Below, one piece after another: positions 1 to 64,000 of a DNA stretch of 64,000 nucleotides (positions are counted from its first letter, which is position 1; each line of letters begins with the position of its first letter). This DNA comes from Obrimoposthia wandeli. Taxonomy: Eukaryota. The translations under genes were made by a program, and so were the position numbers. Below the pieces are notes generated by a model. That model saw nothing but the letters and a program-made list of their open reading frames with translations. It was not told where the DNA came from and did not search any database. The DNA lies in NCBI GenBank assembly GCA_977020255.1, contig CDROCS010002357.1, positions 1 through 64,000 of the forward strand, given 5' to 3'.

Positions 1-1
1 G

Positions 2-862
2 TATAAAGAAACGATATTAGATGGGAAGTGGCAGCAAAACCGTATTGTTGGCGAAGTAAAAAGCCGTAGTAGTTTTTATCAATCAGCTGTTGCTCTTGGT
101 TTACCCGCAAATGACGTTTCAGTGATTGGACGATTGTTGAAATCGAAAATCGATTTTGCTCGAAGCACTAAGGCAGGCGATAAGTTTCAGATAATTCTCT
201 CGAGTCAATATGTGGGAGATAAAGCGACAGGTAACACTAAGGTTGAAGGTGTGCGCTTTTTTAACCGTAACAAAGTATATTCTGCGTTTGCATACAAAGG
301 GAATTATTTTGACAGTAAAGGGGAAGGATTAGAAAAAGCCTTTACCCGATACCCTTTGAAAGCTAACTATCGAATTTCTTCAAACTTCAATCCTCGTCGC
401 AGACACCCTATTACGAAGTTAATAAGGCCACATAACGGTACTGATTTTGCAGTAGCTACAGGTACTTCAGTATATTCTCCTGGTGATGGTATTGTGAAAA
501 GAGTAGTGAGGCATAAATACGCAGGTCTTTATATTGAATTACAGCATAGTTATAAATATCGTACCCGTTTTTTGCATCTGAGCAAATCGTTAGTGACTAA
601 AGGACAGCGTATAAAGCGCGGGCAAAAAATAGCACTTAGTGGTAATACCGGGGCTTCAACAGGTGCTCACCTGCACTATGAATTCCATGTGAATAAAAAA
701 CCGATTAATGCTATGGGTAGTAAAGTGCCAGTTGCAATTGGTGTTGATCGAAATTCGATGCTTGCTTATAAAAGGCGAGTAAAAGGTTTAATTATAATGA
801 TGGAAGGTGAAAACTTAACCGAAGCTAATAGAAGTTTAACTAATAAACAGCCTAAAGGTTAA
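2..862 (+). CDS. M23-family murein DD-endopeptidase (MepM/OapA-like), 5'-truncated by the window edge
   Basis: Frame is open from base 2 (YKETILDGKW...). M23 motifs HNGTDF and HLHYEF present. Confidence 0.88.
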   Translation, partial: YKETILDGKWQQNRIVGEVKSRSSFYQSAVALGLPANDVSVIGRLLKSKIDFARSTKAGDKFQIILSSQYVGDKATGNTKVEGVRFFNRNKVYSAFAYKGNYFDSKGEGLEKAFTRYPLKANYRISSNFNPRRRHPITKLIRPHNGTDFAVATGTSVYSPGDGIVKRVVRHKYAGLYIELQHSYKYRTRFLHLSKSLVTKGQRIKRGQKIALSGNTGASTGAHLHYEFHVNKKPINAMGSKVPVAIGVDRNSMLAYKRRVKGLIIMMEGENLTEANRSLTNKQPKG

Positions 863-885
863 TCATTTACTAAAAGGAAAAAATT

Positions 886-1917
886 TTGGATTATTTACAG
901 CGAGTTTGGTTTGGATTTTGGGATAGTGTAGGAAGTGCTTTTCAGTTAAGTAAAATCGTAAAAATACTGATTTCTATCATTGTATTTTATGTAGTGATTT
1001 CACTAGGGCTTGCTATATATTGGAGCAATACGCCTTCAATTGATTTATCGGTAAAGGTAGAGCAAAAAAGTGAAGTTAAGGTGCCCGGTTTACAGAGTAT
1101 CGATGCTCTTATTCAAATATCTGAAACCTTGATGAACAAGCCAGGAGGCTACCTCAGTAATGACAAAACCTTACCGGGTGTTTGGATGGATAATATGCCG
1201 CGTTGGGAGTTTGGTGTATTAGTACAAGCAAGGGATATGGCAAGGTCAATGCGTAAAGACTTTAGCCGTTCACAATCGCAGTCAACTGAAGATGTTGATT
1301 TAAGTAATGCAGAGCCTAGATTGAATTTTAACAATGATAGTTGGTTGTTTCCATCAACTGAAGGTGAGTATACGAAAGCGATAGAATACTTACAAAGCTA
1401 TCGCAAAAGATTACAAGACCCTGCTGTGCAAGATGCTCAATTTTACACACGTGCTGATAATTTGAGCAACTGGCTGGGCAACGTTAGTACGCGTTTAGGT
1501 AGCTTATCGCAGCGCTTAAGTGCCAGTGTTGGTCAACGACGTATCAATACTGATTTAGCCGGTGATGCTGAAGCTGTGCAATCCACAGCGAGTAGCCAAA
1601 TGCTAGAAGTAAAAACGCCTTGGCATAAAATTGATGACGTTTTTTATGAGGCTCGCGGGTCCGCTTGGGCATTGATTCAATTATTGAAAGCTATTGATCA
1701 AGATTTTGCAGCGGTATTAGAAAAAAAGAATGCTCGTATTAGTTTATTGCAAATTATACGCGAGCTAGAATCTACGCAAGGGTTTATTTGGAGTCCGCTC
1801 ATTTTAAATGGCTCTGAGTTTGGGCTTTGGGCTAACCATTCACTGGTAATGTCTTCGTATATCACTCGTGCCAATGCAGCCATAATCGATTTAAGAAAAT
1901 TGCTAACACAAGGTTGA
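886..1917 (+). CDS. DUF2333-family membrane-anchored protein
   Basis: N-terminal TM helix; family-like segments GGYLSND, DNMPRWEFGVL, DDVFYEARG, NHSLVM. TTG start. Confidence 0.75.
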   Translation: MDYLQRVWFGFWDSVGSAFQLSKIVKILISIIVFYVVISLGLAIYWSNTPSIDLSVKVEQKSEVKVPGLQSIDALIQISETLMNKPGGYLSNDKTLPGVWMDNMPRWEFGVLVQARDMARSMRKDFSRSQSQSTEDVDLSNAEPRLNFNNDSWLFPSTEGEYTKAIEYLQSYRKRLQDPAVQDAQFYTRADNLSNWLGNVSTRLGSLSQRLSASVGQRRINTDLAGDAEAVQSTASSQMLEVKTPWHKIDDVFYEARGSAWALIQLLKAIDQDFAAVLEKKNARISLLQIIRELESTQGFIWSPLILNGSEFGLWANHSLVMSSYITRANAAIIDLRKLLTQG

Positions 1918-2218
1918 TTGTTTTAGTAAAAGTTAGCGCTGTCCGCTTTGGTTTTTGTTGCTCAGTAGCTCGTAGGCTTTACGTTAGCGATATTTCGTTA
2001 GTGAGTGTCTGCAGATAATCATAAATCAGAGGATTTATGCTTTTTAACAGGACAGTAAAGAACTAAAGTACAGTTTTTGTGACAATAATTATAAAAAGTC
2101 GGGTTTGAATCTATATTTAGAGCTAAATTTTGATCATTATTGGAATAAACTTTAACCGAAAGAATTAGATTAAATGCTGTTTGAATTTGAAAAACGGCGA
2201 CGAAAAGAGAGAGAATCA

Positions 2219-2845
2219 ATGAGCGTACATGAAATTAAACACCCACTAATTCAACATAAAATTGGTTTGATGAGATCAGCCACTATCAGTACACGCAGCT
2301 TTCGTCAGCTTGCTGGAGAAGTGGGCTGCCTGCTAACATATGAAGCGACTAAAAATTTAGAATTAGAAGAGTACAAGCTTGAAGGTTGGTGTGGTGAAAT
2401 CAGCGCTGAGCGTATCAAGGGTAAAAAAATCACAGCGGTCCCCATTCTTAGAGCAGGCTTGGGGATGTTAGATGGAGTGCTAGAATTAGTACCTAGTGCA
2501 AAAATATCTGTAGTGGGTTTGTATCGTGATGAAGAAACGTTAGAGCCTGTTCCGTATTTTGAAAAGTTAGCCCATGATATAGATGAGCGCTTAGCTTTAA
2601 TTGTTGACCCTATGCTAGCGACGGGTGGCTCTATGATCGCTACGATTGATATGCTAAAAAAAGCTGGGTGTAAAAGCATTAAAGCGTTAGTGTTAGTGGC
2701 GGCGCCTGAAGGCATTGCGAAAGTGCAAGAAGCGCATCCTGATGTTGATTTATATACAGCCGCAGTAGATAGTCACTTAAATGAGCAAGGATATATTATT
2801 CCAGGGCTAGGTGATGCTGGGGATAAAATTTTCGGTACAAAATAG
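2219..2845 (+). CDS. upp: uracil phosphoribosyltransferase
   Basis: [43 protein letters not shown]. Start moved to ATG 2219, downstream of a GAGAGA RBS-like tract. Confidence 0.97.
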
Positions 2846-2852
2846 CTTGTAT

Positions 2853-2890
2853 GGCAATGGTTATTGAAAATTTGTTCAATAACCATTGCC
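2853..2890. terminator. bidirectional hairpin terminator between convergent upp and E2 genes
   Basis: Perfect 16-bp stem GGCAATGGTTATTGAA / TTCAATAACCATTGCC with a 6-nt loop. Confidence 0.8.
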
Positions 2891-2936
2891 TATTATTTAC
2901 ATTCCACTTAAGCATCTATTTCTTTTAGCGAAAAAT

Positions 2937-4202
2937 CTAAGTCGCTTCCCAGTTTTCAATGGTATCTACAAATTTAGTTAAAAACTTATTCGTTTGATAA
3001 GCGTCAAGAGCGCGGTGGTCTATGGATAAAGAAACATAGCACATAGGTTTTATAAGCATTGTATCGATACCTGCTATAGTCCTAACAACGACTCTTTTTT
3101 CCATTTTACCGACACCTAAAATAGCGACTTGCGGCTGGCTTATAATGATAGGCGTCGCCAACAAACTACCGCTGACTCCATAGTTTGAAATAGTAAATGT
3201 AGCACCTTGCATATCACTAGCTGTCAGTTTTCTTGCTCTGGCCTTTTGTGTTTGTTGGGTTAATGATGTTGCGATTTGAAATAAACTTAGCTGTTCGACC
3301 TCTCTAACAACCGGCACGACTAAGCCGCTATCTTCAAGAGCTGTGCCTACGCCGATATGCACAGATTTAAAAACTTCCAACCCATCATCATGGAATTGGC
3401 TATTTATTTGTGGGACTTCTTTAATCGCAATCGCACTAGCGGCTAAAAAATATGCACTAAAAGTAAGGTTAACTTCAGCGTCCAGGTAGCCCAATTTACG
3501 CGCCTGTCTATGGGCTATAATCGCACTTAGGTCCATTTCAAATACACTGGTAACATGAGGTGATGTTTCTAAAAGGCTCTCAACCATGTGTTTTGCTATA
3601 GAGTTTCTCATTGAGGTATGAGGAATAAAAGTTGATTCACTGGTAGAGGATGCAAGCTCATTTGCTTTACTATTCGAAGCCTTAGAGCTTGAAGTCGTTT
3701 GCAATGAAATATGTCGTTGCACATCTTTTTTGCTAATCCTTCCGTTTAGTCCTGTCCCTGCAACATCATCAGCGCAAATAGTGTATTGCGTAAGTAGTTT
3801 TTTAACCGCAGGACCAAGCAAGTGGCGTTTTGAAATATCATCTGGGTTGGGATCTGAAAATGAAGCGTGCGGTGTGTGGTAAAGCGTTTTAGTTTGTTCA
3901 AGTGAAGTGGTATCGAGTATTGGCCTCTGCTCGGAATCTTCACTAAAGGTAGTTTGTGCTAGAGGCAAAATTGTTGCAAGTAAGTCTCCGGGAGCTACTT
4001 TTTCTGCCAGTTTTGTATCGATACTTTGTACAATTCCCGTTAGTGTCGATGTGACTTCAATAGCTACTTTATCTGTTTCTAATTCTACAATAGGTTGATC
4101 TTTTAAAACTTTATCACCGACACTTACAAGCCAATTCGAAACAGTCGCTTGCGTACCTTCTAGTTGCTCTGCTTCGAGTATGATATTGGTAGTGTTTTGC
4201 AT
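2937..4202 (-). CDS. 2-oxo-acid dehydrogenase E2 (dihydrolipoamide acyltransferase)
   Basis: Lipoyl motif ETDKV, E3-binding domain (GPAVKKL...GTGLNGRISKKDV), catalytic DHRALD. Confidence 0.93.
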   Translation of the reverse strand: MQNTTNIILEAEQLEGTQATVSNWLVSVGDKVLKDQPIVELETDKVAIEVTSTLTGIVQSIDTKLAEKVAPGDLLATILPLAQTTFSEDSEQRPILDTTSLEQTKTLYHTPHASFSDPNPDDISKRHLLGPAVKKLLTQYTICADDVAGTGLNGRISKKDVQRHISLQTTSSSKASNSKANELASSTSESTFIPHTSMRNSIAKHMVESLLETSPHVTSVFEMDLSAIIAHRQARKLGYLDAEVNLTFSAYFLAASAIAIKEVPQINSQFHDDGLEVFKSVHIGVGTALEDSGLVVPVVREVEQLSLFQIATSLTQQTQKARARKLTASDMQGATFTISNYGVSGSLLATPIIISQPQVAILGVGKMEKRVVVRTIAGIDTMLIKPMCYVSLSIDHRALDAYQTNKFLTKFVDTIENWEAT

Positions 4203-4378
4203 GTTGAATCCTGTTGTAATATTTTGATGATTAAGAGTGGGTATCTGGCTGATATAAAAAAGTATTACTGATTACTTAAAAAGCGTAGAAAATAGGCTTA
4301 ATTCATTTCAGTGTTGGCCTTACTAAAAAGCTTTAACCGTCAATGAATTAAGAGTAATACTTGCTAAACGCAGTGTCA

Positions 4379-6460
4379 TTAGCAAGCAAGTAATTCGCTG
4401 ATTTGTGCGCTTATGCTGTCAACGCTTGGTAGTGCTCGCTCTAATAGATGTATATTGTGAGCACTTGGGATATCAGGAGAAGCTAATCTTTTGATAGGAG
4501 CGTCGAGTTCAAAAAATAACTCGTCACTAAGACATGCTGCAATTTCTGCTCCAAAGCCTGCTGTTTTGTTATCTTCGTGAACAATTAGGCATTTACCTGT
4601 TTTAGTAACAGAAGTGAGTACTGCTTCTTTATCCCAAGGCATCAAAGTTCGTAAGTCAATTAGTTCAATGTCATTGGTATATTGTTGAGCCGCTATTTCA
4701 CAACGTTCTACCATTGCTCCCCAAGTGACGATAGTTAATTTGTCTCCTTGGATAAGCGTTTTAGCTACCCCAAATTCGATTACAAAATCATCTCCAGGAT
4801 ATGGACGTCTTGACCAAGGGTTGTCGAGAAGTGCACGGTGCTCAAAGAAGATAGTTGGGTTGTTATCACGCAGTGCAAAGCGCAATAAGCCCACCGCATC
4901 TGCAGCATTAGAGGGCATTGCAACTTGCCAACCTACCTTATGCACCCATTCAACTTCATCACTCATTGAGTGCCACGGATCACCTCTTCTTGCATAGCCA
5001 CCGGGCATTCTAATGACCATAGGTGCAGCAAACTGATTGTTAGTTCTCCAGCGCATAATACCGGTATCAGATATTTGCTCAGCAGCGGGCTCTGCATATT
5101 TTCTAAATTGAATTTCAGGAACAGGCATCAAACCTGATAATGCTAAGCCAATTGAGCGACCGATGATTCCCTCTTCAGAGAGGCTAGTATCAAACACGCG
5201 ATTTTGACCATATTTGTTATGTAAGTCCAAAGTTGCTCCATGAACGCCACCTTTAGCACCTACATCTTCGCCAAAAACTAACACTTTCGGGTTAGTTTTA
5301 AGCTCAAAATCTAAAGTCTTTCTAATCGCTGCCTGCATATTCTGTCTAGGTCCAGTGGGCGTCGGTTGTAACGAATGCGCTGGAAATGTATGTTTGGAGC
5401 TGTGCAAGCCGCCGCGTAATTGCAGATTGTCAGCTTCTGCAAAAATAAAATCAGTCAGAGACGCGGGGTTGGGTTCGCTTCGCAGCTTTGCATTAGCAAC
5501 TGCAAGCCGGACACTTTGTTTAGTGTCGTCGATTAATTGTTGCCACTGCTGAGGGTTGATAATGTTTTTGGCACGTAAGAATGCTTTGAGCTTAGGTAAT
5601 GGATCGTTTTCTTGATCTTCAGCAATTAAGTGTGCAGGCTTATAAGTTTGTGTATCTTGAAATGTATGGCCGCATAATCTAGGTACTTTTAAGCGTAATA
5701 AACAGCAACCTTTGCCACTGCGTACGTGGGAAACTGCTTGGGCAATTAGGTCTGGTGTGGTGTAAGGATCAGTGCCATCGCCATCGACAATAAGTAAATT
5801 TTTATACGCTGCCAAATTGGCAACTTGATCGCCGCCTGGCGTTTGTACGGATTGAGGAACTGAAATTCCGTAACCGTTATCTTCAATGTAAAATAAGTGA
5901 GGTAAATTATTGGTAGTGCTGATATTTAAAGCCGCCCAAAAACCGCTGGTGGACATGGAGGAATCGCCTCCCATAGAGAGGCCAATAGCGCCTTGATAGC
6001 TGCTGTCTTGTAGCTCATCACGATGATAAACAATAGACTGAGCCCATCCTGATATAGGACTGTATTGTGCGCCAACACCACCACACATTGGAAATAACAT
6101 AGCGCCTTGTTCTTTGGTGTTTGGGTAATTACAAACAACACCTATATCACGACCATCACTATAGCTACCAGATTTGGCCATAGGAGCGGCAATAGCATCT
6201 TCTAAATCTAAACCTAAAGATAAAACAAATGGCCGAGAGCGATAATAACCTGTGGCTGCATCTTTAGGGTGGTTCATCATGAGGCCTAATAGAATTTGCG
6301 CAAAATCATGACCACGAGCGGAAAACTGATTAAAAACTAATTTTTCAGGGACTAGTTCTGTTTCTTCTATGTCATCTATTGCTCGCGAAAGAAGTAGCAG
6401 TTCACTGGTTCTGTGCCAGTCGACTAAATAGTTAGTGGTGGTTAGCGTATCAAGTTTCAT
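4379..6460 (-). CDS. fused alpha/beta E1 of a 2-oxo-acid (probably branched-chain) dehydrogenase
   Basis: ThDP-binding GDSS...N segment, GHTFQD, and beta-subunit motifs VFGEDVG, FDTSLSEEGIIG, EIQF, DLRTL. Start taken at MKLDTL (6460). Confidence 0.9.
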   Translation of the reverse strand: MKLDTLTTTNYLVDWHRTSELLLLSRAIDDIEETELVPEKLVFNQFSARGHDFAQILLGLMMNHPKDAATGYYRSRPFVLSLGLDLEDAIAAPMAKSGSYSDGRDIGVVCNYPNTKEQGAMLFPMCGGVGAQYSPISGWAQSIVYHRDELQDSSYQGAIGLSMGGDSSMSTSGFWAALNISTTNNLPHLFYIEDNGYGISVPQSVQTPGGDQVANLAAYKNLLIVDGDGTDPYTTPDLIAQAVSHVRSGKGCCLLRLKVPRLCGHTFQDTQTYKPAHLIAEDQENDPLPKLKAFLRAKNIINPQQWQQLIDDTKQSVRLAVANAKLRSEPNPASLTDFIFAEADNLQLRGGLHSSKHTFPAHSLQPTPTGPRQNMQAAIRKTLDFELKTNPKVLVFGEDVGAKGGVHGATLDLHNKYGQNRVFDTSLSEEGIIGRSIGLALSGLMPVPEIQFRKYAEPAAEQISDTGIMRWRTNNQFAAPMVIRMPGGYARRGDPWHSMSDEVEWVHKVGWQVAMPSNAADAVGLLRFALRDNNPTIFFEHRALLDNPWSRRPYPGDDFVIEFGVAKTLIQGDKLTIVTWGAMVERCEIAAQQYTNDIELIDLRTLMPWDKEAVLTSVTKTGKCLIVHEDNKTAGFGAEIAACLSDELFFELDAPIKRLASPDIPSAHNIHLLERALPSVDSISAQISELLAC

Positions 6461-6745
6461 TGGAGCCCTTATTGTTATAGTAGCAGTCAATAAATGATAC
6501 AAAAAAAGTATTGAAATTATCTTGTTATTTCTTTTAAATAATATGATGAAATTGAAATTAAATTGTAAAAATGTAACTAATTGAGCATTATTATTTTATT
6601 ATGAATGACGTCAATATAAAAATCATCAAACATAGATGGCTGCTTTGTAAGTTTATAGCTAGATAACAGTGCAAACCGTAAAGGAGTTTAAGTTTAAACT
6701 AGATATTACAAAAGCTATGATAAAGAAGGCTGGATAAGGAAAGAT

Positions 6746-7252
6746 ATGAAAGAAGTGAATGCATTAGATAAAACTGATTTGGCAATGTTGGCGTTATTAC
6801 AAGAAAATGGCCGCATGACAAATCAAGAGCTGGCGGATAAGGTAAACCTAACATCAGCACCTTGTTTGCGGCGTTTAAAGAGGTTAGAAACAGACCAAAT
6901 TATTGAACGCTATGTGGCAATTCTTAATCGAGAAGCAATATCTTTAGATGTAATGGCGTTAGTGAGTGTTTCCCTTAATTCCTACTCGGATGATGAGATT
7001 GTTGAGTTTGAGAGTTTTATTGCTAATAATCAAAACATAACAGAGTGCTATTCAGTATCGGGTGAGTACGATTTCTTTTTGAAAATAGTCGCGAGCAACA
7101 TTGCTGAAATAGAAAATATACTCTTAAAGAAGCTGCTGCGTTTGAGTATTGTTAGAACAGCAACGACCAACTTTGTGTTAGGTCAGAGGAAAAATACCAC
7201 TGCATTACCAATATATAATGAGATGAGCTCTGTACATAAGCAGTTACTTTAA
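6746..7252 (+). CDS. Lrp/AsnC-family regulator, divergent from the E1-E2 operon (BkdR-like position)
   Basis: LDKTDLAMLALLQENGRMTNQELA HTH; C-terminal SGEYDFFLK. Confidence 0.92.
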   Translation: MKEVNALDKTDLAMLALLQENGRMTNQELADKVNLTSAPCLRRLKRLETDQIIERYVAILNREAISLDVMALVSVSLNSYSDDEIVEFESFIANNQNITECYSVSGEYDFFLKIVASNIAEIENILLKKLLRLSIVRTATTNFVLGQRKNTTALPIYNEMSSVHKQLL

Positions 7253-7431
7253 GCGGGGGGAGTCCAAGTATTAAATTTATTGTGGATAGAGTTAAACTTA
7301 CTAATTGGCAATAAAGCGCTATTTATATGATGATTTAAGTTTATAAAGTTACAGTCAATCTTTAGCGCTATCCACAGCTTTTGCTAAGTGTTAAATTGGT
7401 ATTTTAATTGTTTAATTAAGTAGTTTATATT

Positions 7432-8253
7432 TTGATTCAAAAAAACAAAGCACGCCCAGGCCGTCCTGTTATTAACAAAAAAAACAGCGGTCAAGTCCAG
7501 TCGTTGTATCGTGGTTTAGCACTATTAGAAAAAATAGCAGATGCGCAATCGGGCATTTTATTAACAGATTTAGCTGAGCAATTAGATTTACCCGCCTCCA
7601 CGACACACAGGCTACTTAATACCCTAGAAGGGCAGGGGTTTGTAAGAAGGGAGCCTGCGCAAGAGCTATGGTTTATTGGTACCACAGGTTTTAAAATTGG
7701 GAATGCTTTTTTAGCGAGCCGTGACTTTGTTAGACAGGCCGAGTCCTTTATGCAGGAATTAGTCGCTGAGGTGGGTGAAACTTCAAACCTATCAATTCTA
7801 CAAAATGGGCAAGCATTGATCATCGCGCAACAGCAATGTAATGAAATGATGCGGATGATGGTGCCTTTAGGTAGTTGCTCACCTTTACATGCTTCTGGAG
7901 TAGGTAAAGCAATTATGGCGGCGCTGCCGCGGATTGAACGTGACCACCAAGTGGCACAATTAACTTTGCAAAGCATTACACCCTGGACGGTAACGAGTAA
8001 AGATGAGCTTACACAACATTTATCTCAAACAGCAGAGCAACAATGGGCGTTTGATGATCAAGAGCATGCAGTGGGTTTGCGTTGTGTTGCAGCTTGTTTA
8101 TATGATGAAAAAAGTTACCCTTTAGCCGCTATATCTGTATCCGGCCCACTGGCGCGTATTGATGATAAAAGGGTGATGTTACTAGGTGAAAAAGTTAAGC
8201 AAACAGCAATGCTCATTACCGACTTTATTGGCGGGAAGTGGCCTTCAAAGTAA
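7432..8253 (+). CDS. iclR: IclR-family regulator (IclR/AllR/BhcR glyoxylate-sensing branch)
   Basis: GQVQSLYRGL, STTHRLL, GETSNL, PLHASGVGKA closely follow E. coli IclR as recalled. Confidence 0.8.
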   Translation: MIQKNKARPGRPVINKKNSGQVQSLYRGLALLEKIADAQSGILLTDLAEQLDLPASTTHRLLNTLEGQGFVRREPAQELWFIGTTGFKIGNAFLASRDFVRQAESFMQELVAEVGETSNLSILQNGQALIIAQQQCNEMMRMMVPLGSCSPLHASGVGKAIMAALPRIERDHQVAQLTLQSITPWTVTSKDELTQHLSQTAEQQWAFDDQEHAVGLRCVAACLYDEKSYPLAAISVSGPLARIDDKRVMLLGEKVKQTAMLITDFIGGKWPSK

Positions 8254-8340
8254 GGAAGATTAAATCTTCTGCTAGATGGCAGGAGCTTTTAAACAAGTAA
8301 AAAAACCGACAATTAAAGTGATTATCGGCTCGCTTAAAAA

Positions 8341-8388
8341 AAGAGTAAAAATAACCTACGCCTTGCAGGCGTAGATTTTATTTTTACT
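8341..8388. terminator. bidirectional terminator between iclR and eda, interrupted by a MITE
   Basis: CTACGCC-TTGCA-GGCGTAG stem flanked by A and T tracts. Removing the MITE restores AAGAGTAAAAATAA/TTATTTTTACTCTT pairing. Confidence 0.8.
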
Positions 8389-8647
8389 CATTGCTGTCCG
8401 GTTAAAAAGTGTAAGCTCTCTAATTCATTGATTTGTGGTTTTCTAGCATAGTTAGTTCCCATCCAGAAACAGATGCCTACTGCGACCGGCTCACTGGATC
8501 AATCTGAGCACCACTAGATATAGTTATTTGGAATGACCAAACGCCCATATCTAGTAGCACACATCTTGAACGCTCAGCCAAAAATTCTTTTGGTTAGCGC
8601 AAAATCAATGAATTAAAGAGTAACAAAAATTAAACCGGACACTAATG
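8389..8647. mobile_element. 259-bp non-autonomous IS4-family MITE
   Basis: Ends CATTGCTGTCCGGTT...AACCGGACACTAATG resemble the ends of the IS at 35663-36944. Direct repeat ATTTTTACT at 8380-8388 and 8648-8656. No ORF in the track. Confidence 0.85.
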
Positions 8648-8704
8648 ATTTTTACTCTTAAGTAAGTGCAATACAGGATGAGGTAATAGTTAAAGCAGTA
8701 GCGT

Positions 8705-9358
8705 TTAGTTTTGATAGCAATTGTTTAAGCTCTCTTTTACTATTTGAGTGATTGCTGGCCAATCTTGTTGTTCTATTAGCGCTTTAGGTGAAAGCCATGA
8801 ACCCCCAACACACATAACGTTATCTAAAGATAAAAAATGCTGCGCATTTTCTTGGGTAATGCCACCTGTTGGGCAAAACCTTACCTGTTCAAAAGGGCCT
8901 TGTAAGGCTTTTAGCATAGGATACGAGCCAGCAGCTTGTGCAGGAAAAAACTTACAACGAGAGTACCCCAGTTCAAGTGCTTGCATTAGTTCTGATGCAC
9001 TGCTGATACCTGGTAGTAAAGGTACTTTGTTATCTTGACCTTTAAGTAATAAATTGTGTGTGATGCCAGGGCTTATAACTAAGGTTGCCCCTGCATCAAT
9101 AGCTTGTTGATATTGATCAGGATTAACAATGGTACCAGCCGCGACCTTCATTTGAGGAAGCTCTTGAGCAATCAGCTGTATTGCTTTTAAAGCTGCTTTG
9201 GTTCTAAGTGTTATTTCAATAACGCCTATTCCGCCCGCTAATAAAGCTCTTGCTAGAGGAATTGCATCTTTAGCTGAATCTATAGCGACCACTGGAATAA
9301 TTGGCGATTGAGTACAAAAACTATCAATCAGTGAGACGTTTTGTCTATCAGTTTGCAT
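8705..9358 (-). CDS. eda: KDPG/KHG aldolase
   Basis: IEITLRT, AAGTI, ISPG, KFFPA, FCPTGGI, VGGSWL. Confidence 0.96.
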   Translation of the reverse strand: MQTDRQNVSLIDSFCTQSPIIPVVAIDSAKDAIPLARALLAGGIGVIEITLRTKAALKAIQLIAQELPQMKVAAGTIVNPDQYQQAIDAGATLVISPGITHNLLLKGQDNKVPLLPGISSASELMQALELGYSRCKFFPAQAAGSYPMLKALQGPFEQVRFCPTGGITQENAQHFLSLDNVMCVGGSWLSPKALIEQQDWPAITQIVKESLNNCYQN

Positions 9359-9371
9359 TATATTACATCTC

Positions 9372-10067
9372 CTAAGGGCACCAAAGTACCGTCATTTTAT
9401 TATTTAAAAAGCGCCTGATAGGCATTTTACCTATATTATTACCGGCTAAAGCAGTGGTTAACGTTTGCTGTTTATCAGTTCCCTTAATCTGTAAAAATAA
9501 ATTTCTTGCTTTATCTATCGCATCAGCACTTAAACTAATCCTGGCGTATTCAGCAGTGCTTGGATAGGTAGCTAAATATAAATCAGAAGTCGATAGTCCG
9601 GCTTCGATTTGCTGGCAGCAAGGAAATAAAGAAGCCGTATGCCCATCATTACCCATACCTAGCAAGACGACATCAAAAGGCAGTGCAACATTTGAGAAGT
9701 CGCGGTTAATTTTTAGGACCGCTTGATCGGCGGTCAAGCCTGAATGATGGAGACCAATAAAATGAGCTTTAGCAGCGCAGTTCTGCAACAGGTTCTTTTC
9801 AACTAATTGTTGGTTGCTGTCTTTGTGATCAGGGGCTACCCAGCGATCATCAACTAAAGTAATCGTCACTTTGTGCCATTCAATTTTAATTAGACTTAGA
9901 AGAGCGAATAGTTTTTTGGGAGTGCTGCCACCGGACACAGCCAGAGAAGCTTGCTTATTTAATGTTATTTGCGACTGTAAGATAGCAGCAATTTTTTTGG
10001 CTAAAAAATGGCTTTGATCATTTAGTTGGTCAAATTCAAGATAATTAATGTTACTAGTGGCCTGCAT
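9372..10067 (-). CDS. pgl: 6-phosphogluconolactonase
   Basis: VSGGSTP, LVDDRWV, LLGMGNDGHTASLFP. Confidence 0.95.
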   Translation of the reverse strand: MQATSNINYLEFDQLNDQSHFLAKKIAAILQSQITLNKQASLAVSGGSTPKKLFALLSLIKIEWHKVTITLVDDRWVAPDHKDSNQQLVEKNLLQNCAAKAHFIGLHHSGLTADQAVLKINRDFSNVALPFDVVLLGMGNDGHTASLFPCCQQIEAGLSTSDLYLATYPSTAEYARISLSADAIDKARNLFLQIKGTDKQQTLTTALAGNNIGKMPIRRFLNNKMTVLWCP

Positions 10068-10068
10068 A

Positions 10069-11541
10069 TTACTCCTCCATATACCATTGTCGGTTGTCTT
10101 TTCTGATAATGATTTCGGCTTCGGTAGGGCCCCAGCTTCCTGCTGGGTATTTGTGCAAAATATGATCGCTTGATTTCCAATGGCTCATGATTTTGTCGCA
10201 CCAAGTCCAGGCATGTTCTATTTCATCTCGGCGAACAAATAAATACTGGTTGCCTTTGATAACTTCGTATAATAAACGTTCATATGCGTGGGGTGTTCGG
10301 GTTCCTTTAAATTCTTGATTGAAATTCAAATCTAGAACCGTAGGTTGGATTTGAATATCGTTATTAATGCCGGGGGATTTAGTTTGTACTTGTAAAGATA
10401 CGCCTTCATTAGGCTGTAAGCTCAATATCAACTTATTGCTCGCCAAGTCCCTCTGGTCTGGATCGAAAATAAAATGTGGTTGTTGTTTGAAATGAATGAT
10501 TATTTCGGTTTTCTTTTGTTTCATCCTTTTACCCGTTCTTAGGTAAAAGGGAACGCCTGCCCAGCGCCAATTACTTATTTCAGCACGAATCGCGACAAAA
10601 GTTTCAGTATCACTCACACCCTTTGCGTCAGCTTCTTTATTGTAAGCAGGTAATAATTCAACATCATTGTTACCGCTATCGTATTGACCACAAACAACAG
10701 AATCTTTTTGTTGTGAATAATCAATGGGCTTTAGCTGTCTTAAAACTTTAACTTTTTGATCGCGGATGCTGTCTGCAGATAAATCATCGGGTGGATCCAT
10801 TGCAACCAGAGATAGTAGTTGCAGTAAATGATTTTGTACCATGTCCCGCATCTGTCCTGCTTTGTCAAAATAGCTCCACCGACCTTCTATGCCGAGAGAT
10901 TCAGCGATGGTGATTTCAACATGAGAAATGTAGTTTTGGTTCCACTGAGTACCAAAAATGGGGTTGGCGAACCGGAGTGCTAACAAATTTTGCACTGTTT
11001 CCTTGCCCAGATAATGATCGATTCTGTAGATTTGCTGCTCATTGAAATACTGCGCTACTTGATCATTAATCTCAGAAGAAGAGTCTCTGTCAAAACCCAG
11101 CGGTTTTTCTAGAACTACTCGGCAGCTTTCTTTAATGCAGTCATGTTGATGTAAGTTCTGGCTAATAGTGCCGAAAAACTGTGCAGCAGTGGCGTAATAG
11201 AATATGCATTGTTGAGTGGGAAGTTCCTCTAACAGCTGTTTTAGAGGTTTGTAGTCTTGCTCATTTTGAAAGTCTAATTTTATATATGAAATTCTTGCTA
11301 ACAGCTTGTCTAAGGTAGCTTGATTATACCTGTTTGATTCAACGTGAAGTTTTAAGTTGTCAGATACTTGGTTGCAGTACTTTTCAAACGTCATGCTCTG
11401 TCTGGCTAGGCAGATAATTCTGCTACCTAGGGGTAATAAGTCATCTTGTTCTAAATCATATAGAGACGGGAGTAGTTTGCGCAGTGATAAATCACCTAAA
11501 GCGCCAAAAATAATAATGTCTGTTGCTGCAGGTGCTTTCAT
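10069..11541 (-). CDS. zwf: glucose-6-phosphate 1-dehydrogenase
   Basis: GALGDL, RIDHYLGKE, RWAGVPFYLRTGK. Confidence 0.97.
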   Translation of the reverse strand: MKAPAATDIIIFGALGDLSLRKLLPSLYDLEQDDLLPLGSRIICLARQSMTFEKYCNQVSDNLKLHVESNRYNQATLDKLLARISYIKLDFQNEQDYKPLKQLLEELPTQQCIFYYATAAQFFGTISQNLHQHDCIKESCRVVLEKPLGFDRDSSSEINDQVAQYFNEQQIYRIDHYLGKETVQNLLALRFANPIFGTQWNQNYISHVEITIAESLGIEGRWSYFDKAGQMRDMVQNHLLQLLSLVAMDPPDDLSADSIRDQKVKVLRQLKPIDYSQQKDSVVCGQYDSGNNDVELLPAYNKEADAKGVSDTETFVAIRAEISNWRWAGVPFYLRTGKRMKQKKTEIIIHFKQQPHFIFDPDQRDLASNKLILSLQPNEGVSLQVQTKSPGINNDIQIQPTVLDLNFNQEFKGTRTPHAYERLLYEVIKGNQYLFVRRDEIEHAWTWCDKIMSHWKSSDHILHKYPAGSWGPTEAEIIIRKDNRQWYMEE

Positions 11542-11557
11542 AAGAAACTCTTTTTCT

Positions 11558-11572
11558 TGTAATTAAACTAGA
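11558..11572. promoter_or_regulatory. candidate HexR operator upstream of zwf
   Basis: TGTAATTAAACTAGA resembles the gammaproteobacterial HexR consensus TGTAATWWWATTACA. Confidence 0.45.
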
Positions 11573-11766
11573 TAATGGATAGATTTTAGGTGTTTTATGT
11601 ATAATCGTCAAATTATTGTGTAATATTACTAAAATAAATAATTATAAGGCCCCAGAGTGTAGCGTATAAGGAGCCCAAAAAACGCTTTTATTGGGTTCTT
11701 AAAGGGATGGTTGGCCTTTATGGTAACAACGGATTTATTTTATCCAGCATTTATTATTGATATCGT

Positions 11767-11781
11767 GGTAATATAACTACC
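11767..11781. promoter_or_regulatory. candidate HexR operator in the zwf/hexR divergent region
   Basis: GGTAATATAACTACC, a 15-bp imperfect palindrome of HexR-type geometry. Confidence 0.45.
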
Positions 11782-11938
11782 AAATGGCAATGAGTTTGCT
11801 GTATTTAAAAACATCTTGATATTTCAGTTGCACTTTAATACTCAGGTTTACTTAAATGATAGGTTGTTTATTTTAAGTCAATGGCGCGCACACAGTCAGT
11901 TTGAATCGTGGATCCAGCTATTAATACCGGAGTTTCAA

Positions 11939-12802
11939 TTGTTATCAAAAATCAAAGAAAAGCGTGATCAGTTAAATAAATCGGAACGTAAAGTAGCTGA
12001 TGCGATTTTATTGAATCCATCTATTGTTACACAGCTTAGCATTGCAGCTCTGGCCAAAGCTGCCGGTGTAAGTGAGCCAACAGTCAATCGATTCTGTCGT
12101 AGTTTTTTATCAAAAGGTTTTCCTGATTTTAAAATTCAACTAGCTAAAAGTTTAGTTAGTGGCTCTATGTTTGTCACCAGAAGTGTTGAACAAAATGATA
12201 CGCCGGAGCAGTACACAGATAAGATTTTCACATCGAGCATAGCCACTTTAAATGCGGCTAGAAAACATGTTGATACGACTGTGATATCGACAGCTGTAGA
12301 CCATCTATTACAGGCTAAGCAGATCGCTTTTTTTGGGCTAGGTGCATCTGGATCTGTTGCAAGGGATGCTCAGCATAAATTTTTTAGGTTTAATTTGCCG
12401 GTTATTGCCTACGATGATGTATTAATGCAACGTATGGTTGCCGCTGCATCACATACAGGCGATGTGATCGTTATTATTTCTTACACAGGGCGCACTAAGG
12501 AGCTAGTGGAAATAGCGCAAATAGCAACCGCAACAGGGGCAACGGTGGTAGCTTTGACTTTAGCTGATTCTCCATTGGCCAAGGTATCTTCTATAGTATT
12601 GAGTGTTCCGCATGTGGAGAATACAGATGTCTATATGCCGATGACATCAAGGTTGACTCAATTAACGATATTGGATGTTTTAGCCACAGGAGTAACATTG
12701 CGAAGAGGAATAGGTTTTCATCAGCATTTAGACAAGATAAAGCAGAGTTTACGTACTACACGCTATGCAATTGAAGATGAGGTAGATAGTGAGTTTGATT
12801 GA
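11939..12802 (+). CDS. hexR: HexR (RpiR-family HTH + SIS) regulator
   Basis: [34 protein letters not shown]; lies in the ED cluster. TTG start after a CCGGAG RBS. Confidence 0.93.
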
Positions 12803-12908
12803 CACGTTCTCACTATTTATTTTTGAGAAAGCAAAGGGAAATCTAATAATAGAAATACTCAACAGCTTGGCTGCTGAGTATTGGTTTTAAAAACAAGTGG
12901 TTAAGAGA

Positions 12909-14357
12909 CTATTGAATAGCATCGCCAACACGTACAATTTTCAATGTATTGGTGCCACCTTGTGCATCAACATAATCACCTTTCGTGATAACTACTAAAT
13001 CACCTTCTTTTACGCTACCTGTTTTGACAACATCATCAATAGCGCGCTGGTTAATTTCATTCGTTTTCATGCTTGCTGAGCTAAAAGGAATGGTGTGCAC
13101 GTTACGGTACATAGCTACTTTAGTTTGTGTTTCAGGATTATCAGATAAAGCAAAAACAGGTAACGTAGTACGCAAACGCGTCGCTTGCTTAGGAGTTGCT
13201 CCCGACTCTGTCATGCAGATAATCGCTTTTACACCTTCTAAATGGTTTGCAGTATATATTGCGGCCAATGCGATAGTTTCATCGATATTATCAAATTGCT
13301 CGTTAAGGCGGTGTCCTGATTTGGCTAAATTTCTGCTAGATTCTGCTCCACGACAAATTCGATCCATGGCTTCGACCGCTTGAACAGGATATTGCCCAGC
13401 GGCCGTTTCAGCTGAAAGCATTACTGCATCAGTATGATCAAAAACAGCATTTGCTACATCAGATACTTCGGCACGAGTTGGCATTGGGCTGCTAATCATT
13501 GACTCCATCATTTGAGTAGCAGTGATAACAACTTTATTTAAGCTACGTGTGCGCTGAATGATGTGTTTTTGCACGCCAACTAAGGTTGCATCGCCAATTT
13601 CAACTGCTAAGTCACCACGTGCAACCATGACAACTTCAGAGGCTCTGATAATGTTATCTAACACTTCGTCATCAGCAATTGTTTCAGCGCGTTCTATTTT
13701 TGCAACTAATCCAGCTTTCGAGCCAGCAGCGGTCAACAAAGCACGTGCTTCATGCATGTCGTGTTCATCTCTAGGGAATGAGACAGCAATGTAATCGGCA
13801 TTGATTTGTGCGGCAATTATTATATCTGCTTTATCTTTGTCGGTGAGAGCTTTTGCTGAAAGCCCACCACCTAAGCGGTTAATTCCTTTGTTGTTGGAAA
13901 GAGGTCCCGCTGTGACTACTTTTGTGGTGATAGAGTCGCTAGCAACGCCTGTCACTTCAAGTACAACTCTGCCATCGTCAAGTAGTAATACATCGCCAAT
14001 ACTGGAATCGGTAATTAGTGCTAAGTAATCTATTCCAACTTGGTGTTCATCACCATCTTCATAGCCAAGTTTGGCGTTTAATGTGAAAGTAGCACCTTCA
14101 ATAAGTTCTATTTTGCTTTCTTTAAAGCGAGCAATACGAATTTTGGGGCCTTGAAGGTCTGCCAAAATAGCAACAAATACATTGTTTTTTGCCGCCACTT
14201 CTCTAATTATCCTAGCGCGTTCACGGTGATCATCAGCTTCTCCATGAGAGAAGTTAAGTCTTAAAACGTTTGCCCCTGCTAATATAATCGCTTCGATTTC
14301 TTCAAAGCTACTTGTAGATGGACCTAGTGTGGCAACTATTTTAGTATGTCTTAACAT
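12909..14357 (-). CDS. pyk: pyruvate kinase (PykA type)
   Basis: TKIVATLGP, RLNFSHG, DLQGPKIR, AKIERAE, MVARGDL, MLSAETAAG. Confidence 0.97.
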   Translation of the reverse strand: MLRHTKIVATLGPSTSSFEEIEAIILAGANVLRLNFSHGEADDHRERARIIREVAAKNNVFVAILADLQGPKIRIARFKESKIELIEGATFTLNAKLGYEDGDEHQVGIDYLALITDSSIGDVLLLDDGRVVLEVTGVASDSITTKVVTAGPLSNNKGINRLGGGLSAKALTDKDKADIIIAAQINADYIAVSFPRDEHDMHEARALLTAAGSKAGLVAKIERAETIADDEVLDNIIRASEVVMVARGDLAVEIGDATLVGVQKHIIQRTRSLNKVVITATQMMESMISSPMPTRAEVSDVANAVFDHTDAVMLSAETAAGQYPVQAVEAMDRICRGAESSRNLAKSGHRLNEQFDNIDETIALAAIYTANHLEGVKAIICMTESGATPKQATRLRTTLPVFALSDNPETQTKVAMYRNVHTIPFSSASMKTNEINQRAIDDVVKTGSVKEGDLVVITKGDYVDAQGGTNTLKIVRVGDAIQ

Positions 14358-14389
14358 TATAAACTCTCTTTTATCACTCTGATTTATTA

Positions 14390-15397
14390 TTACTGAGCTG
14401 GTGCATTCATGAGGGACAATGTGTTATCTAACATCCTGTTAGAAAAGCCCCATTCGTTATCATACCACGACATGACTTTAACTTGACGCCCTGAAATTTT
14501 TGTTTGCGTCGCATCAAAAATAGATGACAGCGGGTTATGGTTAAAATCAATAGAAACAAGTGGAGCTGTATTAAAGCCTAAAACACTATTTTCTTGGCTC
14601 GCTGTCAACATTATCTGATTTATTTCTTCCACGCTGCAGGCTCTTTTGGCGATAAAACTAAAGTCGACGATAGAGACATTGATGGTTGGTACACGCATCG
14701 CCATACCATCAATTAGCCCTTTAAGTTCAGGAAGTACTAGGCCAACAGCGGCTGCGGCTCCTGTGCTTGTCGGTATCATAGATTGTGTGGCTGATCTGGC
14801 TCTATAAGGATCGCTATGGTAAGTGTCAGAAAGATTCTGATCATTAGTGTAGGCATGAATCGTTGTCATTATGCCAGATTCTATGCCAACGCTAGCATTT
14901 AAAGCTTGTGCAACAGGTGCCAAACAGTTTGTAGTGCATGAAGCATTGGAAATTATTTGATGCTCAGCGCGTAAAATTTGATCATTAACACCATGCACAA
15001 CAGTAGCATCTACTTCTTTGCCTGGGGCGGAAATAATAACTTTGCTAGCGCCTGCTTCAATGTGTGCCTGTGCTTGCTTTCTATGTGTGAAAAATCCGGT
15101 ACATTCATAAACGACGTCGATATTTAGTTTTTTCCAAGGCAGGTTCCCAGGTTCGCGTTCTGAGAACATAACGATTTTATCATTATTAACCGTTAAAGAT
15201 TCCGCGTCGTGACTGATTTTACCTTTAAAAGGGCCGTGCACAGAATCGTATTGGAAAAGGTGGGCGTTCATCTCAGCTGCACCTAAATCGTTTATAGCTA
15301 CTACTTGTATATCGTCTCTATAGCCACCTTCATAAAGCGCTCTTAAAATATTTCGTCCGATTCTTCCAAAACCATTAATAGCAACGCGAATAGTCAT
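14390..15397 (-). CDS. gap: type I glyceraldehyde-3-phosphate dehydrogenase
   Basis: [28 protein letters not shown]; resembles the ED-linked Pseudomonas GapA. Confidence 0.96.
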
Positions 15398-15464
15398 AAC
15401 AAACCTCTATACTGTGAAAATTTATTTAATATTACTCCTTTTTAGGTTGTTTGGTAGCTATTTA

Positions 15465-15489
15465 TGTAATTAATCTTGTAATATTACAA
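15465..15489. promoter_or_regulatory. candidate HexR-type operator upstream of gap (gap/edd divergent region)
   Basis: Two TGTAAT half-sites and a perfect palindrome TTGTAATATTACAA (15476-15489). Spacing differs from the 15-bp consensus. Confidence 0.45.
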
Positions 15490-15931
15490 CATAAATCAAA
15501 TAATGTTCTAATGCTTATACTAGCGTTTGGTTGCTACTATTTGGCGAGTGATCTAATAGCGTTTGATTTATAAAAGGAATTGTAGTCAGTGGTATAGACG
15601 ATTGTCGCTAAATATTGAATATTCAATAGCTACCGCTTTGGGCTAATAATAAAATATTAGCTTAGTGTATTGAAAAAATCAGGTAAGTATTGTTTATAAA
15701 ATTTGAAGGCAAACTTTTTGTAGTAGAATGTTCTAAATTCTAGGTAGGATAACTTAAACTGGTTTTTCTAGCGTGAAATGCTGATATGTAAAGCAAGCAA
15801 AATCGGGTAATTACTTTTTAGTTCAAAGAGATTGTCTAAGGTTTAAGTATATTAAGCGTCTTTGCAAAGTATCAATATTTAGGTAACAAATTTAGAGTAC
15901 AAGTAATTAAGCGTAATTAAAGGTGAGAAGA

Positions 15932-17737
15932 ATGCATAGTGAAGTGAGCAGAATAACACAGCGTATTATTGAGCGTAGTCGTGCTAGTCGAAGTGATTAT
16001 GTTAGTCGAATGCAGCGCGCTGAAGAATCTGGAGTGCATCGCGGTGTATTGTCTTGTGGTAATTTAGCTCATGGTTTCGCAGCTTGTAACCCCAGTGATA
16101 AATCGGCATTGAAAATGACAAATGCTGTGAATATAGGAATAGTTTCTGCATACAACGATATGTTATCGGCGCATCAGCCGTTTCAATTCTATCCAGAAAT
16201 TTTTAAGAAAACCGCTCAGCAAATGGGGTCTGTTGCACAGTTTGCTGGTGGTGTCCCTGCCATGTGTGACGGGGTGACGCAAGGCCAGCCAGGCATGGAA
16301 TTAAGCTTGTTTAGTCGTGATGTGATTGCGATGTCAAGTGCTATAGGGCTGTCGCATAACATGTTTGATTGTGCAGCATACTTAGGTGTGTGCGATAAAA
16401 TAGTACCAGGGCTATTGATAGGTGCATTAAGTTTTGGCCACCTGCCGACTATTTTTGTACCAGCAGGGCCTATGCCTAGTGGTTTACCTAATCATGAAAA
16501 GGCACGCATTAGACAGCTGTACGCAGAGGGAAAAGTGGATCGCAAAGCGCTGCTCGAATGTGAATCCGATTCTTATCACAGTGCAGGTACTTGCACTTTT
16601 TATGGGACGGCTAATAGTAATCAGTTGATTGTGGAGTTGATGGGGTTGCACCTACCAGGATCTTCATTCATAAACCCAGGTACACCATTGCGCGATGCGC
16701 TCACTAGTGAAGCTTGTCGTAGGCTAATTAAGCTGACGCGTCAAAATGGCGGGTTCACGCCGTTATACGAAATTGTCACCGAATACTCTATTGTGAATGC
16801 AATTGTAGCTTTACTGGCAACGGGGGGGTCTACAAATCATACTATGCATATTATCGCGATCGCGAAAGCAGCGGGCGTTATTGTTGATTGGGATGATTTT
16901 TCAGAGCTTTCAGCTGTTACGCCGTTAGTCACCAAAATATATCCTAATGGTCAAGCGGATATTAATCATTTTCAGGCTGCTGGTGGTACTTCATATTTAG
17001 TGAGAACATTGCTTGCAGGTGGGTATTTGCATGAAAATGTTAAAACCATTATGGGTGACGGCTTAAAGCACTACACAAAAGAGCCTTTTTTGGATAATGA
17101 CAAAGTTGTTTGGAAAGAAGGGACGAGTACTAGTTTGGACCTTCAAGTGTTATCCAGTTTCGAACAGCCTTTTAGTGCCGAAGGTGGCGTAAAACTACTA
17201 AAAGGAAATTTAGGCAGAGCAGTTATCAAAGTATCAGCAGTGAATGTGGAGCATCAAATAGTAACAGCGCCAGCTATTGTGTTTGATGATCAAAATGAAA
17301 TTGCTAAATATTTTGATAAAGGATTGTTAAATAAAGATTTTATTGCGGTGGTGCGCTTTCAAGGGCCTAAGTGCAACGGTATGCCCGAATTACATAAATT
17401 AACCCCTTTTCTTGGATCATTACAAGATAAAGGCTACCAAGTCGCCCTTGTAACAGATGGAAGGATGTCAGGTGCATCAGGTAAAGTACCTGCGGCTATA
17501 CATCTTTGGCCAGAGGCGAGTGAAGATGGCTTAATTGGTAAAATTCAGAATGGGGATGTCATCACTGTAAATGCAATAACAGGAGAATTGATATTACAAG
17601 TGACTGATCAAGAGTTAAGTTTGCGCAAGCAAGCTAGTGCTGATAAAACGGCTAATAGCCATGGTATGGGTAGAGAGTTATTCGCACCAATGCGTGCCCA
17701 AGTGTGCTGTGCAGAATTAGGAGCAAGTGTTTTTTAG
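15932..17737 (+). CDS. edd: phosphogluconate dehydratase
   Basis: [49 protein letters not shown]. Confidence 0.97.
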
Positions 17738-17872
17738 CGTTGAACCATGATGAGAAACTCTTGATTGATAGAGTGTATTGAAAATAGTGAGTAGAGTGCT
17801 CTATATCATTTATTTGGTATGTTCGCATATTTAAAACTTAATAAAGGCAGATAGTCATTTTGGAGAGTAAAA

Positions 17873-18844
17873 TTGAGTTTCTATGCGCTAGTTGGTGATA
17901 TTGGTGGTACGAATGCGCGTTTCGCACTGGTTGAAAAAGACAGTGTACAACTGCAACACGTAGTTGTATTAAGCTGTAGTGACTTTGATAACTTTGACGA
18001 TGCCTTTACTTATTATTATCAAAGCATAAGTGTAAAACCATTGGATGTTGCATGCATTTCATTTGCCTGTCCGATAAGTGATGAAATAGCGATGACAAAT
18101 AATCATTGGGCCTTTAATGTAAAGGCAATGCAAAGGAAGCTGTGCTTGGTGCAATTTAGTTTACTTAATGATTTTACTGCCATGGCTTACGGGACATTAT
18201 TTCTTAACGAGCAAGATAAAATACCTATACAAATAGGTAGTAACAGTCATTCAAGTGACCCTCGTTTAGTCATAGGACCCGGGACGGGTTTGGGTGTATC
18301 AGGTTTAGTACCTATCCAGTCACCTTCTAAAAGTATTGAATGGCATGCAATAGCAACTGAAGGAGGGCATGTTTCCTTCGCTGCTTTAAATAAATTGCAA
18401 ACTGAAGTGCTGTGCATTTTTCAGCGCCAATATTCGCGTGTTTCAGTCGAAAGAATACTTTCAGGCAATGGTATTCTCGCTTTATATCTAGCGCTGTGCG
18501 AAATACATGAGCAACAAAGTCAGTATTCAACAGCAGCACAGATTACACACGCAGCAATAGAGCATTTGTGTGACTTAGCTGCGTTAGCTATAAATACTTT
18601 TTGTGAAATACTGGGTGCTGTTACAGGGGATATGGTTTTAGCGCAAGGTGCGCGTGGCGGTGTATATTTGTGTGGAGGGATACTTCCCCGCATAAAAGAG
18701 GTGTTACTTAGCAGTGAATTTACGAAAGCTTTGTGTCATAAAGGCCGTTTTCAGCAATATTTAGCTGATGTGCCTGTTTGGCTGTGCGATGCGCAGTATC
18801 CGGGTTTATTAGGTGCAGCGGGTGCTTTACAAATGAGAAAGTGA
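17873..18844 (+). CDS. glk: glucokinase
   Basis: GDIGGTNARF, LNDFTA, GPGTGLG, EGGH, ERILSG, GGILPR. Confidence 0.96.
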   Translation: MSFYALVGDIGGTNARFALVEKDSVQLQHVVVLSCSDFDNFDDAFTYYYQSISVKPLDVACISFACPISDEIAMTNNHWAFNVKAMQRKLCLVQFSLLNDFTAMAYGTLFLNEQDKIPIQIGSNSHSSDPRLVIGPGTGLGVSGLVPIQSPSKSIEWHAIATEGGHVSFAALNKLQTEVLCIFQRQYSRVSVERILSGNGILALYLALCEIHEQQSQYSTAAQITHAAIEHLCDLAALAINTFCEILGAVTGDMVLAQGARGGVYLCGGILPRIKEVLLSSEFTKALCHKGRFQQYLADVPVWLCDAQYPGLLGAAGALQMRK

Positions 18845-18911
18845 GGGAGTTTTTTGCTAGGTCATAATTGTATAAAGGCGTTCGCACTATTTTCTTTACA
18901 AAGGAGTTTGA

Positions 18912-19886
18912 ATGCAAGATAAGTTTATTGGTTTTGCTGATGGCATTCACCAAATTCAGTGGCTCGATAAAGATGTTTGGCTAATTGTGCAGCCATGGGG
19001 GCAGCTCGTTGTTGCAAAGCTAGGCGCGCAAGTATTGCACTATCAACCTGTCCATCAATATCCTGTATTTTGGATAAATAATGTGCCACAAGTGAGTGTT
19101 AATGCAGATGAATCTAGTTTTAATGTTAGCGCCGGTTTAAGCCCTGTAAATACAGAAAAGGATACTAGAGGAGGTGTTCCTCTATGTTGGCCTTGGTTTG
19201 GTCCTCACAGTAGTGATGATCAACAACCAAATCATGGTAACGCAAGAATTACACCTTGGGAGTTACAGCGGCATAAATTACAGTGTGCTGGTTCGCAGTT
19301 AAGCGAACAAACTATATCTGAATACGTACCTGTGGGGTTTACAACGAAACTAGAATTCGCTCCTTCAGTGTCTATATCAGATGTATTGAGTGTGAAATTT
19401 GAAATAGAAGCTTGCCATGAGTATTTAACACTTAGTTTAATTACGACTAATGTAAGTGAACAAAAGCAGGCGCTGACACAAGCATTACATTCATATTTTG
19501 CTGTAGGTAATAGTGAAAAGGTTATTGTTGAGGGGCTTAAGCGATGTGAATATTTTGATAAGTTAGATAATCAACGATTCAAATTGCAAGAAAGCGAGTT
19601 AACAAATATCACCGCTATAGATAATATTTATAAACATCATGATAGTGTAAGGGTTGTTGATAAAATATTACAGCGTGAAATTATAGTTAGTAAAATCGGC
19701 AGTGGCTCTACTGTTATTTGGAATCCTGGATTGCAGTATAAAAATTATGGGATTACTCAAAGCCAGCAGCATTTTATTTGTATTGAAGCTGCCAACACAG
19801 ATTATGAACAGTTAATATTAGAGCCTACTGAGAGTACAACAATACAGCAGTGTATTACTTTAAAGCCTATGAGACCTTTAAAATAA
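18912..19886 (+). CDS. D-hexose-6-phosphate mutarotase (aldose 1-epimerase family)
   Basis: GAQVLHY, RGGVPLCWPWFG, HGNAR, QALHSYF, VIWNP, FICIEAAN. Confidence 0.9.
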   Translation: MQDKFIGFADGIHQIQWLDKDVWLIVQPWGQLVVAKLGAQVLHYQPVHQYPVFWINNVPQVSVNADESSFNVSAGLSPVNTEKDTRGGVPLCWPWFGPHSSDDQQPNHGNARITPWELQRHKLQCAGSQLSEQTISEYVPVGFTTKLEFAPSVSISDVLSVKFEIEACHEYLTLSLITTNVSEQKQALTQALHSYFAVGNSEKVIVEGLKRCEYFDKLDNQRFKLQESELTNITAIDNIYKHHDSVRVVDKILQREIIVSKIGSGSTVIWNPGLQYKNYGITQSQQHFICIEAANTDYEQLILEPTESTTIQQCITLKPMRPLK

Positions 19887-19899
19887 AGTCAGCGCAGTG

Positions 19900-20586
19900 T
19901 TATAAGCACTGCTGAGCTTGGCTCGAATTCAGTTTTTGAATGTAGTTTTTGTGCACCCAGCCGTTTACTTTTTGGTACGCTATCTTGCACCATTTTCCTT
20001 TGCAGCTATAGCGTTTGATACAACTAGTATTGAAAGGGATGGCGCCCATTTTTTTGCTTTTATAGCTGGTTTGTTGACGAACGTTTAAAGTGTCATTCTT
20101 TTTTACTTTTATTACTTTAACCCAAGAAAAGCGAGCGTCACTTTTTTTAGTTGTGCTTGCTGCTTGTGAAATTTGTTCGTTAGTTGTAATTGTTTGATTA
20201 CCCGCGGTTTTAGGGTTTGCACTGCAGCTACGTGATGTTGTTTGCTTTTGAGTTAATTTATTAAGTACTGTTTCGCTTGTAGCGTACTTCTTATTTTCAA
20301 ACTCCACCAAGCAAATACCTTGATTACAACTGTATAGCTTAATACAACTAGCTCCTGCTTGAAGAGTGCTTTTAGCGTTCTTAACTCGCGGTAAAATTTG
20401 TACGCTAGGTATGCCTTTGGAGCTGGAGTTAGTTAAATAAATCGCTAGATTTGCTTTGTCGGCATCATCAAATATTTTTTGTACTTCGTTTATTTTCAAA
20501 TTAGAATACAAACTTTCAGCTAGTAGTGATGTACTTAAAAGTGCAAAAACTGCCGATAAAGAGATTGAAATAATATACTTAATCAT
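19900..20586 (-). CDS. secreted Cys-rich protein with a C-terminal SH3b-type domain and a degenerate second repeat
   Basis: Signal peptide; DTLNVR...WCKIAY..VNGWV.. SH3b signature; internal repeat SCIKLYSC / SCIKRYSC. Confidence 0.7.
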   Translation of the reverse strand: MIKYIISISLSAVFALLSTSLLAESLYSNLKINEVQKIFDDADKANLAIYLTNSSSKGIPSVQILPRVKNAKSTLQAGASCIKLYSCNQGICLVEFENKKYATSETVLNKLTQKQTTSRSCSANPKTAGNQTITTNEQISQAASTTKKSDARFSWVKVIKVKKNDTLNVRQQTSYKSKKMGAIPFNTSCIKRYSCKGKWCKIAYQKVNGWVHKNYIQKLNSSQAQQCL

Positions 20587-20764
20587 TCTAATGCCTTGAG
20601 GTTAAATAAAGTAATTAAAAAATCTAGCAACCGCTAAACTTCCTTAGTTTATAAAATAGAGCTGCACCGTCATTTTGCTAAAATTTAATGTTTACCACCT
20701 ACTATTGTAGAATATATGAATTTCAGGTGATTTTTTTAGTTGATAAAGCTTGGGTTTATCGTAT

Positions 20765-21226
20765 TTAGTATATGCCAAAATCTAAACCACAAGCTATATT
20801 TTCTCCTAAGTTATTGCATTCAACTAGAAAGTTTTCATGCCATTGGCCGCGGCAGATGATCTCAGGTTGAACCTGCTTCCATTTCAACCCCTTACAGATG
20901 CTTTGAATGGCAATGTTAGTTCCCGTACCATCATGACCTGCGCGTATATAATAGCTAAAAGGCAGGCCTTGTGTTTTTTCTAGGCAAGGGTAGTAGATGC
21001 GGTCAAAAAAATCTTTTAAAGCACCACTCATATAACCTAAATTTTCAGTTGTACCTAAAATAATGGCATCACAGTTAATGACATCGGTGGCTGTCGCTTG
21101 TAAGGGAGGGATCCAAGTGATGTTAAGATTTTCTAGTTGATGTTTATTTCCCCCAGCAATGATCTGCTCAGCCATTTTTCGGGTATTTGGAGATGGTGCG
21201 TGCGCTACTATTAACAGGTTTTTCAT
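20765..21226 (-). CDS. flavodoxin-family (WrbA-like fold) protein
   Basis: IVAHAPSPNT, DAIILGTTENLGYMSGALKDFFDR, AGHDGTG. Confidence 0.85.
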   Translation of the reverse strand: MKNLLIVAHAPSPNTRKMAEQIIAGGNKHQLENLNITWIPPLQATATDVINCDAIILGTTENLGYMSGALKDFFDRIYYPCLEKTQGLPFSYYIRAGHDGTGTNIAIQSICKGLKWKQVQPEIICRGQWHENFLVECNNLGENIACGLDFGIY

Positions 21227-21268
21227 TTTTATAGAGGCTATCAATACTGAGGTTAAAATATACAAAAG

Positions 21269-21535
21269 TTAGCTTTTCTTTAATGGATGATCCGCTGGTA
21301 ATTGTTTTTCTATCCATAAAGAGAGTTTGTGCTTCATACCATTACCATCTTCTTTATCTTGCGGAAGAGGAACTATTAACTTGTCTTGCACTAATAATCG
21401 GTATATCGCCTCCACTTTTATACTCATAGAATCTGAAGGGTCAAATTTTCCAGCGCCGCGCTGTTGGATATAAACACTGCCGACCCTTAATGCCTCTTTT
21501 AATAAAGGAGCTTCTTGTTTTAATTGTGACTTCAT
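21269..21535 (-). CDS. small conserved hypothetical protein, probably DUF5062 family
   Basis: LKQEAPLLKEAL...YRLLVQDKLI.PLP...KHKL..W..KQLP.DHPL matches the family as recalled. Confidence 0.65.
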   Translation of the reverse strand: MKSQLKQEAPLLKEALRVGSVYIQQRGAGKFDPSDSMSIKVEAIYRLLVQDKLIVPLPQDKEDGNGMKHKLSLWIEKQLPADHPLKKS

Positions 21536-21616
21536 AAATTATCCTTAAAAAGTGTTATAGCTTGGGTTATTAATTTACAATCTTCTGAAATTTTAATACT
21601 GATCGGTGTTTGAAGT

Positions 21617-22246
21617 ATGCAATATAAAATTATACCTGTAACTGCTTTCTCACAAAACTGTACAATACTTTGGTGCGAAGTTACTGACAAAGCGGTTGTT
21701 GTTGATCCAGGTGGTGATATACAAAAAATTATAGCCTTTTTAACTGAGCAACAGCTAGTACTAGAAAAAATTATCTTAACTCACGGGCATTTAGATCATG
21801 TTGGCGGTGTTGCTCAACTATTAACACATTATCAGGTTGCTGTTGAAGGACCACACAAAGCAGATAAATTTTGGCTTGATGCTTTAATTGAGCAGTGCGA
21901 GATGTTTGGTTTTGCACCCGTTAATAGTTTCTCACCTACCCGTTGGTTAATAATGGGTGATGAAGTTGTTTTTGGTCAACAGCTTTTAGAAGTACTGCAT
22001 TGCCCAGGACACACTCCCGGCCATGTCGTTTTTTACCATCGGCAAAGTAAGCTTTTACAAGTAGGGGATGTATTGTTTAATGGATCTATTGGGCGAACAG
22101 ATTTCCCGCAAGGTGATCATCAGCAGCTAATTAGTTCGATTAAAAACATACTATTACCTTTAGGAGACGATGTTTCTTTTATACCTGGCCATGGACCTAT
22201 GTCAACATTGGGGAATGAGCGCCAATATAACATGCATATTCAATAG
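21617..22246 (+). CDS. MBL-fold metallo-hydrolase (glyoxalase II GloC/YcbL-like)
   Basis: THGHLDHVGG, PGHTPGH, GDVLF.GSIGRTDFP, PGHGP. Confidence 0.9.
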   Translation: MQYKIIPVTAFSQNCTILWCEVTDKAVVVDPGGDIQKIIAFLTEQQLVLEKIILTHGHLDHVGGVAQLLTHYQVAVEGPHKADKFWLDALIEQCEMFGFAPVNSFSPTRWLIMGDEVVFGQQLLEVLHCPGHTPGHVVFYHRQSKLLQVGDVLFNGSIGRTDFPQGDHQQLISSIKNILLPLGDDVSFIPGHGPMSTLGNERQYNMHIQ

Positions 22247-22607
22247 AGAATTAAAAATTAAAGCCAACTAAGTTAGGGGGTATACGATACGCATGCTTAA
22301 TCAACAAATCCAAATCAAGGTGTTGTTTTTTCAGTAAATCGTATGATTTGAAATGGATTACGGCTATGAATTACTTTAATTCTTAAGGCTTGTTGTGATA
22401 ATTTTTCATACAAGAACTTTGTTCTTTAACGGCCTTTAATCATTGCATTATGATGACAAAATCTCCTAGTTTATGACAAATTTTTCAACAGGTAAGCAGC
22501 CTTTGTTACCTTGTGAATCAAGCTAGAGAAGCCCCTATAAGAAAAGGTATTTAATCTAACTTGTATAACAATTTAATCACAAACGATGCTCGTGATCTAG
22601 TAATGTA

Positions 22608-24158
22608 TCAATCACCCATGGTATCAAAAAAGTTGACCAAAGATTCTATTGGCATAGGTTTTGCGTAGTGGTAGCCTTGGCTGAAGCCTATATCTAAGCT
22701 GATGATTTTGTTTTGTATTTGTTGAGTTTCTACCCCTTCTGCAACAACGTCTAAATTCATTTCTTTCGCCAGCTTAATTATGTGCTCAACTAAATTTAAA
22801 TGGAGCTGGTTTTCTAGCATATACAGGATGAAACCTTGATCGACTTTAAGATAGTCAACTTGAAGGTCTTTAAGCTGCTCTAGATTTGAATAGCCGGTAC
22901 CAAAATCGTCAATCGCTATTTTTACGCCTTTTTCATGAAGTTTACTAATAGCTTGGTTAACGGTGAGGTGATCGCCTTCTTGTTGCTCTGTAATTTCCAC
23001 TACCATATAAGCGTGTTCTTCAAAGCTTAACTGCTGCTCAAGAACTTTTTCAATATGTCCGCTGGCTATATCTTCTGGGAAGCTATTAATAGATAGTTTT
23101 ACTTTACCGAAGAGATCAGCTTGTTTGAATTCTTTAATCGCTTGTGCTACTAGTATTTGTGTGAATATTGCTGTTTGTTTGTTCTCAATAACGTGTGATA
23201 AAAAAGGGAATGCGCCGTGAATGACACCTTCTGGATCTTTCCATCTACAAAGAACTTCACAAGAACTTATTGCCTCATTTTTATTGTTAATAATGGGTTG
23301 GTAATAACAAAGTATTTGCTTGGCGTTTAAGCCCCGATAAATTTGTCGATTAAAAGAATAATAATAGCGAATGTAATAACGTGTACAAATATTACTTGAA
23401 AAAAAGAGTAATAGAAGAATTGTGAATACAGTGATAACTAGTAAATAGTTTTTCAATATGTATTCAATTATATCTATTTCATATGTAGCGCAAGTACTCT
23501 CGACATAACAGCTTTGGTATTGCCAGATAAAATTTCGAAACTGGCTGAAATTGGCGGTCGGTTTTTTACTTAAAGCCTGTATGTTTGTATTGCCAATGAC
23601 TTTGAAAAAATGATCTTGATTATAAACAAAGATAGAAATTTCCATCCAGCTAGGCTGTAAGCGTAATATGTTATCGGGTCTGATCAGCGCTTGAAAATTT
23701 CCAAACTTGAGGCGCATTGCCTTGATATCGCCTGGAAAATTGTCAACCGGTTTAAATGTTGTAAACTCAAGTGGGCTAGTGTTGCTAATGACATCTGATA
23801 ACGGCTGCGCAATGGGTTTATCCAAAATCCCTCTGTTAGTACTACACAATAAACTTTGCTCGTTCAAGAAACCGTATTCATGTAGTCGGATTGAATGAAA
23901 TTCAGCTAATCGCATAGCCTCTAAAATTACTTTACTACATGTTTTCTGTTTAAAACGTTGATTTAGAGGAGCTAAATAGTTAACGATATCATTGTTAATA
24001 AATATTGAATTTTGTTTTAGCTTTTCTTCAAATATGGAAGCTTTATTAATCCATTGATTGTGGAGAAATGCGTAATTAAGGCTTAAAAAAATTAGCAATA
24101 AAACACTGAAAGCGATAATTGATAAGAAACGCTCAGTTTTGATAGTGTTTTTGAACAT
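22608..24158 (-). CDS. CSS-motif membrane EAL c-di-GMP phosphodiesterase
   Basis: Two TM segments; periplasmic Cys pair (KTCS, LLCST); EVL variant of EAL, IDDFGTGYSNL, LKVDQ, VAEGVE, QGYHY. Confidence 0.85.
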   Translation of the reverse strand: MFKNTIKTERFLSIIAFSVLLLIFLSLNYAFLHNQWINKASIFEEKLKQNSIFINNDIVNYLAPLNQRFKQKTCSKVILEAMRLAEFHSIRLHEYGFLNEQSLLCSTNRGILDKPIAQPLSDVISNTSPLEFTTFKPVDNFPGDIKAMRLKFGNFQALIRPDNILRLQPSWMEISIFVYNQDHFFKVIGNTNIQALSKKPTANFSQFRNFIWQYQSCYVESTCATYEIDIIEYILKNYLLVITVFTILLLLFFSSNICTRYYIRYYYSFNRQIYRGLNAKQILCYYQPIINNKNEAISSCEVLCRWKDPEGVIHGAFPFLSHVIENKQTAIFTQILVAQAIKEFKQADLFGKVKLSINSFPEDIASGHIEKVLEQQLSFEEHAYMVVEITEQQEGDHLTVNQAISKLHEKGVKIAIDDFGTGYSNLEQLKDLQVDYLKVDQGFILYMLENQLHLNLVEHIIKLAKEMNLDVVAEGVETQQIQNKIISLDIGFSQGYHYAKPMPIESLVNFFDTMGD

Positions 24159-24670
24159 CGCATTATCCTTTTAAAGCTTTGGCCATTATTAAAAGTAGAG
24201 ACCATAATTTGAGAGGAGAGCATTTATGAAGAGTCAGTCAACCAATATGATTTGGCGACAAAACCTTAAGCTTAGTTAATAATTTGTTGGTAAAAAATTA
24301 TATATTATTATGTATAGCTTTCGTAGATATAGTGAAACCAGAGCGTATGCGGTGTTTTAAGCTCATCGAACGCGGAGTCCGATAACCTTGTATTTATAAA
24401 TAATAGCACTTAGATCATCAATTACATGCTCAATGATCTAGGGCTTCTAAAAAACTATGCTGTTAGTTAAGGCGAAAAGCAAAGTATAGAGCAAGGGTTA
24501 AATATTACCTAATGAATATATTAACGTTCCAAAGTGAGTTGTAACGGTGAATTTTTTGTAAAATAAGTATAAAAAAGTAACTTAAATGTAACCAATACCA
24601 ACTATCGCTTCAATTTATTGGGCCAAACTTTTAAAATACCTGCTAATTATTCTTGATACGCGAAATAACT

Positions 24671-26125
24671 ATGAAATACATTGTAAAACTATTCCCTGAA
24701 ATTACTATTAAAAGCCGTCCTGTTCGTAAGCGTTTTATTCAGCGATTACAAAACAACCTACAGATAGTTTTACGTAGAATTGATGATGATATTCGTGTGA
24801 GTCTATTTTGGGATAAATTAGAAGTCGTTTTACCTGAAGAAAAAATAGAACATAGAGAACAAGTTTGTGATGCAATGTCAAAAACATCGGGGATCCAAAC
24901 TTTTATAGAAGTAGAAGAGTTCGCGTTGGTAAGTTTTCAAGATTCTTTTGAGCGTACACTAGCCGCTTATAAAGAAAAACTAGTAGGTAACAGCTTTAAA
25001 GTAAGGGTGAAGCGTAGCGGTAAACATGATTTTAAATCTATTGATTTAGAACGCTTTATTGGCGGTGGTTTGTTAGAGCATGCAGATACTGAAGGGGTTG
25101 ATGTTAGAAACCCAAGTTTGTATGTGGATTTAGAAGTTCGAGAGCAAAAATTATTCGTTTTTAATAGAATATATAAAGGTTTGGGTGGGTATCCTCTAGG
25201 CACACAAGAGGCTGTGTTGTCGCTAATTTCAGGAGGTTTTGATTCTGTAGTCTCTTCATATATGACGATGCGACGCGGATCAAAAACGCATTTCCTTTTC
25301 TTTAATTTAGGCGGAAAGGCTCATGAAATGGGTGTAGAGCAAGTTGCATTACATTTATGGCAGCAGTATGGCTCTTGCGCACGAGTAAAATTTATTAGTG
25401 TGCCTTTTTCAGAAGTAGTAGGTGATATCTTACAAAACGTTCACCATTCATATATGGGTGTTGTTTTAAAAAGACAAATGATGAGAGCGGCAGAGAAAGT
25501 AGCTGATTTTATGAAAATCGATGCTTTAGTGACCGGTGAAAGTATTGCTCAAGTCTCTAGCCAAACATTACCCAATTTAGCGGTTATAGATCGTGCCACA
25601 ACTAAAGTAATAATACGGCCATTAATTACCACAGATAAACAAGAAATTGTAGATAAAACAAAAGCGCTAGGGTGCTTTGATTTGGTTGCTTCTATTCCTG
25701 AATATTGTGGTGTTATTTCTGATAGACCCACAACACGTGCTAAATTGGAAAAAGTTGAAGAGCAAGAATTGAATTTAGATATGGATATCATCGATAAAGC
25801 GCTTGAGCAGCTGCAGAATGTTCGAATAGATGACATCGTTAAAAACCTACAAGCTAAAGCTGAAATAGAAACATTAAGTAAGGTATCTGAAACACAAAAA
25901 ATTGTTGATATTCGTGCGCCTCATGAGCAGGAAAGTAAGCCTCTTAATATGCCTGGGTGTGAGATAATAATAGCTCCCTTTTATGAGTTAGAGGCGCAGG
26001 CAGAGCAATGGAGTGATGAGTTTGAATATTTGCTCTACTGTGATAAAGGCGTCATGAGTCAACTACACGCACAAAACTTGCAGGAGAAAGGGTTGTTGAA
26101 TGTGAAAGTTTTTCGGCCCGAGTAA
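24671..26125 (+). CDS. thiI: tRNA 4-thiouridine sulfurtransferase with C-terminal rhodanese domain
   Basis: KLFPEITIKS, LISGGFDS, TGESIAQVSSQT, PEYCGVIS, LYCDKGVMS. Confidence 0.96.
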   Translation: MKYIVKLFPEITIKSRPVRKRFIQRLQNNLQIVLRRIDDDIRVSLFWDKLEVVLPEEKIEHREQVCDAMSKTSGIQTFIEVEEFALVSFQDSFERTLAAYKEKLVGNSFKVRVKRSGKHDFKSIDLERFIGGGLLEHADTEGVDVRNPSLYVDLEVREQKLFVFNRIYKGLGGYPLGTQEAVLSLISGGFDSVVSSYMTMRRGSKTHFLFFNLGGKAHEMGVEQVALHLWQQYGSCARVKFISVPFSEVVGDILQNVHHSYMGVVLKRQMMRAAEKVADFMKIDALVTGESIAQVSSQTLPNLAVIDRATTKVIIRPLITTDKQEIVDKTKALGCFDLVASIPEYCGVISDRPTTRAKLEKVEEQELNLDMDIIDKALEQLQNVRIDDIVKNLQAKAEIETLSKVSETQKIVDIRAPHEQESKPLNMPGCEIIIAPFYELEAQAEQWSDEFEYLLYCDKGVMSQLHAQNLQEKGLLNVKVFRPE

Positions 26126-26352
26126 TGAACTTTGTCAAAGGTTTTTTGTTGGATTTTGAGGCGTTTGTGAGTAATTATAATTGTCGACAATATCTAATTT
26201 AGAATAATCAACTAGCTAGAAATAGTTGCGAAAACCGTCATTTTCGGGTTTAATTAGCGTCGTTTTACAGAAAATATCACCATATAATCGGCAGTATTTG
26301 TATTATTTTTTTAGTAAGTTGTGAAGTTTACTATTTATAGGAGAGGTCCCTG

Positions 26353-26592
26353 ATGGAAAGTTTGGTTTCAGAAGGATTGTCATTGATGGTTTTTGGCATG
26401 GGTTTCGTTTTTGTTTTTTTAACCTTATTGGTTGGAATGACAAAGCTAATGTCAAAAATAGTGGTGAAGTATGAACCAGCACCGGTAGCGGCTCCTGCAA
26501 GAGCTAAGCGCAAAATTGCAGCACCCATTGCTGAAAGCAACGATGAGTTAGTTGCTGTAATCACTGCCGCTGTTCATAAATATAGATCATAG
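26353..26592 (+). CDS. oadG: oxaloacetate decarboxylase gamma subunit
   Basis: LMVFGMGFVFVFL TM helix, Ala/Pro linker, AVITAAVHKYR. Confidence 0.93.
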   Translation: MESLVSEGLSLMVFGMGFVFVFLTLLVGMTKLMSKIVVKYEPAPVAAPARAKRKIAAPIAESNDELVAVITAAVHKYRS

Positions 26593-26659
26593 TTTTAAGT
26601 GTTTTGAAAATTTCAAAGAATTTATTTAAACCGTGTCATAATTAAAAGGCCTTGTAAAC

Positions 26660-28438
26660 ATGTCAGATGCTAAGAAACCTTTAGGTATTACGGATGTTGT
26701 ATTACGTGATGCACACCAATCTTTATTCGCTACCCGTATGCGTATCGACGATATGCTTCCGATTGCAGAAAAATTGGATAGCATTGGTTTTTGGTCACTA
26801 GAAACTTGGGGAGGAGCTACTTTTGATTCCTGTATTCGCTATATAGGTGAAAACCCTTGGGAGAGGTTACGTGCTTTAAAAGCCGCGATGCCAAAGACTA
26901 AACAACAAATGTTGTTGCGCGGGCAAAATTTATTAGGTTATCGTCATTATGCTGATGATGTAGTTGATAAGTTTGTTGAGCGCGCAGCTACCAATGGGAT
27001 TGATGTCTTTCGTATTTTCGATGCCATGAATGATCCTAGAAATTTAGATCGCGCCATCAAAGCGGTCAAAGCGACCGGCAAGCATGCACAAGGTACTATC
27101 TCGTATACTAAGAGCCCAGTTCATACCATTGAAATGTGGGTCGACTACGCTAAAGCGCTAGAAGATCTGGGTGTTGATTCCATATGTATTAAAGATATGT
27201 CTGGCATATTAGTGCCTTATGATGCCTATGATTTAGTTTCACGCCTTAAAGCGCAAACAGATCTTGAAGTTCAACTTCATGCACATGCAACTTCTGGGCT
27301 TTCAGATATGTCTATTCTAAAAGCTATAGAAGCTGGGGTTGATCGTGTTGATACGGCAATTTCTTCGATGGCTATGACTTATGGGCACTCCTCTACAGAA
27401 TCTATCGTTGCAGCTCTGCAAGGCACAGATAGAGATACCGGATTAGACCTTAAAGCGTTAGCACAAATAGCTGCATACTTTCGAGAAGTGCGTAAAAAGT
27501 ATGCGAAGTTCGAAGGGTCATTACGCGGCACCGATTCTCGCATTCTAATTGCACAAGTGCCTGGTGGCATGCTAACCAACATGGAGTCGCAATTAAAAGA
27601 GCAAAATGCCACGGATAAATTTGACGAAGTATTATTAGAAATCCCTAGAGTTCGTGAAGATTTAGGTCTTATTCCGTTAGTAACACCTACTTCTCAAATT
27701 GTTGGTACTCAAGCAGTTATCAATGTGTTGATGGGCGAGAGATATAAAACTATCTCTAAAGAGGTGCAAGGCATCTTAAGAGGTGAGTACGGGGCCGCTC
27801 CCGCTCCTTTTAACACAGAATTGCAAAACAAAGTATTAGATGGCGGAGAAGCGATTACTTGCAGACCTGCTGATTTATTGAATGCAGAAATGGATTCATT
27901 AACAAGTGAGTTACAACAAATAGCGCTCGAAAAAAATATTGATTTGGCTGCAAACGAAAATCAAATAGACGATGTGCTTATTTATGCGTTGTTCCCACAA
28001 GTAGGTTTGAAATATTTAGAAAACCGCAACAACCCAGCTGCGTTTGAACCCGTACCGACAATTGAGGATGTAAGTAACATGGCAACAAAAAATACAGGAC
28101 CACAAGTATATACAATTTCGGTAAACGGCCAGGACTATGTTGTGCAAGTTGCTGAAGGCGGAGACGTTTCTTCAATTGCAACTAAAGCGCCGGCTACACC
28201 AGTTGCAGCCTCTGCAGCAGTTGAAGGGGAAGAGGTTACGGCTCCTTTAGCAGGTAATATCTGGAAAGTACAAGTATCTGCTGGTGATGCCATTGAAGAG
28301 GGCGATGTAATCATTATTCTTGAGGCAATGAAAATGGAAACAGAAGTACGCGCTGCTCGGTCAGGCCAAGTGGTTTCTGTTGATGTTAAAGAAGGTGATT
28401 CCGTTCAAGTTGGCGATTCACTGATTACCTTGGCATAA
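26660..28438 (+). CDS. oadA: Na+-translocating oxaloacetate decarboxylase alpha subunit
   Basis: [22 protein letters not shown], biotin site EAMKME. Confidence 0.97.
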
Positions 28439-28449
28439 GGCGCTAAATT

Positions 28450-29751
28450 ATGGATAAATTACTCGAACTCTGGCTAGCTTCAGGTATTTATAACCTGCAG
28501 ATCGGCCAGTTTGTGATGTTGCTGGTGGGCTTGTTGCTCCTTTACCTCGCCATCAATAAGAAGTTTGAACCCTTATTACTGGTACCTATTGGTTTCGGGG
28601 GGATTTTAGCTAATATTCCTGAAGCTGGATTAGCTTTTTCTGCCGTAGAAAATGCTGTGCATTTTGCGCAACCTGAAGTAATGGCCAGCTTAGCATCTGC
28701 TTTAAGTATTAGTGCTTTAGAGCCTAGTGCGATATTGGATGCCTACCATACTTCAAATGCATCCACACACGCAGCTACAGTATTGGCAGCAATGGATAAT
28801 GGCTACAGCAATGGGATGCTGTACAACTTTTATAATGTGGCTATTGCATCAGGTGCTGCACCTTTAATTATCTTTATGGGTGTAGGAGCAATGACCGATT
28901 TCGGACCATTACTTGCTAACCCTAAAACGTTATTTTTAGGGGCCGCTGCACAATTCGGAATATTTGCGACTGTACTAGGGGCTGTAACATTAACTTCTTT
29001 GGGTATCATGGATTTTACTATTCAAGATGCAGCAGCCATTGGTATTATTGGCGGTGCAGATGGACCGACAGCAATTTACGTTGCTAGTTTATTATCACCT
29101 CACTTGCTAGGTGCTATAGCGGTTGCAGCTTATTCGTACATGGCGTTAGTTCCTTTAATTCAGCCACCGATTATGCGTGCTCTAACAACCGAGGCAGAGC
29201 GTAAAATTACCATGGTGCAGTTACGCCAGGTAAGTAAAGTTGAAAAGATTTTATTTCCAATCGTATTGCTATTATTAGTTGCGCTACTATTACCGGATGC
29301 AGCACCTTTATTAGGTATGTTTTGCTTTGGTAATATCTTACGCGAATGTGGTGTAGTAGATCGTTTAAGCGATACAGCACAAAACGCGTTAATTAATATT
29401 GTGACTATTTTCCTAGGACTTTCTGTTGGTTCAAAACTATCTGCTGACAAGTTTTTGGATTTAACTACGCTGGGTATTTTATTATTAGGTATTGTTGCTT
29501 TTTGTATTGGTACTGCCATGGGTGTATTAATGGCAAAACTGATGAATAAAATTGAAGGCGGCAATTCTATAAACCCCTTAATAGGATCAGCAGGCGTATC
29601 AGCAGTACCTATGGCGGCGCGCGTATCTAATAAGCTAGGTTTGGAAGCAAACTCGCAGAACTTTCTATTGATGCATGCGATGGGGCCAAATGTAGCGGGT
29701 GTTATCGGTTCTGCAGTAGCTGCAGGTGTCATGATTAAATTTGTCGGATAA
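28450..29751 (+). CDS. oadB: oxaloacetate decarboxylase beta subunit
   Basis: [42 protein letters not shown]. Confidence 0.97.
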
Positions 29752-29783
29752 GACCAATAGATTGATTACATAGCTAGTAATAG

Positions 29784-29813
29784 ATGCTCAACAAGTTTTG
29801 GCTTGTTGAGCAT
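29784..29813 (+). terminator. terminator hairpin after oadB
   Basis: 12-bp stem ATGCTCAACAAG / CTTGTTGAGCAT. Confidence 0.7.
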
Positions 29814-30198
29814 TCTGATTTACCCTTAGAGCAACTCAAGTTCAAACTGTAATATTTTTCAAATAATATCTTTACTCCCCCGTCCTAATTAATTAAACGA
29901 CGTTCATTTATTTCTATTTACTGCTATCTCTCAAGCGATAAAAGTCAATAGAATAATTCATCAGTTATTTTTCAGTTTATTGTCAGATAATTTATAGAGT
30001 GGGTAATACAGAGCCGAATTAACGCGGTGCTTACTTTGAGAGCTGAGTAGAACTGTCAACTGAAAAAGATAAAGCTCTTTAGGCTAGCTAGTTACAGAAA
30101 AAGCATTCTCGCCCCGCGCCTCGCTCGTCCCAAAAAAACAAAAAATTCAATTATTTATACCGTTTTCTGCTATGACTGACTGATTATCAGTAGTTTGG

Positions 30199-30900
30199 AT
30201 GATGCAGAAGTATTCTATATTGGCTAACTCGAAGCGTGCAGCTGGGTATTTATGAACGGTTATTAGATATACAATTAGCTCGATTTGAAAATAGAAAGTT
30301 CTTATTGTGTAAACCTACATTTTGAGTTCACTGGTGATGTACTAGAGAACCGCTTTTGAACTTTGTTTATGGAACAATATTTTCGGGATGTTCTTTTGAA
30401 ATAAATCATCTGTTGGAAGACCAAAAGATTATTAAGACGCCGGAGCGAATTAATATCATCGATGCAGTACTTGTAGAAGTGGTTCTATTAAACTCAGGCG
30501 ATCAGCATGATGGCACTCGAAGAAAGATGCTGAAGTCGGTTGGCATATTAGCAATAACAGGTGAGGGCGTAAAACCGACATACGACTGTTGAGTGCATGT
30601 AGGGCTATATAAACGGCTTTATACAAGGACTCAGAAAGCGTGAAGTAAGGAAGAACCTAGGCATTGATGACGCAATATAAAGAAAGGCCATCTAAATCAC
30701 ACACTCTGTGAGCTTGATAAAACCCGCAAGGCTAAAATAACAGTCAAATATGGCGGCGGTGAGCAATATTTGGCTAATTACCAGCAATAATATAACTTGG
30801 CAGCAGGTATGGGTGCGCGAAAGGGACGGGTTTTATTGGTTTGGCAGCGATGATCGCAAATATTAACAATGGAGTGACCTTTGTAACGCTTTATGCATGA
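30199..30900 (+). pseudogene. decayed IS5-family transposase
   Basis: Frameshifted fragments EINHLLEDQKII...INIIDA, KDAEVGWH (30523), TYDC*VHVG, LCELDKTR...GGGE (30704), GFIGLAAMIANI...TLYA*, in the order of the IS5-family DDE transposase as recalled. Contains stops; no intact ends found. Confidence 0.6.
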
Positions 30901-31401
30901 ATAGAGTATGAAGCAGGGTCGCATCGTTAAAAGATGGACTATTGAGAGATAATTGCATAATCATCGTTAAAAAAAAGTGATCGTGAGGAATTTGAACTCA
31001 ATATTACTGAAAGCAACACAACATAGTAGATACCACGTATTTATACATAACGCTCAATATATTTATGAGCGTTTAAAGCTAAAAATAGCCGTTTCTTAAT
31101 TTAACCATAAAAGAAAATGATGAACCTTAAGTAATTCTAAAAGAAATAGTTAGTTCAGCATTAAGGGACACAACTATTTTTCTAGAAACATAGAGTGAAA
31201 AATAATCAAAAAGCTTATATTTTGATTTTTATATAGGCAATTGAGCACTTGTTTTAAAAAAAAGGCACAAAGTTGACGAATCGCAGGCTTAAAGCATAGA
31301 CTTTTTACTAGTAGGCTTTTATGATTTGTTTAACTCTTGAAATAGAGGGCACTTTGAGGATGAATTCGAAGTGATTCAAATAATAATTAGGAAATCATAC
31401 A

Positions 31402-32418
31402 ATGAAAAAACTATTACCTATTGCAGTTAGTCTTGCAGCTTTAACTGCTATGAATGTATCTGCTTCGACGCTTGAAGATGTTCAAGCGCGTGGTGTTTTA
31501 AAATGTGGTGTATCTACAGGTTTGGCTGGCTTTGCAACGCCGAACGATAGTGGACAATGGGAAGGTCTTGATGTGGATCTTTGTCGTGCAGTTGCCGCAG
31601 CTGCGTTAGGTGATTCAGAAAAAGTTGAATATGTTCCTCTTACATCAAAAGTTCGCTTTGAAGTGTTGAAGTCAGGTGAAATTGATGTTTTATCTCGTGT
31701 AACAACATGGACTTATACGCGTGACGCAAGTTTAGGTTTGAACTTCGCTGGTGTTAACTACTATGATGGACAGGGCTTCATGGTTCCTAGTTCATTAGGT
31801 GTTACCTCAGCAAAAGAATTAGACGGCGCATCTATATGTATTCAAACGGGTACAACAACAGAACTTAATGCCGCTGAATACTTTAAATTGAACGGTATGT
31901 CTTACGAGCCAGTACCTGTAGAGACTTCAGCTGAAGGTCGTCAAAACTATATTGCCGGTCGTTGTGATGTTTATACAACAGATGCTTCTGCACTTGCTGC
32001 ACAGCGTTCAGTTTTTGAAGATCCAACTGCACACGTAGTGCTTCCAGAAATTATTTCTAAAGAGCCTCTAGGACCTGTTGTACGCCACGGTGATGATCAA
32101 TGGCTTGACATTGTTAAGTGGAGCCACAACGTAATGTTGAACGCTGAAGAGTTAGGTATTAACTCTAAGAACTTAGATGAGCGTGGTGCCAATGCTGCTG
32201 ATCCTGCTGCACAAGGCATGCTAGGAACTAATACTTCAAAATTAGGAGCTATGTTAGGTCTTGATAAGAAATGGGCTTATAACATTATTAAGCAAGTTGG
32301 TAACTACAGTGAATCTTTCGAACGTAATGTTGGTAAAGAGACAGCATTGAAATTAGATCGAGGCCTAAATGCTCTATGGACTAATGGCGGCATTCAATAC
32401 GCTCCACCATTGAAGTAA
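31402..32418 (+). CDS. aapJ: general L-amino-acid ABC transporter substrate-binding protein
   Basis: Signal peptide; GVNYYDGQGF, ISKEPLGP, VGNYSE.F.RN, GLNALW..GG.QYAPP. Confidence 0.93.
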   Translation: MKKLLPIAVSLAALTAMNVSASTLEDVQARGVLKCGVSTGLAGFATPNDSGQWEGLDVDLCRAVAAAALGDSEKVEYVPLTSKVRFEVLKSGEIDVLSRVTTWTYTRDASLGLNFAGVNYYDGQGFMVPSSLGVTSAKELDGASICIQTGTTTELNAAEYFKLNGMSYEPVPVETSAEGRQNYIAGRCDVYTTDASALAAQRSVFEDPTAHVVLPEIISKEPLGPVVRHGDDQWLDIVKWSHNVMLNAEELGINSKNLDERGANAADPAAQGMLGTNTSKLGAMLGLDKKWAYNIIKQVGNYSESFERNVGKETALKLDRGLNALWTNGGIQYAPPLK

Positions 32419-32520
32419 TAATTATAAAGTAAAATAGTAGCGAGCTCATTTTTATAAGGTTGATTAATTCAACATATAAGAATAGAGCTCGTTTTTTTTA
32501 ACTTATTTTAGGTTGTCTAT

Positions 32521-33714
32521 ATGAGCGGCATACAAACTCAAGAGAAGAAGACCGTGACACTAGGCTCAATATGGAGAGATAAGAAATCGCGTGGCGTTAT
32601 TTTGCAAATAATCGCTGTGATAGGTATTTTATTATTTCTTGGTAACATATTCTCCAATACTGTTGAAAACTTAGACCGATTAGGGGTAAAAGTTGGATTC
32701 GATTTTTTGGATGAGCCTGCCAATTACGATATAAACCAAACCTTAATAGATTACGATAGTTCAGACTCTCACTTTAGAGCCGGGCTAGTGGGCTTACTTA
32801 ATACATTATTAGTAGCAGCTTGCGGTATTGTTGTCGCTACCATTTTTGGCTTTACAGCAGGTGTATTACGATTATCAAATAATTTTGTTTTATCCCGGTT
32901 AATGCAAGTTTATGTGGAGCTTACTCGTAATATTCCCGTTTTGTTGCAAATATTACTGTGGCACGGAATTATTATTCATTCGTTACCAGTGCCGAAAAAA
33001 GCAGAGGCTTTCGTTGAAGGTGTGTTCTTAACCAATCGTGGGGTATTCCTGCCACAGCCTATTCCTCAAGAAGGTTTTGGTTGGGTTTGGGTTGCACTAC
33101 TGTTAGGTATTGTCATAGCTGTAGCCTTTAAGAGATATGCTAATAAGATTCAAATAGAAACAGGTAAGTTGTTACCTGCAATTTGGATTGGAGCTGCTGT
33201 TGTTATAGGTTTGCCACTTATTGCATTTTTGCTGTTAGGCGCGCCAGTTGAAATTAGTTATCCTGCACTTAAAGGCTTTAATTTCAAAGGTGGTTTTGTA
33301 GTTAAACCAGAATTTATGGCGCTTTGGTTTGCTCTGTCGATCTACACAGGGGCTTTTATAGCAGAAATCGTACGTGCAGGTATTCAGTCGGTTGACCACG
33401 GACAAACTGAAGCTGCGCATGCTTTAGGTATTAGACCCAACTTTACTATGCGTCTAGTTGTTATCCCTCAGGCAATGCGGGTGATAATACCACCGCTAAT
33501 TAGTCAATATTTGAACTTGACTAAAAACTCTTCTTTGGCTATAGCAATAGGTTATATGGACCTGGTGGCAACGATAGGTGGGATATCTCTTAATCAAACA
33601 GGTAGAGCATTAGAAAGTATGGGGATAGTATTAAGTGTTTATCTCTTTATTTCTCTTATTATATCTTTATTGATGAATATCTATAATAAACGTGTTGCGT
33701 TGGTATCGAGGTAA
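32521..33714 (+). CDS. aapQ: amino-acid ABC permease
   Basis: RNIPVLLQ, AEIVRAGI, QYLNLTKNSSLA. Confidence 0.92.
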   Translation: MSGIQTQEKKTVTLGSIWRDKKSRGVILQIIAVIGILLFLGNIFSNTVENLDRLGVKVGFDFLDEPANYDINQTLIDYDSSDSHFRAGLVGLLNTLLVAACGIVVATIFGFTAGVLRLSNNFVLSRLMQVYVELTRNIPVLLQILLWHGIIIHSLPVPKKAEAFVEGVFLTNRGVFLPQPIPQEGFGWVWVALLLGIVIAVAFKRYANKIQIETGKLLPAIWIGAAVVIGLPLIAFLLLGAPVEISYPALKGFNFKGGFVVKPEFMALWFALSIYTGAFIAEIVRAGIQSVDHGQTEAAHALGIRPNFTMRLVVIPQAMRVIIPPLISQYLNLTKNSSLAIAIGYMDLVATIGGISLNQTGRALESMGIVLSVYLFISLIISLLMNIYNKRVALVSR

Positions 33715-33718
33715 TATT

Positions 33719-34846
33719 ATGTCTACAGAAACTAAAGAATATCCGATAGGAATGCATCCGCCTTTACCGCCACCGTCAGGGACTGTTGGTCCTGTAAAAT
33801 GGATGCGCGATAATTTATTTTCCTCGACTTCAAATTCAGTATTGACTCTACTTGGTCTATATCTGATTTATATCATTGTGCCTCCTTTCGTGGAATGGGC
33901 CTTTATCGACTCTGTTGTATTTGGCGCTGAAAGTCGCAAAGAATGCTTGAAAGCGATGGGTGATGATCGGGGTGCATGTTGGTCGTTCGTTTATAAAAGA
34001 TGGGGTCAATTTGTCTATGGATTCTATCCGGTAGAAGAGCGCTGGAGAGTGAATGTCGGTTTTATCTTAGCAGCCTTAACGATCGCCATTGTACTTGTTG
34101 AGAAACTACGCGCTAAGAAACCGTTTCTAATGGCGGCTATCTTGTTCCCTATTATTAGCTTTTTCTTGGTAACCGGCGGAAGTTTCGGTTTAGCTGAAGT
34201 ACCGACTAACAAATGGGGTGGGATTTTATTAACGTTAATTGTTGGTTTCACTGGTATTTTCGTCTCTTTGCCTATCAGTATATTGTTAGCGTTGAGCCGT
34301 ATATCTAAACTGCCAATTTTTTCTTTCTTTGCAACAATGTTCATTGAGTTTATCCGTGGCGTACCACTGATTACTTTATTGTTTATAGCATCAACTTTAC
34401 TATCTTACTTCTTACCTCCAGGATCTAACTTTGATTTATTACTACGTGTATTAATCATGGTTACACTCTTTTCAGCTGCTTACATTGCCGAGGTTATTCG
34501 TGGTGGTTTAGCGGCTATTCCTACGGGACAATATGAAGCAGCAGACGCATTAGGACTGTCATATTGGCAGAGTATGCGGCTTATCATACTTCCACAGGCA
34601 TTGAAAATTTCAATTCCAGGCATAGTAGGAAGTTTTATTGGTCTGTTCAAAGATACCACGTTAGTTGTAATTATCGGCCTACTGGATCCATTAGGGATTG
34701 GTATGGCAGCAATTTCCACTACAGAGTGGGCAGGGTTAAGTACAGAATTATATGTATTTATTGGTTTGTTCTTCTTCATTTTCTGCTTTAGCATGTCTCG
34801 CTATAGCCTACATTTAGAGAAGAAGTTACATACTGGACACAAATAG
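33719..34846 (+). CDS. aapM: amino-acid ABC permease
   Basis: IRGVPLITLLF, AEVIRGG, LFKDTTLV. Start taken at MSTETK. Confidence 0.92.
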   Translation: MSTETKEYPIGMHPPLPPPSGTVGPVKWMRDNLFSSTSNSVLTLLGLYLIYIIVPPFVEWAFIDSVVFGAESRKECLKAMGDDRGACWSFVYKRWGQFVYGFYPVEERWRVNVGFILAALTIAIVLVEKLRAKKPFLMAAILFPIISFFLVTGGSFGLAEVPTNKWGGILLTLIVGFTGIFVSLPISILLALSRISKLPIFSFFATMFIEFIRGVPLITLLFIASTLLSYFLPPGSNFDLLLRVLIMVTLFSAAYIAEVIRGGLAAIPTGQYEAADALGLSYWQSMRLIILPQALKISIPGIVGSFIGLFKDTTLVVIIGLLDPLGIGMAAISTTEWAGLSTELYVFIGLFFFIFCFSMSRYSLHLEKKLHTGHK

Positions 34847-34859
34847 ATAGGAGCCACCC

Positions 34860-35609
34860 ATGGCGAATAATAATGAAAAGCCTGCAATCACACTGTCAGG
34901 CATGCACAAATGGTACGGCGATTTTCATGTACTACGCGATATAAATTTAGAAGTTAAAAAAGGCGAAATTATTGTAGTTTGTGGTCCTTCTGGATCAGGA
35001 AAATCTACCATGATTCGTTGTATCAACCGTTTAGAGGAACATCAGCAAGGTCAAATTATAGTTGATGGTATCGAGCTAACTAACGATATTAAAAAAATTG
35101 ATGAAGTACGTAGAGAAGTTGGTATGTGCTTCCAGCACTTTAACTTATTTCCTCATTTAACTATTTTGGAAAATTGCACTTTAGCTCCAATTTGGGTGAG
35201 AGGAACTCCTAAGAAAGAAGCTGAAGAAATAGCGATGCATTTCCTTGAAAAGGTTAAGATTCCCGATCAAGCTTTGAAATATCCAGGGCAGTTATCTGGT
35301 GGTCAGCAACAACGTGTAGCGATTGCTCGCTCTCTTTGCATGAAACCTAGAACAATTTTGTTTGATGAGCCTACATCTGCATTAGACCCTGAAATGATTA
35401 AAGAAGTATTGGACGTAATGGTTGAGCTTGCGGATGAAGGCATGACGATGATCTGTGTTACTCACGAAATGGGCTTCGCACGTAAAGTTGCAGATAGAGT
35501 TATCTTTATGGATGCAGGTCAAATTGTGGAAGAGAATACTCCAGCAGAATTCTTTGATAATCCTCAAAATGAAAGAACTCAGTTGTTCTTGAGTCAAATA
35601 TTGCACTAA
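34860..35609 (+). CDS. aapP: amino-acid ABC ATPase
   Basis: [27 protein letters not shown]. Confidence 0.94.
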
Positions 35610-35623
35610 TATACAGCTCATTT

Positions 35624-35652
35624 AAAAAGCCATCATTTTGATGGTTTTTTTT
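35624..35652 (+). terminator. Rho-independent terminator of the aap operon
   Basis: AAAAAGCCATC-ATTTT-GATGGTTTTTTTT. Confidence 0.8.
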
Positions 35653-35662
35653 AACTAAAAAT

Positions 35663-36944
35663 CACTAGTGTCCGGCTTAAAAAAGATGTGAAGCTATAGA
35701 GCTTTAACCACGGGGATTACAGTAAAATAGTGTTAACTAGACAGCTATTTTCCAAACCTGAGGTTAAGCGTGAAACATTCTAACAGCATTTTCAATCAAC
35801 TTTTAAAATTTATTCCCCGTCATACTTTTCAAAAAGTGGTTGATCGACATAACGGCGATTACCGGACGCGCACTCTTTCATGCTGGGATCAATTGGTTGT
35901 TCTGCTCTTTGCGCAGCTTAATAGCCAGACTTCATTAAGAGCAATTGAAACGACCTTTAACAGCCAAAGATCTAAACTTTATCACTTAGGCACAAGCCCT
36001 ATTAGCCGCTCATCTTTATCGGATGCTAACGGTAACCGGCCAACTGAAATTTTCAGTGAAACGTTCTATTATTTGCTCAATAAAGTGCGTTCAAAACTTC
36101 CTCAAGTTGATACTAGCCAGATGATAAGGTTGATTGACTCGACCACGATTGATTTGAATCTTAATCAGTTTAAGTGGGCAACGTTTCGTTCAAAGAAGGC
36201 CGGGATAAAGCTGCATACCGTGTATGACCCTACTGCAGCAGTCCCTGTATACTTTTCTTTAACTGAAGCCAAAACTAACGATGCTAAAGAATTGAATAAT
36301 TTACCGATGATGTCAAATACGACCTATGTTGTTGATCGAGCATATAATAATTACAGCTGGTTTTATTCTCTGGATCAGGATAACTCTAGGTTTGTCGGTC
36401 GAATGAAGACAAACACTTGTTATAAAGTGGTGAAAACAAGGGCTTCTATTGGTATGGGGGTCGTTGCAGATGAAATTATCCGCCTAAGCAGTGCCAAAGG
36501 AAAGAAGGATTGCCCAATTGATTTACGCCGTGTCAGCTTCGTTCGAGAAGAAGATCAAAAAGAGCTCGTATTTATCACCAATGATTTATCGCGTTCAGCG
36601 GTTGAGATCGCTGCATTATATAAACAGCGTTGGGAAATAGAGCTGTTCTTTAAATGGATCAAACAGAACCTCAAGATAAAGCGCTTTATCAGCCAAAATA
36701 GAAACGGGGTGATGATTCAGGTCTTGGTAGCACTCATCTCTTACCTGCTTTTAAAGCTGACGCAGTTAACCCATTTAAGTAAGCAAACACTCTATCAGAT
36801 CTGTCTAATAATCGGTGCAAATTTGATGGAACGTAGAGACATAATGGAGCTTCTAAATCCCTGCTCTGAACGGCTAAAATTAGACAAAAAAAGCGTGGAA
36901 CATAGGCAATATGATTTATTAAAATACTTAACCGGACACTAGTG
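35663..36944 (+). mobile_element. IS4-family insertion sequence (1282 bp)
   Basis: Perfect 13-bp TIR CACTAGTGTCCGG; 9-bp TSD ACTAAAAAT at 35654-35662 and 36945-36953. Confidence 0.95.
35770..36942 (+). CDS. IS4-family DDE transposase
   Basis: IDSTTI, VVDRAY, YKQRWEIELFFKWIK (YREK motif). Stop codon lies inside the right TIR. Confidence 0.95.
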   Translation: MKHSNSIFNQLLKFIPRHTFQKVVDRHNGDYRTRTLSCWDQLVVLLFAQLNSQTSLRAIETTFNSQRSKLYHLGTSPISRSSLSDANGNRPTEIFSETFYYLLNKVRSKLPQVDTSQMIRLIDSTTIDLNLNQFKWATFRSKKAGIKLHTVYDPTAAVPVYFSLTEAKTNDAKELNNLPMMSNTTYVVDRAYNNYSWFYSLDQDNSRFVGRMKTNTCYKVVKTRASIGMGVVADEIIRLSSAKGKKDCPIDLRRVSFVREEDQKELVFITNDLSRSAVEIAALYKQRWEIELFFKWIKQNLKIKRFISQNRNGVMIQVLVALISYLLLKLTQLTHLSKQTLYQICLIIGANLMERRDIMELLNPCSERLKLDKKSVEHRQYDLLKYLTGH

Positions 36945-37949
36945 ACTAAAAATAATCAATTATTAGAAGAGTGGTAAGAACTGGTAAATATGCTTTACTT
37001 AGTATTAATAAATAAAAACGTTAGTAGTAGTGTAAAGATATTTTTATAGCTAACAAAATACTTAGCTGCAAAACTGGTTTAATAATAGACAATATGTGAA
37101 TCTATTGATATTTACATTCAGGGCGGGTCGCTAAGGGTTGTATAGCTTGGCAGAAGAAACTTTACACATTAAGGTTCTTGCTAGACTTTATGATTAACAG
37201 CCCAGCTAATGGCCGCAGACGCTTGAGTTTTGACGGTTAGATGTGGATTAAACAGCGAAGATGTTAGGAAGCCAATAGAAATGTTACTTCTCAGCTTTTG
37301 CCTTTAATGAGACAAGCTAAAAGCCGTGAATGTTGGTTGGTACGTTTAAAGTCGACTTTCACTTGCTGAAATCTGAATGTTTTTGTTCAAGCAGGTTAAT
37401 GAGCACTTGTATCGAACTGGAATGATTTTATTTAGATTACTAAATTTCACAATGAGAATTTTAACTTCAGAGCTGGATTATAGATTTAACGCAGTAATCT
37501 TTATCGAGCACCCATAGCAAAAGTTTACCTTTAAAAAAGCCTCGCCATTCATCATTATCAGCGATAAACTGAGGCTATATTTATGCAGTGATTCTAGAGT
37601 AATTTAGATTCTATTAATTTAGTTCTTTTTTGACCTGCACAATGACAACAGCTACCTCTAGAAGTAAAAAACTCAGTGAGGGGTCAATTCTTTTGAGGAT
37701 TAAAAGATTTGGATATTGGCAGGAGTCGTTACCGATTAAATAAGTAAGCTAACTAGTTTATAGACATCATAATTTGATAAATACTCCTAGAGTGCACGTT
37801 ATAAATTAATCAATAAGGATTAATAACTAAGTTAGAACAATAAAATCAGTGTTATAGATCAGTACTTCTTCCTTGGTAGTTAGTTTCGAAAAGGTTAGTG
37901 ATATGCCAGGTCAGTTGAAAGTTGTTAAAACAGGTAATAAGGGGCTCTA

Positions 37950-38453
37950 ATGTATAAGATAATATTGTTAATGATTTTTACATTATCTTTCTCAGTGAAG
38001 GTGCTGTCCGCAGATGAGCCCGAGTCAGTGCAAGGATTAGCAATTCTCACAGTATTGGGGGATTTTCAGAAAAATACCAATGGGCTTGGTGTGAAATTTG
38101 ATCGCAAGATGCTGATGTCTTTTAAGCAGGTAACTATAAGTACTAACACACCTTGGACAACTGGGGTAAATAACTTTCAAGGCCCGACTATTGAAGATGT
38201 TCTAAATTCTTTGGGAGCTAATGGCAAAGAGTTAATAGCCACGGCACTTAATGGGTACAAAATATCAATTCCAATGAGTGACATCAAAAAATACCCCGTT
38301 ATTATCGCTTTAAAAAGAAATGGCTTAGTGTTAAGTGTTCGCCAAAAGGGTCCAGGATGGGTGATTTACCCTTGGGATAAATACCAAGAATTAAGTGCTA
38401 CTGTTTATTACACCCGATCAATATGGCAATTAAAATCATTAGAAGTGCGTTGA
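37950..38453 (+). CDS. secreted SUOX-fold (molybdopterin-oxidoreductase-like) protein, PruR-like
   Basis: Signal peptide; motifs TPWT, ALNGY, KGPGWVIYP, SIWQL; no cysteine, so no canonical Mo-ligating Cys; stop lies 1 bp before the kinase start. Confidence 0.75.
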   Translation: MYKIILLMIFTLSFSVKVLSADEPESVQGLAILTVLGDFQKNTNGLGVKFDRKMLMSFKQVTISTNTPWTTGVNNFQGPTIEDVLNSLGANGKELIATALNGYKISIPMSDIKKYPVIIALKRNGLVLSVRQKGPGWVIYPWDKYQELSATVYYTRSIWQLKSLEVR

Positions 38454-38454
38454 A

Positions 38455-41400
38455 TTGCTGTTAGCAAATAATGTGTTTAAACGAATGAAAATTGTTTATC
38501 TCATTTGTGCTTTGATGATTTTAATAACACTGACAGCGCTGGTGTTTGATTTGTTTAAGCTTCAGCAACTTCAAGGAGTTCAAAAGAGGGATGCTAAAGT
38601 TAGCTTGGTATGGTTCCTTACCCAAACAGATCGAGAATCTATAACTTTTCTACAGGATGTTAGTGATTTTTATATCGAAGACAGCAGCCTTTCGAAGCAA
38701 AAGATGCTCACTAGTTTTGATATTTTATGGAGCCGCTTTGACAGTAGTTTAAATGGGCAAATGGAATTTCTAATAAAATCTATCAAGTCAGGCCCAGAAA
38801 TCATTACTGAAATACGCCAATCATTACAGAAATTAGATGATCTAGTACAGTTTTTTGAACCAGGAAATAAGCACAGCTTTCTTGAAATTAACCATTTAAT
38901 GAAAAAAAACTTGCAGCGTTCATACTCCCTAGCTATCAATGCATTGCAAGTACGTCAGCAAGAAAGAAATAATAGATTAGATGCCATCAATGGCTTGTAT
39001 ATACACTTACTATTTACCCTCTTTGCGCTACTTTCATGTGTAGGGATTGCAATTGGCTTATTTCTAAAAAGGAGTAAAGAGCTAAAACATAAAAGTGCTA
39101 TTTTTGAATTGCGTGTCCAAGAGCGTACAGAGCAGCTTAAGCTCAGTAATGAATCCTTATTGGTTGAAGTTCAAGTACGAAAACAAGCTGATTATAGAGC
39201 GCAACAGCTAATTTCTGCCTTTGATCAATCTAACGAAGTGGTTTTTATATTGGATGTGCACAATAATTTTATTTTTTTTAATGAAAGCTTTTTAAGAGTC
39301 AATCCTTTAATCAAGAACTTAATTAAAATAGGAAGTAGTTTTGAAGATTACTTACACTCAGCTGCTACGCAAAATACTGATTTAAGTCACCTAGAAAAAC
39401 TACAATGGAGTGAGCGCTGGTTAGAAGGGTTAGATAGGTCAGATAGTAATTTTGAAGTTTCTTTTGTGAATAGCGTGCAGTTTATTTTTAATATCGATAG
39501 ATTAGATGACGGCTGTGTTATTTCCATAGGCGCTGATATCAGCGCATTAAAAGAAACCCAGAAAGCATTAGAGCTGAGTGAAAGTCGCTTTAGAAACTTT
39601 GCGTTGATTGGTGCTGATTGGTATTGGGAAATGGATCAAGCTTTAGCGCTTACTTTTTTAGCAGGAGGTGTAGAAAGTGTTTCTGGCTATCCACCTATCT
39701 TTTTCGTGGGAAAAAGTCGTGAAGAAGCTTACGGGATAGTTGGTCATGCTAACAAGCGCTCACTGCAGCTATTCTGGGATAAAACAGATAACAGAGAGTT
39801 CTTTCATGAATATGAGACTAAGTGGAAGAGAAAAGATGGCCAAATAGTTACTATCAGCCTCTCAGGAGAACCTAGATACAATGATGCCGGAGATTTTATA
39901 GGCTATATAGGAGCGGGTAGAGATGTAACAGCTCGTTGTTTAGTCGAAGAGCGAGATATGCGTTTATTGACGGCAATTAACAGCCTAAATTTAATGATCA
40001 GTATTTACGACAGTGCTGATAAACTTGTCTTTTATAATCAGGAGTTCGATGATTTCAAAAATAAACTCAATGCTGATTTAGAGATAGGCGTGGGGTTTAA
40101 TACAATTTGGCAATTGTCTTGTGACTACTATGCACAGGAGTTTGGTTTTGATGCTAATTACTGGTATAGCGCAAGATTATCAGCTCACAGAAAACCTGTG
40201 AATAATTTTGTGCTGCCGATAGGAAGTGATAAATACCTAAATGTCTTTGAGCAAATGCTTGATGATGGTGGAGTAATAATCGTCAGTACAGATATCTCTT
40301 CAAGCAAGAAAGCAGAGCAAGAAATTTACCAACTACGAAGTTACTTAGCAAATATAATCGATTCAATGTCTTCTATTTTGATAGCAGTAGATGCTCAATG
40401 CCGTGTTATTCAATGGAATATAGCTGCACAAAATGAAACGCAAATAAGTTTTAATCAAGCTTACCAACAGCAATTAGTCTCTGTCTTTCCGCGATTAAAA
40501 ATTGAACTTGATAATGTCAAAGATGCTATTACTAAAGGAAAAGAAACATCACAATTAAAACGTTTATTTATTAAAGAAGGTAACGCTCATTATGAAGATA
40601 TCATTATTTACCCTTTAATTAGGGGGGAAGAGGCTGGGGCTGTTATTCGTTTAGATAATGTAACAGATCAAGTATTGATATCTGAAGTGATGATCCAATC
40701 AGAAAAAATGCTTTCAGTGGGAGGGCTCGCTGCAGGAATGGCACACGAAATTAATAATCCATTAGCAGGAATGATGCAAACTGCTAACGTTATGACCAAC
40801 AGACTTTGCGATCTTCACATTCAAGCGAATATTGACGCTGCAAATGATGCGGGTATTAGCATCGAAGCTGTTGAACAGTATATGCAGCAACGCGGGATAT
40901 TAAGAATGTTGCACAATATATCGGAATCGGGCAAAAGGGTTGCCATTATTGTGGAAAATATGTTGGATTTCTCTCGTCAAAATGGTGCTATAGCAAGTGA
41001 ACAAAACCTAGCTGAATTATTAGATAAAGCGCTTGAATTATCGGCCACGGATCATAACCTTAAATCCAATTACGACTTTAGAACTATCAAAATTATTAAG
41101 GAATATGAAGAATTTTTACCACTTATTATGTGTGAGTCGGGAAAAATTCAGCAAGTATTTCTTAATATACTTAGAAATGCAGCGCAAGCTATGCAAGAAG
41201 CTTGCGTTGAATGTCCAACGATTATCTTGCGACTCAATTTTGATGAAGCTATACAGCAAGCGATTATCGAAATAGAAGATAATGGACCAGGAATAGCTGA
41301 CGACATAAAACTTCGAGTATTTGAACCTTTCTTTTCAACCAAGAAAGTAGGGCTTGGTACAGGTTTAGGTCTGAGTGTTTCGTATTTCATCATTACCGAA

Positions 41401-41526
41401 AATCACGATGGAAAGTTAAGGGTTGATTCAGTTTTAGGAGAATTCACTAGGTTTAGAATTATGTTACCTAGAATGGGTTTAGATAGTGTCCAAACAACAT
41501 TAGACTACATTCGAACGGTTGAATAA
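38455..41526 (+). CDS. membrane sensor histidine kinase with periplasmic helical domain and ~4 PAS domains
   Basis: Two TM helices flanking ~140 aa containing WFLTQTDRE and FDILWSR; four PAS-like repeats; H-box GMAHEINNPL; N, G1, F, G2 boxes. Confidence 0.9.
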   Translation: MLLANNVFKRMKIVYLICALMILITLTALVFDLFKLQQLQGVQKRDAKVSLVWFLTQTDRESITFLQDVSDFYIEDSSLSKQKMLTSFDILWSRFDSSLNGQMEFLIKSIKSGPEIITEIRQSLQKLDDLVQFFEPGNKHSFLEINHLMKKNLQRSYSLAINALQVRQQERNNRLDAINGLYIHLLFTLFALLSCVGIAIGLFLKRSKELKHKSAIFELRVQERTEQLKLSNESLLVEVQVRKQADYRAQQLISAFDQSNEVVFILDVHNNFIFFNESFLRVNPLIKNLIKIGSSFEDYLHSAATQNTDLSHLEKLQWSERWLEGLDRSDSNFEVSFVNSVQFIFNIDRLDDGCVISIGADISALKETQKALELSESRFRNFALIGADWYWEMDQALALTFLAGGVESVSGYPPIFFVGKSREEAYGIVGHANKRSLQLFWDKTDNREFFHEYETKWKRKDGQIVTISLSGEPRYNDAGDFIGYIGAGRDVTARCLVEERDMRLLTAINSLNLMISIYDSADKLVFYNQEFDDFKNKLNADLEIGVGFNTIWQLSCDYYAQEFGFDANYWYSARLSAHRKPVNNFVLPIGSDKYLNVFEQMLDDGGVIIVSTDISSSKKAEQEIYQLRSYLANIIDSMSSILIAVDAQCRVIQWNIAAQNETQISFNQAYQQQLVSVFPRLKIELDNVKDAITKGKETSQLKRLFIKEGNAHYEDIIIYPLIRGEEAGAVIRLDNVTDQVLISEVMIQSEKMLSVGGLAAGMAHEINNPLAGMMQTANVMTNRLCDLHIQANIDAANDAGISIEAVEQYMQQRGILRMLHNISESGKRVAIIVENMLDFSRQNGAIASEQNLAELLDKALELSATDHNLKSNYDFRTIKIIKEYEEFLPLIMCESGKIQQVFLNILRNAAQAMQEACVECPTIILRLNFDEAIQQAIIEIEDNGPGIADDIKLRVFEPFFSTKKVGLGTGLGLSVSYFIITENHDGKLRVDSVLGEFTRFRIMLPRMGLDSVQTTLDYIRTVE

Positions 41527-41575
41527 GCATCGTAAACCACTGATTTAGTTAATAAAGTACAAAAAGGATTGTAGC

Positions 41576-42892
41576 TTGTTGCAAAAAAAAAGAGCCCAAA
41601 CCATTTTAGTCATAGAAGATGAGGAAATAATTAGGGATAGTTTTTGTGACACTCTTGAAGATTTAGGCTATCAAGTCATCGATGCTGCGAATGGACAAAT
41701 AGGTTTAGATGTTGCTTTAGTAAATAAACCCGATCTTATTATAACGGATTTGAGAATGCCGTTAATGGGAGGCATTGAGTTTCTGGAAAAATGCACCCTT
41801 GTATTACCTCATACTCCTATCATTGTTATCTCGGGTGCAGGGTTAATGGGGGACGTTGTTAATGCGCTACATTTAGGTGCTTTTGATTATCTTACAAAGC
41901 CTATTAGGGACCCCGATTTACTCAAGGCTACGGTTTCCAGAGCTTTAGAGCAAGTTCGATTAAGGCAAGAAAATGCTTTATACCAGCAGTCTTTGGAAGA
42001 TTTAGTAGAGCAGCGTACAACAGAGTTAAGTATCATTAATGCTGAATTGGAATTACACCAGCAGGATTTAGAGCACCTAGTAAACAAACGTACTCAAGAA
42101 TTAGAAGAAGTAATTGAAAATCTCAAAAACACGCAACAGCAATTAATTGATTCAGCCAAAATGGCCTCTCTAGGTCGCTTAGTTGCAGGAGTATCACATG
42201 AGTTAAATACTCCACTAGGTATTTGCTTAACATTTATTTCCAGTTTGGGTCAAAAAATAAATAGTTTTGAAAAGGATTTTGTAAAAGGCGTGCTGCGCAG
42301 AGAAGATTTTGAGAATTTTCTATATTCAGCTCAAGAGTCTAGCGCAATCGTGATTAATAATTTAACTCAAGTTTCTGAGTTAGTTAAAAATTTCAAAATG
42401 GTTTCTGTAGATGTAAGCAGTGATATGCGTCGAAAATTTGATTTGGTGAGCTATTTTAACAATGTCATCAATAGCTTAAAACCTGAATTGTTTGACACTC
42501 AAGTATCTATAGTTTTTTCTCCTAAATACCAATATATGATTGATTCATACCCTGGATTATTCTCCCAAATATTAACCAATTTAGTCATGAATTCTGTCAC
42601 GCATGGATTTCCTAAGCATTTTAAAGGTCATATTAAGGTAGAGCTATATTATGAGGAGGATTTATTAGTTATTTCATATAAGGATAATGGTTGTGGTATT
42701 AGTGATGAAGTAAAAGCGAAAATGTATGAGCCTTTTTTCACCACCGCTAGAGGGACAGGTGGCAGTGGTTTAGGTTTAAATATCTTATACAATTTAGTTG
42801 TTAATAATTTATCAGGTAAAGTTGATTGTTATAGTAATATCAATGAAGGTGCAGAGTTTTTGATTAAACTGCCTATGTCAGTTAAAGATTAG
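41576..42892 (+). CDS. hybrid receiver-domain histidine kinase
   Basis: REC with IEDE, DLIITDLRMP, YLTKP; coiled coil; H-box GVSHELNTPLG; DNGCG, FFTT, GSGLGL. Confidence 0.9.
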   Translation: MLQKKRAQTILVIEDEEIIRDSFCDTLEDLGYQVIDAANGQIGLDVALVNKPDLIITDLRMPLMGGIEFLEKCTLVLPHTPIIVISGAGLMGDVVNALHLGAFDYLTKPIRDPDLLKATVSRALEQVRLRQENALYQQSLEDLVEQRTTELSIINAELELHQQDLEHLVNKRTQELEEVIENLKNTQQQLIDSAKMASLGRLVAGVSHELNTPLGICLTFISSLGQKINSFEKDFVKGVLRREDFENFLYSAQESSAIVINNLTQVSELVKNFKMVSVDVSSDMRRKFDLVSYFNNVINSLKPELFDTQVSIVFSPKYQYMIDSYPGLFSQILTNLVMNSVTHGFPKHFKGHIKVELYYEEDLLVISYKDNGCGISDEVKAKMYEPFFTTARGTGGSGLGLNILYNLVVNNLSGKVDCYSNINEGAEFLIKLPMSVKD

Positions 42893-43216
42893 ATTTTTGT
42901 TTATATTATATACATGTTTCATAGAATCTCTTATGTAATGTGATTTATTAAGAGTATACAAAGAAAGTGCTCGTTTAAACCGGCGGGTATTTTTAGAGCA
43001 ATGGCTAATGACTCCTTTGAAACTGAATAAAAATGTTGGATAATCAATTTAGTACTTTATATATAAAACTTGGCTTAACGATTATTTTATCGACTTCATA
43101 CCAGTATGTTCTTCTCATTGATAATCAAACATCGCTTATTCATAAAACAATGAAGACTAACAGTTTTTAAAGTATTGCCATTACCTACATTATTAATTTT
43201 AACTAGGTTAGTTACT

Positions 43217-44824
43217 TTGTCAAAAATAGATTTTTCCAATAAAGATGCGTTAGTAATAGATTCCAGTAGTTTAATGCGCACGACGACAATTACTATGCTA
43301 ACAACGCTAGGTTTTAGGCGCGTTAAAGGGTCAAATACTTCAGCACGTGCTTTAGAGTTAGTTCAGGAAGGCGCTTACGATTTAGTTTTATTAGGGTACT
43401 CTGATCTTGAGCGCTTATCTGGGTTGCAACTACTAGAAGAAGCACGCTTTAAGGAACTTATTAAACCCACTGCTTGTTGGGGGTTTATGACCAACGATAA
43501 CTCACCAGAAGTTGTATTACATGCGATGCAATGCAAACCTGACTTTTTAATTAGTAAACCTTTTAGTATTGGTCAGTTACTAAATCGCTTACAAAGTGTT
43601 TTGTTACAAAAGCAATTAGTAAAACCTATCAATCAAGCGCTAGATAGTGGTAACTTTAGCCGTGCTTTAGAGTTTTGTGACTTTGCAATTGAAAAAAATA
43701 TTTCTACGGTCGCTGTTCAACAAATAAAAGCCGATTTGTTGTTGCTCACACAAAATTATGCTGAAGCGCTGGTTTTATTAAATGAACTAGCCGGTACTGC
43801 TCCAAATAATAGTATTGATTTAAAAGTATGTGAAGCTTTGATTGGTGCGGGTAAAAAGGATGATGCACTTTCAAAGCTTGATGATTTAATTAGCAGTTCG
43901 CCGCTATTAATTAAAGCTTATGATTTAAAAGCGCAGCTTCATGAAGATAAAGGCCAAACTGAAAAATCAGCTAATGTGTTATTTCAAGCGGTAAGCATCA
44001 GCTCACTAGGGATTAACAGAAATCTAAAACTAGGTAAGTTGGCTTTAACAACTGGCAAGTTGGATATGGCGGAAAATGTCTACAAGCGTACCATCCAGTT
44101 GAACAATGGTAGTTGCTTTCGCACACCTGAGCCATATTTCGGTTTAGCAAATATCAGACGTGAAGTATTGAAAAGTAGTGAAGATTCGTTAGATACTGAG
44201 CAACAAATTAAAACTATATTGAGCGAAGCACAAAACAGTTTTCCGGATAATCCTGAGCTAAAAATTCAAGTTGCCTTGTTTAATAGTCAATTACAACAAG
44301 ATTTGAACAATTCAGAAAATGCACAGCAATTTTTAGAGCAAGCAGAGAAAATTATCCTAGATAACAATATCACTGAAAATATAGAGTACTTCAAACATTC
44401 AGCTTTAATGAAGACACCTGATACGATAGCGAATAAAGATGAACTTGCAACTAAACAATCAGTTGTTCAAAACCAACCTGAAATGAGTAATAAAGTAAAT
44501 TTACAAGGTATAAAACAGTACTTAGCAAATAATCGAGCTAAAGCTGTAAAGTATTTCACCATGTCTTTGGAGCTAGATAGTGAAAACGGTTCAGCACTGT
44601 TAAATTTGGCACAAATCTATTTAGAATCTCTACATAATGATAAAGCAGAATATCAGAAATCTCTGAAAATGATTAAAAGGTATTTAGCTTTAGTGGAAAA
44701 TATGGATAAAGATAGCGCACAGCAACAGCGATATGCTGAATTAACGAGGTATTACGCATTTGGTTTAGATAAGGCTAGTATCGTTAATATACCTAATGGG
44801 TCGTTGGGTAGTTTATTAAGATAA
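43217..44824 (+). CDS. atypical receiver domain + TPR-repeat protein
   Basis: REC-like N-terminus (ALVIDSS...DLVLLGY...SKPF) followed by helical TPR-like repeats. TTG start at MSKIDF. Confidence 0.78.
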   Translation: MSKIDFSNKDALVIDSSSLMRTTTITMLTTLGFRRVKGSNTSARALELVQEGAYDLVLLGYSDLERLSGLQLLEEARFKELIKPTACWGFMTNDNSPEVVLHAMQCKPDFLISKPFSIGQLLNRLQSVLLQKQLVKPINQALDSGNFSRALEFCDFAIEKNISTVAVQQIKADLLLLTQNYAEALVLLNELAGTAPNNSIDLKVCEALIGAGKKDDALSKLDDLISSSPLLIKAYDLKAQLHEDKGQTEKSANVLFQAVSISSLGINRNLKLGKLALTTGKLDMAENVYKRTIQLNNGSCFRTPEPYFGLANIRREVLKSSEDSLDTEQQIKTILSEAQNSFPDNPELKIQVALFNSQLQQDLNNSENAQQFLEQAEKIILDNNITENIEYFKHSALMKTPDTIANKDELATKQSVVQNQPEMSNKVNLQGIKQYLANNRAKAVKYFTMSLELDSENGSALLNLAQIYLESLHNDKAEYQKSLKMIKRYLALVENMDKDSAQQQRYAELTRYYAFGLDKASIVNIPNGSLGSLLR

Positions 44825-44941
44825 TATTAAAAATATCACTAAGCTTACTAGATGCTTACCAGATAAGGTAGAAATCGACTAAGCAGCGTAGAATACTGCT
44901 AGTAATATATCGCGCCGGTTTTTTAGAGTTTCTTTTTGATC

Positions 44942-45988
44942 CTACAAGTTGCTTAAGGTCAATACCTTAAAGTGCTTGTCATCGGTGACTATAGTGATAT
45001 TTTTAAAGTAATGCTCGGCTTCCCTGGCTAAAGGGATATGTAAATTAACCACAAATACGGCGATCCCATTGCGTGATAAGCAATCAGCAGTCCCTTTAAG
45101 AAACCGCTTTGTTAGATCATTCTCTACATTAAAACCAGTGTGAAACGGGGGGTTACAAACAATTAAATCAAACTTTTGGTGTATACCTAAAGTACAGTCA
45201 GTGGGAATTACTTGTGGATCTTTTTTGTTCGTAGATAAATTATTTGAGCAAGCAATTATTGCTGCTGCATTGTTATCACAAGCAGTAATTTCACAGTTAA
45301 ACAACCTTGCGCAATGTACGCTTAAATATCCATAGCCACAGCCGATATCTAATACCTTTTCTGGTACGGGTAAGTGCTTATAAACAGAGGGTAGGCACTC
45401 TACGAGTAATTTACTACCCTTATCTATTTTATTCCAACCAAAAACGCCTGGTTTAGAAACAAACTTTACATCAGTATCTGATGGTTTTTCAGAAATTATT
45501 CTAAGCTGTGAATAGTTTTTATCATCCAAAGAAGCGACTAACGATTTAACTTGGCTAAAGCTTGCCCCCCAATGTTGTTTATCAGCCTTGATCAATTCTA
45601 CATTGGGATAGAGTTTAGTTGTCCGCTCTATATAACCTTTAATGCCTTCTTGTTTAGCGCCACTGATGATTAAGTTACCGTCAATCGTCATCATGCTGTG
45701 AGCATTATTGATTATATGATGCGCGAGCGCTTTCTCTTTGGAAATACGATAAAAGATGAACTGATAGCTGTTTGGCAAAAGTTGAGAAAAGTCAAAATCA
45801 CTAAAGTATGTTTTAAAGCCAAGTGCCTGCATACGCTGAACAACATCAAAGCGGTTACTGATAATTTCTATGTTGTCAGTGCTAGGCGGGAAATTTTGTG
45901 GTGGGTTTTCATCTAATATCCACAATGACTTTGCCGTTGCCTTGCTAAAAGATGCAAATAGTAATTCGAAGCTGCTAGTGTTGTTCAT
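44942..45988 (-). CDS. class I SAM methyltransferase, RsmC-like
   Basis: KPGVFGWNKIDKGS, LDIGCGYG, CNPPFH; adjacent to rsuA. Confidence 0.8.
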   Translation of the reverse strand: MNNTSSFELLFASFSKATAKSLWILDENPPQNFPPSTDNIEIISNRFDVVQRMQALGFKTYFSDFDFSQLLPNSYQFIFYRISKEKALAHHIINNAHSMMTIDGNLIISGAKQEGIKGYIERTTKLYPNVELIKADKQHWGASFSQVKSLVASLDDKNYSQLRIISEKPSDTDVKFVSKPGVFGWNKIDKGSKLLVECLPSVYKHLPVPEKVLDIGCGYGYLSVHCARLFNCEITACDNNAAAIIACSNNLSTNKKDPQVIPTDCTLGIHQKFDLIVCNPPFHTGFNVENDLTKRFLKGTADCLSRNGIAVFVVNLHIPLAREAEHYFKNITIVTDDKHFKVLTLSNL

Positions 45989-46001
45989 CTTTTAAACTTG
46001 C

Positions 46002-46697
46002 TCATATTGCTTTTTCAATTTCTGCGCTTGTTAATTCTCGATATTCACCTAAACCTAAACTATCATCAAGGGCTATACCGCCAACTTTATCTCGGTGTAA
46101 GTCGGTCACTTTATTACCTATCGCGGCAAACATTCTCTTCACTTGATGGTACTTACCTTCAGTTAGTGTGAGGTATGCCATATGACTTTCTAGAATTTCT
46201 AGTGTGGCGGCCTTAGTTGGATTCTTTTCATTTTTAAGTAATATACCTTCTGCAAATATATCTATAGCTGAAGCATCTATGGGGTCTGCAGTTTCAACTA
46301 GATAACGCTTAGCCTGTTTGTAATTAGGCGAAGTAATTTTATGCAGCCATTGGCCATCTGTCGTGATTAATAATAATCCGGTGGTATCAACATCTAAACG
46401 CCCGGCAATATTTAGTTCAGCATGTCTAACTTCATCACTGAGTAATCCCGCGATGGTGGGGTGCGTTGGATCGTCATTGGAGCAGACATAGCCTTGGGGC
46501 TTGTTTAACATAAAGTATCTATGGCTTGGGGCTGAAATGCTCTGTTCTTGAAACTCCACACTATCATCTGCGCCTACTTTATAAGCTGCATCTTTAGTAA
46601 TAACGCCATTTATCGTTACATTCTTATTGTGTAAAGCGCGTTTAACTTCTTTACGGGAAAGACCGGTGGCGTGGGCAAGGTATTTATCTAAGCGCAT
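46002..46697 (-). CDS. rsuA: 16S rRNA pseudouridine(516) synthase
   Basis: MRLDKYL, NKPQGYVCS, GRLDVDTTGLLL, EGKYHQVKRM. Confidence 0.93.
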   Translation of the reverse strand: MRLDKYLAHATGLSRKEVKRALHNKNVTINGVITKDAAYKVGADDSVEFQEQSISAPSHRYFMLNKPQGYVCSNDDPTHPTIAGLLSDEVRHAELNIAGRLDVDTTGLLLITTDGQWLHKITSPNYKQAKRYLVETADPIDASAIDIFAEGILLKNEKNPTKAATLEILESHMAYLTLTEGKYHQVKRMFAAIGNKVTDLHRDKVGGIALDDSLGLGEYRELTSAEIEKAI

Positions 46698-46854
46698 GAG
46701 GTGAGGCTCTATCTAAAAAAAAACTATTATCCTCGATTGCGCGCATAGGTGCAAAAGGTGTGAAACTTAATAGGCAATTATGTGATGAAAAATGCTTGAA
46801 GGTTAGATAAATAGATAGAATCTATCATTTGAATGCGTTTTTTGCACGTTGATA

Positions 46855-46881
46855 CCCTAGCACGTTTAAAACGCGCTAGGG
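46855..46881. terminator. hairpin downstream of the thiolase gene
   Basis: CCCTAGC-ACGTTTAAAACGC-GCTAGGG. Confidence 0.5.
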
Positions 46882-46910
46882 ACGATTGTGCAAAGATCTA
46901 GATATGGAGG

Positions 46911-48089
46911 TTATCTTTCAAGTGTTAGCGCAATACCCATGCCACCACCAATGCACAAGGTGGCTAAGCCCTTTTGAGCATTACAGCGTTTCATTTCATG
47001 TAGTAGGGAGACTAAAATACGACACCCCGAGGCGCCAATAGGATGGCCAAGTGCTATGGCTCCACCGTTTACGTTCACTTTAGCTGTATCCCAAGCGAGT
47101 TCTTTGTTGACGCTAAGTGCTTGTGCGGCGAATGCTTCATTTGCTTCAATTAAATCTAGATCAGCAACTTCCCAGCCCGATTTTTTAAGAGCCTTTAATG
47201 ATGCAGAAATAGGGCCGGTTCCCATAATACTTGGATCTACGCCGCTGGCAGCGTAGCCGCGAATAGTCGCGAGTACGGGTAAACCTAATTGCTCGGCTTT
47301 TTGCGCGCTACAGACAACAACGACTGCAGCACCATCATTTAAGGTAGAGCTATTACCGGCAGTAACAGTACCATCTTTTTTAAAGGCGGGGCGTAGTTTT
47401 TTCAAAGCATCAGTGCTGCAACCAAATCTTGGCTGTTCATCTTGCGCAAAGATGATAGGATCACCGCGACGCTGTGCAATGCTAATTGGAATTATTTCAT
47501 CACTAAATTTACCGGCTTTAATTGCAGCTTCTGCTTTGTTCTGCGAATCCGTGGCAAATTGATCTTGTTCTTCACGCGTTAACTGGTATTTATCAACAAT
47601 GTTTTCAGCAGTGATGCCCATATGATAATCGTTAAAAGCATCCCAGAGCCCATCGACAATCATCGTGTCCTTTAAAGCCCAGTCTCCCATTGTTTTACCT
47701 TTGCGAGATTGTGGTAGAACATGAGCGGCTAAACTCATATTCTCTTGCCCGCCGGCAATGATCATGTGCGCGTCACCACAGGCAATGGCTTGAGCTGCCA
47801 TTTGTACCGCTTTGAGACCCGAGCCACACACTTTATTGATGGTTAATGCTTCTACGCTGGTACTTAGCCCAGCTTTTATGGCACTTTGGCGAGCAGGGTT
47901 TTGTCCGCAGCCAGCAGTTAGTACTTGTCCAAGAATAACTTCATCAATATGTTCAGGGGAGATAGCGTGTTTAGCGAGTAAGTCTTTGATTACCGCCGCA
48001 CCAATTTCAGTGGCAGAAGTGGATGATAATGCACCATTAAAAGCGCCAATTGCTGATCGTCCTGCAGCTACAATAACAACATCTTTCAT
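46911..48089 (-). CDS. atoB: acetyl-CoA C-acetyltransferase (biosynthetic thiolase)
   Basis: NKVCGSGL, NEAFAAQ, GGAIALGHPIGASG, LCIGGGMG. Confidence 0.9.
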   Translation of the reverse strand: MKDVVIVAAGRSAIGAFNGALSSTSATEIGAAVIKDLLAKHAISPEHIDEVILGQVLTAGCGQNPARQSAIKAGLSTSVEALTINKVCGSGLKAVQMAAQAIACGDAHMIIAGGQENMSLAAHVLPQSRKGKTMGDWALKDTMIVDGLWDAFNDYHMGITAENIVDKYQLTREEQDQFATDSQNKAEAAIKAGKFSDEIIPISIAQRRGDPIIFAQDEQPRFGCSTDALKKLRPAFKKDGTVTAGNSSTLNDGAAVVVVCSAQKAEQLGLPVLATIRGYAASGVDPSIMGTGPISASLKALKKSGWEVADLDLIEANEAFAAQALSVNKELAWDTAKVNVNGGAIALGHPIGASGCRILVSLLHEMKRCNAQKGLATLCIGGGMGIALTLER

Positions 48090-48331
48090 GACAGTGTCTC
48101 TATTCAAATTTAATTATCTCTATCCTAGCGGGTTTTAAAAAAACAATAAATTGTATTTTTTTATAGCATGGCGAATAAAAACTATTATGAGTGATAGGTA
48201 ACTAGCAAATTGGAATAACTATTGAGAGCAGATCTGATGAAGCACCGGTTTAACGGTGCTCTTTTAAGATGACTATTAGATAAGATGTATATCAGAATAG
48301 AAGTAAGTATAAATCAATTTAGATAGCATGT

Positions 48332-49531
48332 TTAGATAACTATTTGACCTGCTTTTAATACCATGTGGTGGTTATTTCTATCAGCAGCGAATTCGATATC
48401 TATAGAAGGATCTCCATTAACAATTAATAAGTCAGCGGCATATCCCTCTTTAATTAAGCCATGGCTATCAAGGCCCATTAAATCGGCACCATTGAAAGTA
48501 GCTATTTTCAGCACATCTAAATTACTAATACCGATCTCAGCCATATAGCGAAGTTCTAAGGCGTTTTTACCGTGAGTGTTGTGTGGTGTTCCAGCATCAG
48601 TCCCCATCGCAAACTTGCCGCCAGCGTGGTAGAAAGCTTGAATAGATTCTTGATGAGTTTTTGCTATTCGCTTGCATTTTTCTAGCACAAAATCAGGCAC
48701 TTTAGGCCCCGTGGTATCTTCAGGAGTCGCCATTATATTGTGAAGAGCGGCTAAGGTTGGCACTACATAAGTACCAGCATCAAGCATTATATCGATACAT
48801 TCTTGGGTTAGAAATATACCGTGCTCTACGCTATCTATTCCTGCGTGTACGGCATTTAAAATACCTTCTGTTCCCTGCGCATGGCTAGCTGTGCGTTTAT
48901 TGAATCTATGCGCTTCGTGTACGCCACTGGCCATTTCTTCGGCACTGTAATGAGCATCTTCTGGATTAACTCCCGGTGTCATTACCCCGCCAGTAGCCAT
49001 TATTTTTATCATGTCGCAACCTGCGTGAATCTGTTCTCTCACCGCTTTGCGTACTTCTTCGACTCCATCAGCAATTCGACCATGGCTGTTGCCATGCCCT
49101 CCTGTCATACAAATCATTTTTCCTGAGGCGTGAATGGTCGGCCCTTGAAACTCTCCTTTGTTAATCGCATCACGCACACCAAATTCAAGGTAATCTCGGC
49201 CACCGCAATCTCTTACAGAAGTTATGCCGCCTCTTAATGTGGCTTGTGCATTTTTTAGTGCTGTTAAGGTGATCTGTGAAGGCCCCATTTTTTCGCCATC
49301 AGCCTTAGGATCTCCTGATGCGGTGTGACACAGATGAATATGGCAATCAATGATACCGGGCATTAACGTCTTACCCGTAAAGTCATGTTGTAAGCCAGCG
49401 TAAGCTGTAAATTCACTATCATCTGCTATTTTGCTTATTTTTTTATCTGTTATTAATACGCTGTGCACACCTTTAAGCATTTGTGTGCCATCGAAAACTT
49501 GCACATTTCGCAATAGAGTTTGAGCAGTCAT
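48332..49531 (-). CDS. metal-dependent amidohydrolase (Xaa-Pro dipeptidase-like subgroup)
   Basis: PGIIDCHIH, IKIMATGG, SHAQG, VEHG, MGTDAG, GYAADL. Confidence 0.9.
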   Translation of the reverse strand: MTAQTLLRNVQVFDGTQMLKGVHSVLITDKKISKIADDSEFTAYAGLQHDFTGKTLMPGIIDCHIHLCHTASGDPKADGEKMGPSQITLTALKNAQATLRGGITSVRDCGGRDYLEFGVRDAINKGEFQGPTIHASGKMICMTGGHGNSHGRIADGVEEVRKAVREQIHAGCDMIKIMATGGVMTPGVNPEDAHYSAEEMASGVHEAHRFNKRTASHAQGTEGILNAVHAGIDSVEHGIFLTQECIDIMLDAGTYVVPTLAALHNIMATPEDTTGPKVPDFVLEKCKRIAKTHQESIQAFYHAGGKFAMGTDAGTPHNTHGKNALELRYMAEIGISNLDVLKIATFNGADLMGLDSHGLIKEGYAADLLIVNGDPSIDIEFAADRNNHHMVLKAGQIVI

Positions 49532-49691
49532 TCAGTGAGGCTCCTATTCAAAAAATTATTAGATATCAAGTAAATGGTTAGTCAGACATTATTTCTTATT
49601 AAATTGAACTCTTTCAAGCTCTATTCCTTTAGTAACCGCTAAAGGGATAAGTGTTTATAAAAACAGTAAGGGTGTTTTTAAGAGATCATTG

Positions 49692-51401
49692 TTAGTTAAT
49701 AGCAGCTATCCTCGGCATTAAACTTAATAAATGTTTGGAGTATTCATGCTGAGGGTTTTCGAAAAGTTCTTCCGAGAGTGATAGCTCTAATATTTGACCG
49801 TATTGCATAACCGCCACAGTGTCACACATTTGACGAATGACCGGTAAATCATGAGAGATGAATAACATAGTCAAATTAAGCTCTTGCTGTAAGTCTTTTA
49901 GCAGATTCAAAATTTGCGCTTGAACAGAAACATCTAATGCACTGGTTGGCTCGTCGCAGATTAAAAAACGTGGCCTAGTGGCAAGTGCACGTGCAATGGA
50001 TATTCGTTGGCGCTGTCCACCAGAGAATTGATGTGGATATTTGCTGTATGCATCATCAGACATGCCCACTAACTTCAGTAAATCTAAAACAATTTGCTGT
50101 GCTTCTGATTTACTTTCCGCTAGATTATGAAACAGAATAGGTTCGGCTACAATATCCAATACTTTCATTCTTGAGTTTAGGGAAGAGAAGGGATCTTGGA
50201 AAACCATTTGCATCTGGCGTCGATAAGTGAGCACTTCAGGTGTATGGTTTATTGCGCTAATTTCTTTGCCGAGAAAATTAACTGAGCCAGAATGCGGGTT
50301 GTACAATCCGGTAATCATGCGGGCAATAGTTGATTTACCGCTGCCGCTCTCGCCGACGATGCCAAAAGTTTCACCTTCTTTAATCGAAAAGTTAACATCT
50401 TTAACAGCGTCTAAAAATGTACGTTTACTTTTAAAGAGTGAGTTGTTGGTTTGAAAGCGCATGCAGAGGTCTTTAACCTGCAAAATGGTGCCGTCCGCAG
50501 CAGTTTGCATTGAAAAATCTCTAGATTGACCTAACCAATGGCTACTAATATCAAAAGGCTCTTGGTTCTCAACAACATCTTCAATGTAAGTTACCAAAGG
50601 AAAACGCTCAATTCTTTTATCTGGGCGTGGAATCGCACTAATTAAGCTCTTAGTGTAATCGTGTTTAGGTGCTTGTAGTATCTGTTTTGTCTCACCGATT
50701 TCCATCAATTTACTGTTATACATAACAGCAACCCTGTCAGTTACTTCTGCGATAACACCCATATCATGAGTGACTAAGATCATACCTACGTTGGTCTGGA
50801 CACATAATTTACGCATTAAATCTAAAATTTGCTTTTGTACTGAAACATCTAAAGCAGTCGTTGGTTCGTCAGCGATAATCAAATCAGGCTCGCCGCAAAG
50901 TGCTAAAGCAATAACGACACGCTGGCGCATTCCACCTGAGAACTGGTGAGGATAATGATTAATGCGTAGAGCAGGGTCAGGTATTCCAACTTGCTCTAGT
51001 AGTTCAATCGCTCTTTTTTGTGATCCTTTTCTGCCTAGTTGTAAATGTAAATCTATCGTTTCGACTAGCTGCTGCTTAATGGTTTTTAGCGGATCCAACG
51101 AGGTTTGCGGATCTTGGAAGATCATGCCGATTTTCTTGCCTCGTAATCGTCTTTTCTCTTCAGGATCTAAGTTATCAATGCGTGAACCGTTAAACCAGAC
51201 TTCACCTGCTATAACTTCTCCAGGGGGTTCTAATAACGAAATAATTGCGTTACCTATGGTTGATTTACCGGCACCACTTTCACCCACTACCCCAAGTATT
51301 TCACCAGGATTAACACTTAAACTTACATCCTCAACTGCCACAAACATACCGTGTCGACTTGGAAAACCAATAGAGATGTTTTTTGCTTCTAATAAAGTCA
51401 T
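49692..51401 (-). CDS. peptide/nickel ABC transporter fused double ATPase
   Basis: Two Walker A motifs (GESGAGKST, GESGSGKST) and two signature motifs (SGGMRQR, SGGQRQR). Confidence 0.93.
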   Translation of the reverse strand: MTLLEAKNISIGFPSRHGMFVAVEDVSLSVNPGEILGVVGESGAGKSTIGNAIISLLEPPGEVIAGEVWFNGSRIDNLDPEEKRRLRGKKIGMIFQDPQTSLDPLKTIKQQLVETIDLHLQLGRKGSQKRAIELLEQVGIPDPALRINHYPHQFSGGMRQRVVIALALCGEPDLIIADEPTTALDVSVQKQILDLMRKLCVQTNVGMILVTHDMGVIAEVTDRVAVMYNSKLMEIGETKQILQAPKHDYTKSLISAIPRPDKRIERFPLVTYIEDVVENQEPFDISSHWLGQSRDFSMQTAADGTILQVKDLCMRFQTNNSLFKSKRTFLDAVKDVNFSIKEGETFGIVGESGSGKSTIARMITGLYNPHSGSVNFLGKEISAINHTPEVLTYRRQMQMVFQDPFSSLNSRMKVLDIVAEPILFHNLAESKSEAQQIVLDLLKLVGMSDDAYSKYPHQFSGGQRQRISIARALATRPRFLICDEPTSALDVSVQAQILNLLKDLQQELNLTMLFISHDLPVIRQMCDTVAVMQYGQILELSLSEELFENPQHEYSKHLLSLMPRIAAIN

Positions 51402-51410
51402 TGTTATTCC

Positions 51411-52337
51411 TTAGCGCAATTTAGGATTAAGCGCATCGCGTAGCCAATCGCCGAAAATGTTTACAGAAAGTACTAAAATAACCAGTGCAGCACCTGGAAA
51501 AAGGGTGATCCACCACTCGCCTGATAACAGATATTCGTTACCAATACGAATCAATGTGCCTAGTGAAGGAGTGGTAGGAGACATACCGACACCTAGAAAA
51601 CTAAGGGTTGCTTCAGTGATAATAGCGGATGCTAAATGAATGGTACCTATCACGAAAATTGGATTTAAAACATTAGGCAGAATGTGTCGAACGGCAATAA
51701 TGCTCTGTGGTAAACCGATAACTTGCCCAGCTTGTACGTATTCTTTGTTTTTTTCTACCATCACCGATCCCCGAATAGTACGGGCATATTGCACCCACCC
51801 CGATATAGAAATTGCAAAAATAAGTACGTAAATAGCCAGCTCATCATGTGTTTCTCTAGGCAGTAGCCCACGCATCACACCATCAACTAATAAAGCGATT
51901 AAAATGGCAGGGAAAGAGAGCTGGATATCTGCTACACGCATGATAAAACTATCAATGCGTCCTCCTTTGTAGCCGGCAATTAAGCCCAGCGCGATGCCCA
52001 ATATGGCAGAGATAATAACAGAAGTGAAACCGACGAAAATAGAGATTTGAGCGCCGTATAAAATGCCCGACCAAATATCTCTACCTTGGTCATCTGTACC
52101 TAGCATAAACCGCATATCGCCTTCTTCCCCAGCCCAAGGAGGAGGGAGATCAGCATCCATTAAATCTATACTGGCTAAATCGAAGATATTGAAAGGCGCG
52201 ATGAACTGCGCAAATAATGCTAAAAAAAGACAAGTGACAGTAATAGAAAATGAAACCCAGGCGACGGGTGTGTGCTTAAAGCTATGCCAAAGATCACCTT
52301 CAAAAAACTGTTTAAGTTTGGAGTTATTATTATCCAT
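51411..52337 (-). CDS. peptide ABC permease (DppC-like)
   Basis: LGTDDQGRD, RHILPN, EATLSFLG; overlaps the upstream permease stop. Confidence 0.92.
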   Translation of the reverse strand: MDNNNSKLKQFFEGDLWHSFKHTPVAWVSFSITVTCLFLALFAQFIAPFNIFDLASIDLMDADLPPPWAGEEGDMRFMLGTDDQGRDIWSGILYGAQISIFVGFTSVIISAILGIALGLIAGYKGGRIDSFIMRVADIQLSFPAILIALLVDGVMRGLLPRETHDELAIYVLIFAISISGWVQYARTIRGSVMVEKNKEYVQAGQVIGLPQSIIAVRHILPNVLNPIFVIGTIHLASAIITEATLSFLGVGMSPTTPSLGTLIRIGNEYLLSGEWWITLFPGAALVILVLSVNIFGDWLRDALNPKLR

Positions 52338-53313
52338 GCTTAGCACCTCCATCAATCGTTAGACGCGGATCAACGTAAGCGTACATAATATCGACTAGCA
52401 AATTGATAGTGACGAAAATTAAAGAAATCATCATTAAGTACGCAGCCATAACGGGAACATCCACCTCTTCGATAGCTTGAATAAATAACATACCCATACC
52501 AGGCCACTGAAAAACAGTTTCTGTGATAATGGCAAAGGCCATCACTAAACCAAGCTGTAAACCAATAATAGTGATTACGGGGATTAATGTGTTTTTAAGT
52601 GCATGACCAAAATTAATGGAGCTCTCCTTTAAGCCTCTAGCTCTAGCAAACTTAATGTAGTCAGTACAAAGTACTTCAAGCATTTCTGTACGTACCAAAC
52701 GCATGATTAAAGTCATTTGAAAAAGAGCTAGTGTAATTGAAGGTAAAATAAGCGATTTAATACCAGACCAAGTGAGCAGTCCAGTTGTCCACCAACCTAT
52801 GGCAACAACATCGCCGCGGCCAAAGGTAGGTAACCAGCGCAAAATAACACCAAATAAAAATATAAATAGGATACCAATGAGGAAGGTGGGCAGAGATATT
52901 CCTACTAAAGAAACGGTCATAAAAGAGCGAGAGATAAAACCTTTGCGATTTATTGCCGTATAAACGCCCATCGGAATGCCAATGAAAATTGACAGCAGCG
53001 CGGAAATAATGGATAGCTCTAATGTTGCAGGAGCACGTTCGGCAATTAGATCGCTTACAGGTACTTTGTGGCGATAGCTAATACCAAAGTCGCCAACCGC
53101 AGCATTTTTCATAAAATTATAGAATTGTTGATGAAAAGGATCGTTGAGACCTAAGCTTTCACGTAACGCTTCACGCTCCTCAAGTGTAGTGTCTTGCCCA
53201 ACCATATTGTTAATAGGGTCACCGACAAATTTAAATAGCGAAAAAGCAATTAAAGCGACCGCGACAAGCACTACTATGCTTTGCAGTAACCTTTTTACTA
53301 GAAAAGAAAACAT
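52330..53313 (-). CDS. peptide ABC permease (DppB-like)
   Basis: GDFGISY, ATLEL, ARARGL, HALKN, ETVFQWPGMG. Confidence 0.92.
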   Translation of the reverse strand: MFSFLVKRLLQSIVVLVAVALIAFSLFKFVGDPINNMVGQDTTLEEREALRESLGLNDPFHQQFYNFMKNAAVGDFGISYRHKVPVSDLIAERAPATLELSIISALLSIFIGIPMGVYTAINRKGFISRSFMTVSLVGISLPTFLIGILFIFLFGVILRWLPTFGRGDVVAIGWWTTGLLTWSGIKSLILPSITLALFQMTLIMRLVRTEMLEVLCTDYIKFARARGLKESSINFGHALKNTLIPVITIIGLQLGLVMAFAIITETVFQWPGMGMLFIQAIEEVDVPVMAAYLMMISLIFVTINLLVDIMYAYVDPRLTIDGGAKHG

Positions 53314-53478
53314 GAAATTATCCCTTGTACAAAGCTTTGAAATTATTAAAAGATAAAGCGATATAGAGGCAAAGTGAAATTAATCATACTTTGCCTAGAA
53401 AAATAGAAATTAAGAAGTAATAGATAACTTGTGACTAAGTATCTCAGCCACAAGTTAATCTTTTGCAGTGCTTAGTGT

Positions 53479-55080
53479 TTACTTGTTTTTAGTAACATAA
53501 CGGAAATCAAAAGCATTATCGGCACGTTGGTTAATAGTGAATTTATCATTCACGCCCCAAGACAATGGCTGTTGATGTAGTGGTAAATAACCGACTTCAT
53601 CTTTAATGATTTTCATTGCTTCATCAATGTATGCTTGGCGTTTAGCAGGATCTGTTTCGACACCTACCATTTGCTGCAATTCATCTACGCGAGCATTACA
53701 GTAGTTACCTAAGTTGAACAAGCCAGCTTTAGTCTCTTTGTTTTGGCAAGATAAAAGGCCTTGTAAAACATTATGAACATCCATAGAGCCAGGCGTCCAA
53801 CCTAATAGATACATTGAAGTATCGTAATTGTTTTGCGCGAGCACTTTTCCAAAATACTTAGATTTAGGTTGAGCCAGAACCTTCATTTTAATGCCTACTT
53901 TAGCCATCATTGACGCTGCAGCTTGGCAAATTTTTTCATCATTTACATAACGATTGTTAGGGCAATCAATAGTGATTTCAAACCCATCAGGATAACCTGC
54001 TTCTGCTAAAAGCTTTTTACTCATCGCTGGATCGTATTTATATGGCGTGTTGTATTCAGCATTAAAACCATTAACTTGTGGGGCTATCATCAAACCTGTC
54101 GGCGTAGACGCACCGCGCATAATTTTCTTTTTGATCAGATCAAGATTTAAAGAATGAGCCATCGCTTTGCGAACTCTAATATCTTTTAACGGGTTTTTAC
54201 CTTTGATATTAGAATAAAGTAACTCATCTCTGGATTGATCCATACCTAAGAAAATTGTACGTGCTTCTGGCCCACGAATCGCAGTCACGCCATCTTCTTT
54301 ATCCAACCGTTTCCAATCTTGTACTGGAATTGGATACACCATATCTAATTCGCCAGATATAAGCGCAGCTGTTCTTGTTGCTGCTTGCTTTACCGGTGTG
54401 AATTCAATGTCAGTAATATTTCCAACAATGTTTTTATTCCAGTGATTTTGTGAACGTTTGAAAACAGTCTTTACATCAGGTTGGCGACTAACGACTTCAA
54501 ATGGACCTGTGCCGTTGGCATGCGTCAATGTATAACCATTTGCATCTTTATCTTTTACATTGGCTGCACTCGTTGCGCCATTTTCTTCTGACCATTCTTT
54601 ATCCATCATGAAAATCCAAGCCCATTCGCTTGGCATAAGAGGTTGTGGACCACTAGTGTGTACTTCTACTGTAAGGTCATCAATTCTTTTAATATCCTTG
54701 ACCATCGCCCCTCTTACTTTCTGGTCAGATCCTTCAGAGAGTGTGCGCTTCCAAGAGAAGATTACATCATCGGCATTAAAGCTATTCCCATTTTGGAATT
54801 TAACCCCTTCGCGAAGATGAAAAACAATCGTGGTTGGAGAAGTTACTTCCCAGCTTGTCGCTAAACCTGGGATAACCTTAATATCTTTATCTAGCATCGT
54901 TAAACCTTCGTACACGTTGCTTAAAAAGCCGAGTGTGAAGGTTTCGTTTAAACCGTGCGGATCGAGACTCTGTGCGTCTCCTTGAAAGGCAAACTTTAAT
55001 GTATTAGCAGAGGCCATGCTAGCACTTAATACGACACTGGCTGCGGCACTGCTAACTAATAGTTTTTTCATTATCGACAT
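53479..55080 (-). CDS. family-5 ABC substrate-binding protein
   Basis: Signal peptide; SLDPH, VYEGL, FHLREGVKF, GTGPF. Confidence 0.93.
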   Translation of the reverse strand: MSIMKKLLVSSAAASVVLSASMASANTLKFAFQGDAQSLDPHGLNETFTLGFLSNVYEGLTMLDKDIKVIPGLATSWEVTSPTTIVFHLREGVKFQNGNSFNADDVIFSWKRTLSEGSDQKVRGAMVKDIKRIDDLTVEVHTSGPQPLMPSEWAWIFMMDKEWSEENGATSAANVKDKDANGYTLTHANGTGPFEVVSRQPDVKTVFKRSQNHWNKNIVGNITDIEFTPVKQAATRTAALISGELDMVYPIPVQDWKRLDKEDGVTAIRGPEARTIFLGMDQSRDELLYSNIKGKNPLKDIRVRKAMAHSLNLDLIKKKIMRGASTPTGLMIAPQVNGFNAEYNTPYKYDPAMSKKLLAEAGYPDGFEITIDCPNNRYVNDEKICQAAASMMAKVGIKMKVLAQPKSKYFGKVLAQNNYDTSMYLLGWTPGSMDVHNVLQGLLSCQNKETKAGLFNLGNYCNARVDELQQMVGVETDPAKRQAYIDEAMKIIKDEVGYLPLHQQPLSWGVNDKFTINQRADNAFDFRYVTKNK

Positions 55081-55247
55081 AGATTACACCCTCTTAAATT
55101 TATTTTTTTTGTTATCATTAATTTTCTTTCTAAGGCCAAACATTGATCTTAGAGCTATTTTTATCTCAAAGATAAAAATAGTTTTGATTAATTTTGTAAT
55201 TAATCCTGAGCGCTCAAAATACTGTTGAGCATGTTGTAAATGTGAAT

Positions 55248-56399
55248 TTAAATCGAAGAGTGTACAATCAGCTTTTCAATGAAAATAGCACATTTTTCAA
55301 GTTGCGCTATTTCAACAAATTCATTGGGTCTGTGTGCTTGATCAATAGAGCCAGGACCGCAAACTATCGTAGAATAACCTGCCTTTTGGAATAAACCAGC
55401 TTCTGTTCCGTATGCAACTGCAATTGCTTCATCATTTGATGACCATTGAAGGGCTAGTTTTTCTGCTTCGCCATTTTCTTCAGGCGCTAATCCAGGAGCA
55501 GAAGCTTTATCCAAAACTTCAACTTTACATATGGGGTTTTGAGATTTCATTTGCTGCTCAATAATTAGGCTGTATTGTTTGTAATTATGAATGCAGGTAT
55601 CAGGATTGTCTTGGGGTACTGTGCGTAAATCGGTTGAGAATTCGCAGTATTTTGGAATAATATTACTGGCACTGCCGCCATGTAGAGTTCCAATATTGAG
55701 AGTGCTGAAATTAGGCTCTAAGCTGGTCAAATCCGTTTGCGGGTTTTCTCTAAAGTTATCCAGCTCATCGCTTAGGAAGGTAATGAGTTTGGCGGCGGCA
55801 AAGTTTGCACTTACACCTAAATTCAATTTACTTGAATGGGCTTCAACTCCGGTAATTTTAGTGACGATTGAATTAACACTTTTATGTAAATTAGCCACTT
55901 GCATTGATGTAGGTTCGCCTACAAAAACGGCGCTGACTGGCGGCAAATTTTTGACAATATCTTTAACTAAATCAACCGCGCCTACACAGCCTATTTCTTC
56001 ATCGTATGAAAAGCATAAATGGATAGGGCGCTTTAAATCAGCAGCCAGCATAGCGGGCACAGCTGCTAGGCAATTGGCTAAATAACCTTTCATATCGCAT
56101 GTGCCACGACCAAAATATTTACCATCTTTTTCAACCATATCAAATGGATCAGTATCCCAGTTTTGCCCATCAACAGGTACAACATCTGTATGGCCTGAAA
56201 GAATTATTCCTCCCGCTGTTTTTGGTCCAATCGTTGCATAGAGATTAGTTTTAGTATTTTCTGTATTAGGGACTAAGTGACTTTCTATTCCAAAGTCAGC
56301 GAGATAGCTTTGCACATACTGGATAAGGTCTAGGTTGGAATGGCGAGATACAGTATCAAAACTAATAAGCTTTGCTAAAATTTGTTTAAGTTGTGTCAT
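55248..56399 (-). CDS. argE: acetylornithine deacetylase-like M20 peptidase
   Basis: SGHTDVVP, GRGTCDMKG, YDEEIGC, GEPT, YGTEAG, GPGSIDQAHRPNE. Confidence 0.85.
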   Translation of the reverse strand: MTQLKQILAKLISFDTVSRHSNLDLIQYVQSYLADFGIESHLVPNTENTKTNLYATIGPKTAGGIILSGHTDVVPVDGQNWDTDPFDMVEKDGKYFGRGTCDMKGYLANCLAAVPAMLAADLKRPIHLCFSYDEEIGCVGAVDLVKDIVKNLPPVSAVFVGEPTSMQVANLHKSVNSIVTKITGVEAHSSKLNLGVSANFAAAKLITFLSDELDNFRENPQTDLTSLEPNFSTLNIGTLHGGSASNIIPKYCEFSTDLRTVPQDNPDTCIHNYKQYSLIIEQQMKSQNPICKVEVLDKASAPGLAPEENGEAEKLALQWSSNDEAIAVAYGTEAGLFQKAGYSTIVCGPGSIDQAHRPNEFVEIAQLEKCAIFIEKLIVHSSI

Positions 56400-56990
56400 T
56401 TAAAGTAATCCTGAATTGATACAGTATTAACATGAAGTTGAATAGAAAAGATCTAATGTAATCTATTTAGCATTCACTGCAAAAGTAATGAAACAAGATT
56501 GTATAATTATAGTGCTTAAAAAATAATCAAGTGACCGCTAAAAATATTGATTAATTCACTATTTCCTAACCTGAAGTTAATGGCTTAAAGCCAGACTCAC
56601 AAAAAACAGAGTTTAGAGTGACTGGTTAAATAACCCGAAAATCAGCTTATACCAGCGTAAAAAAGCTATTTTAAGTCACCCTGTCAAAAAAAAATTCTGT
56701 TCTTTTAGCTTTATCTAAATGTACTACAGGTTTTTTTTAATACTTGTTTCTGTTAGTAGTGAGTAATAAAACACTAATTTATTAGTGATACAAGTAAAAC
56801 TAAAGTATTTTAAGTAAAAAGTATTATTGGATTAATAAAACTTAATTCGTAGGCTGTTGCTTAGAAAGCTTTTTTTTGAGGTGAGGTAGCAGCAGCTATA
56901 GAGGAAACAGTAAACTGCTTAATAATAGTGTAGGTATAAACCTTTAAACGTACACAAACCAGAGTGGTATTTGCAGGGTAGAGAGATTTA

Positions 56991-57021
56991 TTTTAAACCA
57001 CTCTATATGTGTGGTTTAAAA
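56991..57021 (-). terminator. hairpin downstream of panC
   Basis: 11-bp stem TTTTAAACCAC / GTGGTTTAAAA. Confidence 0.6.
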
Positions 57022-57107
57022 GGTAGCGAGCAGATGTTATAGCTTGGTAAATCGAAGTGGACCGGTATTGCTGGATTTAAGTTGTGGGAACGATAATAAC
57101 TTTGAGA

Positions 57108-57956
57108 TTATAGATCTACCACAATATTATCGATCAATCTGGCAGCTCCCATGAAGGCTGCTGCTAATATAACCAATTTTTTATCACCAGGTTGGGCTAG
57201 CATCAGTGTATTGGCGTTGGCTATAACAAAATAATCTCTTTTAAAATCAGCTTCTTCTAATCGTTTTTGAGCTTTTTCGCAAAGTAACGGAAAGTCACTA
57301 GAGCCTTGTTGTAAATAAGATTTTGTCATTTGCAGTGTCTCGTATAAAGCTACGGCTTTAGACCGTTCTTCATCGGTGAGGTAGCCGTTTCTAGAGCTCA
57401 ATGCTAAACCTTGATCATTACGCTCAGTTGCAGAGCCTATCACCTTTACATTAATCGATAAATCTTGAGTCATTTGGCGGATAATGTGCAGTTGCTGGTA
57501 ATCTTTCTCCCCGAAAACGGCTATATCCGGCTGAATCATCGCGTAAAGTTTACAAACAACGGTTGCTACACCTTGAAAGTGACCAGGTCGACTTGAACCA
57601 CAATACAAATTAGAAGTAGCAGGTACCTCTACAATGGTTTGGTTATCTCTACCATGTGGATAAACTTCAGTATCGGTAGGGGCGAATAGTAAATGGCATC
57701 CCGCAAGATCTAATTCGCGTTTGTCTGCTTCTAATGTTTTTGGATACTTCTCTAGATCTTCGCCAGTGCCAAATTGTAGAGGATTAACAAAAATAGTGGC
57801 TATAACAATATCGGCGAGTTCTTTAGCGCGATGAATAAGTGCTATGTGACCTTCATGTAGATTACCCATAGTAGCGACCATGGCAATAGTCTGGTCTTGT
57901 TTTCTATGTCGTTGAAGTTGGTTGCGAAGTTCAGCTAGTTTATTAATTGTTTGCAT
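57108..57956 (-). CDS. panC: pantoate-beta-alanine ligase
   Basis: TMGNLHEGH, FVNPLQF, RPGHFQGV, FGEKDYQQ, LALSSRN. Confidence 0.97.
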   Translation of the reverse strand: MQTINKLAELRNQLQRHRKQDQTIAMVATMGNLHEGHIALIHRAKELADIVIATIFVNPLQFGTGEDLEKYPKTLEADKRELDLAGCHLLFAPTDTEVYPHGRDNQTIVEVPATSNLYCGSSRPGHFQGVATVVCKLYAMIQPDIAVFGEKDYQQLHIIRQMTQDLSINVKVIGSATERNDQGLALSSRNGYLTDEERSKAVALYETLQMTKSYLQQGSSDFPLLCEKAQKRLEEADFKRDYFVIANANTLMLAQPGDKKLVILAAAFMGAARLIDNIVVDL

Positions 57957-57985
57957 TGATAGGTCCTAACAAATGATCGTTCAAG

Positions 57986-58780
57986 TTATTTAAAGCAGTG
58001 CTCGTCAGTGGGGAAACTGCCATTTTTAACTTCTTCCACATATGTACTAATAGCGGTTGGAATATCTTTTGCATTTGCCATATAGTTTTTAACAAAGCGT
58101 GCTTTTTTCCCGCTGGGAATATTTAGCATATCTTGTAATACGAGCACTTGAGCGTCAGTGGCAGGGCCAGCGCCTATACCAATCACCGGTATACTAACGG
58201 CTTTTGTAATACGTTCTGCTAAGTCTGTAGGTACACATTCTAATAATAATATACTGGCGCCTGCTTTCTCTAGTAACAATGAATCATTTAACAGTTTTTC
58301 ACTGCTGTGATCATCACGCCCCTGAACTTTATAGCCCCCAAATTTGTTGACAGCTTGTGGTGTTAAACCTAAGTGCACACAGCTTGGGATGCCTCTTTCA
58401 TCTAGCATAGCAATACTTTGCTCTAACCAAGCCCCGCCTTCTAGCTTGACCATGTTAGCGCCAGCTTGCATTAGTGCAGCACAGTTGCGCATAGTTTGCT
58501 CTGGCGTTGCGTAACTCATAAAAGGAAGATCGACAATTATAAGTGCGTTGATGTTACCTGCAACAACACATTTTGTATGGTATATCATGTCCGTCATGCT
58601 AACAGGCAGCGTACTATCATTGCCTTGTAAGACCATGCCAAGAGAGTCGCCTACTAAAATGGCTTCCACTCCAGATTGAGAGATCACATTTGCAAAAGTT
58701 GCATCGTAAGCTGTTAATACCGCGAACTTTTCCCCGGTCTTTTTATAAGCATTGAGAGTGTTTAAAGTGACTTTGCTCAT
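57986..58780 (-). CDS. panB: 3-methyl-2-oxobutanoate hydroxymethyltransferase
   Basis: LTAYDA, LVGDSLG, VKLEGG, HLGLTPQ, IGIGAG. Confidence 0.97.
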
Positions 58781-58803
58781 TGGGTTCGTCCTTTTGTATT
58801 AAT

Positions 58804-59310
58804 TTATTTTAAATCAAGTTTTTGTAGAGTACCTGCGGGGCAATGCTGAAGAAGATATGTAATGGTTTTACCTTGAATTGAAAGGTTATTATTCAGCTCT
58901 GCAAGGGGGACTAAAACAAAATTTCTATCAGTCATACTGGCATGGGGGATCGTCAATCTTATTGTATCTATTATTGATTCTCCAAATAGTAGTATGTCTA
59001 AATCTAACGTCCTTGCCCCCCAGCGCTCTATTCGAACTCGCTGGTGAGTATTTTCGACGTGTTGCAATTGATCAAGTAATTGTTCAGAGCTTAAGGTAGT
59101 CTTTAAACAAACCACTGCATTGATATAATCATCTTGCCCAGGAGGTCCCACAGGTGCTGATTGGTAGATAGAGGAAGCCTCAACGAATTGGCAATCGTTG
59201 AGGCTTTTTATTTCTTGGATAGCATTTTGAACATGGCTAATTGGATTGTCTAAATTACTACCCAAGCCTATGTAACAAGTGACTTCATTATTATTTGTTT
59301 CTAGGGTCAT
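58804..59310 (-). CDS. folK: 2-amino-4-hydroxy-6-hydroxymethyldihydropteridine diphosphokinase
   Basis: YIGLGSNL, DYINAV, RWGARTLDLDILL, IPH; overlaps the end of pcnB. Confidence 0.95.
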   Translation of the reverse strand: MTLETNNNEVTCYIGLGSNLDNPISHVQNAIQEIKSLNDCQFVEASSIYQSAPVGPPGQDDYINAVVCLKTTLSSEQLLDQLQHVENTHQRVRIERWGARTLDLDILLFGESIIDTIRLTIPHASMTDRNFVLVPLAELNNNLSIQGKTITYLLQHCPAGTLQKLDLK

Positions 59311-61249
59311 TTTTAGCGCGGCCACGACGAGGTTTTCTAATTGAGGTTTGTGGGTGTTCTATAACGCTGTCTTGAGGTGCTTTTAACATATCAGATGTAG
59401 CTAAATCAACTTTCTGCTCTTGTTGCGTTTCAGTAGTTGAATTACTTGTTTGCTGAGCTGCTTGTTGGAGAGAGCTCTCTTGCGTTAAAGAACTTTCTTC
59501 ATGACTCTTTGAAACTTGAGGAATACTTTCTGATTTATGTGCAGGCAGTTGCTGATTAGCGATAGCCTCTGATCTAGCTTTATTCGTTGGCTCTTTTAAT
59601 TGAGTAGGAGCTTTTTTAACTCTTGGCTTTCTAGCTTTTTTTTCTGCTGATTCCAGAATTTTAGTATCAGTGTTTTCAGATAGTATATCTTTGCTTGGTG
59701 CATTCTCTGTTGATGTTTTAGCACGAGGTTTTGCTTTCACCTGTTCAACCACATCGAACTTCTCGAAAACAGCTTTTTCTGTGATTTTTTTAGGTGCAGG
59801 TTTTTTCTTTTTAGCTGCTGCCTTTTGGTTGTTTAATTCGTTGCAAAGTTGCTCTCTTTGAGTTTCGCTAGCCGATTGGTAATCTGTCCACCAAGTGCTG
59901 ATCCCCCCCAGGTCTTCGCCGCTTTTCTCTCTTAGAACTAATAAGTCATAAGCAGCTCTAAATCTAGGGTGTTCAACTAATTGATCGGCTTTGGTACAAG
60001 GACGACGAGTTAAGCGAAATTGTAACTCCCATATCTCTCTAATGTTGGTAGAAAAGCGTTTAGGAATAGAAGTGCGTTTAACTTGTTCTAAAATAACTTT
60101 AGAAGCTACTTCATGCAGAGCTGTTAAAGGAGGAATTCTCTTGTTGGCTAACACTCTATCTAGTTGTTCTTGAACAGTGGGCCATAAAAGTACTGCATAT
60201 AAGAAACCAGGGCTAACGCTTTTGCGCTGCTTTATTCTTCTATCTGTGTTTTTAAGTACATTAAGTATTAATTCATTAGCATTTTTAGTATTTAAGTCTA
60301 AAGCTTGTGCTGTCTGCGGCAAAATAGTTTCAAGTAATTTGTATTCACGCAATAGTTTTAGAGATTCATTGCCATGTCCTGATTGTAAAAGCTTTAATAC
60401 TTCATCAAATAAACGTGCCGGTGCTATATCATAAAGCAAGGTACAAAGCTCTTTGATAGGCTTCGCTGTTTGTTCTTCTATGGAAAAATCAAGTTTAGCG
60501 GCAAAGCGGACGGCTCTTAGCATTCGTACAGGGTCTTCTCTGTATCGCTCGTTAGGTTCACCTATCATACGAATTTGACGTGCACTGATATCTTCATAGC
60601 CATTGGTGAAATCATAAATACAGTGGCTTGCAACATCATAGTAAAGCGCATTTATTGTAAAATCCCTACGCAGAGCATCTTGATCTATAGTGCCATAAAC
60701 GTTATCACGCAATATCATGCCTGAATCAGCTTGTTTGGCGCTATGCTCAGAAGAATCATTATCTTGAGGGTGGTTGTCGTGCGAAGCTCTAAAGGTTGCT
60801 ACTTCTATAAGTTCTCTGCCAAAGCGTACGTGAAGTAATTTAAAGCGGCGGCCAATTAAACGTGAACGATTAAATACTTTATGCGCTTGTTCAGGGTGAG
60901 CGCCGGTCGTGACATCAAAATCTTTTGGACGCTTATTTAGTAATAAATCGCGCACACATCCGCCAACTAAATATGATTCGTAGTTAGCGCGATGTAAATC
61001 TTTTACAATTTTAACCGCATTTTTTTCGATATCACGAAAATTGATTTGATGAATCGATTCTGTAATGACAGTTGCATTAATTGATTTTGCCCTGGCGTTA
61101 TCGATGTAAGGGTTTTCAACTAACAAATTTTTCAGTGTTTTTGCTGGCGTCTTTTGATTAGCCTGAATAGGTTTTGGATTGGATTTATTATTATCCAAAT
61201 TATCAGGCTTTGAAAATAACTTTTTAATATTTTTGAAAAAATTAGGCAT
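59291..61249 (-). CDS. pcnB: poly(A) polymerase I with a long low-complexity C-terminal tail
   Basis: GGCVRDLLL, KDFDVTT, PAP signature LIGRRF, RRDFTINAL, EDPVRMLRA; pcnB-folK-panB-panC order. Confidence 0.95.
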   Translation of the reverse strand: MPNFFKNIKKLFSKPDNLDNNKSNPKPIQANQKTPAKTLKNLLVENPYIDNARAKSINATVITESIHQINFRDIEKNAVKIVKDLHRANYESYLVGGCVRDLLLNKRPKDFDVTTGAHPEQAHKVFNRSRLIGRRFKLLHVRFGRELIEVATFRASHDNHPQDNDSSEHSAKQADSGMILRDNVYGTIDQDALRRDFTINALYYDVASHCIYDFTNGYEDISARQIRMIGEPNERYREDPVRMLRAVRFAAKLDFSIEEQTAKPIKELCTLLYDIAPARLFDEVLKLLQSGHGNESLKLLREYKLLETILPQTAQALDLNTKNANELILNVLKNTDRRIKQRKSVSPGFLYAVLLWPTVQEQLDRVLANKRIPPLTALHEVASKVILEQVKRTSIPKRFSTNIREIWELQFRLTRRPCTKADQLVEHPRFRAAYDLLVLREKSGEDLGGISTWWTDYQSASETQREQLCNELNNQKAAAKKKKPAPKKITEKAVFEKFDVVEQVKAKPRAKTSTENAPSKDILSENTDTKILESAEKKARKPRVKKAPTQLKEPTNKARSEAIANQQLPAHKSESIPQVSKSHEESSLTQESSLQQAAQQTSNSTTETQQEQKVDLATSDMLKAPQDSVIEHPQTSIRKPRRGRAKNDPRNK

Positions 61250-61379
61250 TTTGTGTTTGTCAGATCAATGAATGTGATTTTGGGAGTGCATGATAACATT
61301 GATGAACAATAAGCATAAGGAAATTTTTATGAAGATAAAGATAAGATCAATGTAACATGATTTAAGGCGGCAGTAAGTT

Positions 61380-61592
61380 GTAAAAATCCTAAGAAGTTAG
61401 ATCTAATAGGACTTTAAATAAAAGTCCTAGCTGTAAGAGTAGTAGGGCAACGTCTTTGTTTTTATTATTATAGTTGCCTGAAGGAATGCTTTATTAGTCT
61501 TGTAATTATTTTTATTTTAAGACACTTGTATTTGCTATAAACCAATTTTTATTTTTATAAATGGTAAGTTAGCAGTGTTTATTATTTTTATA
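61380..61592 (-). ncRNA. candidate CrcZ-like Hfq/Crc-sequestering sRNA (boundaries approximate)
   Basis: Between cbrB and pcnB; downstream of a sigma54 promoter; four AANAANAA motifs; 3' hairpin at 61407-61429; no ORF. Confidence 0.7.
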
Positions 61593-61603
61593 TTCTAACT
61601 AGA

Positions 61604-61618
61604 GCATAACTTGTGCCA
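61604..61618 (-). promoter_or_regulatory. sigma54 (-24/-12) promoter
   Basis: Minus strand TGGCACAAGTTATGC: GG-N10-GC with TGGCAC at -24. Confidence 0.8.
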
Positions 61619-61679
61619 TATAAGTTAAGCTATTGTTATATAAAAAATTATTTTTATTTAATTTAAAGTTAATTCAAAG

Positions 61680-61754
61680 TGTTACCAATAGGCGTGCAAA
61701 AGTGTTACTTAAAGTATTGTTACTATTTTGAATAACAATACTTTAAGTAACACT
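61680..61754. promoter_or_regulatory. CbrB-type upstream activator sequences (TGTTAC/GTAACA) within a 22-bp perfect inverted repeat
   Basis: TGTTAC at 61680, 61703 and 61718; GTAACA at 61747; arms 61701-61722 and 61733-61754; about 90-160 bp upstream of the predicted start. Confidence 0.7.
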
Positions 61755-62597
61755 CTACGTAATATAAAAATAATAGTAGTAAAGCCTCTAATTTAATTAT
61801 TACGGAGTGTTAGTTTCTTAGTATTTAGAAAACCGCTAGCTTTCATAAGACATCATTAAGTTTAGGGTTCTTAAATGGTGTAACTCAGTTTTTTTAATGG
61901 AAGAGCGGGTGTTCGTAAAGCAGTAGCCTGTGAAGGTATCAGCTACTAGATAGGTAGTTTCATTATTATTTACCGTATAGTGTAAAATTTGGTGGCTTAT
62001 CTAGCGCTGAATAGCGAAATATGATCAAGTCATTGATGGGATGTCAGTTCATAGTATTGTGTTGAAATATTCATCAAATTTTTAAGTTTATGTACTGTCA
62101 CTTATAGGTTTCCAGTTACTGTCATAAAGTTTTTATTGTGTATTCAAACTTTATCTTAAAGTAGATATTCAAAAGATGAATTTATAACAATGATATGGAA
62201 ATTATCGAATTTGAATTTCCAATTGACGATATCCATATGGTAGTAAGAGCACGAGTGGCACGAAAATAGTACTATCTTATATGATGTAAGTAACTGAAAT
62301 AATTTACAGCTTATAACCCATATTTAAAAGATTATATGTGAGGAGGAGAGCTGTGGGTTTAACATTATTATATGGGAGCTATCGATAAGGAATGAAGATG
62401 TTATGCGATAAATATGTTCAAGATCAGTTTCTGATCATGAACAAAAGTTAATCAAATAGTACAGGGCTGAGGATTGTAAAAAAACTCAGTCGTCTGCTGC
62501 CAAGTTTTTATATGATAATATCTAGTAGTGCGTTTATTAGATAAATACGATTTTTCTTTTTAAAGCAATTATAAAATCGGTGTATAGCAAGGGCTGG

Positions 62598-63998
62598 TTA
62601 AGCTTTCGTCTTTCGAGGAATACCCAGTTTTTGGCGTCTTTCCCAAAGACATTTACGGCTCACGCCAAGTCGCTTAGCTAGTTCTGTTTCATTTAAGCTA
62701 TGTTGATGCTCTAAAACAAAGCGCTGGAAATAATCATTAAGTGACAAGCCTCCAGTTTGCTGCGATGGGGTGTTTTGAACTGGTTTTATTCTTCGTTCTA
62801 TATAGCTAATCACGGCTTCGTTTAAATTGTTGTTTTCTATATCGAGGCCCAATAGCTCACTAGTGATTTGTCCTGTTTCACACAGTATGATTGCTCTTTC
62901 GATAGCGTTTTCTAGTTCTCGTACATTACCGGGCCAGCTGTAACGTTTCAAAGTTAATAGTGCGCTTTCACTAAAAAATGCAGGATCACATTTTAAACGT
63001 ACACAAGATCTTTCAAGGAAGGTGTTGGCTAATGATAATATATCTTCACGTCTCTCGCGTAGCGGCGGCATACAGATATCCATAACATATAAGCGGTAGT
63101 ATAAATCTTCTCTGAATTGTCCGTTTTGAGCAAGCTTTTTTAGATTTCTATGAGTGGCGGCGACTAACCGAACATCGACTTTTTGTTGTTCAATAGAGCC
63201 TACTCGGCGCACTTCGCTTTCCTGTAGGAATCTTAATAGTCGCGCTTGAGCCTCTAAAGGTAGCTCGCCAATTTCATCAAGAAATAGAGTCCCGCCATTC
63301 GCTGCCTCAATTAAGCCGATTTTTTGATGTGTAGCGCCAGTAAATGCCCCTTTTTCATGTCCAAATAATTCAGATTCAATCAAGTTATCAGGGATAGCGG
63401 CACAGTTAACAGATATCATCGGAGCATTGTAACGTGCACTTTTTTCGTGAATTGATCTTGCTGCTAATTCTTTACCCGTCCCTGATTCGCCCAATATGAG
63501 GACTGTCGTATCCGTTTTGGATACTTTTTCTATACGTTTATAGAGGTCAACCATCACAGTACTTTTGCCAATGAAATGGTTTTTTACAGGATTAGCACTA
63601 TTGAGTATTTCTTTTTTGTGTTTTGGGGATGGGTTGATTTCTAGTGGGGCTTTAGGGTTGCTAGAAATGATTTGCTGAATCGTCTTTAGCATTTCATCAT
63701 GATCGAAAGGCTTGGCGATATAATCAGTAGCGCCAAGTTTCATGACTTCAACCGCAGATTTCATACTTGCGTAACTTGTCATTATTAGTACAGGGGTGTC
63801 ATCTGCTTTTTCAATTAAATCGGTGCCTGGTGCCCCCGGCAATCTCAAATCGCTAATAATTAAATCGTAATCAGCTAAATTGTACAGTTTTAACGCTTCA
63901 TCTACAGACCCACAATCGTCAACACTAAATCGACTGTTAATTAAAAAGCGTTTAAGAGCAAAGCGAATAACTTGCTCATCTTCAACAATCAGAATATG
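62598..63998 (-). CDS. cbrB: CbrB sigma54-dependent response regulator, 5'-truncated by the window edge
   Basis: N-terminus HILIVEDEQVIR...SDLRLPGAPGT; GESGTGKE, GAFTGA; C-terminal LSL.DYFQ.FVLEHQ..L.ETELA..LGVSRKCLWERRQ.LGIPR is CbrB-specific as recalled; synteny with pcnB. Confidence 0.9.
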   Translation of the reverse strand, partial: HILIVEDEQVIRFALKRFLINSRFSVDDCGSVDEALKLYNLADYDLIISDLRLPGAPGTDLIEKADDTPVLIMTSYASMKSAVEVMKLGATDYIAKPFDHDEMLKTIQQIISSNPKAPLEINPSPKHKKEILNSANPVKNHFIGKSTVMVDLYKRIEKVSKTDTTVLILGESGTGKELAARSIHEKSARYNAPMISVNCAAIPDNLIESELFGHEKGAFTGATHQKIGLIEAANGGTLFLDEIGELPLEAQARLLRFLQESEVRRVGSIEQQKVDVRLVAATHRNLKKLAQNGQFREDLYYRLYVMDICMPPLRERREDILSLANTFLERSCVRLKCDPAFFSESALLTLKRYSWPGNVRELENAIERAIILCETGQITSELLGLDIENNNLNEAVISYIERRIKPVQNTPSQQTGGLSLNDYFQRFVLEHQHSLNETELAKRLGVSRKCLWERRQKLGIPRKTKA

Positions 63999-64000
63999 AC

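What the first reader, a model, noticed from the sequence alone, without database searches (positions are those of the whole stretch)
8380..8656. Unannotated 259-bp IS4-derived MITE with an exact TSD, cognate to the IS 27 kb away
Left end CATTGCTGTCCGG-TTAAAAA-G-TGT-AAGCT aligns over ~30 bp with the IS left end CACTAGTGTCCGGCTTAAAAAAGATGTGAAGCT. Right end AAACCGGACACTAATG matches the IS right end TAACCGGACACTAGTG. It is flanked by an exact 9-bp repeat ATTTTTACT, the same TSD length as the IS. Removing it restores a long terminator stem (AAGAGTAAAAATAA...TTATTTTTACTCTT), which is independent evidence of insertion. The interior does not resemble the transposase gene, so it is not a simple deletion derivative. 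Inference: a non-autonomous element mobilised in trans by this or a related IS4 transposase.
Basis: partly seen in the sequence, partly recalled or inferred. Interest (0 to 1): 0.72.

Follow-up and report, generated by a model that had tools for sequence, protein, structure and literature searches.

The report
Nested IS4-type miniature transposon insertion
The 259-base insert between two sugar-metabolism genes of a marine bacterium is a gene-less jumping element from a 153-base family with about 170 copies, whose ends match a resident IS4-type jumping gene, and it later received a broken copy of a second small jumping element; it is well proven but an ordinary kind of bacterial mobile DNA.

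Summary
Window 8389-8647 is a real insertion with an exact 9-bp target duplication (ATTTTTACT). A related 5.6-Mb genome (G188, about 85% identical DNA at this locus) has the same site empty, with the 9-mer present once.

The anatomy needs revising. The mobile unit is not 259 bp. It is a 153-bp MITE family ("MITE-A"): about 170 copies in this assembly, 33 of 38 examined copies with 9/9 or 8/9 duplications, and 34 of 35 intergenic. The window copy is a unique composite. A 3'-truncated copy of a second MITE family ("B", 159-bp core, TAnnTA duplication, about 70 copies) sits in its centre, which explains the "unrelated interior".

MITE-A ends share CAyTnnTGTCCGGyTwA with the 1282-bp IS at 35663-36944. 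That IS is IS4 family and fits IS4Sa-type features, including a YREK motif and 9-bp duplications. The two also share an A-N7-T target preference. The end differences fall at positions that vary across this IS clade.

Elsewhere in the assembly, an IS plus a divergent MITE are flanked as one 2549-bp unit by a perfect 9-bp repeat. Mobilisation in trans by this IS or a sibling is therefore likely but untested.

Other first readers of this scan had already noted the 153-bp family on other pieces of this assembly. Verdict: a new member of a known kind.

The parts
8341..8388 (.). Long hairpin of the bidirectional terminator between the convergent IclR-type regulator gene and eda. The 5' arm is 8341-8354, the inner GC hairpin 8355-8374, and the 3' arm 8378-8388 (which is also the target 9-mer).
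   Evidence: Fold energies are -26.3 kcal/mol for the restored site and -24.3 for the present sequence. Terminator-like hits occur on both strands. Equivalent hairpins are present in G188, L082 and L083.
8380..8388 (.). Left copy of the 9-bp target-site duplication ATTTTTACT.
   Evidence: Read directly. The 9-mer occurs once at the orthologous site of G188 (L090:2484-2492).
8389..8454 (+). MITE-A left arm (66 bp), with the terminal inverted repeat CATTGCTGTCCGGTTAAAAA. Its last 6 bp (TAGTTA, 8449-8454) are the target of the nested element B.
   Evidence: Aligned to uninterrupted 153-bp copies. BLAST gives 92% identity over 61 bp.
8455..8571 (+). Nested copy of MITE family B. It holds core positions 1-117 of 159 and is truncated at the 3' end; about 42 bp of B, its right duplication and about 11 bp of the MITE-A centre are missing.
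   Evidence: It is 97-99% identical to 7 other B copies. Alignment with full-length copies shows the truncation. The family count is 72.
8572..8647 (+). MITE-A right arm (76 bp), ending in TTAAACCGGACACTAATG.
   Evidence: Shown. The terminal 20-mer is identical to 75 other copies.
8648..8656 (.). Right copy of the 9-bp target-site duplication ATTTTTACT.
   Evidence: Read and confirmed against the empty site.
35663..36944 (+). A 1282-bp IS4-family insertion sequence, the candidate autonomous partner. Both ends read CACTAGTGTCCGG. It is flanked by the 9-bp duplication ACTAAAAAT at 35654-35662 and 36945-36953.
   Evidence: Sequence and ends. There are four copies at 97-100% identity in the assembly.
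35770..36942 (+). Transposase gene (390 aa) with DUF4372 and DDE_Tnp_1 domains and an intact Y-2-R-3-E-6-K motif.
   Evidence: Pfam hits. NCBIfam transpos_IS4_1 scores 269.7 bits against a cut-off of 115. Translation.
7432..8253 (+). Upstream flanking gene, an IclR/BhcR-like transcriptional regulator.
   Evidence: NCBIfam hits. Orthologs with conserved synteny.
8705..9358 (-). Downstream flanking gene eda (KHG/KDPG aldolase), convergent with the regulator. Its transcript must now cross the 259-bp element before reaching the hairpin and T-run.
   Evidence: NCBIfam hits. The effect on the transcript is inferred.

Best explanation
Window 8389-8647 is a copy of a 153-bp non-autonomous DNA transposon (MITE-A). 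It inserted, with a 9-bp staggered cut, into the 3' arm of the terminator hairpin between an IclR-type regulator gene and eda. This happened after this bacterium split from its relative G188.

Later a member of a second MITE family (B) landed in a TAGTTA site at the centre of that copy. A deletion of about 55 bp then removed B's right end and a few bases of MITE-A. Both MITE-A termini remain intact.

MITE-A has no gene. It is moved in trans by a DDE transposase of the resident IS4-family clade, most likely the 1282-bp IS that has four intact copies, one of them 27 kb away. That transposase recognises the shared terminal motif CAyTnnTGTCCGGyTwA and makes the 9-bp duplication at A-N7-T sites.

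Shown here: the insertion, its boundaries, the family, the duplications, the empty site, the nesting, and the shared ends and target preference. Inferred: which transposase acts, the order and mechanism of the internal deletion, and any effect on eda transcription.

The confidence of 0.85 applies to the nested-MITE insertion and to mobilisation by this IS clade. For the window-type IS specifically as the driver it is about 0.6-0.7.
For: **Insertion**
- Exact 9-bp duplication.
- G188's orthologous locus matches the query up to window 8389 and again from 8648, with a 10-bp overlap. It carries ATTTTTACT once.
- More distant relatives L082 and L083 also lack the element, in conserved synteny.

**Family**
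- Uninterrupted 153-bp copies exist.
- The right-end 20-mer has 170 matches against 8 for the control, 76 of them exact.
- Of 38 copies, 21 have perfect and 12 have 8/9 duplications, against 0.4% of random flank pairs.
- 34 of 35 copies are intergenic.
- The element folds as a long hairpin, z = -3.8.
- The reverse presence/absence case also exists: filled in G188, empty in this assembly.

**Nesting**
- Element positions 61-183 match at least 41 other places that lack MITE-A ends.
- Full B copies have a 159-bp core, 16-bp inverted ends and a TAnnTA duplication identical in 19 of 25 copies.
- The 259-bp form occurs only once.
- A second, independent B-in-A nest sits at a different position (L028).

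**Link to the IS**
- Four inward-facing end matches in the window, against 0.04 expected.
- End identities of 16-17/20.
- Same duplication length and the same A...T bias: A at position 1 in 24/33 and T at position 9 in 24/33.
- The transposase is intact with a YREK motif.
- Across 43 metagenomic relatives, the positions where MITE and IS ends differ (3, 5, 6) are the variable ones. CATTGCTG and CATTAGTG occur as ends of full-length ISs.
- PMC2266710 reports a relaxed third nucleotide for the IS4Sa subgroup.
- A 2549-bp unit (IS, then a 1114-bp spacer, then a divergent MITE) is flanked by a perfect ATTAGAAGT repeat at the IS left end and the MITE right end.
Against: - No experiment links any transposase to these ends.
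- MITE-A termini are not identical to those of the window IS: 3 differences in the first 8 nt on the left and 1 on the right. Similarity stops after about 33 nt on the left and about 17 nt on the right.
- The same motif is shared by a second intact paralog (62% aa identity) and a decayed 83% variant whose right end equals the MITE's. The partner is therefore not uniquely identified.
- G188 has about 97 candidate MITE-A copies, including lineage-specific insertions, but only transposase fragments in its draft assembly.
- The window copy belongs to an older subfamily (84.5% to the consensus), so it may no longer move.
- Copy counts are for a 1.35-Gb multi-organism assembly and may pool more than one strain.
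Confidence: 0.85

Rival explanations
1. The element is a MITE of this IS clade, but the window-type IS is not what moves it. The driver was or is another clade member: the 83% variant lineage (now frameshifted), the 62% paralog, or an element since lost or horizontally supplied.
For: The right end of the 83% variant (CATTAGTGTCCGGTT) equals the MITE-A right end, whereas the window IS has CACTAGTG. The paralog on C4206 is intact and has its own perfect 9-bp duplication. G188 holds many MITE-A copies without an intact transposase. The end motif is conserved among transposases only 36-64% identical.
Against: The window-type IS is the only member with several intact, near-identical copies. The subterminal left-end similarity (TTAAAAA..TGT.AAGCT) is to this lineage, not to the paralog. 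The 2549-bp IS-plus-MITE unit involves a window-type IS copy.
Confidence: 0.25
2. The 259-bp composite arrived at this site as one piece. In this reading B had nested in MITE-A, and the deletion had already occurred, at a donor site, and the composite then transposed here using the intact MITE-A ends.
For: Both MITE-A termini match the consensus over the terminal 20 nt. IS4-family transposition is cut-and-paste (established knowledge from Tn5 and Tn10), so a donor copy need not survive. The duplication is still perfect.
Against: No second 259-bp copy exists. The B part is 97-99% identical to other B copies, while the MITE-A arms are at most 88% identical to any other copy. That pattern fits a young B insertion into an older resident copy.
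Confidence: 0.15
3. It is not a transposon insertion at all. The repeat would be a REP-like structural element, a recombination product or an assembly artefact.
For: Nothing beyond the general fact that intergenic palindromic repeats exist. No Rfam family matches.
Against: The evidence against is the exact 9-bp duplication, a precise empty site in G188, about 170 copies with their own different 9-bp duplications, and IS-type terminal inverted repeats.
Confidence: 0.02

Closest known systems
MITEAba12 and its proposed parent ISAba12 (Acinetobacter; PMC6382973)
   Same: Both are small gene-less elements with terminal inverted repeats and 9-bp target duplications. In both, the parent was assigned by matching the ends and duplication length of a co-resident DDE-transposase IS.
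   Different: MITEAba12 is 113 bp, its TIRs match ISAba12 perfectly, it has 1-22 copies per genome, and it was caught moving in the laboratory. MITE-A is 153 bp with about 170 copies. Its ends match its IS only at the clade-conserved positions, and no movement has been observed.
IS4 family, IS4Sa subgroup (De Palmenaer et al. 2008, PMC2266710)
   Same: The IS at 35663-36944 fits the tabulated features: size 1150-1750 bp, ends CA------T, YREK present, direct repeats of 8-10 bp, relaxed third nucleotide.
   Different: Placement in that subgroup was not tested by phylogeny. The nearest named elements found (ISGme2, ISRm16) are only about 40% identical, and the paper lists no MITEs for the family ('MITE' occurs 0 times).
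BOX, RUP and SPRITE repeats of Streptococcus pneumoniae inserting into one another (reviewed in PMC10969869)
   Same: Different small repeat families cluster and insert into each other in intergenic regions.
   Different: The host, the sequences and the transposase families all differ. Here the order of events can be read from a truncated inner copy and an empty site in a relative.
Compound transposons of the Tn5/Tn10 type (own knowledge)
   Same: The 2549-bp unit in L034 uses one outer end of an IS and one outer end of a second element carrying the same end motif. It is flanked by one 9-bp duplication.
   Different: One flank is a 153-bp MITE rather than a second IS. The cargo is a decayed IS6-like transposase fragment, not a resistance gene.

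Membership tests
Prokaryotic MITE | Small size and no coding capacity | tested here: met
   The family unit is 153 bp. No ORF of 40 aa or more lies inside 8389-8647.
Prokaryotic MITE | Terminal inverted repeats | tested here: met
   The two ends (CATTGCTGTCCGGTT and CATTAGTGTCCGGTT) are inverted copies of each other. The arms pair over about 50 nt, and the fold has z = -3.8.
Prokaryotic MITE | Target-site duplication of fixed length, different at each copy | tested here: met
   The duplication is 9 bp. 21 of 38 copies are perfect and 12 of 38 are 8/9, while random flank pairs reach 8 or more in 0.4% of cases.
Prokaryotic MITE | Multiple dispersed copies | tested here: met
   The end 20-mer has 170 matches against 8 for the control, spread over about 25 contigs. 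There are 97 candidates in G188.
Prokaryotic MITE | Evidence of mobility: filled and empty orthologous sites | tested here: met
   The window site is empty in G188. A filled G188 site is empty in this assembly.
Prokaryotic MITE | Ends shared with an autonomous IS | tested here: met
   Ends are 16-17/20 identical to the window IS, and all clade-conserved positions are shared.
Prokaryotic MITE | Mobilisation in trans by that transposase | not testable with these tools
   This needs a transposition or binding assay. The only indirect support is the 2549-bp IS-plus-MITE unit with one 9-bp duplication.
IS4 family (for the IS at 35663-36944) | DDE_Tnp_1 transposase with the Y-2-R-3-E-6-K motif | tested here: met
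   PF01609 at 96.9 bits, NF033592 at 269.7 bits, and YKQRWEIELFFKWIK in the translation.
IS4 family, IS4Sa subgroup | Size 1150-1750 bp, ends CA------T, direct repeats 8-10 bp | tested here: met
   The IS is 1282 bp, its ends read CACTAGTGT, and four insertions have 9-bp duplications. Criteria are from PMC2266710 Table 1.
IS4 family, IS4Sa subgroup | Transposase clusters with named IS4Sa members | not tested
   No tree with ISfinder reference sequences was built. The nearest named hits are ISGme2 and ISRm16 at about 40% identity.
IS630/ERIC-type TA-bounded MITE (considered for the nested element B) | Simple TA dinucleotide duplication | tested here: not met
   The duplicated block is TAnnTA with a variable, directly repeated nn (19 of 25 identical). 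The duplication is therefore 2, 4 or 6 bp including nn, not TA alone.
IS630/ERIC-type TA-bounded MITE (considered for the nested element B) | Sequence similarity to ERIC | tested here: not met
   B has no match in 5,426 E. coli genomes in distant mode. It has no Rfam match either.

The most novel reading that the evidence does not exclude
The nested element B would be the miniature form of a transposon type not yet described. It makes a TAnnTA duplication, no autonomous partner was found, and it occurs in 9 of 190 genomes of the family. Separately, MITE-A would keep spreading in a lineage (G188) that has no intact cognate transposase, which implies cross-mobilisation by a distant enzyme or repeated horizontal re-seeding.
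Probability: 0.1. Interest if true: 0.5.

Novelty: new member of a known kind. Interest (0 to 1): 0.3.

Why it matters
This gives a cleanly documented, high-copy MITE family (about 170 copies in a genome of roughly 5-6 Mb) tied to an IS4Sa-like IS clade. The 2008 survey of the IS4 family lists no MITEs for it.

The locus records a readable order of events: insertion after speciation, then a second MITE nesting, then an internal deletion.

In practice it warns annotators that about 240 short repeats of two families pepper the intergenic regions and terminators of this bacterium. It also offers a natural substrate set for testing which end positions an IS4-type transposase needs. It does not reveal a new mechanism.

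Tried and rejected
- **Rfam.** A scan of 8000-9000 at E<=1 gave only sub-threshold chance hits on the terminator hairpin and nothing on the element.
- **Promoter and terminator scan.** No site was found inside 8389-8647, so no regulatory role can be argued.
- **Deletion derivative of the IS.** Rejected, because there is no interior similarity.
- **The 259 bp as the family unit.** Rejected, because the full length matches only itself.
- **Global MAFFT alignments.** Those across the insertion misplaced the right flank. They were replaced by an alignment of the excised site.
- **Autonomous partner of B.** A search among all loci in hand found only a tandem pair of B copies.
- **Other collections.** B has no match in E. 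coli genomes and MITE-A has none in plasmids.
- **Metagenome scan with the transposase.** It found no relative above 64% identity, so no IS with ends fully identical to MITE-A over more than about 19 nt.
- **Further loci.** After no more loci could be cut from whole genomes, so the B copies and transposase fragments of G188 were seen only as table rows.

Full report
**What is at the coordinates.** A 259-bp element at 8389-8647 begins CATTGCTGTCCGG and ends CCGGACACTAATG. It is flanked by ATTTTTACT at 8380-8388 and 8648-8656. It lies between the stop of an IclR/BhcR-like regulator gene (7432-8253, + strand) and the stop of eda (8705-9358, - strand).

It has CACTAGTGTCCGG at both ends and its own 9-bp duplication, ACTAAAAAT. 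A 17-nt IS-end pattern with up to three mismatches finds exactly four sites in the 64-kb window: the two IS ends and the two element ends, each facing inward. Shuffles give 0.04 expected.

**The assembly.** The window is contig C2357 of a 1.35-Gb, 6912-contig assembly. Judging by earlier notes of this scan (Colwellia-, Photobacterium- and Oleispira-like pieces), it holds many marine bacteria. The regulator's closest public orthologs are in an uncultured Oceanospirillaceae MAG (76% aa) and a sea-ice gammaproteobacterial MAG (73% aa). Both share the gene order Lrp, IclR, eda, pgl and a 490-aa gene.

**The element is a composite.** Searching the whole assembly with the 259 bp gave one full-length match, itself. 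It also gave at least 41 matches to positions 57-183 only. BLAST against the fetched loci then showed the two ends (1-61 and about 186-259) lying next to each other, without that core, in several loci. Alignment defines a 153-bp unit.

Used as a query, that unit returns 41 scored full-length matches at 84-100% identity out of 213 candidates. A count of its terminal 20-mer with up to two mismatches gives 170 sites against 8 for the reversed control, 76 of them exact, on about 25 contigs.

Further properties of this 153-bp family, which I call MITE-A:
- Of 38 distinct copies, 21 have perfect and 12 have 8-of-9 flanking 9-bp repeats. Unrelated flank pairs reach 8 or more in 0.4% of comparisons.
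- 34 of 35 copies are intergenic.
- The unit folds into a long hairpin (z = -3.8).

**The interior.** Positions 8455-8571 belong to a second family, B. Full copies have a 159-bp core with 16-bp inverted ends (GTGCCCATCCAGAAAC and its complement). They are flanked by a duplicated TAnnTA in which nn varies from copy to copy; the 6-mers are identical in 19 of 25 copies. An internal 20-mer occurs 72 times against 1 for the control.

The window copy starts right after a TAGTTA in the centre of MITE-A (8449-8454) and is 97-99% identical to seven other B copies. It stops after core position 117. About 42 bp of B, the right-hand duplication and about 11 bp of the MITE-A centre are missing. A second B-in-A nest, at a different position and with a full-length B, exists in L028.

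B is older and more widespread than MITE-A: it is found in 9 of 190 genomes of the family, against 2 of 190 for MITE-A. I found no autonomous partner for B. It has no match in E. coli genomes or Rfam.

**Proof of insertion.** Among 190 genomes of the family of the Oceanospirillaceae MAG, one 5.6-Mb genome (G188) carries MITE-A. It also has the orthologous locus at 84-86% DNA identity. The match to the left flank ends at window 8389 and the match to the right flank starts at 8648. The two overlap by 10 bp in G188.

Read directly, G188 has ATTTTTACT once, at L090:2484-2492. With the element and one repeat copy removed, the window aligns colinearly with G188 (132 of 173 identities). The two more distant relatives also lack the element.

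The converse case exists too. A MITE-A copy in G188 (duplication TTTCGAAAA / TTTCCAAAA) corresponds to an empty site on contig C2749 of this assembly. The family was therefore active in both lineages after they split. In a tree of 38 copies, the four G188 copies sit basal to a burst specific to this assembly. The window copy belongs to an older subfamily: 84.5% to the consensus and 87-88% to its nearest relatives.

**The terminator argument.** The restored site folds into a 14-bp AT-rich stem enclosing an 8-bp GC hairpin (-26.3 kcal/mol). The present sequence keeps 12 of the 14 outer pairs (-24.3 kcal/mol), because the duplicated 9-mer is itself the 3' arm and the element's first base is C. 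Removal therefore restores little, and this is not independent evidence of insertion.

The geometry does matter in another way. For the + strand gene the hairpin still precedes the element. For eda on the - strand the element now lies between the gene and the hairpin plus T-run. The eda transcript probably carries the 259 nt in its 3' end. This is an inference and was not tested.

**Link to the IS.** The transposase (390 aa) has DUF4372 and DDE_Tnp_1 domains, passes NCBIfam's IS4 model and has an intact YREK motif. The IS fits the IS4Sa row of Table 1 in PMC2266710: 1150-1750 bp, ends CA------T, repeats of 8-10 bp, relaxed third nucleotide. I did not build a tree with reference elements, and the nearest named ones (ISGme2, ISRm16) are about 40% identical.

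The assembly has four intact copies at 97-100% identity, one intact 62% paralog with ends CACTACTGTCCGG and duplication ATCCTCGAT, and decayed copies that include an 83% variant.

MITE-A ends share 16/20 (left) and 17/20 (right) positions with the window IS, and about 27/35 on the left. The differences are at positions 3, 5 and 6. Among 80 metagenomic relatives of the transposase (36-64% identical), 43 show the motif CA[C/T]T-NN-TGTCCGG. The NN and position 3 vary in these, and CATTGCTG and CATTAGTG occur as ends of full-length elements, with 9-bp duplications. The MITE thus differs from the IS only where the clade itself is free to vary.

The IS and the MITE also share target bias. A is at the first position and T at the last position of the 9-mer in 24 of 33 MITE sites each, and in the IS sites ACTAAAAAT, ATGCAACTT and ATCCTCGAT.

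An earlier first-reader note (s1-232403) led me to check L034. There an IS copy, a 1114-bp spacer with IS6-like transposase fragments, and a divergent 153-bp MITE form a 2549-bp unit. It is flanked by a perfect ATTAGAAGT at the IS left end and the MITE right end. This looks like one transposition event that used one end of each.

**What remains open.** No tool here can show which transposase acts. The right end of the 83% variant equals the MITE's right end. G188 has many MITE-A copies but only transposase fragments in a draft assembly. I therefore put about 0.6-0.7 on the window-type IS as the main driver and 0.25 on a sibling. Whether the composite arrived whole or B nested in place is also open. 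The youth of the B part relative to the arms, and the absence of any second 259-bp copy, favour nesting in place. Read-level tests were not possible.

**Comparison and verdict.** This is a textbook MITE in every feature that could be tested. It is analogous to MITEAba12/ISAba12 but far more numerous. Elements nested in one another are already known from pneumococcal repeats. The 153-bp family had also been noticed by other first readers on other pieces of this assembly (s1-250324, s1-198784). It is a new member of a known kind, well supported and of modest interest.

Noticed in passing
window 8455-8571; full copies e.g. L020:1454-1620, L065:278-444: Second MITE family 'B'. It has a 159-bp core, 16-bp inverted ends and a duplicated TAnnTA with variable nn (19 of 25 identical). 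There are about 72 copies in the assembly, and it is present in 9 of 190 genomes of the family. No autonomous partner was found.
   Followed up: partly
L028:1326-1663 (G000 contig C4649): A second, independent case of a full-length B copy nested in a MITE-A copy. It sits at a different position (after CTCTAATTA in the left arm), with an irregular right junction.
   Followed up: partly
L034:233-2781 (G000 contig C1089:705526-708074): A 2549-bp unit made of an IS copy, a 1114-bp spacer with IS6-like transposase fragments and a 253-bp internal repeat, and a divergent 153-bp MITE with IS-like CACTAGTG ends. It is flanked by a perfect 9-bp ATTAGAAGT, so it looks like a compound transposon with a MITE as one arm.
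   Followed up: partly
L042 (G000 contig C4206:108936-110042 and flanks): An intact paralogous IS of the same clade. Its transposase is 62% identical, its ends read CACTACTGTCCGG, and it has a perfect 9-bp duplication, ATCCTCGAT.
   Followed up: partly
G188 (whole genome; e.g. L085, L087-L089): This relative has about 97 candidate MITE-A copies, up to 96% identical to copies in this assembly, while the orthologous DNA compared at two loci is 84-88% identical. Its draft assembly shows only fragments of the transposase gene.
   Followed up: partly
L004:1506-1834 (G000 contig C4529): Two B copies lie head to tail and share one TAGTTA junction. The second copy is only about 70-76% identical to the first.
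   Followed up: no
window 1940-1989: A weak match (76% over 50 bp, minus strand) to the right arm of MITE-A, possibly a decayed fragment.
   Followed up: no
window 8303-8388; L082:4880-4975; L083:4830-4935; L090:2405-2495: The intergenic region between the regulator gene and eda keeps the same two-hairpin layout in four genomes, although the stems differ in sequence. It looks like a conserved bidirectional terminator.
   Followed up: partly

Follow-up and report, generated by a model that had tools for sequence, protein, structure and literature searches.

The window, by which we mean the whole 64,000-nucleotide stretch of DNA analysed here, carries a gene for a PruR homolog directly upstream of a gene for a sensor histidine kinase, and the two probably constitute an input module of the PruR-DTB type, in which pterin-liganded PruR would act on the kinase and the kinase in turn on a REC-kinase relay. 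The PruR-DTB class, consisting of PruR, a DcpA-type sensor and a histidine kinase, was described by Greenwich et al. (PNAS 2024; PMC11194511) and in a 2026 review (PMC13259868), where it is defined bioinformatically, accounts for 23-29 % of about 5,600 pairs, and often features PAS domains, REC domains or both, with response regulators close by. The initial annotation had proposed that the input module was wired to a kinase instead of a GGDEF-EAL output; the coupling is supported by sequence, structure and profile comparisons, but the novelty that this implied falls away, as the class was already in print (PMC11194511, PMC13259868). The concept is thus a published one, and the window provides a new, somewhat divergent member of the class.

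The PruR homolog and its probable ligand

The small gene and its first segment are as follows.

37950-38453, + strand: pruR homolog, 167 aa, predicted to be secreted and to bind pterin, of truncated SUOX-type fold
37950-38012, + strand: probable signal peptide of the PruR homolog, about aa 1-21, with VLSA at its end before DEPE, from a reading of the sequence

A ribosome-binding site, AAGGGG, lies 6 nt 5' of the ATG of this gene. Read by eye, the N-terminus resembles a secretion signal (MYK, a hydrophobic run, then VLSA followed by DE), and in the AF2 model of the protein (pLDDT 86.5) residues 1-27 have pLDDT below 50, while the alignment with the crystallised PruR chains begins at aa 27.

The 167-aa protein is a PruR homolog by sequence, fold and motifs. 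Sequence matches in the PDB were to A. tumefaciens PruR (7KOS, E 3.5e-31) and to 7RKB (2.5e-28), 7KP2 (3.8e-22) and 7KOM (6.8e-16), and Foldseek placed the model on four solved PruRs with TM 0.90-0.92 and rmsd 1.2-1.3 Å (TM 0.88-0.92 and rmsd 1.2-1.8 Å over 7KOS, 7KOU, 7RKB, 7KP2 and 7KOM), at 41-42 % identity to A. tumefaciens PruR. The motifs TPWT (67-70), ALNGY (99-103), KGPGWVIYP (133-141) and SIWQL (157-161) are all in place and the protein contains no Cys, so that the earlier description of a Cys-free, PruR-like protein of SUOX fold carrying these motifs was accurate, as was the structural homology to PruR that it presupposed.

In A. tumefaciens PruR the residues N102, Y104 and W160 hold the pterin ring, as established by mutagenesis and crystallography (PMC11194511). 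N101, Y103 and W159 of the window protein align with these contacts, and P68-W69 aligns with the PW of the A. tumefaciens protein, W69 occupying the position of the Mo-ligating Cys. Among 20 relatives W159 is invariant, and W69, N101 and Y103 are each found in at least 90 %. By analogy with A. tumefaciens PruR-DcpA, the homolog would be expected to bind pterin: exported to the periplasm, it would take up a reduced pterin in the space flanked by Y103 and W159 and form a hydrogen bond to it through N101.

Given the names that attach to this family, it was reasonable to consider that the protein is instead a catalytic Moco oxidoreductase akin to sulfite oxidase or YedY (MsrP), with its adjacency to the kinase incidental. 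The only Pfam match is a borderline one to Oxidored_molyb (24.8 bits, cut-off 24), NCBIfam has no model matching the protein, and its relatives are called 'hypothetical protein' or, in one case, 'molybdopterin-dependent oxidoreductase', the mislabelling by annotation pipelines that had been predicted. A catalytic role is nevertheless barely conceivable and we set it aside: the protein has no Cys and a Trp at the ligand position, it is only 167 aa long with the truncated PruR cleft, its target-normalised TM is 0.23-0.31 to catalytic sulfite oxidases (0.23-0.41 across SUOX and YedY) against 0.90-0.92 to PruR, and a DcpA-type sensor gene is syntenic with PruR in nearly all loci. The small gene is better named a PruR-type pterin-binding protein than a molybdopterin oxidoreductase.

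The kinase and its DcpA-type sensor domain

The second gene of the pair is laid out as follows.

38455-41526, + strand: sensor histidine kinase, 1023 aa, with TM1, DcpA-type periplasmic domain, TM2, four PAS-like segments, HisKA and HATPase
38491-38547, + strand: TM1 of the kinase, aa 13-31, a hydropathy peak
38548-39006, + strand: DcpA-type periplasmic helical sensor domain, aa ~32-184, between TM1 and TM2
38611-38637, + strand: WX7E motif of the sensor domain, WFLTQTDRE, aa 53-61
38716-38736, + strand: second sensor motif, FDILWSR, aa F88-R94
39007-39063, + strand: TM2 of the kinase, aa 185-203, a hydropathy peak
39232-40674, + strand: four cytoplasmic PAS-like segments, aa ~260-369, 401-494, 508-622 and 631-740, from Pfam
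40723-41472, + strand: kinase core, HisKA at aa 757-842 (with ~26 extra residues inside the match) and HATPase_c at aa 897-1006

Both reading frames were found where the initial annotation had put them, 1 nt apart. The start codon of the kinase is uncertain within 38455-38485, an in-frame GTG at 38473 or ATG at 38485 being possible besides the TTG at 38455, and with these alternatives the gap between the genes is 1-31 nt.

The two TM segments and a loop of about 150 aa between them, where DcpA-type domains have about 138-150 aa, were located with a crude hydropathy window, and the AF2 model of the sensor domain is all-helical (pLDDT 93.9), in agreement with the ~140-aa helical domain between two TM segments that had been claimed. 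The W-x7-E that had been pointed out in this domain runs W53-x3-Q57-x3-E61 and corresponds to the pair published as invariant in DcpA-type domains (PMC11194511); among 55 PruR-adjacent partners the W is present in 44, the Q in 53 and the E in 49. A second claimed motif, D-x-x-W-S-R, stood in part: FDILWSR is indeed present and R94 is found in 55/55 partners, with I90 in 51/55 and S93 in 42/55 (G in 8), but the Trp is not conserved (W92 in 9/55), and the family pattern is [FY][DE]I[LF]x[SG]R.

Pfam has no model for the DcpA-type sensor domain, and we know of no solved structure of such a domain. Profile comparison by hhalign supported homology between the sensor domain of the kinase and that of PruR-linked GGDEF-EAL proteins (Prob 96.6, E 5.8e-10, 188 columns), the latter represented by 15 partners from related Alphaproteobacteria, a set outside which A. 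tumefaciens DcpA itself lies. The match to the sensors of other PruR-linked kinases gave E 2.2e-18, and reversed-sequence controls gave E 0.016-0.047, the GGDEF-EAL comparison having the control at 0.047; the claimed kinship with the DcpA-type domain is thereby borne out.

Fold searches with the sensor model gave analogies to helical bundles that were weak throughout (best E 0.016-0.05), the nearest folds being QseE, GlrK, KinB and NarQ at TM about 0.5-0.6. That these analogies include the direct-binding NarQ/NarX bundles is consistent with a kinase that binds a small ligand of its own in the helical bundle, PruR being independent and merely co-transcribed. We consider this very improbable, given that PruR of A. 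tumefaciens cross-links to the homologous periplasmic domain of DcpA and controls DcpA (PMC11194511), that the clade to which the window belongs is recovered alike in the PruR tree and in the sensor-domain tree, and that other analogies of the model, QseE-QseG and LytS-XylFII, are complexes of an accessory protein with a kinase. On the preferred reading, liganded PruR would dock on the helical domain of the kinase encoded by the adjacent gene, and docking would shift the balance between kinase and phosphatase activity in the cytoplasmic core.

That core would also integrate the input of four PAS-like domains, the number given in the initial annotation. Segment 1 matched PAS_7 over the full model length at 25.0 bits, slightly short of the cut-off (27); segment 2 matched PAS_3 (26.8 bits, cut-off 25.6), segment 3 PAS_7 (36.8 bits) and segment 4 PAS (30.3 bits in the whole protein, 19.8 alone). 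HisKA scored 30.3-38.1 bits and HATPase_c 66.7-70.4 bits, and the catalytic boxes are all intact: the H-box HEINNP at 764 (H764), the N-box at 904, DNGPG at 942, FEPFF at 956 and GLGTGL at 966. By its sequence the core resembles AtoS/NtrB more than TorS/BaeS. The best NCBIfam match of the kinase is AtoS at 181.7 bits, below the equivalog cut-off, with TorS at 66-68 bits, and where the window kinase has HEINNP, the 37-40 kinase partners outside the clade whose H-box was classified have HE[ILM]RTP. Neither Pfam nor motif searches found GGDEF or EAL in the kinase, which also has no REC and no Hpt. It is not an ortholog of DcpA, the part that the sequences share being the sensor domain only.

The window clade and the neighbouring receiver genes

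Our PruR census comprised 80 loci, with a usable partner directly downstream in 63 of them as judged by a crude ORF picker; 10 loci without a credible partner and 7 without a complete downstream ORF in the fetched DNA were left out of census and trees. The 63 partners were 44 kinases, 17 GGDEF-EAL proteins, 1 SpoIIE and 1 cyclase. Six loci with HEINNP form one branch (at 99 in the PruR tree and at 99 in the sensor-domain tree), so that the window copy falls, on sequence, in a small, separate branch from marine Oceanospirillaceae-like bacteria. The branch is marked by an H-box of AtoS/NtrB type (HEINNP), by four PAS segments and by a REC-kinase that is conserved downstream.

The sensor domain of this clade is the most divergent of the sample: GGDEF-linked and HE[ILM]RTP-linked sensors align with each other at E 6.7e-34, whereas the window clade aligns with them at the 5.8e-10 and 2.2e-18 given above. 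The clade has T64 and S87 where partners have R (34/55 and 44/55 respectively, and 15/15 of those linked to GGDEF), and with the divergence of the domain these substitutions suggest that the PruR-binding surface may differ in the clade. Divergence of this kind would also fit a PruR-type accessory protein and kinase whose ligand is a non-pterin, or another pteridine or flavin-like heterocycle, the clade having drifted in specificity; PruR of the window clade sits on a long branch of its own (99) and has modest identity to A. tumefaciens PruR, as noted, and its sensor domain has diverged too. We regard such a change of ligand as unlikely, however, given that the three residues shown to hold the pterin ring (PMC11194511) and the PW motif are kept here and clade-wide.

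The genes that follow the kinase bear on where its signal would go.

41576-42892, + strand: REC-HisKA-HATPase protein (REC-kinase), 438 aa, from Pfam, the likely next step of the relay
43175-44824, + strand: REC-TPR protein, a 549-aa ORF, from Pfam, with its true start probably near 43217

The REC-kinase gene begins after a gap of 49 nt and lies directly 3' of the kinase in 6/6 clade loci. It is 63-65 % identical in L001 and L002, and the clade kinases are 54-88 % identical among loci keeping it. The receiver alignment shows a complete acidic pocket, with the acceptor Asp, Ser and Lys all present. The cluster does not always include the REC-TPR protein: the window, L002 and L082 have it, whereas L001 and L081 do not. 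It is 60 % identical to its L002 homolog, the match starting from 43226. Its receiver has no conserved acceptor Asp and it is therefore probably a pseudo-receiver adaptor.

The most likely recipient of the phosphoryl group would be the receiver of the REC-HisKA-HATPase protein, and the result would be a two-tier kinase relay with its final regulator encoded elsewhere. For the contact between PruR and kinase, the sign of regulation and the phosphotransfer partner we extrapolate from the PruR-DcpA pair of A. tumefaciens and from how two-component systems work in general. A credible but less favoured arrangement is that PruR controls the kinase and phosphotransfer goes to an orphan regulator elsewhere, the REC-kinase belonging to another pathway or serving as a phosphate sink. 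A Pfam search found no DNA-binding response regulator in the cluster, which, with the 49-nt gap, is consistent with such an arrangement; the persistence of the REC-kinase in every clade locus while the flanking gnd and REC-TPR genes vary, and the retention of all phospho-acceptor residues in its receiver, argue against it.

A gnd gene lies between an ABC transporter gene and pruR in L001, L002 and L082. The idea that an IS destroyed the gene in the window was rejected, as tblastn finds no gnd remnant there; L081 and L083 have no gnd either, and we take its absence to be incidental. Promoter and terminator scans of the locus were at or below shuffle expectation and uninformative. A search of sequencing runs for the locus matched a single marine metagenome besides the DNA sample that is probably its source, with no RNA run among the matches.

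Beyond the relay itself, we suggest only tentatively that the Oceanospirillaceae-like clade is an independently diversified third PruR lineage, in which a co-evolving PruR/sensor pair became joined to a kinase of AtoS/NtrB type with four PAS domains, and this kinase acts on a second one via the N-terminal receiver of the latter. Were this so, extracellular pterin (redox) status would gate a kinase-to-kinase cascade, in place of a c-di-GMP enzyme or the classical pairing of a kinase with a regulator.

Comparison with known systems

We found no experimental study of any PruR-DTB system in the literature: experiments have demonstrated PruR signalling in response to pterin only through DcpA, a c-di-GMP enzyme of A. 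tumefaciens, and the kinase-linked class is known from genome mining only. The window pair is compact, its catalytic motifs are intact and a REC-kinase is conserved downstream of it, which makes it a candidate for the first biochemical test of a pterin-controlled phosphorelay.

Like other PruR-DTB systems, the window has a secreted, Cys-less PruR directly upstream of a kinase with PAS domains and a WX7E-bearing sensor between two TM segments, and a receiver-containing gene adjoins that kinase. It departs from the typical kinases that we sampled, which have HE[ILM]RTP (TorS/BaeS-like) and often REC or Hpt (26/63 and 15/63), in its HEINNP, its four PAS-like segments, the lack of REC and Hpt and the separate REC-kinase that follows, and both its PruR and its sensor domain lie on a separate branch.

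The same logic, a periplasmic accessory protein docking on the helical-bundle sensor of a kinase, is found in TorT-TorS, QseG-QseE and XylFII-LytS, but there the accessory proteins are unrelated, having substrate-binding-protein or lipoprotein folds in place of the SUOX fold, and the fold matches to the accessory-protein kinases are weak (E >0.01), so that this is analogy and not membership. With sulfite oxidase and YedY (MsrP) the PruR homolog shares the basic fold of the Moco-binding domain (Foldseek probability 1.0), but it lacks the Mo-ligating Cys, has a truncated hairpin and cleft at 167 aa, and is not an enzyme of that family.

PruR-DcpA of A. tumefaciens (Atu3496-Atu3495) is the one system of this kind to have been characterised by experiment. 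The window pair resembles it in the PruR fold, the pterin-contact residues, the length and layout of the periplasmic domain, the WX7E motif and the adjacency of the two genes; the outputs differ, DcpA being a GGDEF-EAL enzyme that serves c-di-GMP control and its counterpart in the window a kinase.

The pruR homolog and its junction with the kinase gene

The two genes of the pair follow one another in the window:

37950-38453, + strand: ORF for the small protein (pruR homolog), 167 aa
38455-41526, + strand: ORF for the sensor histidine kinase, 1023 aa, beginning 1 base after pruR

The initial annotation placed the end of the small gene 1 bp before the kinase, which holds (38453/38455) if the annotated TTG start is used; with the in-frame alternatives GTG 38473 and ATG 38485 the gap is 1-31 nt. 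An AAGGGG ribosome-binding site lies 6 nt 5' of the pruR ATG. All of the motifs reported for the small protein were found (aa 67-70, 99-103, 133-141 and 157-161), as were those of the kinase (aa 53-61 and 88-94), and the 167 residues indeed include zero cysteines.

When the small protein was compared with all PDB sequences, the sole real matches were four "pterin binding protein" entries, from A. tumefaciens (7KOS/7KOU, E 3.5e-31), K. pneumoniae (7RKB, E 2.5e-28), V. cholerae (7KP2, E 3.8e-22) and V. vulnificus (7KOM, E 6.8e-16). An AlphaFold model built with 20 relatives as input (pLDDT 86.5) matched pterin-binding-protein structures with TM 0.88-0.92 and rmsd 1.2-1.8 Å, and catalytic sulfite oxidases and YedY with TM 0.23-0.41 only (target length). 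PruR, the periplasmic pterin-binding protein that partners the GGDEF-EAL protein DcpA in A. tumefaciens, is recognized by a secretion signal, a truncated SUOX fold, a Pro-Trp motif with W70 in place of the Mo-ligating Cys, and the pterin contacts N102, Y104 and W160 (Greenwich et al. 2024, PMC11194511). P68-W69, N101, Y103 and W159 of the window protein align with the Pro-Trp and pterin-contact residues and are conserved among its relatives. Judged by sequence and predicted structure, the 167-aa protein is a PruR.

The warning that such a gene would be mislabeled as an oxidoreductase was justified, since its only Pfam match was a borderline Oxidored_molyb (24.8 bits vs 24), NCBIfam held no model for it, and its relatives carry the names "hypothetical" or "molybdopterin-dependent oxidoreductase".

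The sensor domain and cytoplasmic part of the kinase

By hydropathy, TM1 of the kinase spans aa 13-31 and TM2 aa 185-203. The stretch between them, over which there is no Pfam model, was modelled as an all-helical bundle (pLDDT 93.9). Fold searches with this sensor gave weak analogies to the QseE/GlrK, KinB and NarQ/NarX bundles (TM about 0.5-0.6, E at least 0.016), and the matches included two accessory-protein/kinase complexes, QseG-QseE and XylFII-LytS.

Of 80 genomic loci with a gene for a PruR relative, 63 had a usable gene directly downstream. Almost all 63 encoded partners have a TM / ~145 aa / TM arrangement, with W-x7-E about 15-20 residues past TM1. Profile-profile comparisons of the N-terminal region of the window clade (the window kinase and orthologs at five loci, L001, L002 and L081-L083) with partner groups, with reversed profiles as control, gave the following.

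Profile-profile comparisons of N-terminal regions
Window clade vs 15 GGDEF-EAL partners: Prob 96.6, E 5.8e-10 over 188 columns
Window clade vs the other kinase partners (37): E 2.2e-18
Window clade vs reversed versions of these profiles: E 0.016-0.047
GGDEF-EAL partners vs other kinase partners: E 6.7e-34

Counts by alignment column in 55 partners confirm the WX7E motif (W53 44/55, Q57 53/55, E61 49/55). A second motif, initially given as D-x-x-W-S-R, is real in the form [FY][DE]I[LF]x[SG]R (I90 51/55, S93 42/55, R94 55/55), but its Trp is unconserved (9/55). On these alignments, the sensor domain of the kinase is of DcpA type.

At T64 and S87 of the kinase (window 38644-38646 and 38713-38715) most partners have Arg (34/55 and 44/55, respectively). 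Arg occupies both positions in 15/15 GGDEF-linked partners, and the window clade has Thr and Ser; these two residues are candidates for an altered PruR-docking surface.

The four PAS domains initially proposed are supported as four PAS-like segments:

aa ~260-369: segment 1, just below the Pfam cut-off, full model length matched
aa 401-494: segment 2, Pfam
aa 508-622: segment 3, Pfam
aa 631-740: segment 4, Pfam

In the kinase core H764 lies within HEINNP, and the N, G1, F and G2 boxes are intact. The HisKA match (window 40723-40980, kinase aa 757-842) spreads 86 residues over 60 profile positions, which leaves about 26 residues in excess within the DHp region, past the H-box helix.

PruR partners across genomes and the window clade

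By Pfam, the outputs of the 63 partners comprise 44 histidine kinases, 17 GGDEF-EAL proteins, 1 SpoIIE phosphatase and 1 class III cyclase. The last two are TM-sensor-TM proteins with a PruR homolog encoded directly upstream and an output that is neither GGDEF-EAL nor kinase. One, from a Rhodospirillaceae MAG (L004:8459-10306), joins PAS to a SpoIIE/PP2C phosphatase and retains FDILWSR, its first motif being without W and Q; the other, from an alphaproteobacterial MAG (L005:8420-10510), joins 2 PAS to a class III adenylate/guanylate cyclase and retains WX7E and VVWSR. The configurations named in the text of PMC11194511 and PMC13259868 are c-di-GMP and kinase only.

A PruR-kinase pair was also present on a contig assigned to the bin 'Candidatus Planktophila' (Actinomycetota; L061). 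It nests in a tight group of Rhodobacterales (Paracoccaceae/Roseobacteraceae) on very short branches; most likely the contig was mis-binned and the PruR is not actinobacterial.

The remaining sampled kinase partners with a classified H-box (37-40, by subset) all have HE[ILM]RTP, and many of these carry REC and Hpt domains; HEINNP was confined in the sample to the window kinase and its five orthologs. In both the PruR and the sensor-domain tree, made by a quick method from a sample skewed to the query's relatives, the six HEINNP loci form one branch (99* SH-aLRT) apart from 52 others. A database search returned about 20 full-length kinase orthologs (54-88 % identity, ~1005-1019 aa) from Oceanospirillaceae-like marine bacteria, one of which is a symbiont of Osedax, followed by a sharp drop to proteins matching the cytoplasmic part only.

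Neighbourhood, proposed signalling and the PruR-DTB class

An amino-acid ABC transporter, pruR, the kinase and a REC-HisKA-HATPase gene occur in this order at 6/6 clade loci, which end with an rsmC-like methyltransferase on the opposite strand. REC-TPR follows REC-HisKA-HATPase in 3/5 loci extending far enough, and 6-phosphogluconate dehydrogenase (gnd) lies between transporter and pruR in 3/6 (L001, L002, L082); no gnd or remnant of it was found at this spot in the window.

35662-36945: IS4-family element, 390-aa transposase (NCBIfam transpos_IS4_1, 269.7 bits), 14-nt perfect terminal inverted repeats
36946-37949: AT-rich non-coding stretch of about 1 kb
43175-44824: REC-TPR protein, receiver without the conserved phospho-acceptor Asp

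The IS4-family element separates the gene for the ABC-transporter ATPase from pruR, which begins 1 kb further downstream, and leaves the locus uninterrupted. In the REC-kinase, the receiver shows a complete acidic pocket together with the acceptor Asp, Ser and Lys. The receiver of REC-TPR shows one acidic-pocket Asp, retains the Lys, and reads LVLLGYSD (window), LVLLGHST (L002) or LVIVGDDN (L082) past beta-3; this protein is probably a pseudo-receiver adaptor.

From homology to A. tumefaciens PruR-DcpA and two-component logic, we infer that periplasmic PruR would bind reduced pterin and dock on the sensor bundle, that docking would alter the output of the kinase, on which the four PAS domains would act too, and that phosphate would most likely pass to the receiver of the adjoining REC-kinase. 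A literature search for experimental work on any PruR-kinase pair found none, and searches of sequencing runs for this locus returned no RNA run.

The observation of the pair is real and its interpretation correct. The central inference, a PruR input wired to a kinase, stands, though it was already published: under the name PruR-DTB, PMC11194511 describes two-component kinases fused to the DcpA-type periplasmic domain. They make up 23 % of about 5,600 pruR-linked pairs (29 % when its Discussion counts unique sequences), often have PAS and/or REC, and are often encoded near response-regulator genes. As many as four PruR systems in one genome are on record in the literature. Like that class, which is known from genomes alone, the window pair combines PruR, a DcpA-type domain and a two-component kinase with PAS. 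Unlike the HE[ILM]RTP partners in our sample, its kinase has HEINNP. The best NCBIfam match of the window kinase is AtoS (181.7 bits; TorS 66-68 bits). The pair is a new, divergent member of the published PruR-DTB class.

What the first reader, a model, noticed from the sequence alone, without database searches (positions are those of the whole stretch)
61380..61618. CrcZ-like sigma54 sRNA between cbrB and pcnB in an AT-rich, apparently non-Pseudomonas genome
Seen on the minus strand: sigma54 promoter TGGCACAAGTTATGC (61618-61604), then a non-coding stretch with AAAAATAATAAA (61589-61578), AAAAATAAAAAA (~61557-61546), AAAATAAAAATAA (61518-61506) and ATAATAATAAAAACAAAG (61471-61454, presented in the loop of a GGCAAC/GTTGCC stem), then a 9-bp hairpin (61407-61429). 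Established: in Pseudomonas and Azotobacter, CrcZ lies exactly between cbrB and pcnB, is transcribed by sigma54/CbrB and titrates Hfq/Crc through AANAANAA motifs. Inference: a compact (~200 nt versus ~400 nt) sequence-divergent functional analogue that covariance models would probably miss, extending CbrAB-CrcZ catabolite repression to another lineage. crc, hfq and cbrA are not in this window.
Basis: partly seen in the sequence, partly recalled or inferred. Interest (0 to 1): 0.85.

Follow-up and report, generated by a model that had tools for sequence, protein, structure and literature searches.

The report
Compact CrcZ-type Hfq-sponge small RNA
Between the regulator gene cbrB and pcnB, a marine Oceanospirillales bacterium carries a conserved, half-length relative of the Pseudomonas small RNA CrcZ. 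This suggests that the CbrAB–CrcZ–Hfq/Crc system for choosing carbon sources, described in reviews as unique to Pseudomonadaceae, also exists in this marine family.

Summary
A sigma54 promoter (61618-61604, minus strand) is followed by four A-rich (ARN)4-5 tracts. One is single-stranded at the 5' end and three sit in the 17-21 nt loops of hairpins.

- **Neighbours:** the upstream genes are a true CbrA (SLC5-STAC domain matches PDB 10ED, E=1e-141) and an NtrC-type CbrB. The downstream gene is pcnB.
- **Promoter region:** it carries TGTTAY/GTAACA CbrB half-sites and an IHF-like site.
- **Conservation:** a covariance model built here finds the RNA in 108 of 121 sampled genomes of the relatives' family. 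Nearly all 41 loci inspected lie between cbrB and pcnB behind a sigma54 promoter. All 20 stem pairs covary.
- **Rfam:** CrcZ/CrcY/CrcX models do not detect it.
- **Partners:** crc and rpoN lie on other contigs attributed to this organism. Its hfq was not found in this assembly, but both close relatives checked have one.

No RNA-seq was available. The 3' end is undefined and no intrinsic terminator precedes pcnB.

Verdict: a real, previously unannotated, compact variant of the CrcZ kind of Hfq/Crc-titrating sRNA. The scan's first readers noted CrcZ-like sRNAs on other contigs of this same multi-organism assembly.

The parts
62598..64000 (-). cbrB, a sigma54-dependent response regulator. The gene runs on to contig position 64255 (468 aa). 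cbrA (977 aa) lies just upstream, outside the window, at contig 64011-66944.
   Evidence: REC + Sigma54_activat + AAA-lid domains. Residues 3-580 of CbrA match PDB 10ED, the Pseudomonas CbrXA SLC5-STAC domain, at E=1.4e-141, and PAS/HisKA/HATPase domains follow (PMC13022988).
61680..61752 (-). Upstream activating sequence: TGTTAC (61752-61747), TGTTAT (61737-61732), then GTAACA at 61723-61718, 61708-61703 and 61685-61680. These are nested palindromic CbrB-type half-sites.
   Evidence: Read directly. The composite pattern is unique in the window with 0 expected. 4 of the window's 43 GTAACA hexamers lie here. The same hexamers sit at -60 to -190 in relatives and in canonical CrcZ loci. Published consensus: TGTTAC-N12-14-GTAACA-N15-19-GTAACA (PMC8871633).
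61626..61638 (-). IHF-like site TAACAATAGCTTA (WAWCAA-N4-TTR) abutting the -24 element.
   Evidence: It occurs at the same position (-19 or -20 from TGGCA) in 12 of 33 promoters scanned. This is inference only.
61604..61618 (-). Sigma54 (RpoN) promoter TGGCAC-N5-ATGC. The predicted transcription start is about 61594-61592.
   Evidence: TGGCAY-N5-nTGC is conserved 350-680 nt upstream of pcnB in all seven Oceanospirillales relatives (L010 under a relaxed pattern) and in front of almost every covariance-model hit.
61430..61597 (-). Conserved body of the small RNA (covariance-model match). The 3' end is not defined and may extend to about 61400 or beyond.
   Evidence: R1 139 bits, R2 121 bits. This was the only match to either model in the 64-kb window, and R1 gave one match per genome in four of the five relatives' genomes searched.
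61578..61589 (-). Module 1: single-stranded (ARN)4 tract, AAAAATAATAAA, right after the start site.
   Evidence: The equivalent tract is ACAACAACAA in GC-richer relatives.
61533..61574 (-). Hairpin 2: stems TGCTA/TAGCA and ACCA/TGGT, with a 17-nt loop holding ATAAAAATAAAAA (module 2).
   Evidence: Fold. The inner stem is 77% paired and all its pairs covary. The loop core ATAAAAATAA is invariant in 8 of 8 sequences.
61497..61523 (-). Hairpin 3: GTCTT/AAGAC, with a 17-nt loop holding AATAAAAATAAT (module 3).
   Evidence: Fold. The helix is 93.5% paired across 37 sequences, with compensatory forms such as GCCTC/GAGGC and TGCC/GGCA.
61446..61478 (-). Hairpin 4: GGCAAC/GTTGCC, with a 21-nt loop holding AATAATAAAAACAAA (module 4).
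   Evidence: RNAalifold predicts it unaided. It is 88.8% paired and all 6 pairs covary.
61407..61429 (-). 9-bp AT-rich hairpin TAGGACTTT/AAAGTCCTA. It is a possible but unproven 3' structure.
   Evidence: It is present. No U-tract follows it, the terminator scan does not call it, and it is absent from the closest relative, L015/L021.
61290..61318 (-). pcnB's own sigma70-type promoter: TTATGC-N17-TATCAT with an extended -10, TGnTATCAT.
   Evidence: TGnTAT(C/T)AT lies 48-49 nt before the pcnB ATG in the window and six near relatives, and recurs in three more distant ones.
59291..61249 (-). pcnB, poly(A) polymerase I, 652 aa with a long low-complexity C-terminal tail. folK, panB and panC follow.
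   Evidence: TIGR01942 at 520 bits; the neighbours are folK, panB and panC.

Best explanation
This is a CbrB- and sigma54-dependent small RNA of about 165-215 nt. It is the positional orthologue of Pseudomonas CrcZ in a Nitrincolaceae-type Oceanospirillales bacterium.

Proposed mechanism:
1. When preferred carbon runs low, CbrA phosphorylates CbrB.
2. CbrB binds the TGTTAY/GTAACA sites at 61752-61680 and, probably helped by IHF bending, activates RpoN-RNA polymerase at 61618-61604.
3. The transcript displays four runs of 4-5 A-R-N triplets. One is single-stranded at the 5' end and three sit in 17-21 nt hairpin loops.
4. Each run is the kind of sequence that the distal face of an Hfq hexamer binds and that Crc clamps.
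5. By soaking up Hfq/Crc, the RNA would release catabolic mRNAs from translational repression.

Shown here: the sequence elements, gene context, conservation, covariation, and the presence of cbrA, cbrB, crc and rpoN.
Inferred: transcription, CbrB dependence, Hfq/Crc binding and the physiological output.
For: **Context.** The order is cbrA (PDB 10ED match, E=1.4e-141), cbrB, the sRNA, then pcnB. This is the arrangement described for crcZ (PMC8871633).

**Promoter.** The sigma54 element is conserved in all relatives. The UAS is built from the published CbrB half-sites and is unique in the window. [quoted passage not shown] In Azotobacter CrcZ the values are 13, 25 and -125/-145 (PMC5429807).

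**The RNA is under selection.**
- On an unfitted MAFFT alignment, 75.8% of cells pair against 23-47% when partners are slid, and 9 pairs change on both sides against 2.9 expected.
- On 37 model-aligned sequences, 79% pair against 28-46% slid. All 20 pairs show double changes, and the covariation score is 0.54 against 0.15 or less.
- Loop cores ATAAAAATAA and AAYAAAAATAA are invariant while their stems change.
- 29 of 38 homologues have exactly four (ARN)>=4 runs.

**Distribution.** Model R2 hits 108 of 121 genomes of the relatives' family. Of the 41 loci inspected, 35 have cbrB and pcnB on either side; four more show pcnB only, one sits on a contig too short to tell, and one (L095) lies elsewhere.

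**Link to CrcZ.** R1 aligns from its first position to the 5' end of sub-threshold Rfam CrcZ loci (E=2e-4 to 1e-3) and weakly to Pseudomonas-type CrcZ (E=0.03). All of those loci also sit between cbrB and pcnB.

**Partners.**
- The Crc orthologue on contig C5705 is 257 aa and aligns without gaps to P. aeruginosa Crc 4JG3 at E=5.6e-78, against 3e-59 for the best true nuclease. It is flanked by rph and pyrE.
- A separate ExoIII exists in the closest relative.
- rpoN lies on contig C2469.
- hfq is present in both close relatives checked.

**pcnB has its own promoter.** A conserved extended -10 promoter precedes it.
Against: - No expression data: no RNA run was listed for the window or for the Osedax-symbiont locus.
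- No intrinsic terminator lies between the RNA and pcnB, either here or in most relatives. A discrete 3' end is therefore unproven.
- Rfam CrcZ, CrcY and CrcX do not match even at E<=10.
- The hfq of this organism was not found in the assembly at the expected identity.
- crc and rpoN are assigned to the same organism only by matching divergence from relative G002: 87-90% nucleotide identity, against 84% for the window.
- The F-to-R1 spacing of the CbrB half-sites (N8 or N23) differs from the Pseudomonas N12-14, and it varies among relatives.
- A-rich tracts are cheap in DNA that is 25% GC.
Confidence: 0.72

Rival explanations
1. The sigma54 promoter makes a long A-rich 5' leader that is co-transcribed with pcnB. 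This would place poly(A) polymerase under CbrB/RpoN and Hfq control, and there would be no free-standing sRNA.
For: No intrinsic terminator lies in the 345 nt between the predicted start and the pcnB ATG, in the window or in most relatives. The hairpin at 61429-61407 lacks a U-tract and is not conserved.
Against: - pcnB has its own conserved extended -10 promoter 48-49 nt before the ATG.
- In several relatives the promoter-plus-RNA unit is duplicated in tandem, 2-3 times, each copy with its own sigma54 promoter. One copy lies away from pcnB (L095). This is how discrete sRNA genes behave.
- The 120 nt after the conserved body is C-rich and G-poor in 18 of 18 loci, with C/G of 1.3-7.4, as expected for Rho-dependent termination.
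- In Pseudomonas and Azotobacter the same arrangement yields a separate CrcZ (PMC8871633, PMC5429807).
Confidence: 0.12
2. It is a real CbrB/sigma54 sRNA that works differently. It might be a base-pairing riboregulator using its invariant A-rich loops, or a sponge for Hfq alone or for another A-rich-RNA-binding protein, without Crc.
For: The loops are invariant at sequence level, which also fits base-pairing to U-rich targets. Crc is assigned by similarity and synteny only.
Against: - Four repeated, interchangeable ARN tracts whose number is conserved are typical of protein titration, not of seed pairing.
- A Crc orthologue with about 55% gap-free identity to P. aeruginosa Crc is retained beside a separate ExoIII.
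Confidence: 0.1
3. It is chance: AT-rich spacer DNA with a fortuitous sigma54-like hexamer pair.
For: Within the window alone, the promoter pattern and the 11-mer are not significantly enriched.
Against: The position, promoter, loop sequences and covarying stems are conserved across more than 100 genomes.
Confidence: 0.02

Closest known systems
CrcZ of Pseudomonas and Azotobacter (Rfam RF01675)
   Same: - The gene lies between cbrB and pcnB.
- It has an RpoN promoter with an upstream TGTTAC/GTAACA CbrB site.
- The first A-rich motif starts about 15 nt after the -12 element.
- Several AAnAAnAA-type motifs are displayed in loops.
- crc, rpoN and cbrA are present in the genome.
- My model aligns to the 5' end of CrcZ loci.
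   Different: - About 165-215 nt against about 400 nt.
- Four motifs against five or six.
- No match to RF01675 at E<=10.
- No recognisable intrinsic terminator.
- Different spacing of the first CbrB half-sites.
- The host is Oceanospirillaceae in NCBI taxonomy, not Pseudomonadaceae.
CrcY (P. putida, Azotobacter) and CrcX (P. syringae)
   Same: They are paralogous CbrB/RpoN-driven A-rich sponge sRNAs. Relatives of the window's organism likewise carry 2-5 copies, often in tandem.
   Different: Only one copy was seen in the 64-kb window. R1 gave one hit per genome in four of the five relatives' genomes searched, none of them the window's organism. The Rfam search found no CrcY or CrcX match.
Sub-threshold CrcZ-like RNAs in other families of GTDB order Pseudomonadales (L066-L074)
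   Same: Where the flanks are on the locus, they lie between cbrB and pcnB; L066 and L074 show pcnB only. All sit behind a sigma54 promoter. They share the motif CAATAAAAATAA and are intermediate in GC content, 44-59%.
   Different: They are full length against the 398-position Rfam model (47-111 bits, four of them over the cut-off), while the window's RNA gives no score at all. They carry a conserved GCAAACTGATTTTTTTGGA block that is absent here.
CsrB/RsmY/RsmZ protein-sponge sRNAs
   Same: The concept is the same: a two-component system drives an sRNA whose repeated loop motifs titrate a global translational repressor.
   Different: They use GGA motifs that bind CsrA/RsmA, have sigma70 promoters activated by GacA/UvrY, and are evolutionarily unrelated.

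Membership tests
CrcZ (Rfam RF01675) | Scores over the family's covariance-model threshold (95 bits) | tested here: not met
   No hit at the gathering score in the window. No CrcZ, CrcY or CrcX hit at E<=10 in 61200-62700. None at E<=1 in 14 relatives' loci.
CrcZ-type sRNA (biological definition) | Gene located between cbrB and pcnB | tested here: met
   cbrB ends at 62598 and pcnB starts at 61249. Most of the 41 relatives' loci inspected show the same flanks.
CrcZ-type sRNA (biological definition) | RpoN (-24/-12) promoter with upstream CbrB binding sites | tested here: met
   This is met at sequence level only. The promoter is TGGCAC-N5-ATGC. The UAS is TGTTAY-N23-GTAACA-N17-GTAACA, unique in the window, and is conserved. 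The R1-R2 spacing fits the published N15-19, but the F-R1 spacing does not fit N12-14 (PMC8871633).
CrcZ-type sRNA (biological definition) | Several unpaired A-rich (AAnAAnAA / ARN) Hfq-binding motifs | tested here: met
   There are four (ARN)4-5 runs, three of them in hairpin loops. The number and position are conserved in 29 of 38 homologues.
CrcZ-type sRNA (biological definition) | A discrete transcript of about 400 nt ending at a terminator | tested here: not met
   The conserved body is about 165 nt. No intrinsic terminator was found. No RNA data were available.
CrcZ-type sRNA (biological definition) | Binds and titrates Hfq/Crc; expression depends on CbrB and RpoN | not testable with these tools
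   This needs EMSA, mutants and Northern blots.
CbrAB-CrcZ-Hfq/Crc catabolite-repression system | CbrA transceptor kinase (SLC5-STAC + PAS + kinase) next to CbrB | tested here: met
   A 977-aa ORF lies directly upstream of cbrB. Its residues 3-580 match PDB 10ED at E=1.4e-141.
CbrAB-CrcZ-Hfq/Crc catabolite-repression system | Crc protein encoded by the same organism | tested here: met
   Contig C5705 carries a 257-aa protein that matches 4JG3 at E=5.6e-78, with rph and pyrE as neighbours. It is 99% identical to Crc of the closest relative. It is assigned to the same organism by similar divergence only.
CbrAB-CrcZ-Hfq/Crc catabolite-repression system | Hfq encoded by the same organism | tested here: inconclusive
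   None of the six hfq genes in the assembly is closer than 78% to the hfq locus of relative G002. Relatives G001 and G002 each have one hfq.
CbrAB-CrcZ-Hfq/Crc catabolite-repression system | RpoN encoded by the same organism | tested here: met
   Contig C2469 is 90% identical at nucleotide level to the rpoN locus of G002.

The most novel reading that the evidence does not exclude
The RNA has no terminator of its own. It is a CbrB/sigma54-driven Hfq-binding module whose transcripts either stop by Rho or read through into pcnB, depending on Hfq occupancy of the four A-rich tracts. In that case carbon status would directly set poly(A)-polymerase levels, and so global RNA turnover. No such coupling has been described for CrcZ.
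Probability: 0.1. Interest if true: 0.7.

Novelty: new variant of a known kind. Interest (0 to 1): 0.5.

Why it matters
Current reviews call CbrAB and its sRNAs "unique to" or "exclusive of" the Pseudomonadaceae (PMC8871633, PMC6296734). Four searches of the paper library found no report of a CrcZ-type RNA outside Pseudomonas and Azotobacter.

Here the whole module is present in a family of marine heterotrophs that includes the bone-degrading Osedax symbionts. The module comprises the CbrA transceptor, CbrB, a CbrB-site/sigma54 promoter, an A-rich sponge RNA and Crc. The RNA itself is found in 108 of 121 sampled genomes of that family.

This has four consequences:
- It gives annotators a missing RNA family.
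- It offers a natural minimal CrcZ (four modules, about 170 nt) for structural work on Hfq/Crc assemblies.
- It suggests that reverse catabolite repression of the Pseudomonas type shapes substrate choice in abundant marine and symbiotic bacteria.
- It shows a sequence continuum from this form through intermediate genomes to canonical CrcZ.

Tried and rejected
- **Rfam.** Searches at the gathering score and at E<=10 gave only spurious microRNA-like hits on the palindromic CbrB site at 61686-61764. There was nothing in the relatives' loci.
- **Expression data.** No RNA run was listed for the window or for the Osedax-symbiont locus.
- **Terminators.** The consensus scan found none. My own hairpin-plus-U-tract scan found none in 13 of 16 loci.
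- **Single-window statistics.** The promoter pattern and the strict A-rich 11-mer are not significant on their own.
- **hfq of this organism.** It was sought by Pfam model and by DNA of the relative's miaA-hfq-hflX locus and was not found.
- **Model R2 on the 1.35-Gb assembly.** It failed twice. A promoter-plus-motif pattern search replaced it: 6 hits against 1 in the control, at least two of them on other contigs and clearly CrcZ-like.
- **"One extra helical turn" in the CbrB site.** I considered this reading of N23-24 against N12-14 and dropped it as a general claim, because relatives show N8, N11, N15 and N24.
- **IS200-like relic as part of the RNA.** I considered whether the ~550-nt repeat upstream belongs to the RNA. 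It is a decayed IS200-like element.

Full report
**1. What is in the sequence**

On the minus strand the order is cbrB, a 1350-nt spacer, then pcnB-folK-panB-panC.
- cbrB has its stop at 62598. The ORF continues past the window end to contig position 64255 and encodes 468 aa with REC, sigma54-interaction and AAA-lid domains.
- pcnB spans 61249-59291.

- the promoter TGGCAC-N5-ATGC at 61618-61604;
- four A-rich tracts;
- the GGCAAC/GTTGCC stem around the fourth tract;
- the 9-bp hairpin at 61429-61407.

The thermodynamic fold adds two hairpins that put tracts 2 and 3 in 17-nt loops, with z = -2.45 against shuffles. Each tract is a run of 4-5 consecutive A-R-N triplets.

**2. Is it more than chance?**

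Inside this one window the signals are mixed.
- The sigma54 pattern occurs 3 times against 0.8 expected.
- A strict 11-mer is not enriched.
- Five of the 20 AANAANAANAA matches on both strands fall within 134 nt.
- The composite upstream pattern TGTTAY-N23-GTAACA-N17-GTAACA is unique, with zero occurrences in 100 shuffles.

The strong evidence is comparative. A PcnB-based scan of species-representative genomes returned eight loci with a strong PcnB match. Seven are Oceanospirillales: Osedax symbiont Rs2, three "Nitrincolaceae" MAGs, a complete MAG chromosome, and a MAG whose PcnB is 82% identical. The eighth (L016, an unclassified gammaproteobacterium with 50% PcnB identity) had no convincing promoter. 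All seven have a sigma54 promoter 350-680 nt upstream of pcnB, followed at once by the same kind of A-rich tracts, with TGTTAC/GTAACA clusters further upstream.

**3. A conserved, structured RNA**

An 8-sequence MAFFT alignment shows invariant loop cores, ATAAAAATAA and AAYAAAAATA, next to variable flanks. RNAalifold finds hairpin 4 unaided.

| Test | Alignment | Cells paired | Slid controls | Pairs changed on both sides | Covariation score |
|---|---|---|---|---|---|
| | unfitted MAFFT, 7 sequences | 75.8% | 23-47% | 9 (2.9 expected) | 0.26 (slid 0.12 or less) |
| | model-aligned, 19 sequences | 79.7% | 31-51% | all 20 | 0.45 (slid 0.12 or less) |
| | model-aligned, 37 distinct sequences | 79.1% | 28-46% | all 20 | 0.54 (slid 0.15 or less) |

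Model-fitted alignments lean towards the structure they were fitted to. The unfitted test and the slid controls both point the same way. Hairpin 3 changes from GTCTT/AAGAC to GCCTC/GAGGC or TGCC/GGCA while its loop stays the same. Of 38 homologues, 29 have exactly four (ARN)>=4 runs, at matching positions.

**4. Distribution**

- Model R1, built from 7 sequences, gave one hit per genome in four of the five relatives' genomes searched.
- In the relatives' GTDB family, R1 hit 18 of 121 genomes.
- The second-round model R2 hit 108 of 121.
- I inspected 41 of these loci. In 35, cbrB and pcnB lie on either side. Four more show pcnB only within the fetched stretch, one sits on a contig too short to tell, and one (L095) lies away from both genes. 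In 37 of the 41 a sigma54 promoter lies directly in front of the hit.
- Several genomes carry two or three tandem units, each with its own promoter.
- In a 151-genome sample of the GTDB order, R2 hit 8 genomes.

**5. Relation to CrcZ**

Rfam does not see the RNA. There is no hit at the gathering score, no CrcZ, CrcY or CrcX hit at E<=10, and nothing in 14 relatives' loci.

In the same order-level sample, RF01675 passed its threshold in 7 genomes and gave significant sub-threshold hits in others. I checked the 12 best loci. Ten lie between cbrB and pcnB and the other two show pcnB only; all 12 sit behind a sigma54 promoter, and their GC content ranges from 44 to 65%.

R1 aligns from its first position to the 5' ends of those loci. 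E-values are 2e-4 to 1e-3 for the intermediate genomes and 0.03 for a Pseudomonas-type CrcZ. This is a sequence continuum at one conserved genomic position. I therefore read the window's RNA as a divergent, shortened orthologue rather than an independent analogue.

**6. Promoter architecture**

The published CbrB consensus is TGTTAC-N12-14-GTAACA-N15-19-GTAACA (PMC8871633). The window has five such hexamers between 61752 and 61680.
- The R1-R2 spacing is N17, which is within the published range.
- The F-R1 spacing is N8 or N23, which is outside it.
- Relatives show N8, N11, N15 and N24.

In Azotobacter CrcZ the -12 and -24 elements lie 13 and 25 nt before the first A-rich motif, and the CbrB sites lie at -125 and -145 (PMC5429807). 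Here the figures are 15, 27 and about -90 to -165. An IHF-like WAWCAA-N4-TTR site abuts the -24 element in 12 of 33 promoters. Its role is inference only.

**7. Partners**

- **cbrA.** The ORF directly upstream of cbrB is 977 aa. Residues 3-580 match PDB 10ED at E=1.4e-141, which is the Pseudomonas CbrXA SLC5-STAC structure (PMC13022988). PAS, HisKA and HATPase domains follow. It is a true CbrA.
- **The assembly.** It is 1.35 Gb in 6912 contigs and holds several bacterial genomes.
- **crc.** Contig C5705 encodes a 257-aa protein that is 99% identical to the Crc candidate of the closest relative. It aligns without gaps to P. aeruginosa Crc 4JG3 at E=5.6e-78, against 3e-59 for the best true exonuclease. 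It sits between rph and pyrE. The relative also has a separate ExoIII.
- **rpoN.** It lies on contig C2469 at 90% nucleotide identity to the relative.
- **Assignment to one organism.** The crc and rpoN contigs are as far from the relative as the window itself is, at 84-90%. That is my only basis for assigning them to one organism.
- **hfq.** The organism's hfq was not found. Both close relatives checked have one.

**8. The 3' end and the main rival**

No intrinsic terminator lies between the RNA and pcnB, here or in most relatives. The hairpin at 61429-61407 lacks a U-tract and is absent from the closest relative. Read-through into pcnB therefore cannot be excluded.

Four observations argue against the RNA being only a leader of pcnB:
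- pcnB has a conserved extended -10 promoter, TGnTAT(C/T)AT, 48-49 nt before its ATG.
- The sRNA unit duplicates as a self-contained module in relatives.
- The 120 nt downstream of the conserved body is C-rich and G-poor in 18 of 18 loci, which fits Rho-dependent termination.
- The same layout in Pseudomonas and Azotobacter gives a separate RNA.

No RNA run was listed for the window or for an Osedax-symbiont locus.

**9. Novelty**

Reviews state that CbrAB and its sRNAs are unique to Pseudomonadaceae (PMC8871633, PMC6296734). Four full-text searches found no CrcZ-type RNA reported outside Pseudomonas and Azotobacter. The closest was a metatranscriptome paper that counts cbrAB reads without any RNA analysis. 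NCBI taxonomy places the nearest named relative in Oceanospirillaceae.

The kind of system is known. The compact four-module form, its family-wide presence and its invisibility to Rfam are new.

First readers of this scan noted CrcZ-like sRNAs on other contigs of the same assembly. My pattern search found at least two clearly CrcZ-like sites, on C1089 and C5781.

**10. Verdict**

This is a real, conserved RNA gene. It is very probably a CbrB/RpoN-driven Hfq/Crc sponge (confidence 0.72). Interest is moderate, because it extends a well-understood system rather than revealing a new one.

Noticed in passing
window 61967-62516: A decayed copy (about 67% identity, no ORF over 26 aa) of an IS200/IS605-type element sits between cbrB and the CbrB-binding sites. 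Intact copies of about 600 nt on contigs C2422, C84 and C2735 have subterminal hairpins and encode a 157-aa Y1 transposase (PF01797, E=1e-40). It explains why the cbrB-to-promoter spacer is about 980 nt here and about 520 nt in the closest relative.
   Followed up: yes
window 61686-61764: The nested palindrome of CbrB half-sites gives spurious sub-threshold matches to a dozen microRNA-precursor models in Rfam. This is a trap for automated annotation.
   Followed up: yes
L038, L030, L077, L081, L087, L090; genomes G010, G079, G109, G023: Many relatives carry two to five copies of the sRNA, usually as tandem units of about 600 nt, each with its own sigma54 promoter, between cbrB and pcnB. One copy (L095) lies away from both genes, like CrcY.
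   Followed up: partly
genomes G170, G217, G257 (order-level sample): Three genomes that appear to lie outside the family (not confirmed) each have 3-4 matches to model R2, dispersed or in tandem. This may be another lineage with multi-copy CrcZ-like RNAs.
   Followed up: no
L066-L074: In genomes of 44-59% GC, Rfam CrcZ gives full-length matches, several of them under the 95-bit gathering score (47-67 bits). Where the flanks are on the locus they lie between cbrB and pcnB. The gathering threshold therefore excludes apparent true homologues outside Pseudomonas.
   Followed up: partly
window 59291-59790 (C-terminal third of pcnB): PcnB is 652 aa against about 425-470 aa for the family models. 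The extra 160 or so residues form a K/Q/S/T-rich low-complexity tail, which five of the Oceanospirillales relatives share along its full length (query residues 1-652 matched).
   Followed up: no
window 22650-22664 (+) and 46930-46944 (-): Two further perfect TGGCAY-N5-TTGC sigma54-type promoter matches. Their context was not examined.
   Followed up: no
G000 contigs C1089:233512-233585 and C5781:64362-64425: Other contigs of the same 1.35-Gb multi-organism assembly carry sigma54 promoters followed by CrcZ-like A-rich tracts. They probably belong to other bacteria in the sample.
   Followed up: partly
G000 as a whole: The assembly that holds the window contains several distinct bacterial genomes: six different hfq genes, at least 16 ExoIII/Crc-like genes, and Mb-sized bacterial contigs. 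"Own genome" searches therefore do not refer to one organism.
   Followed up: partly
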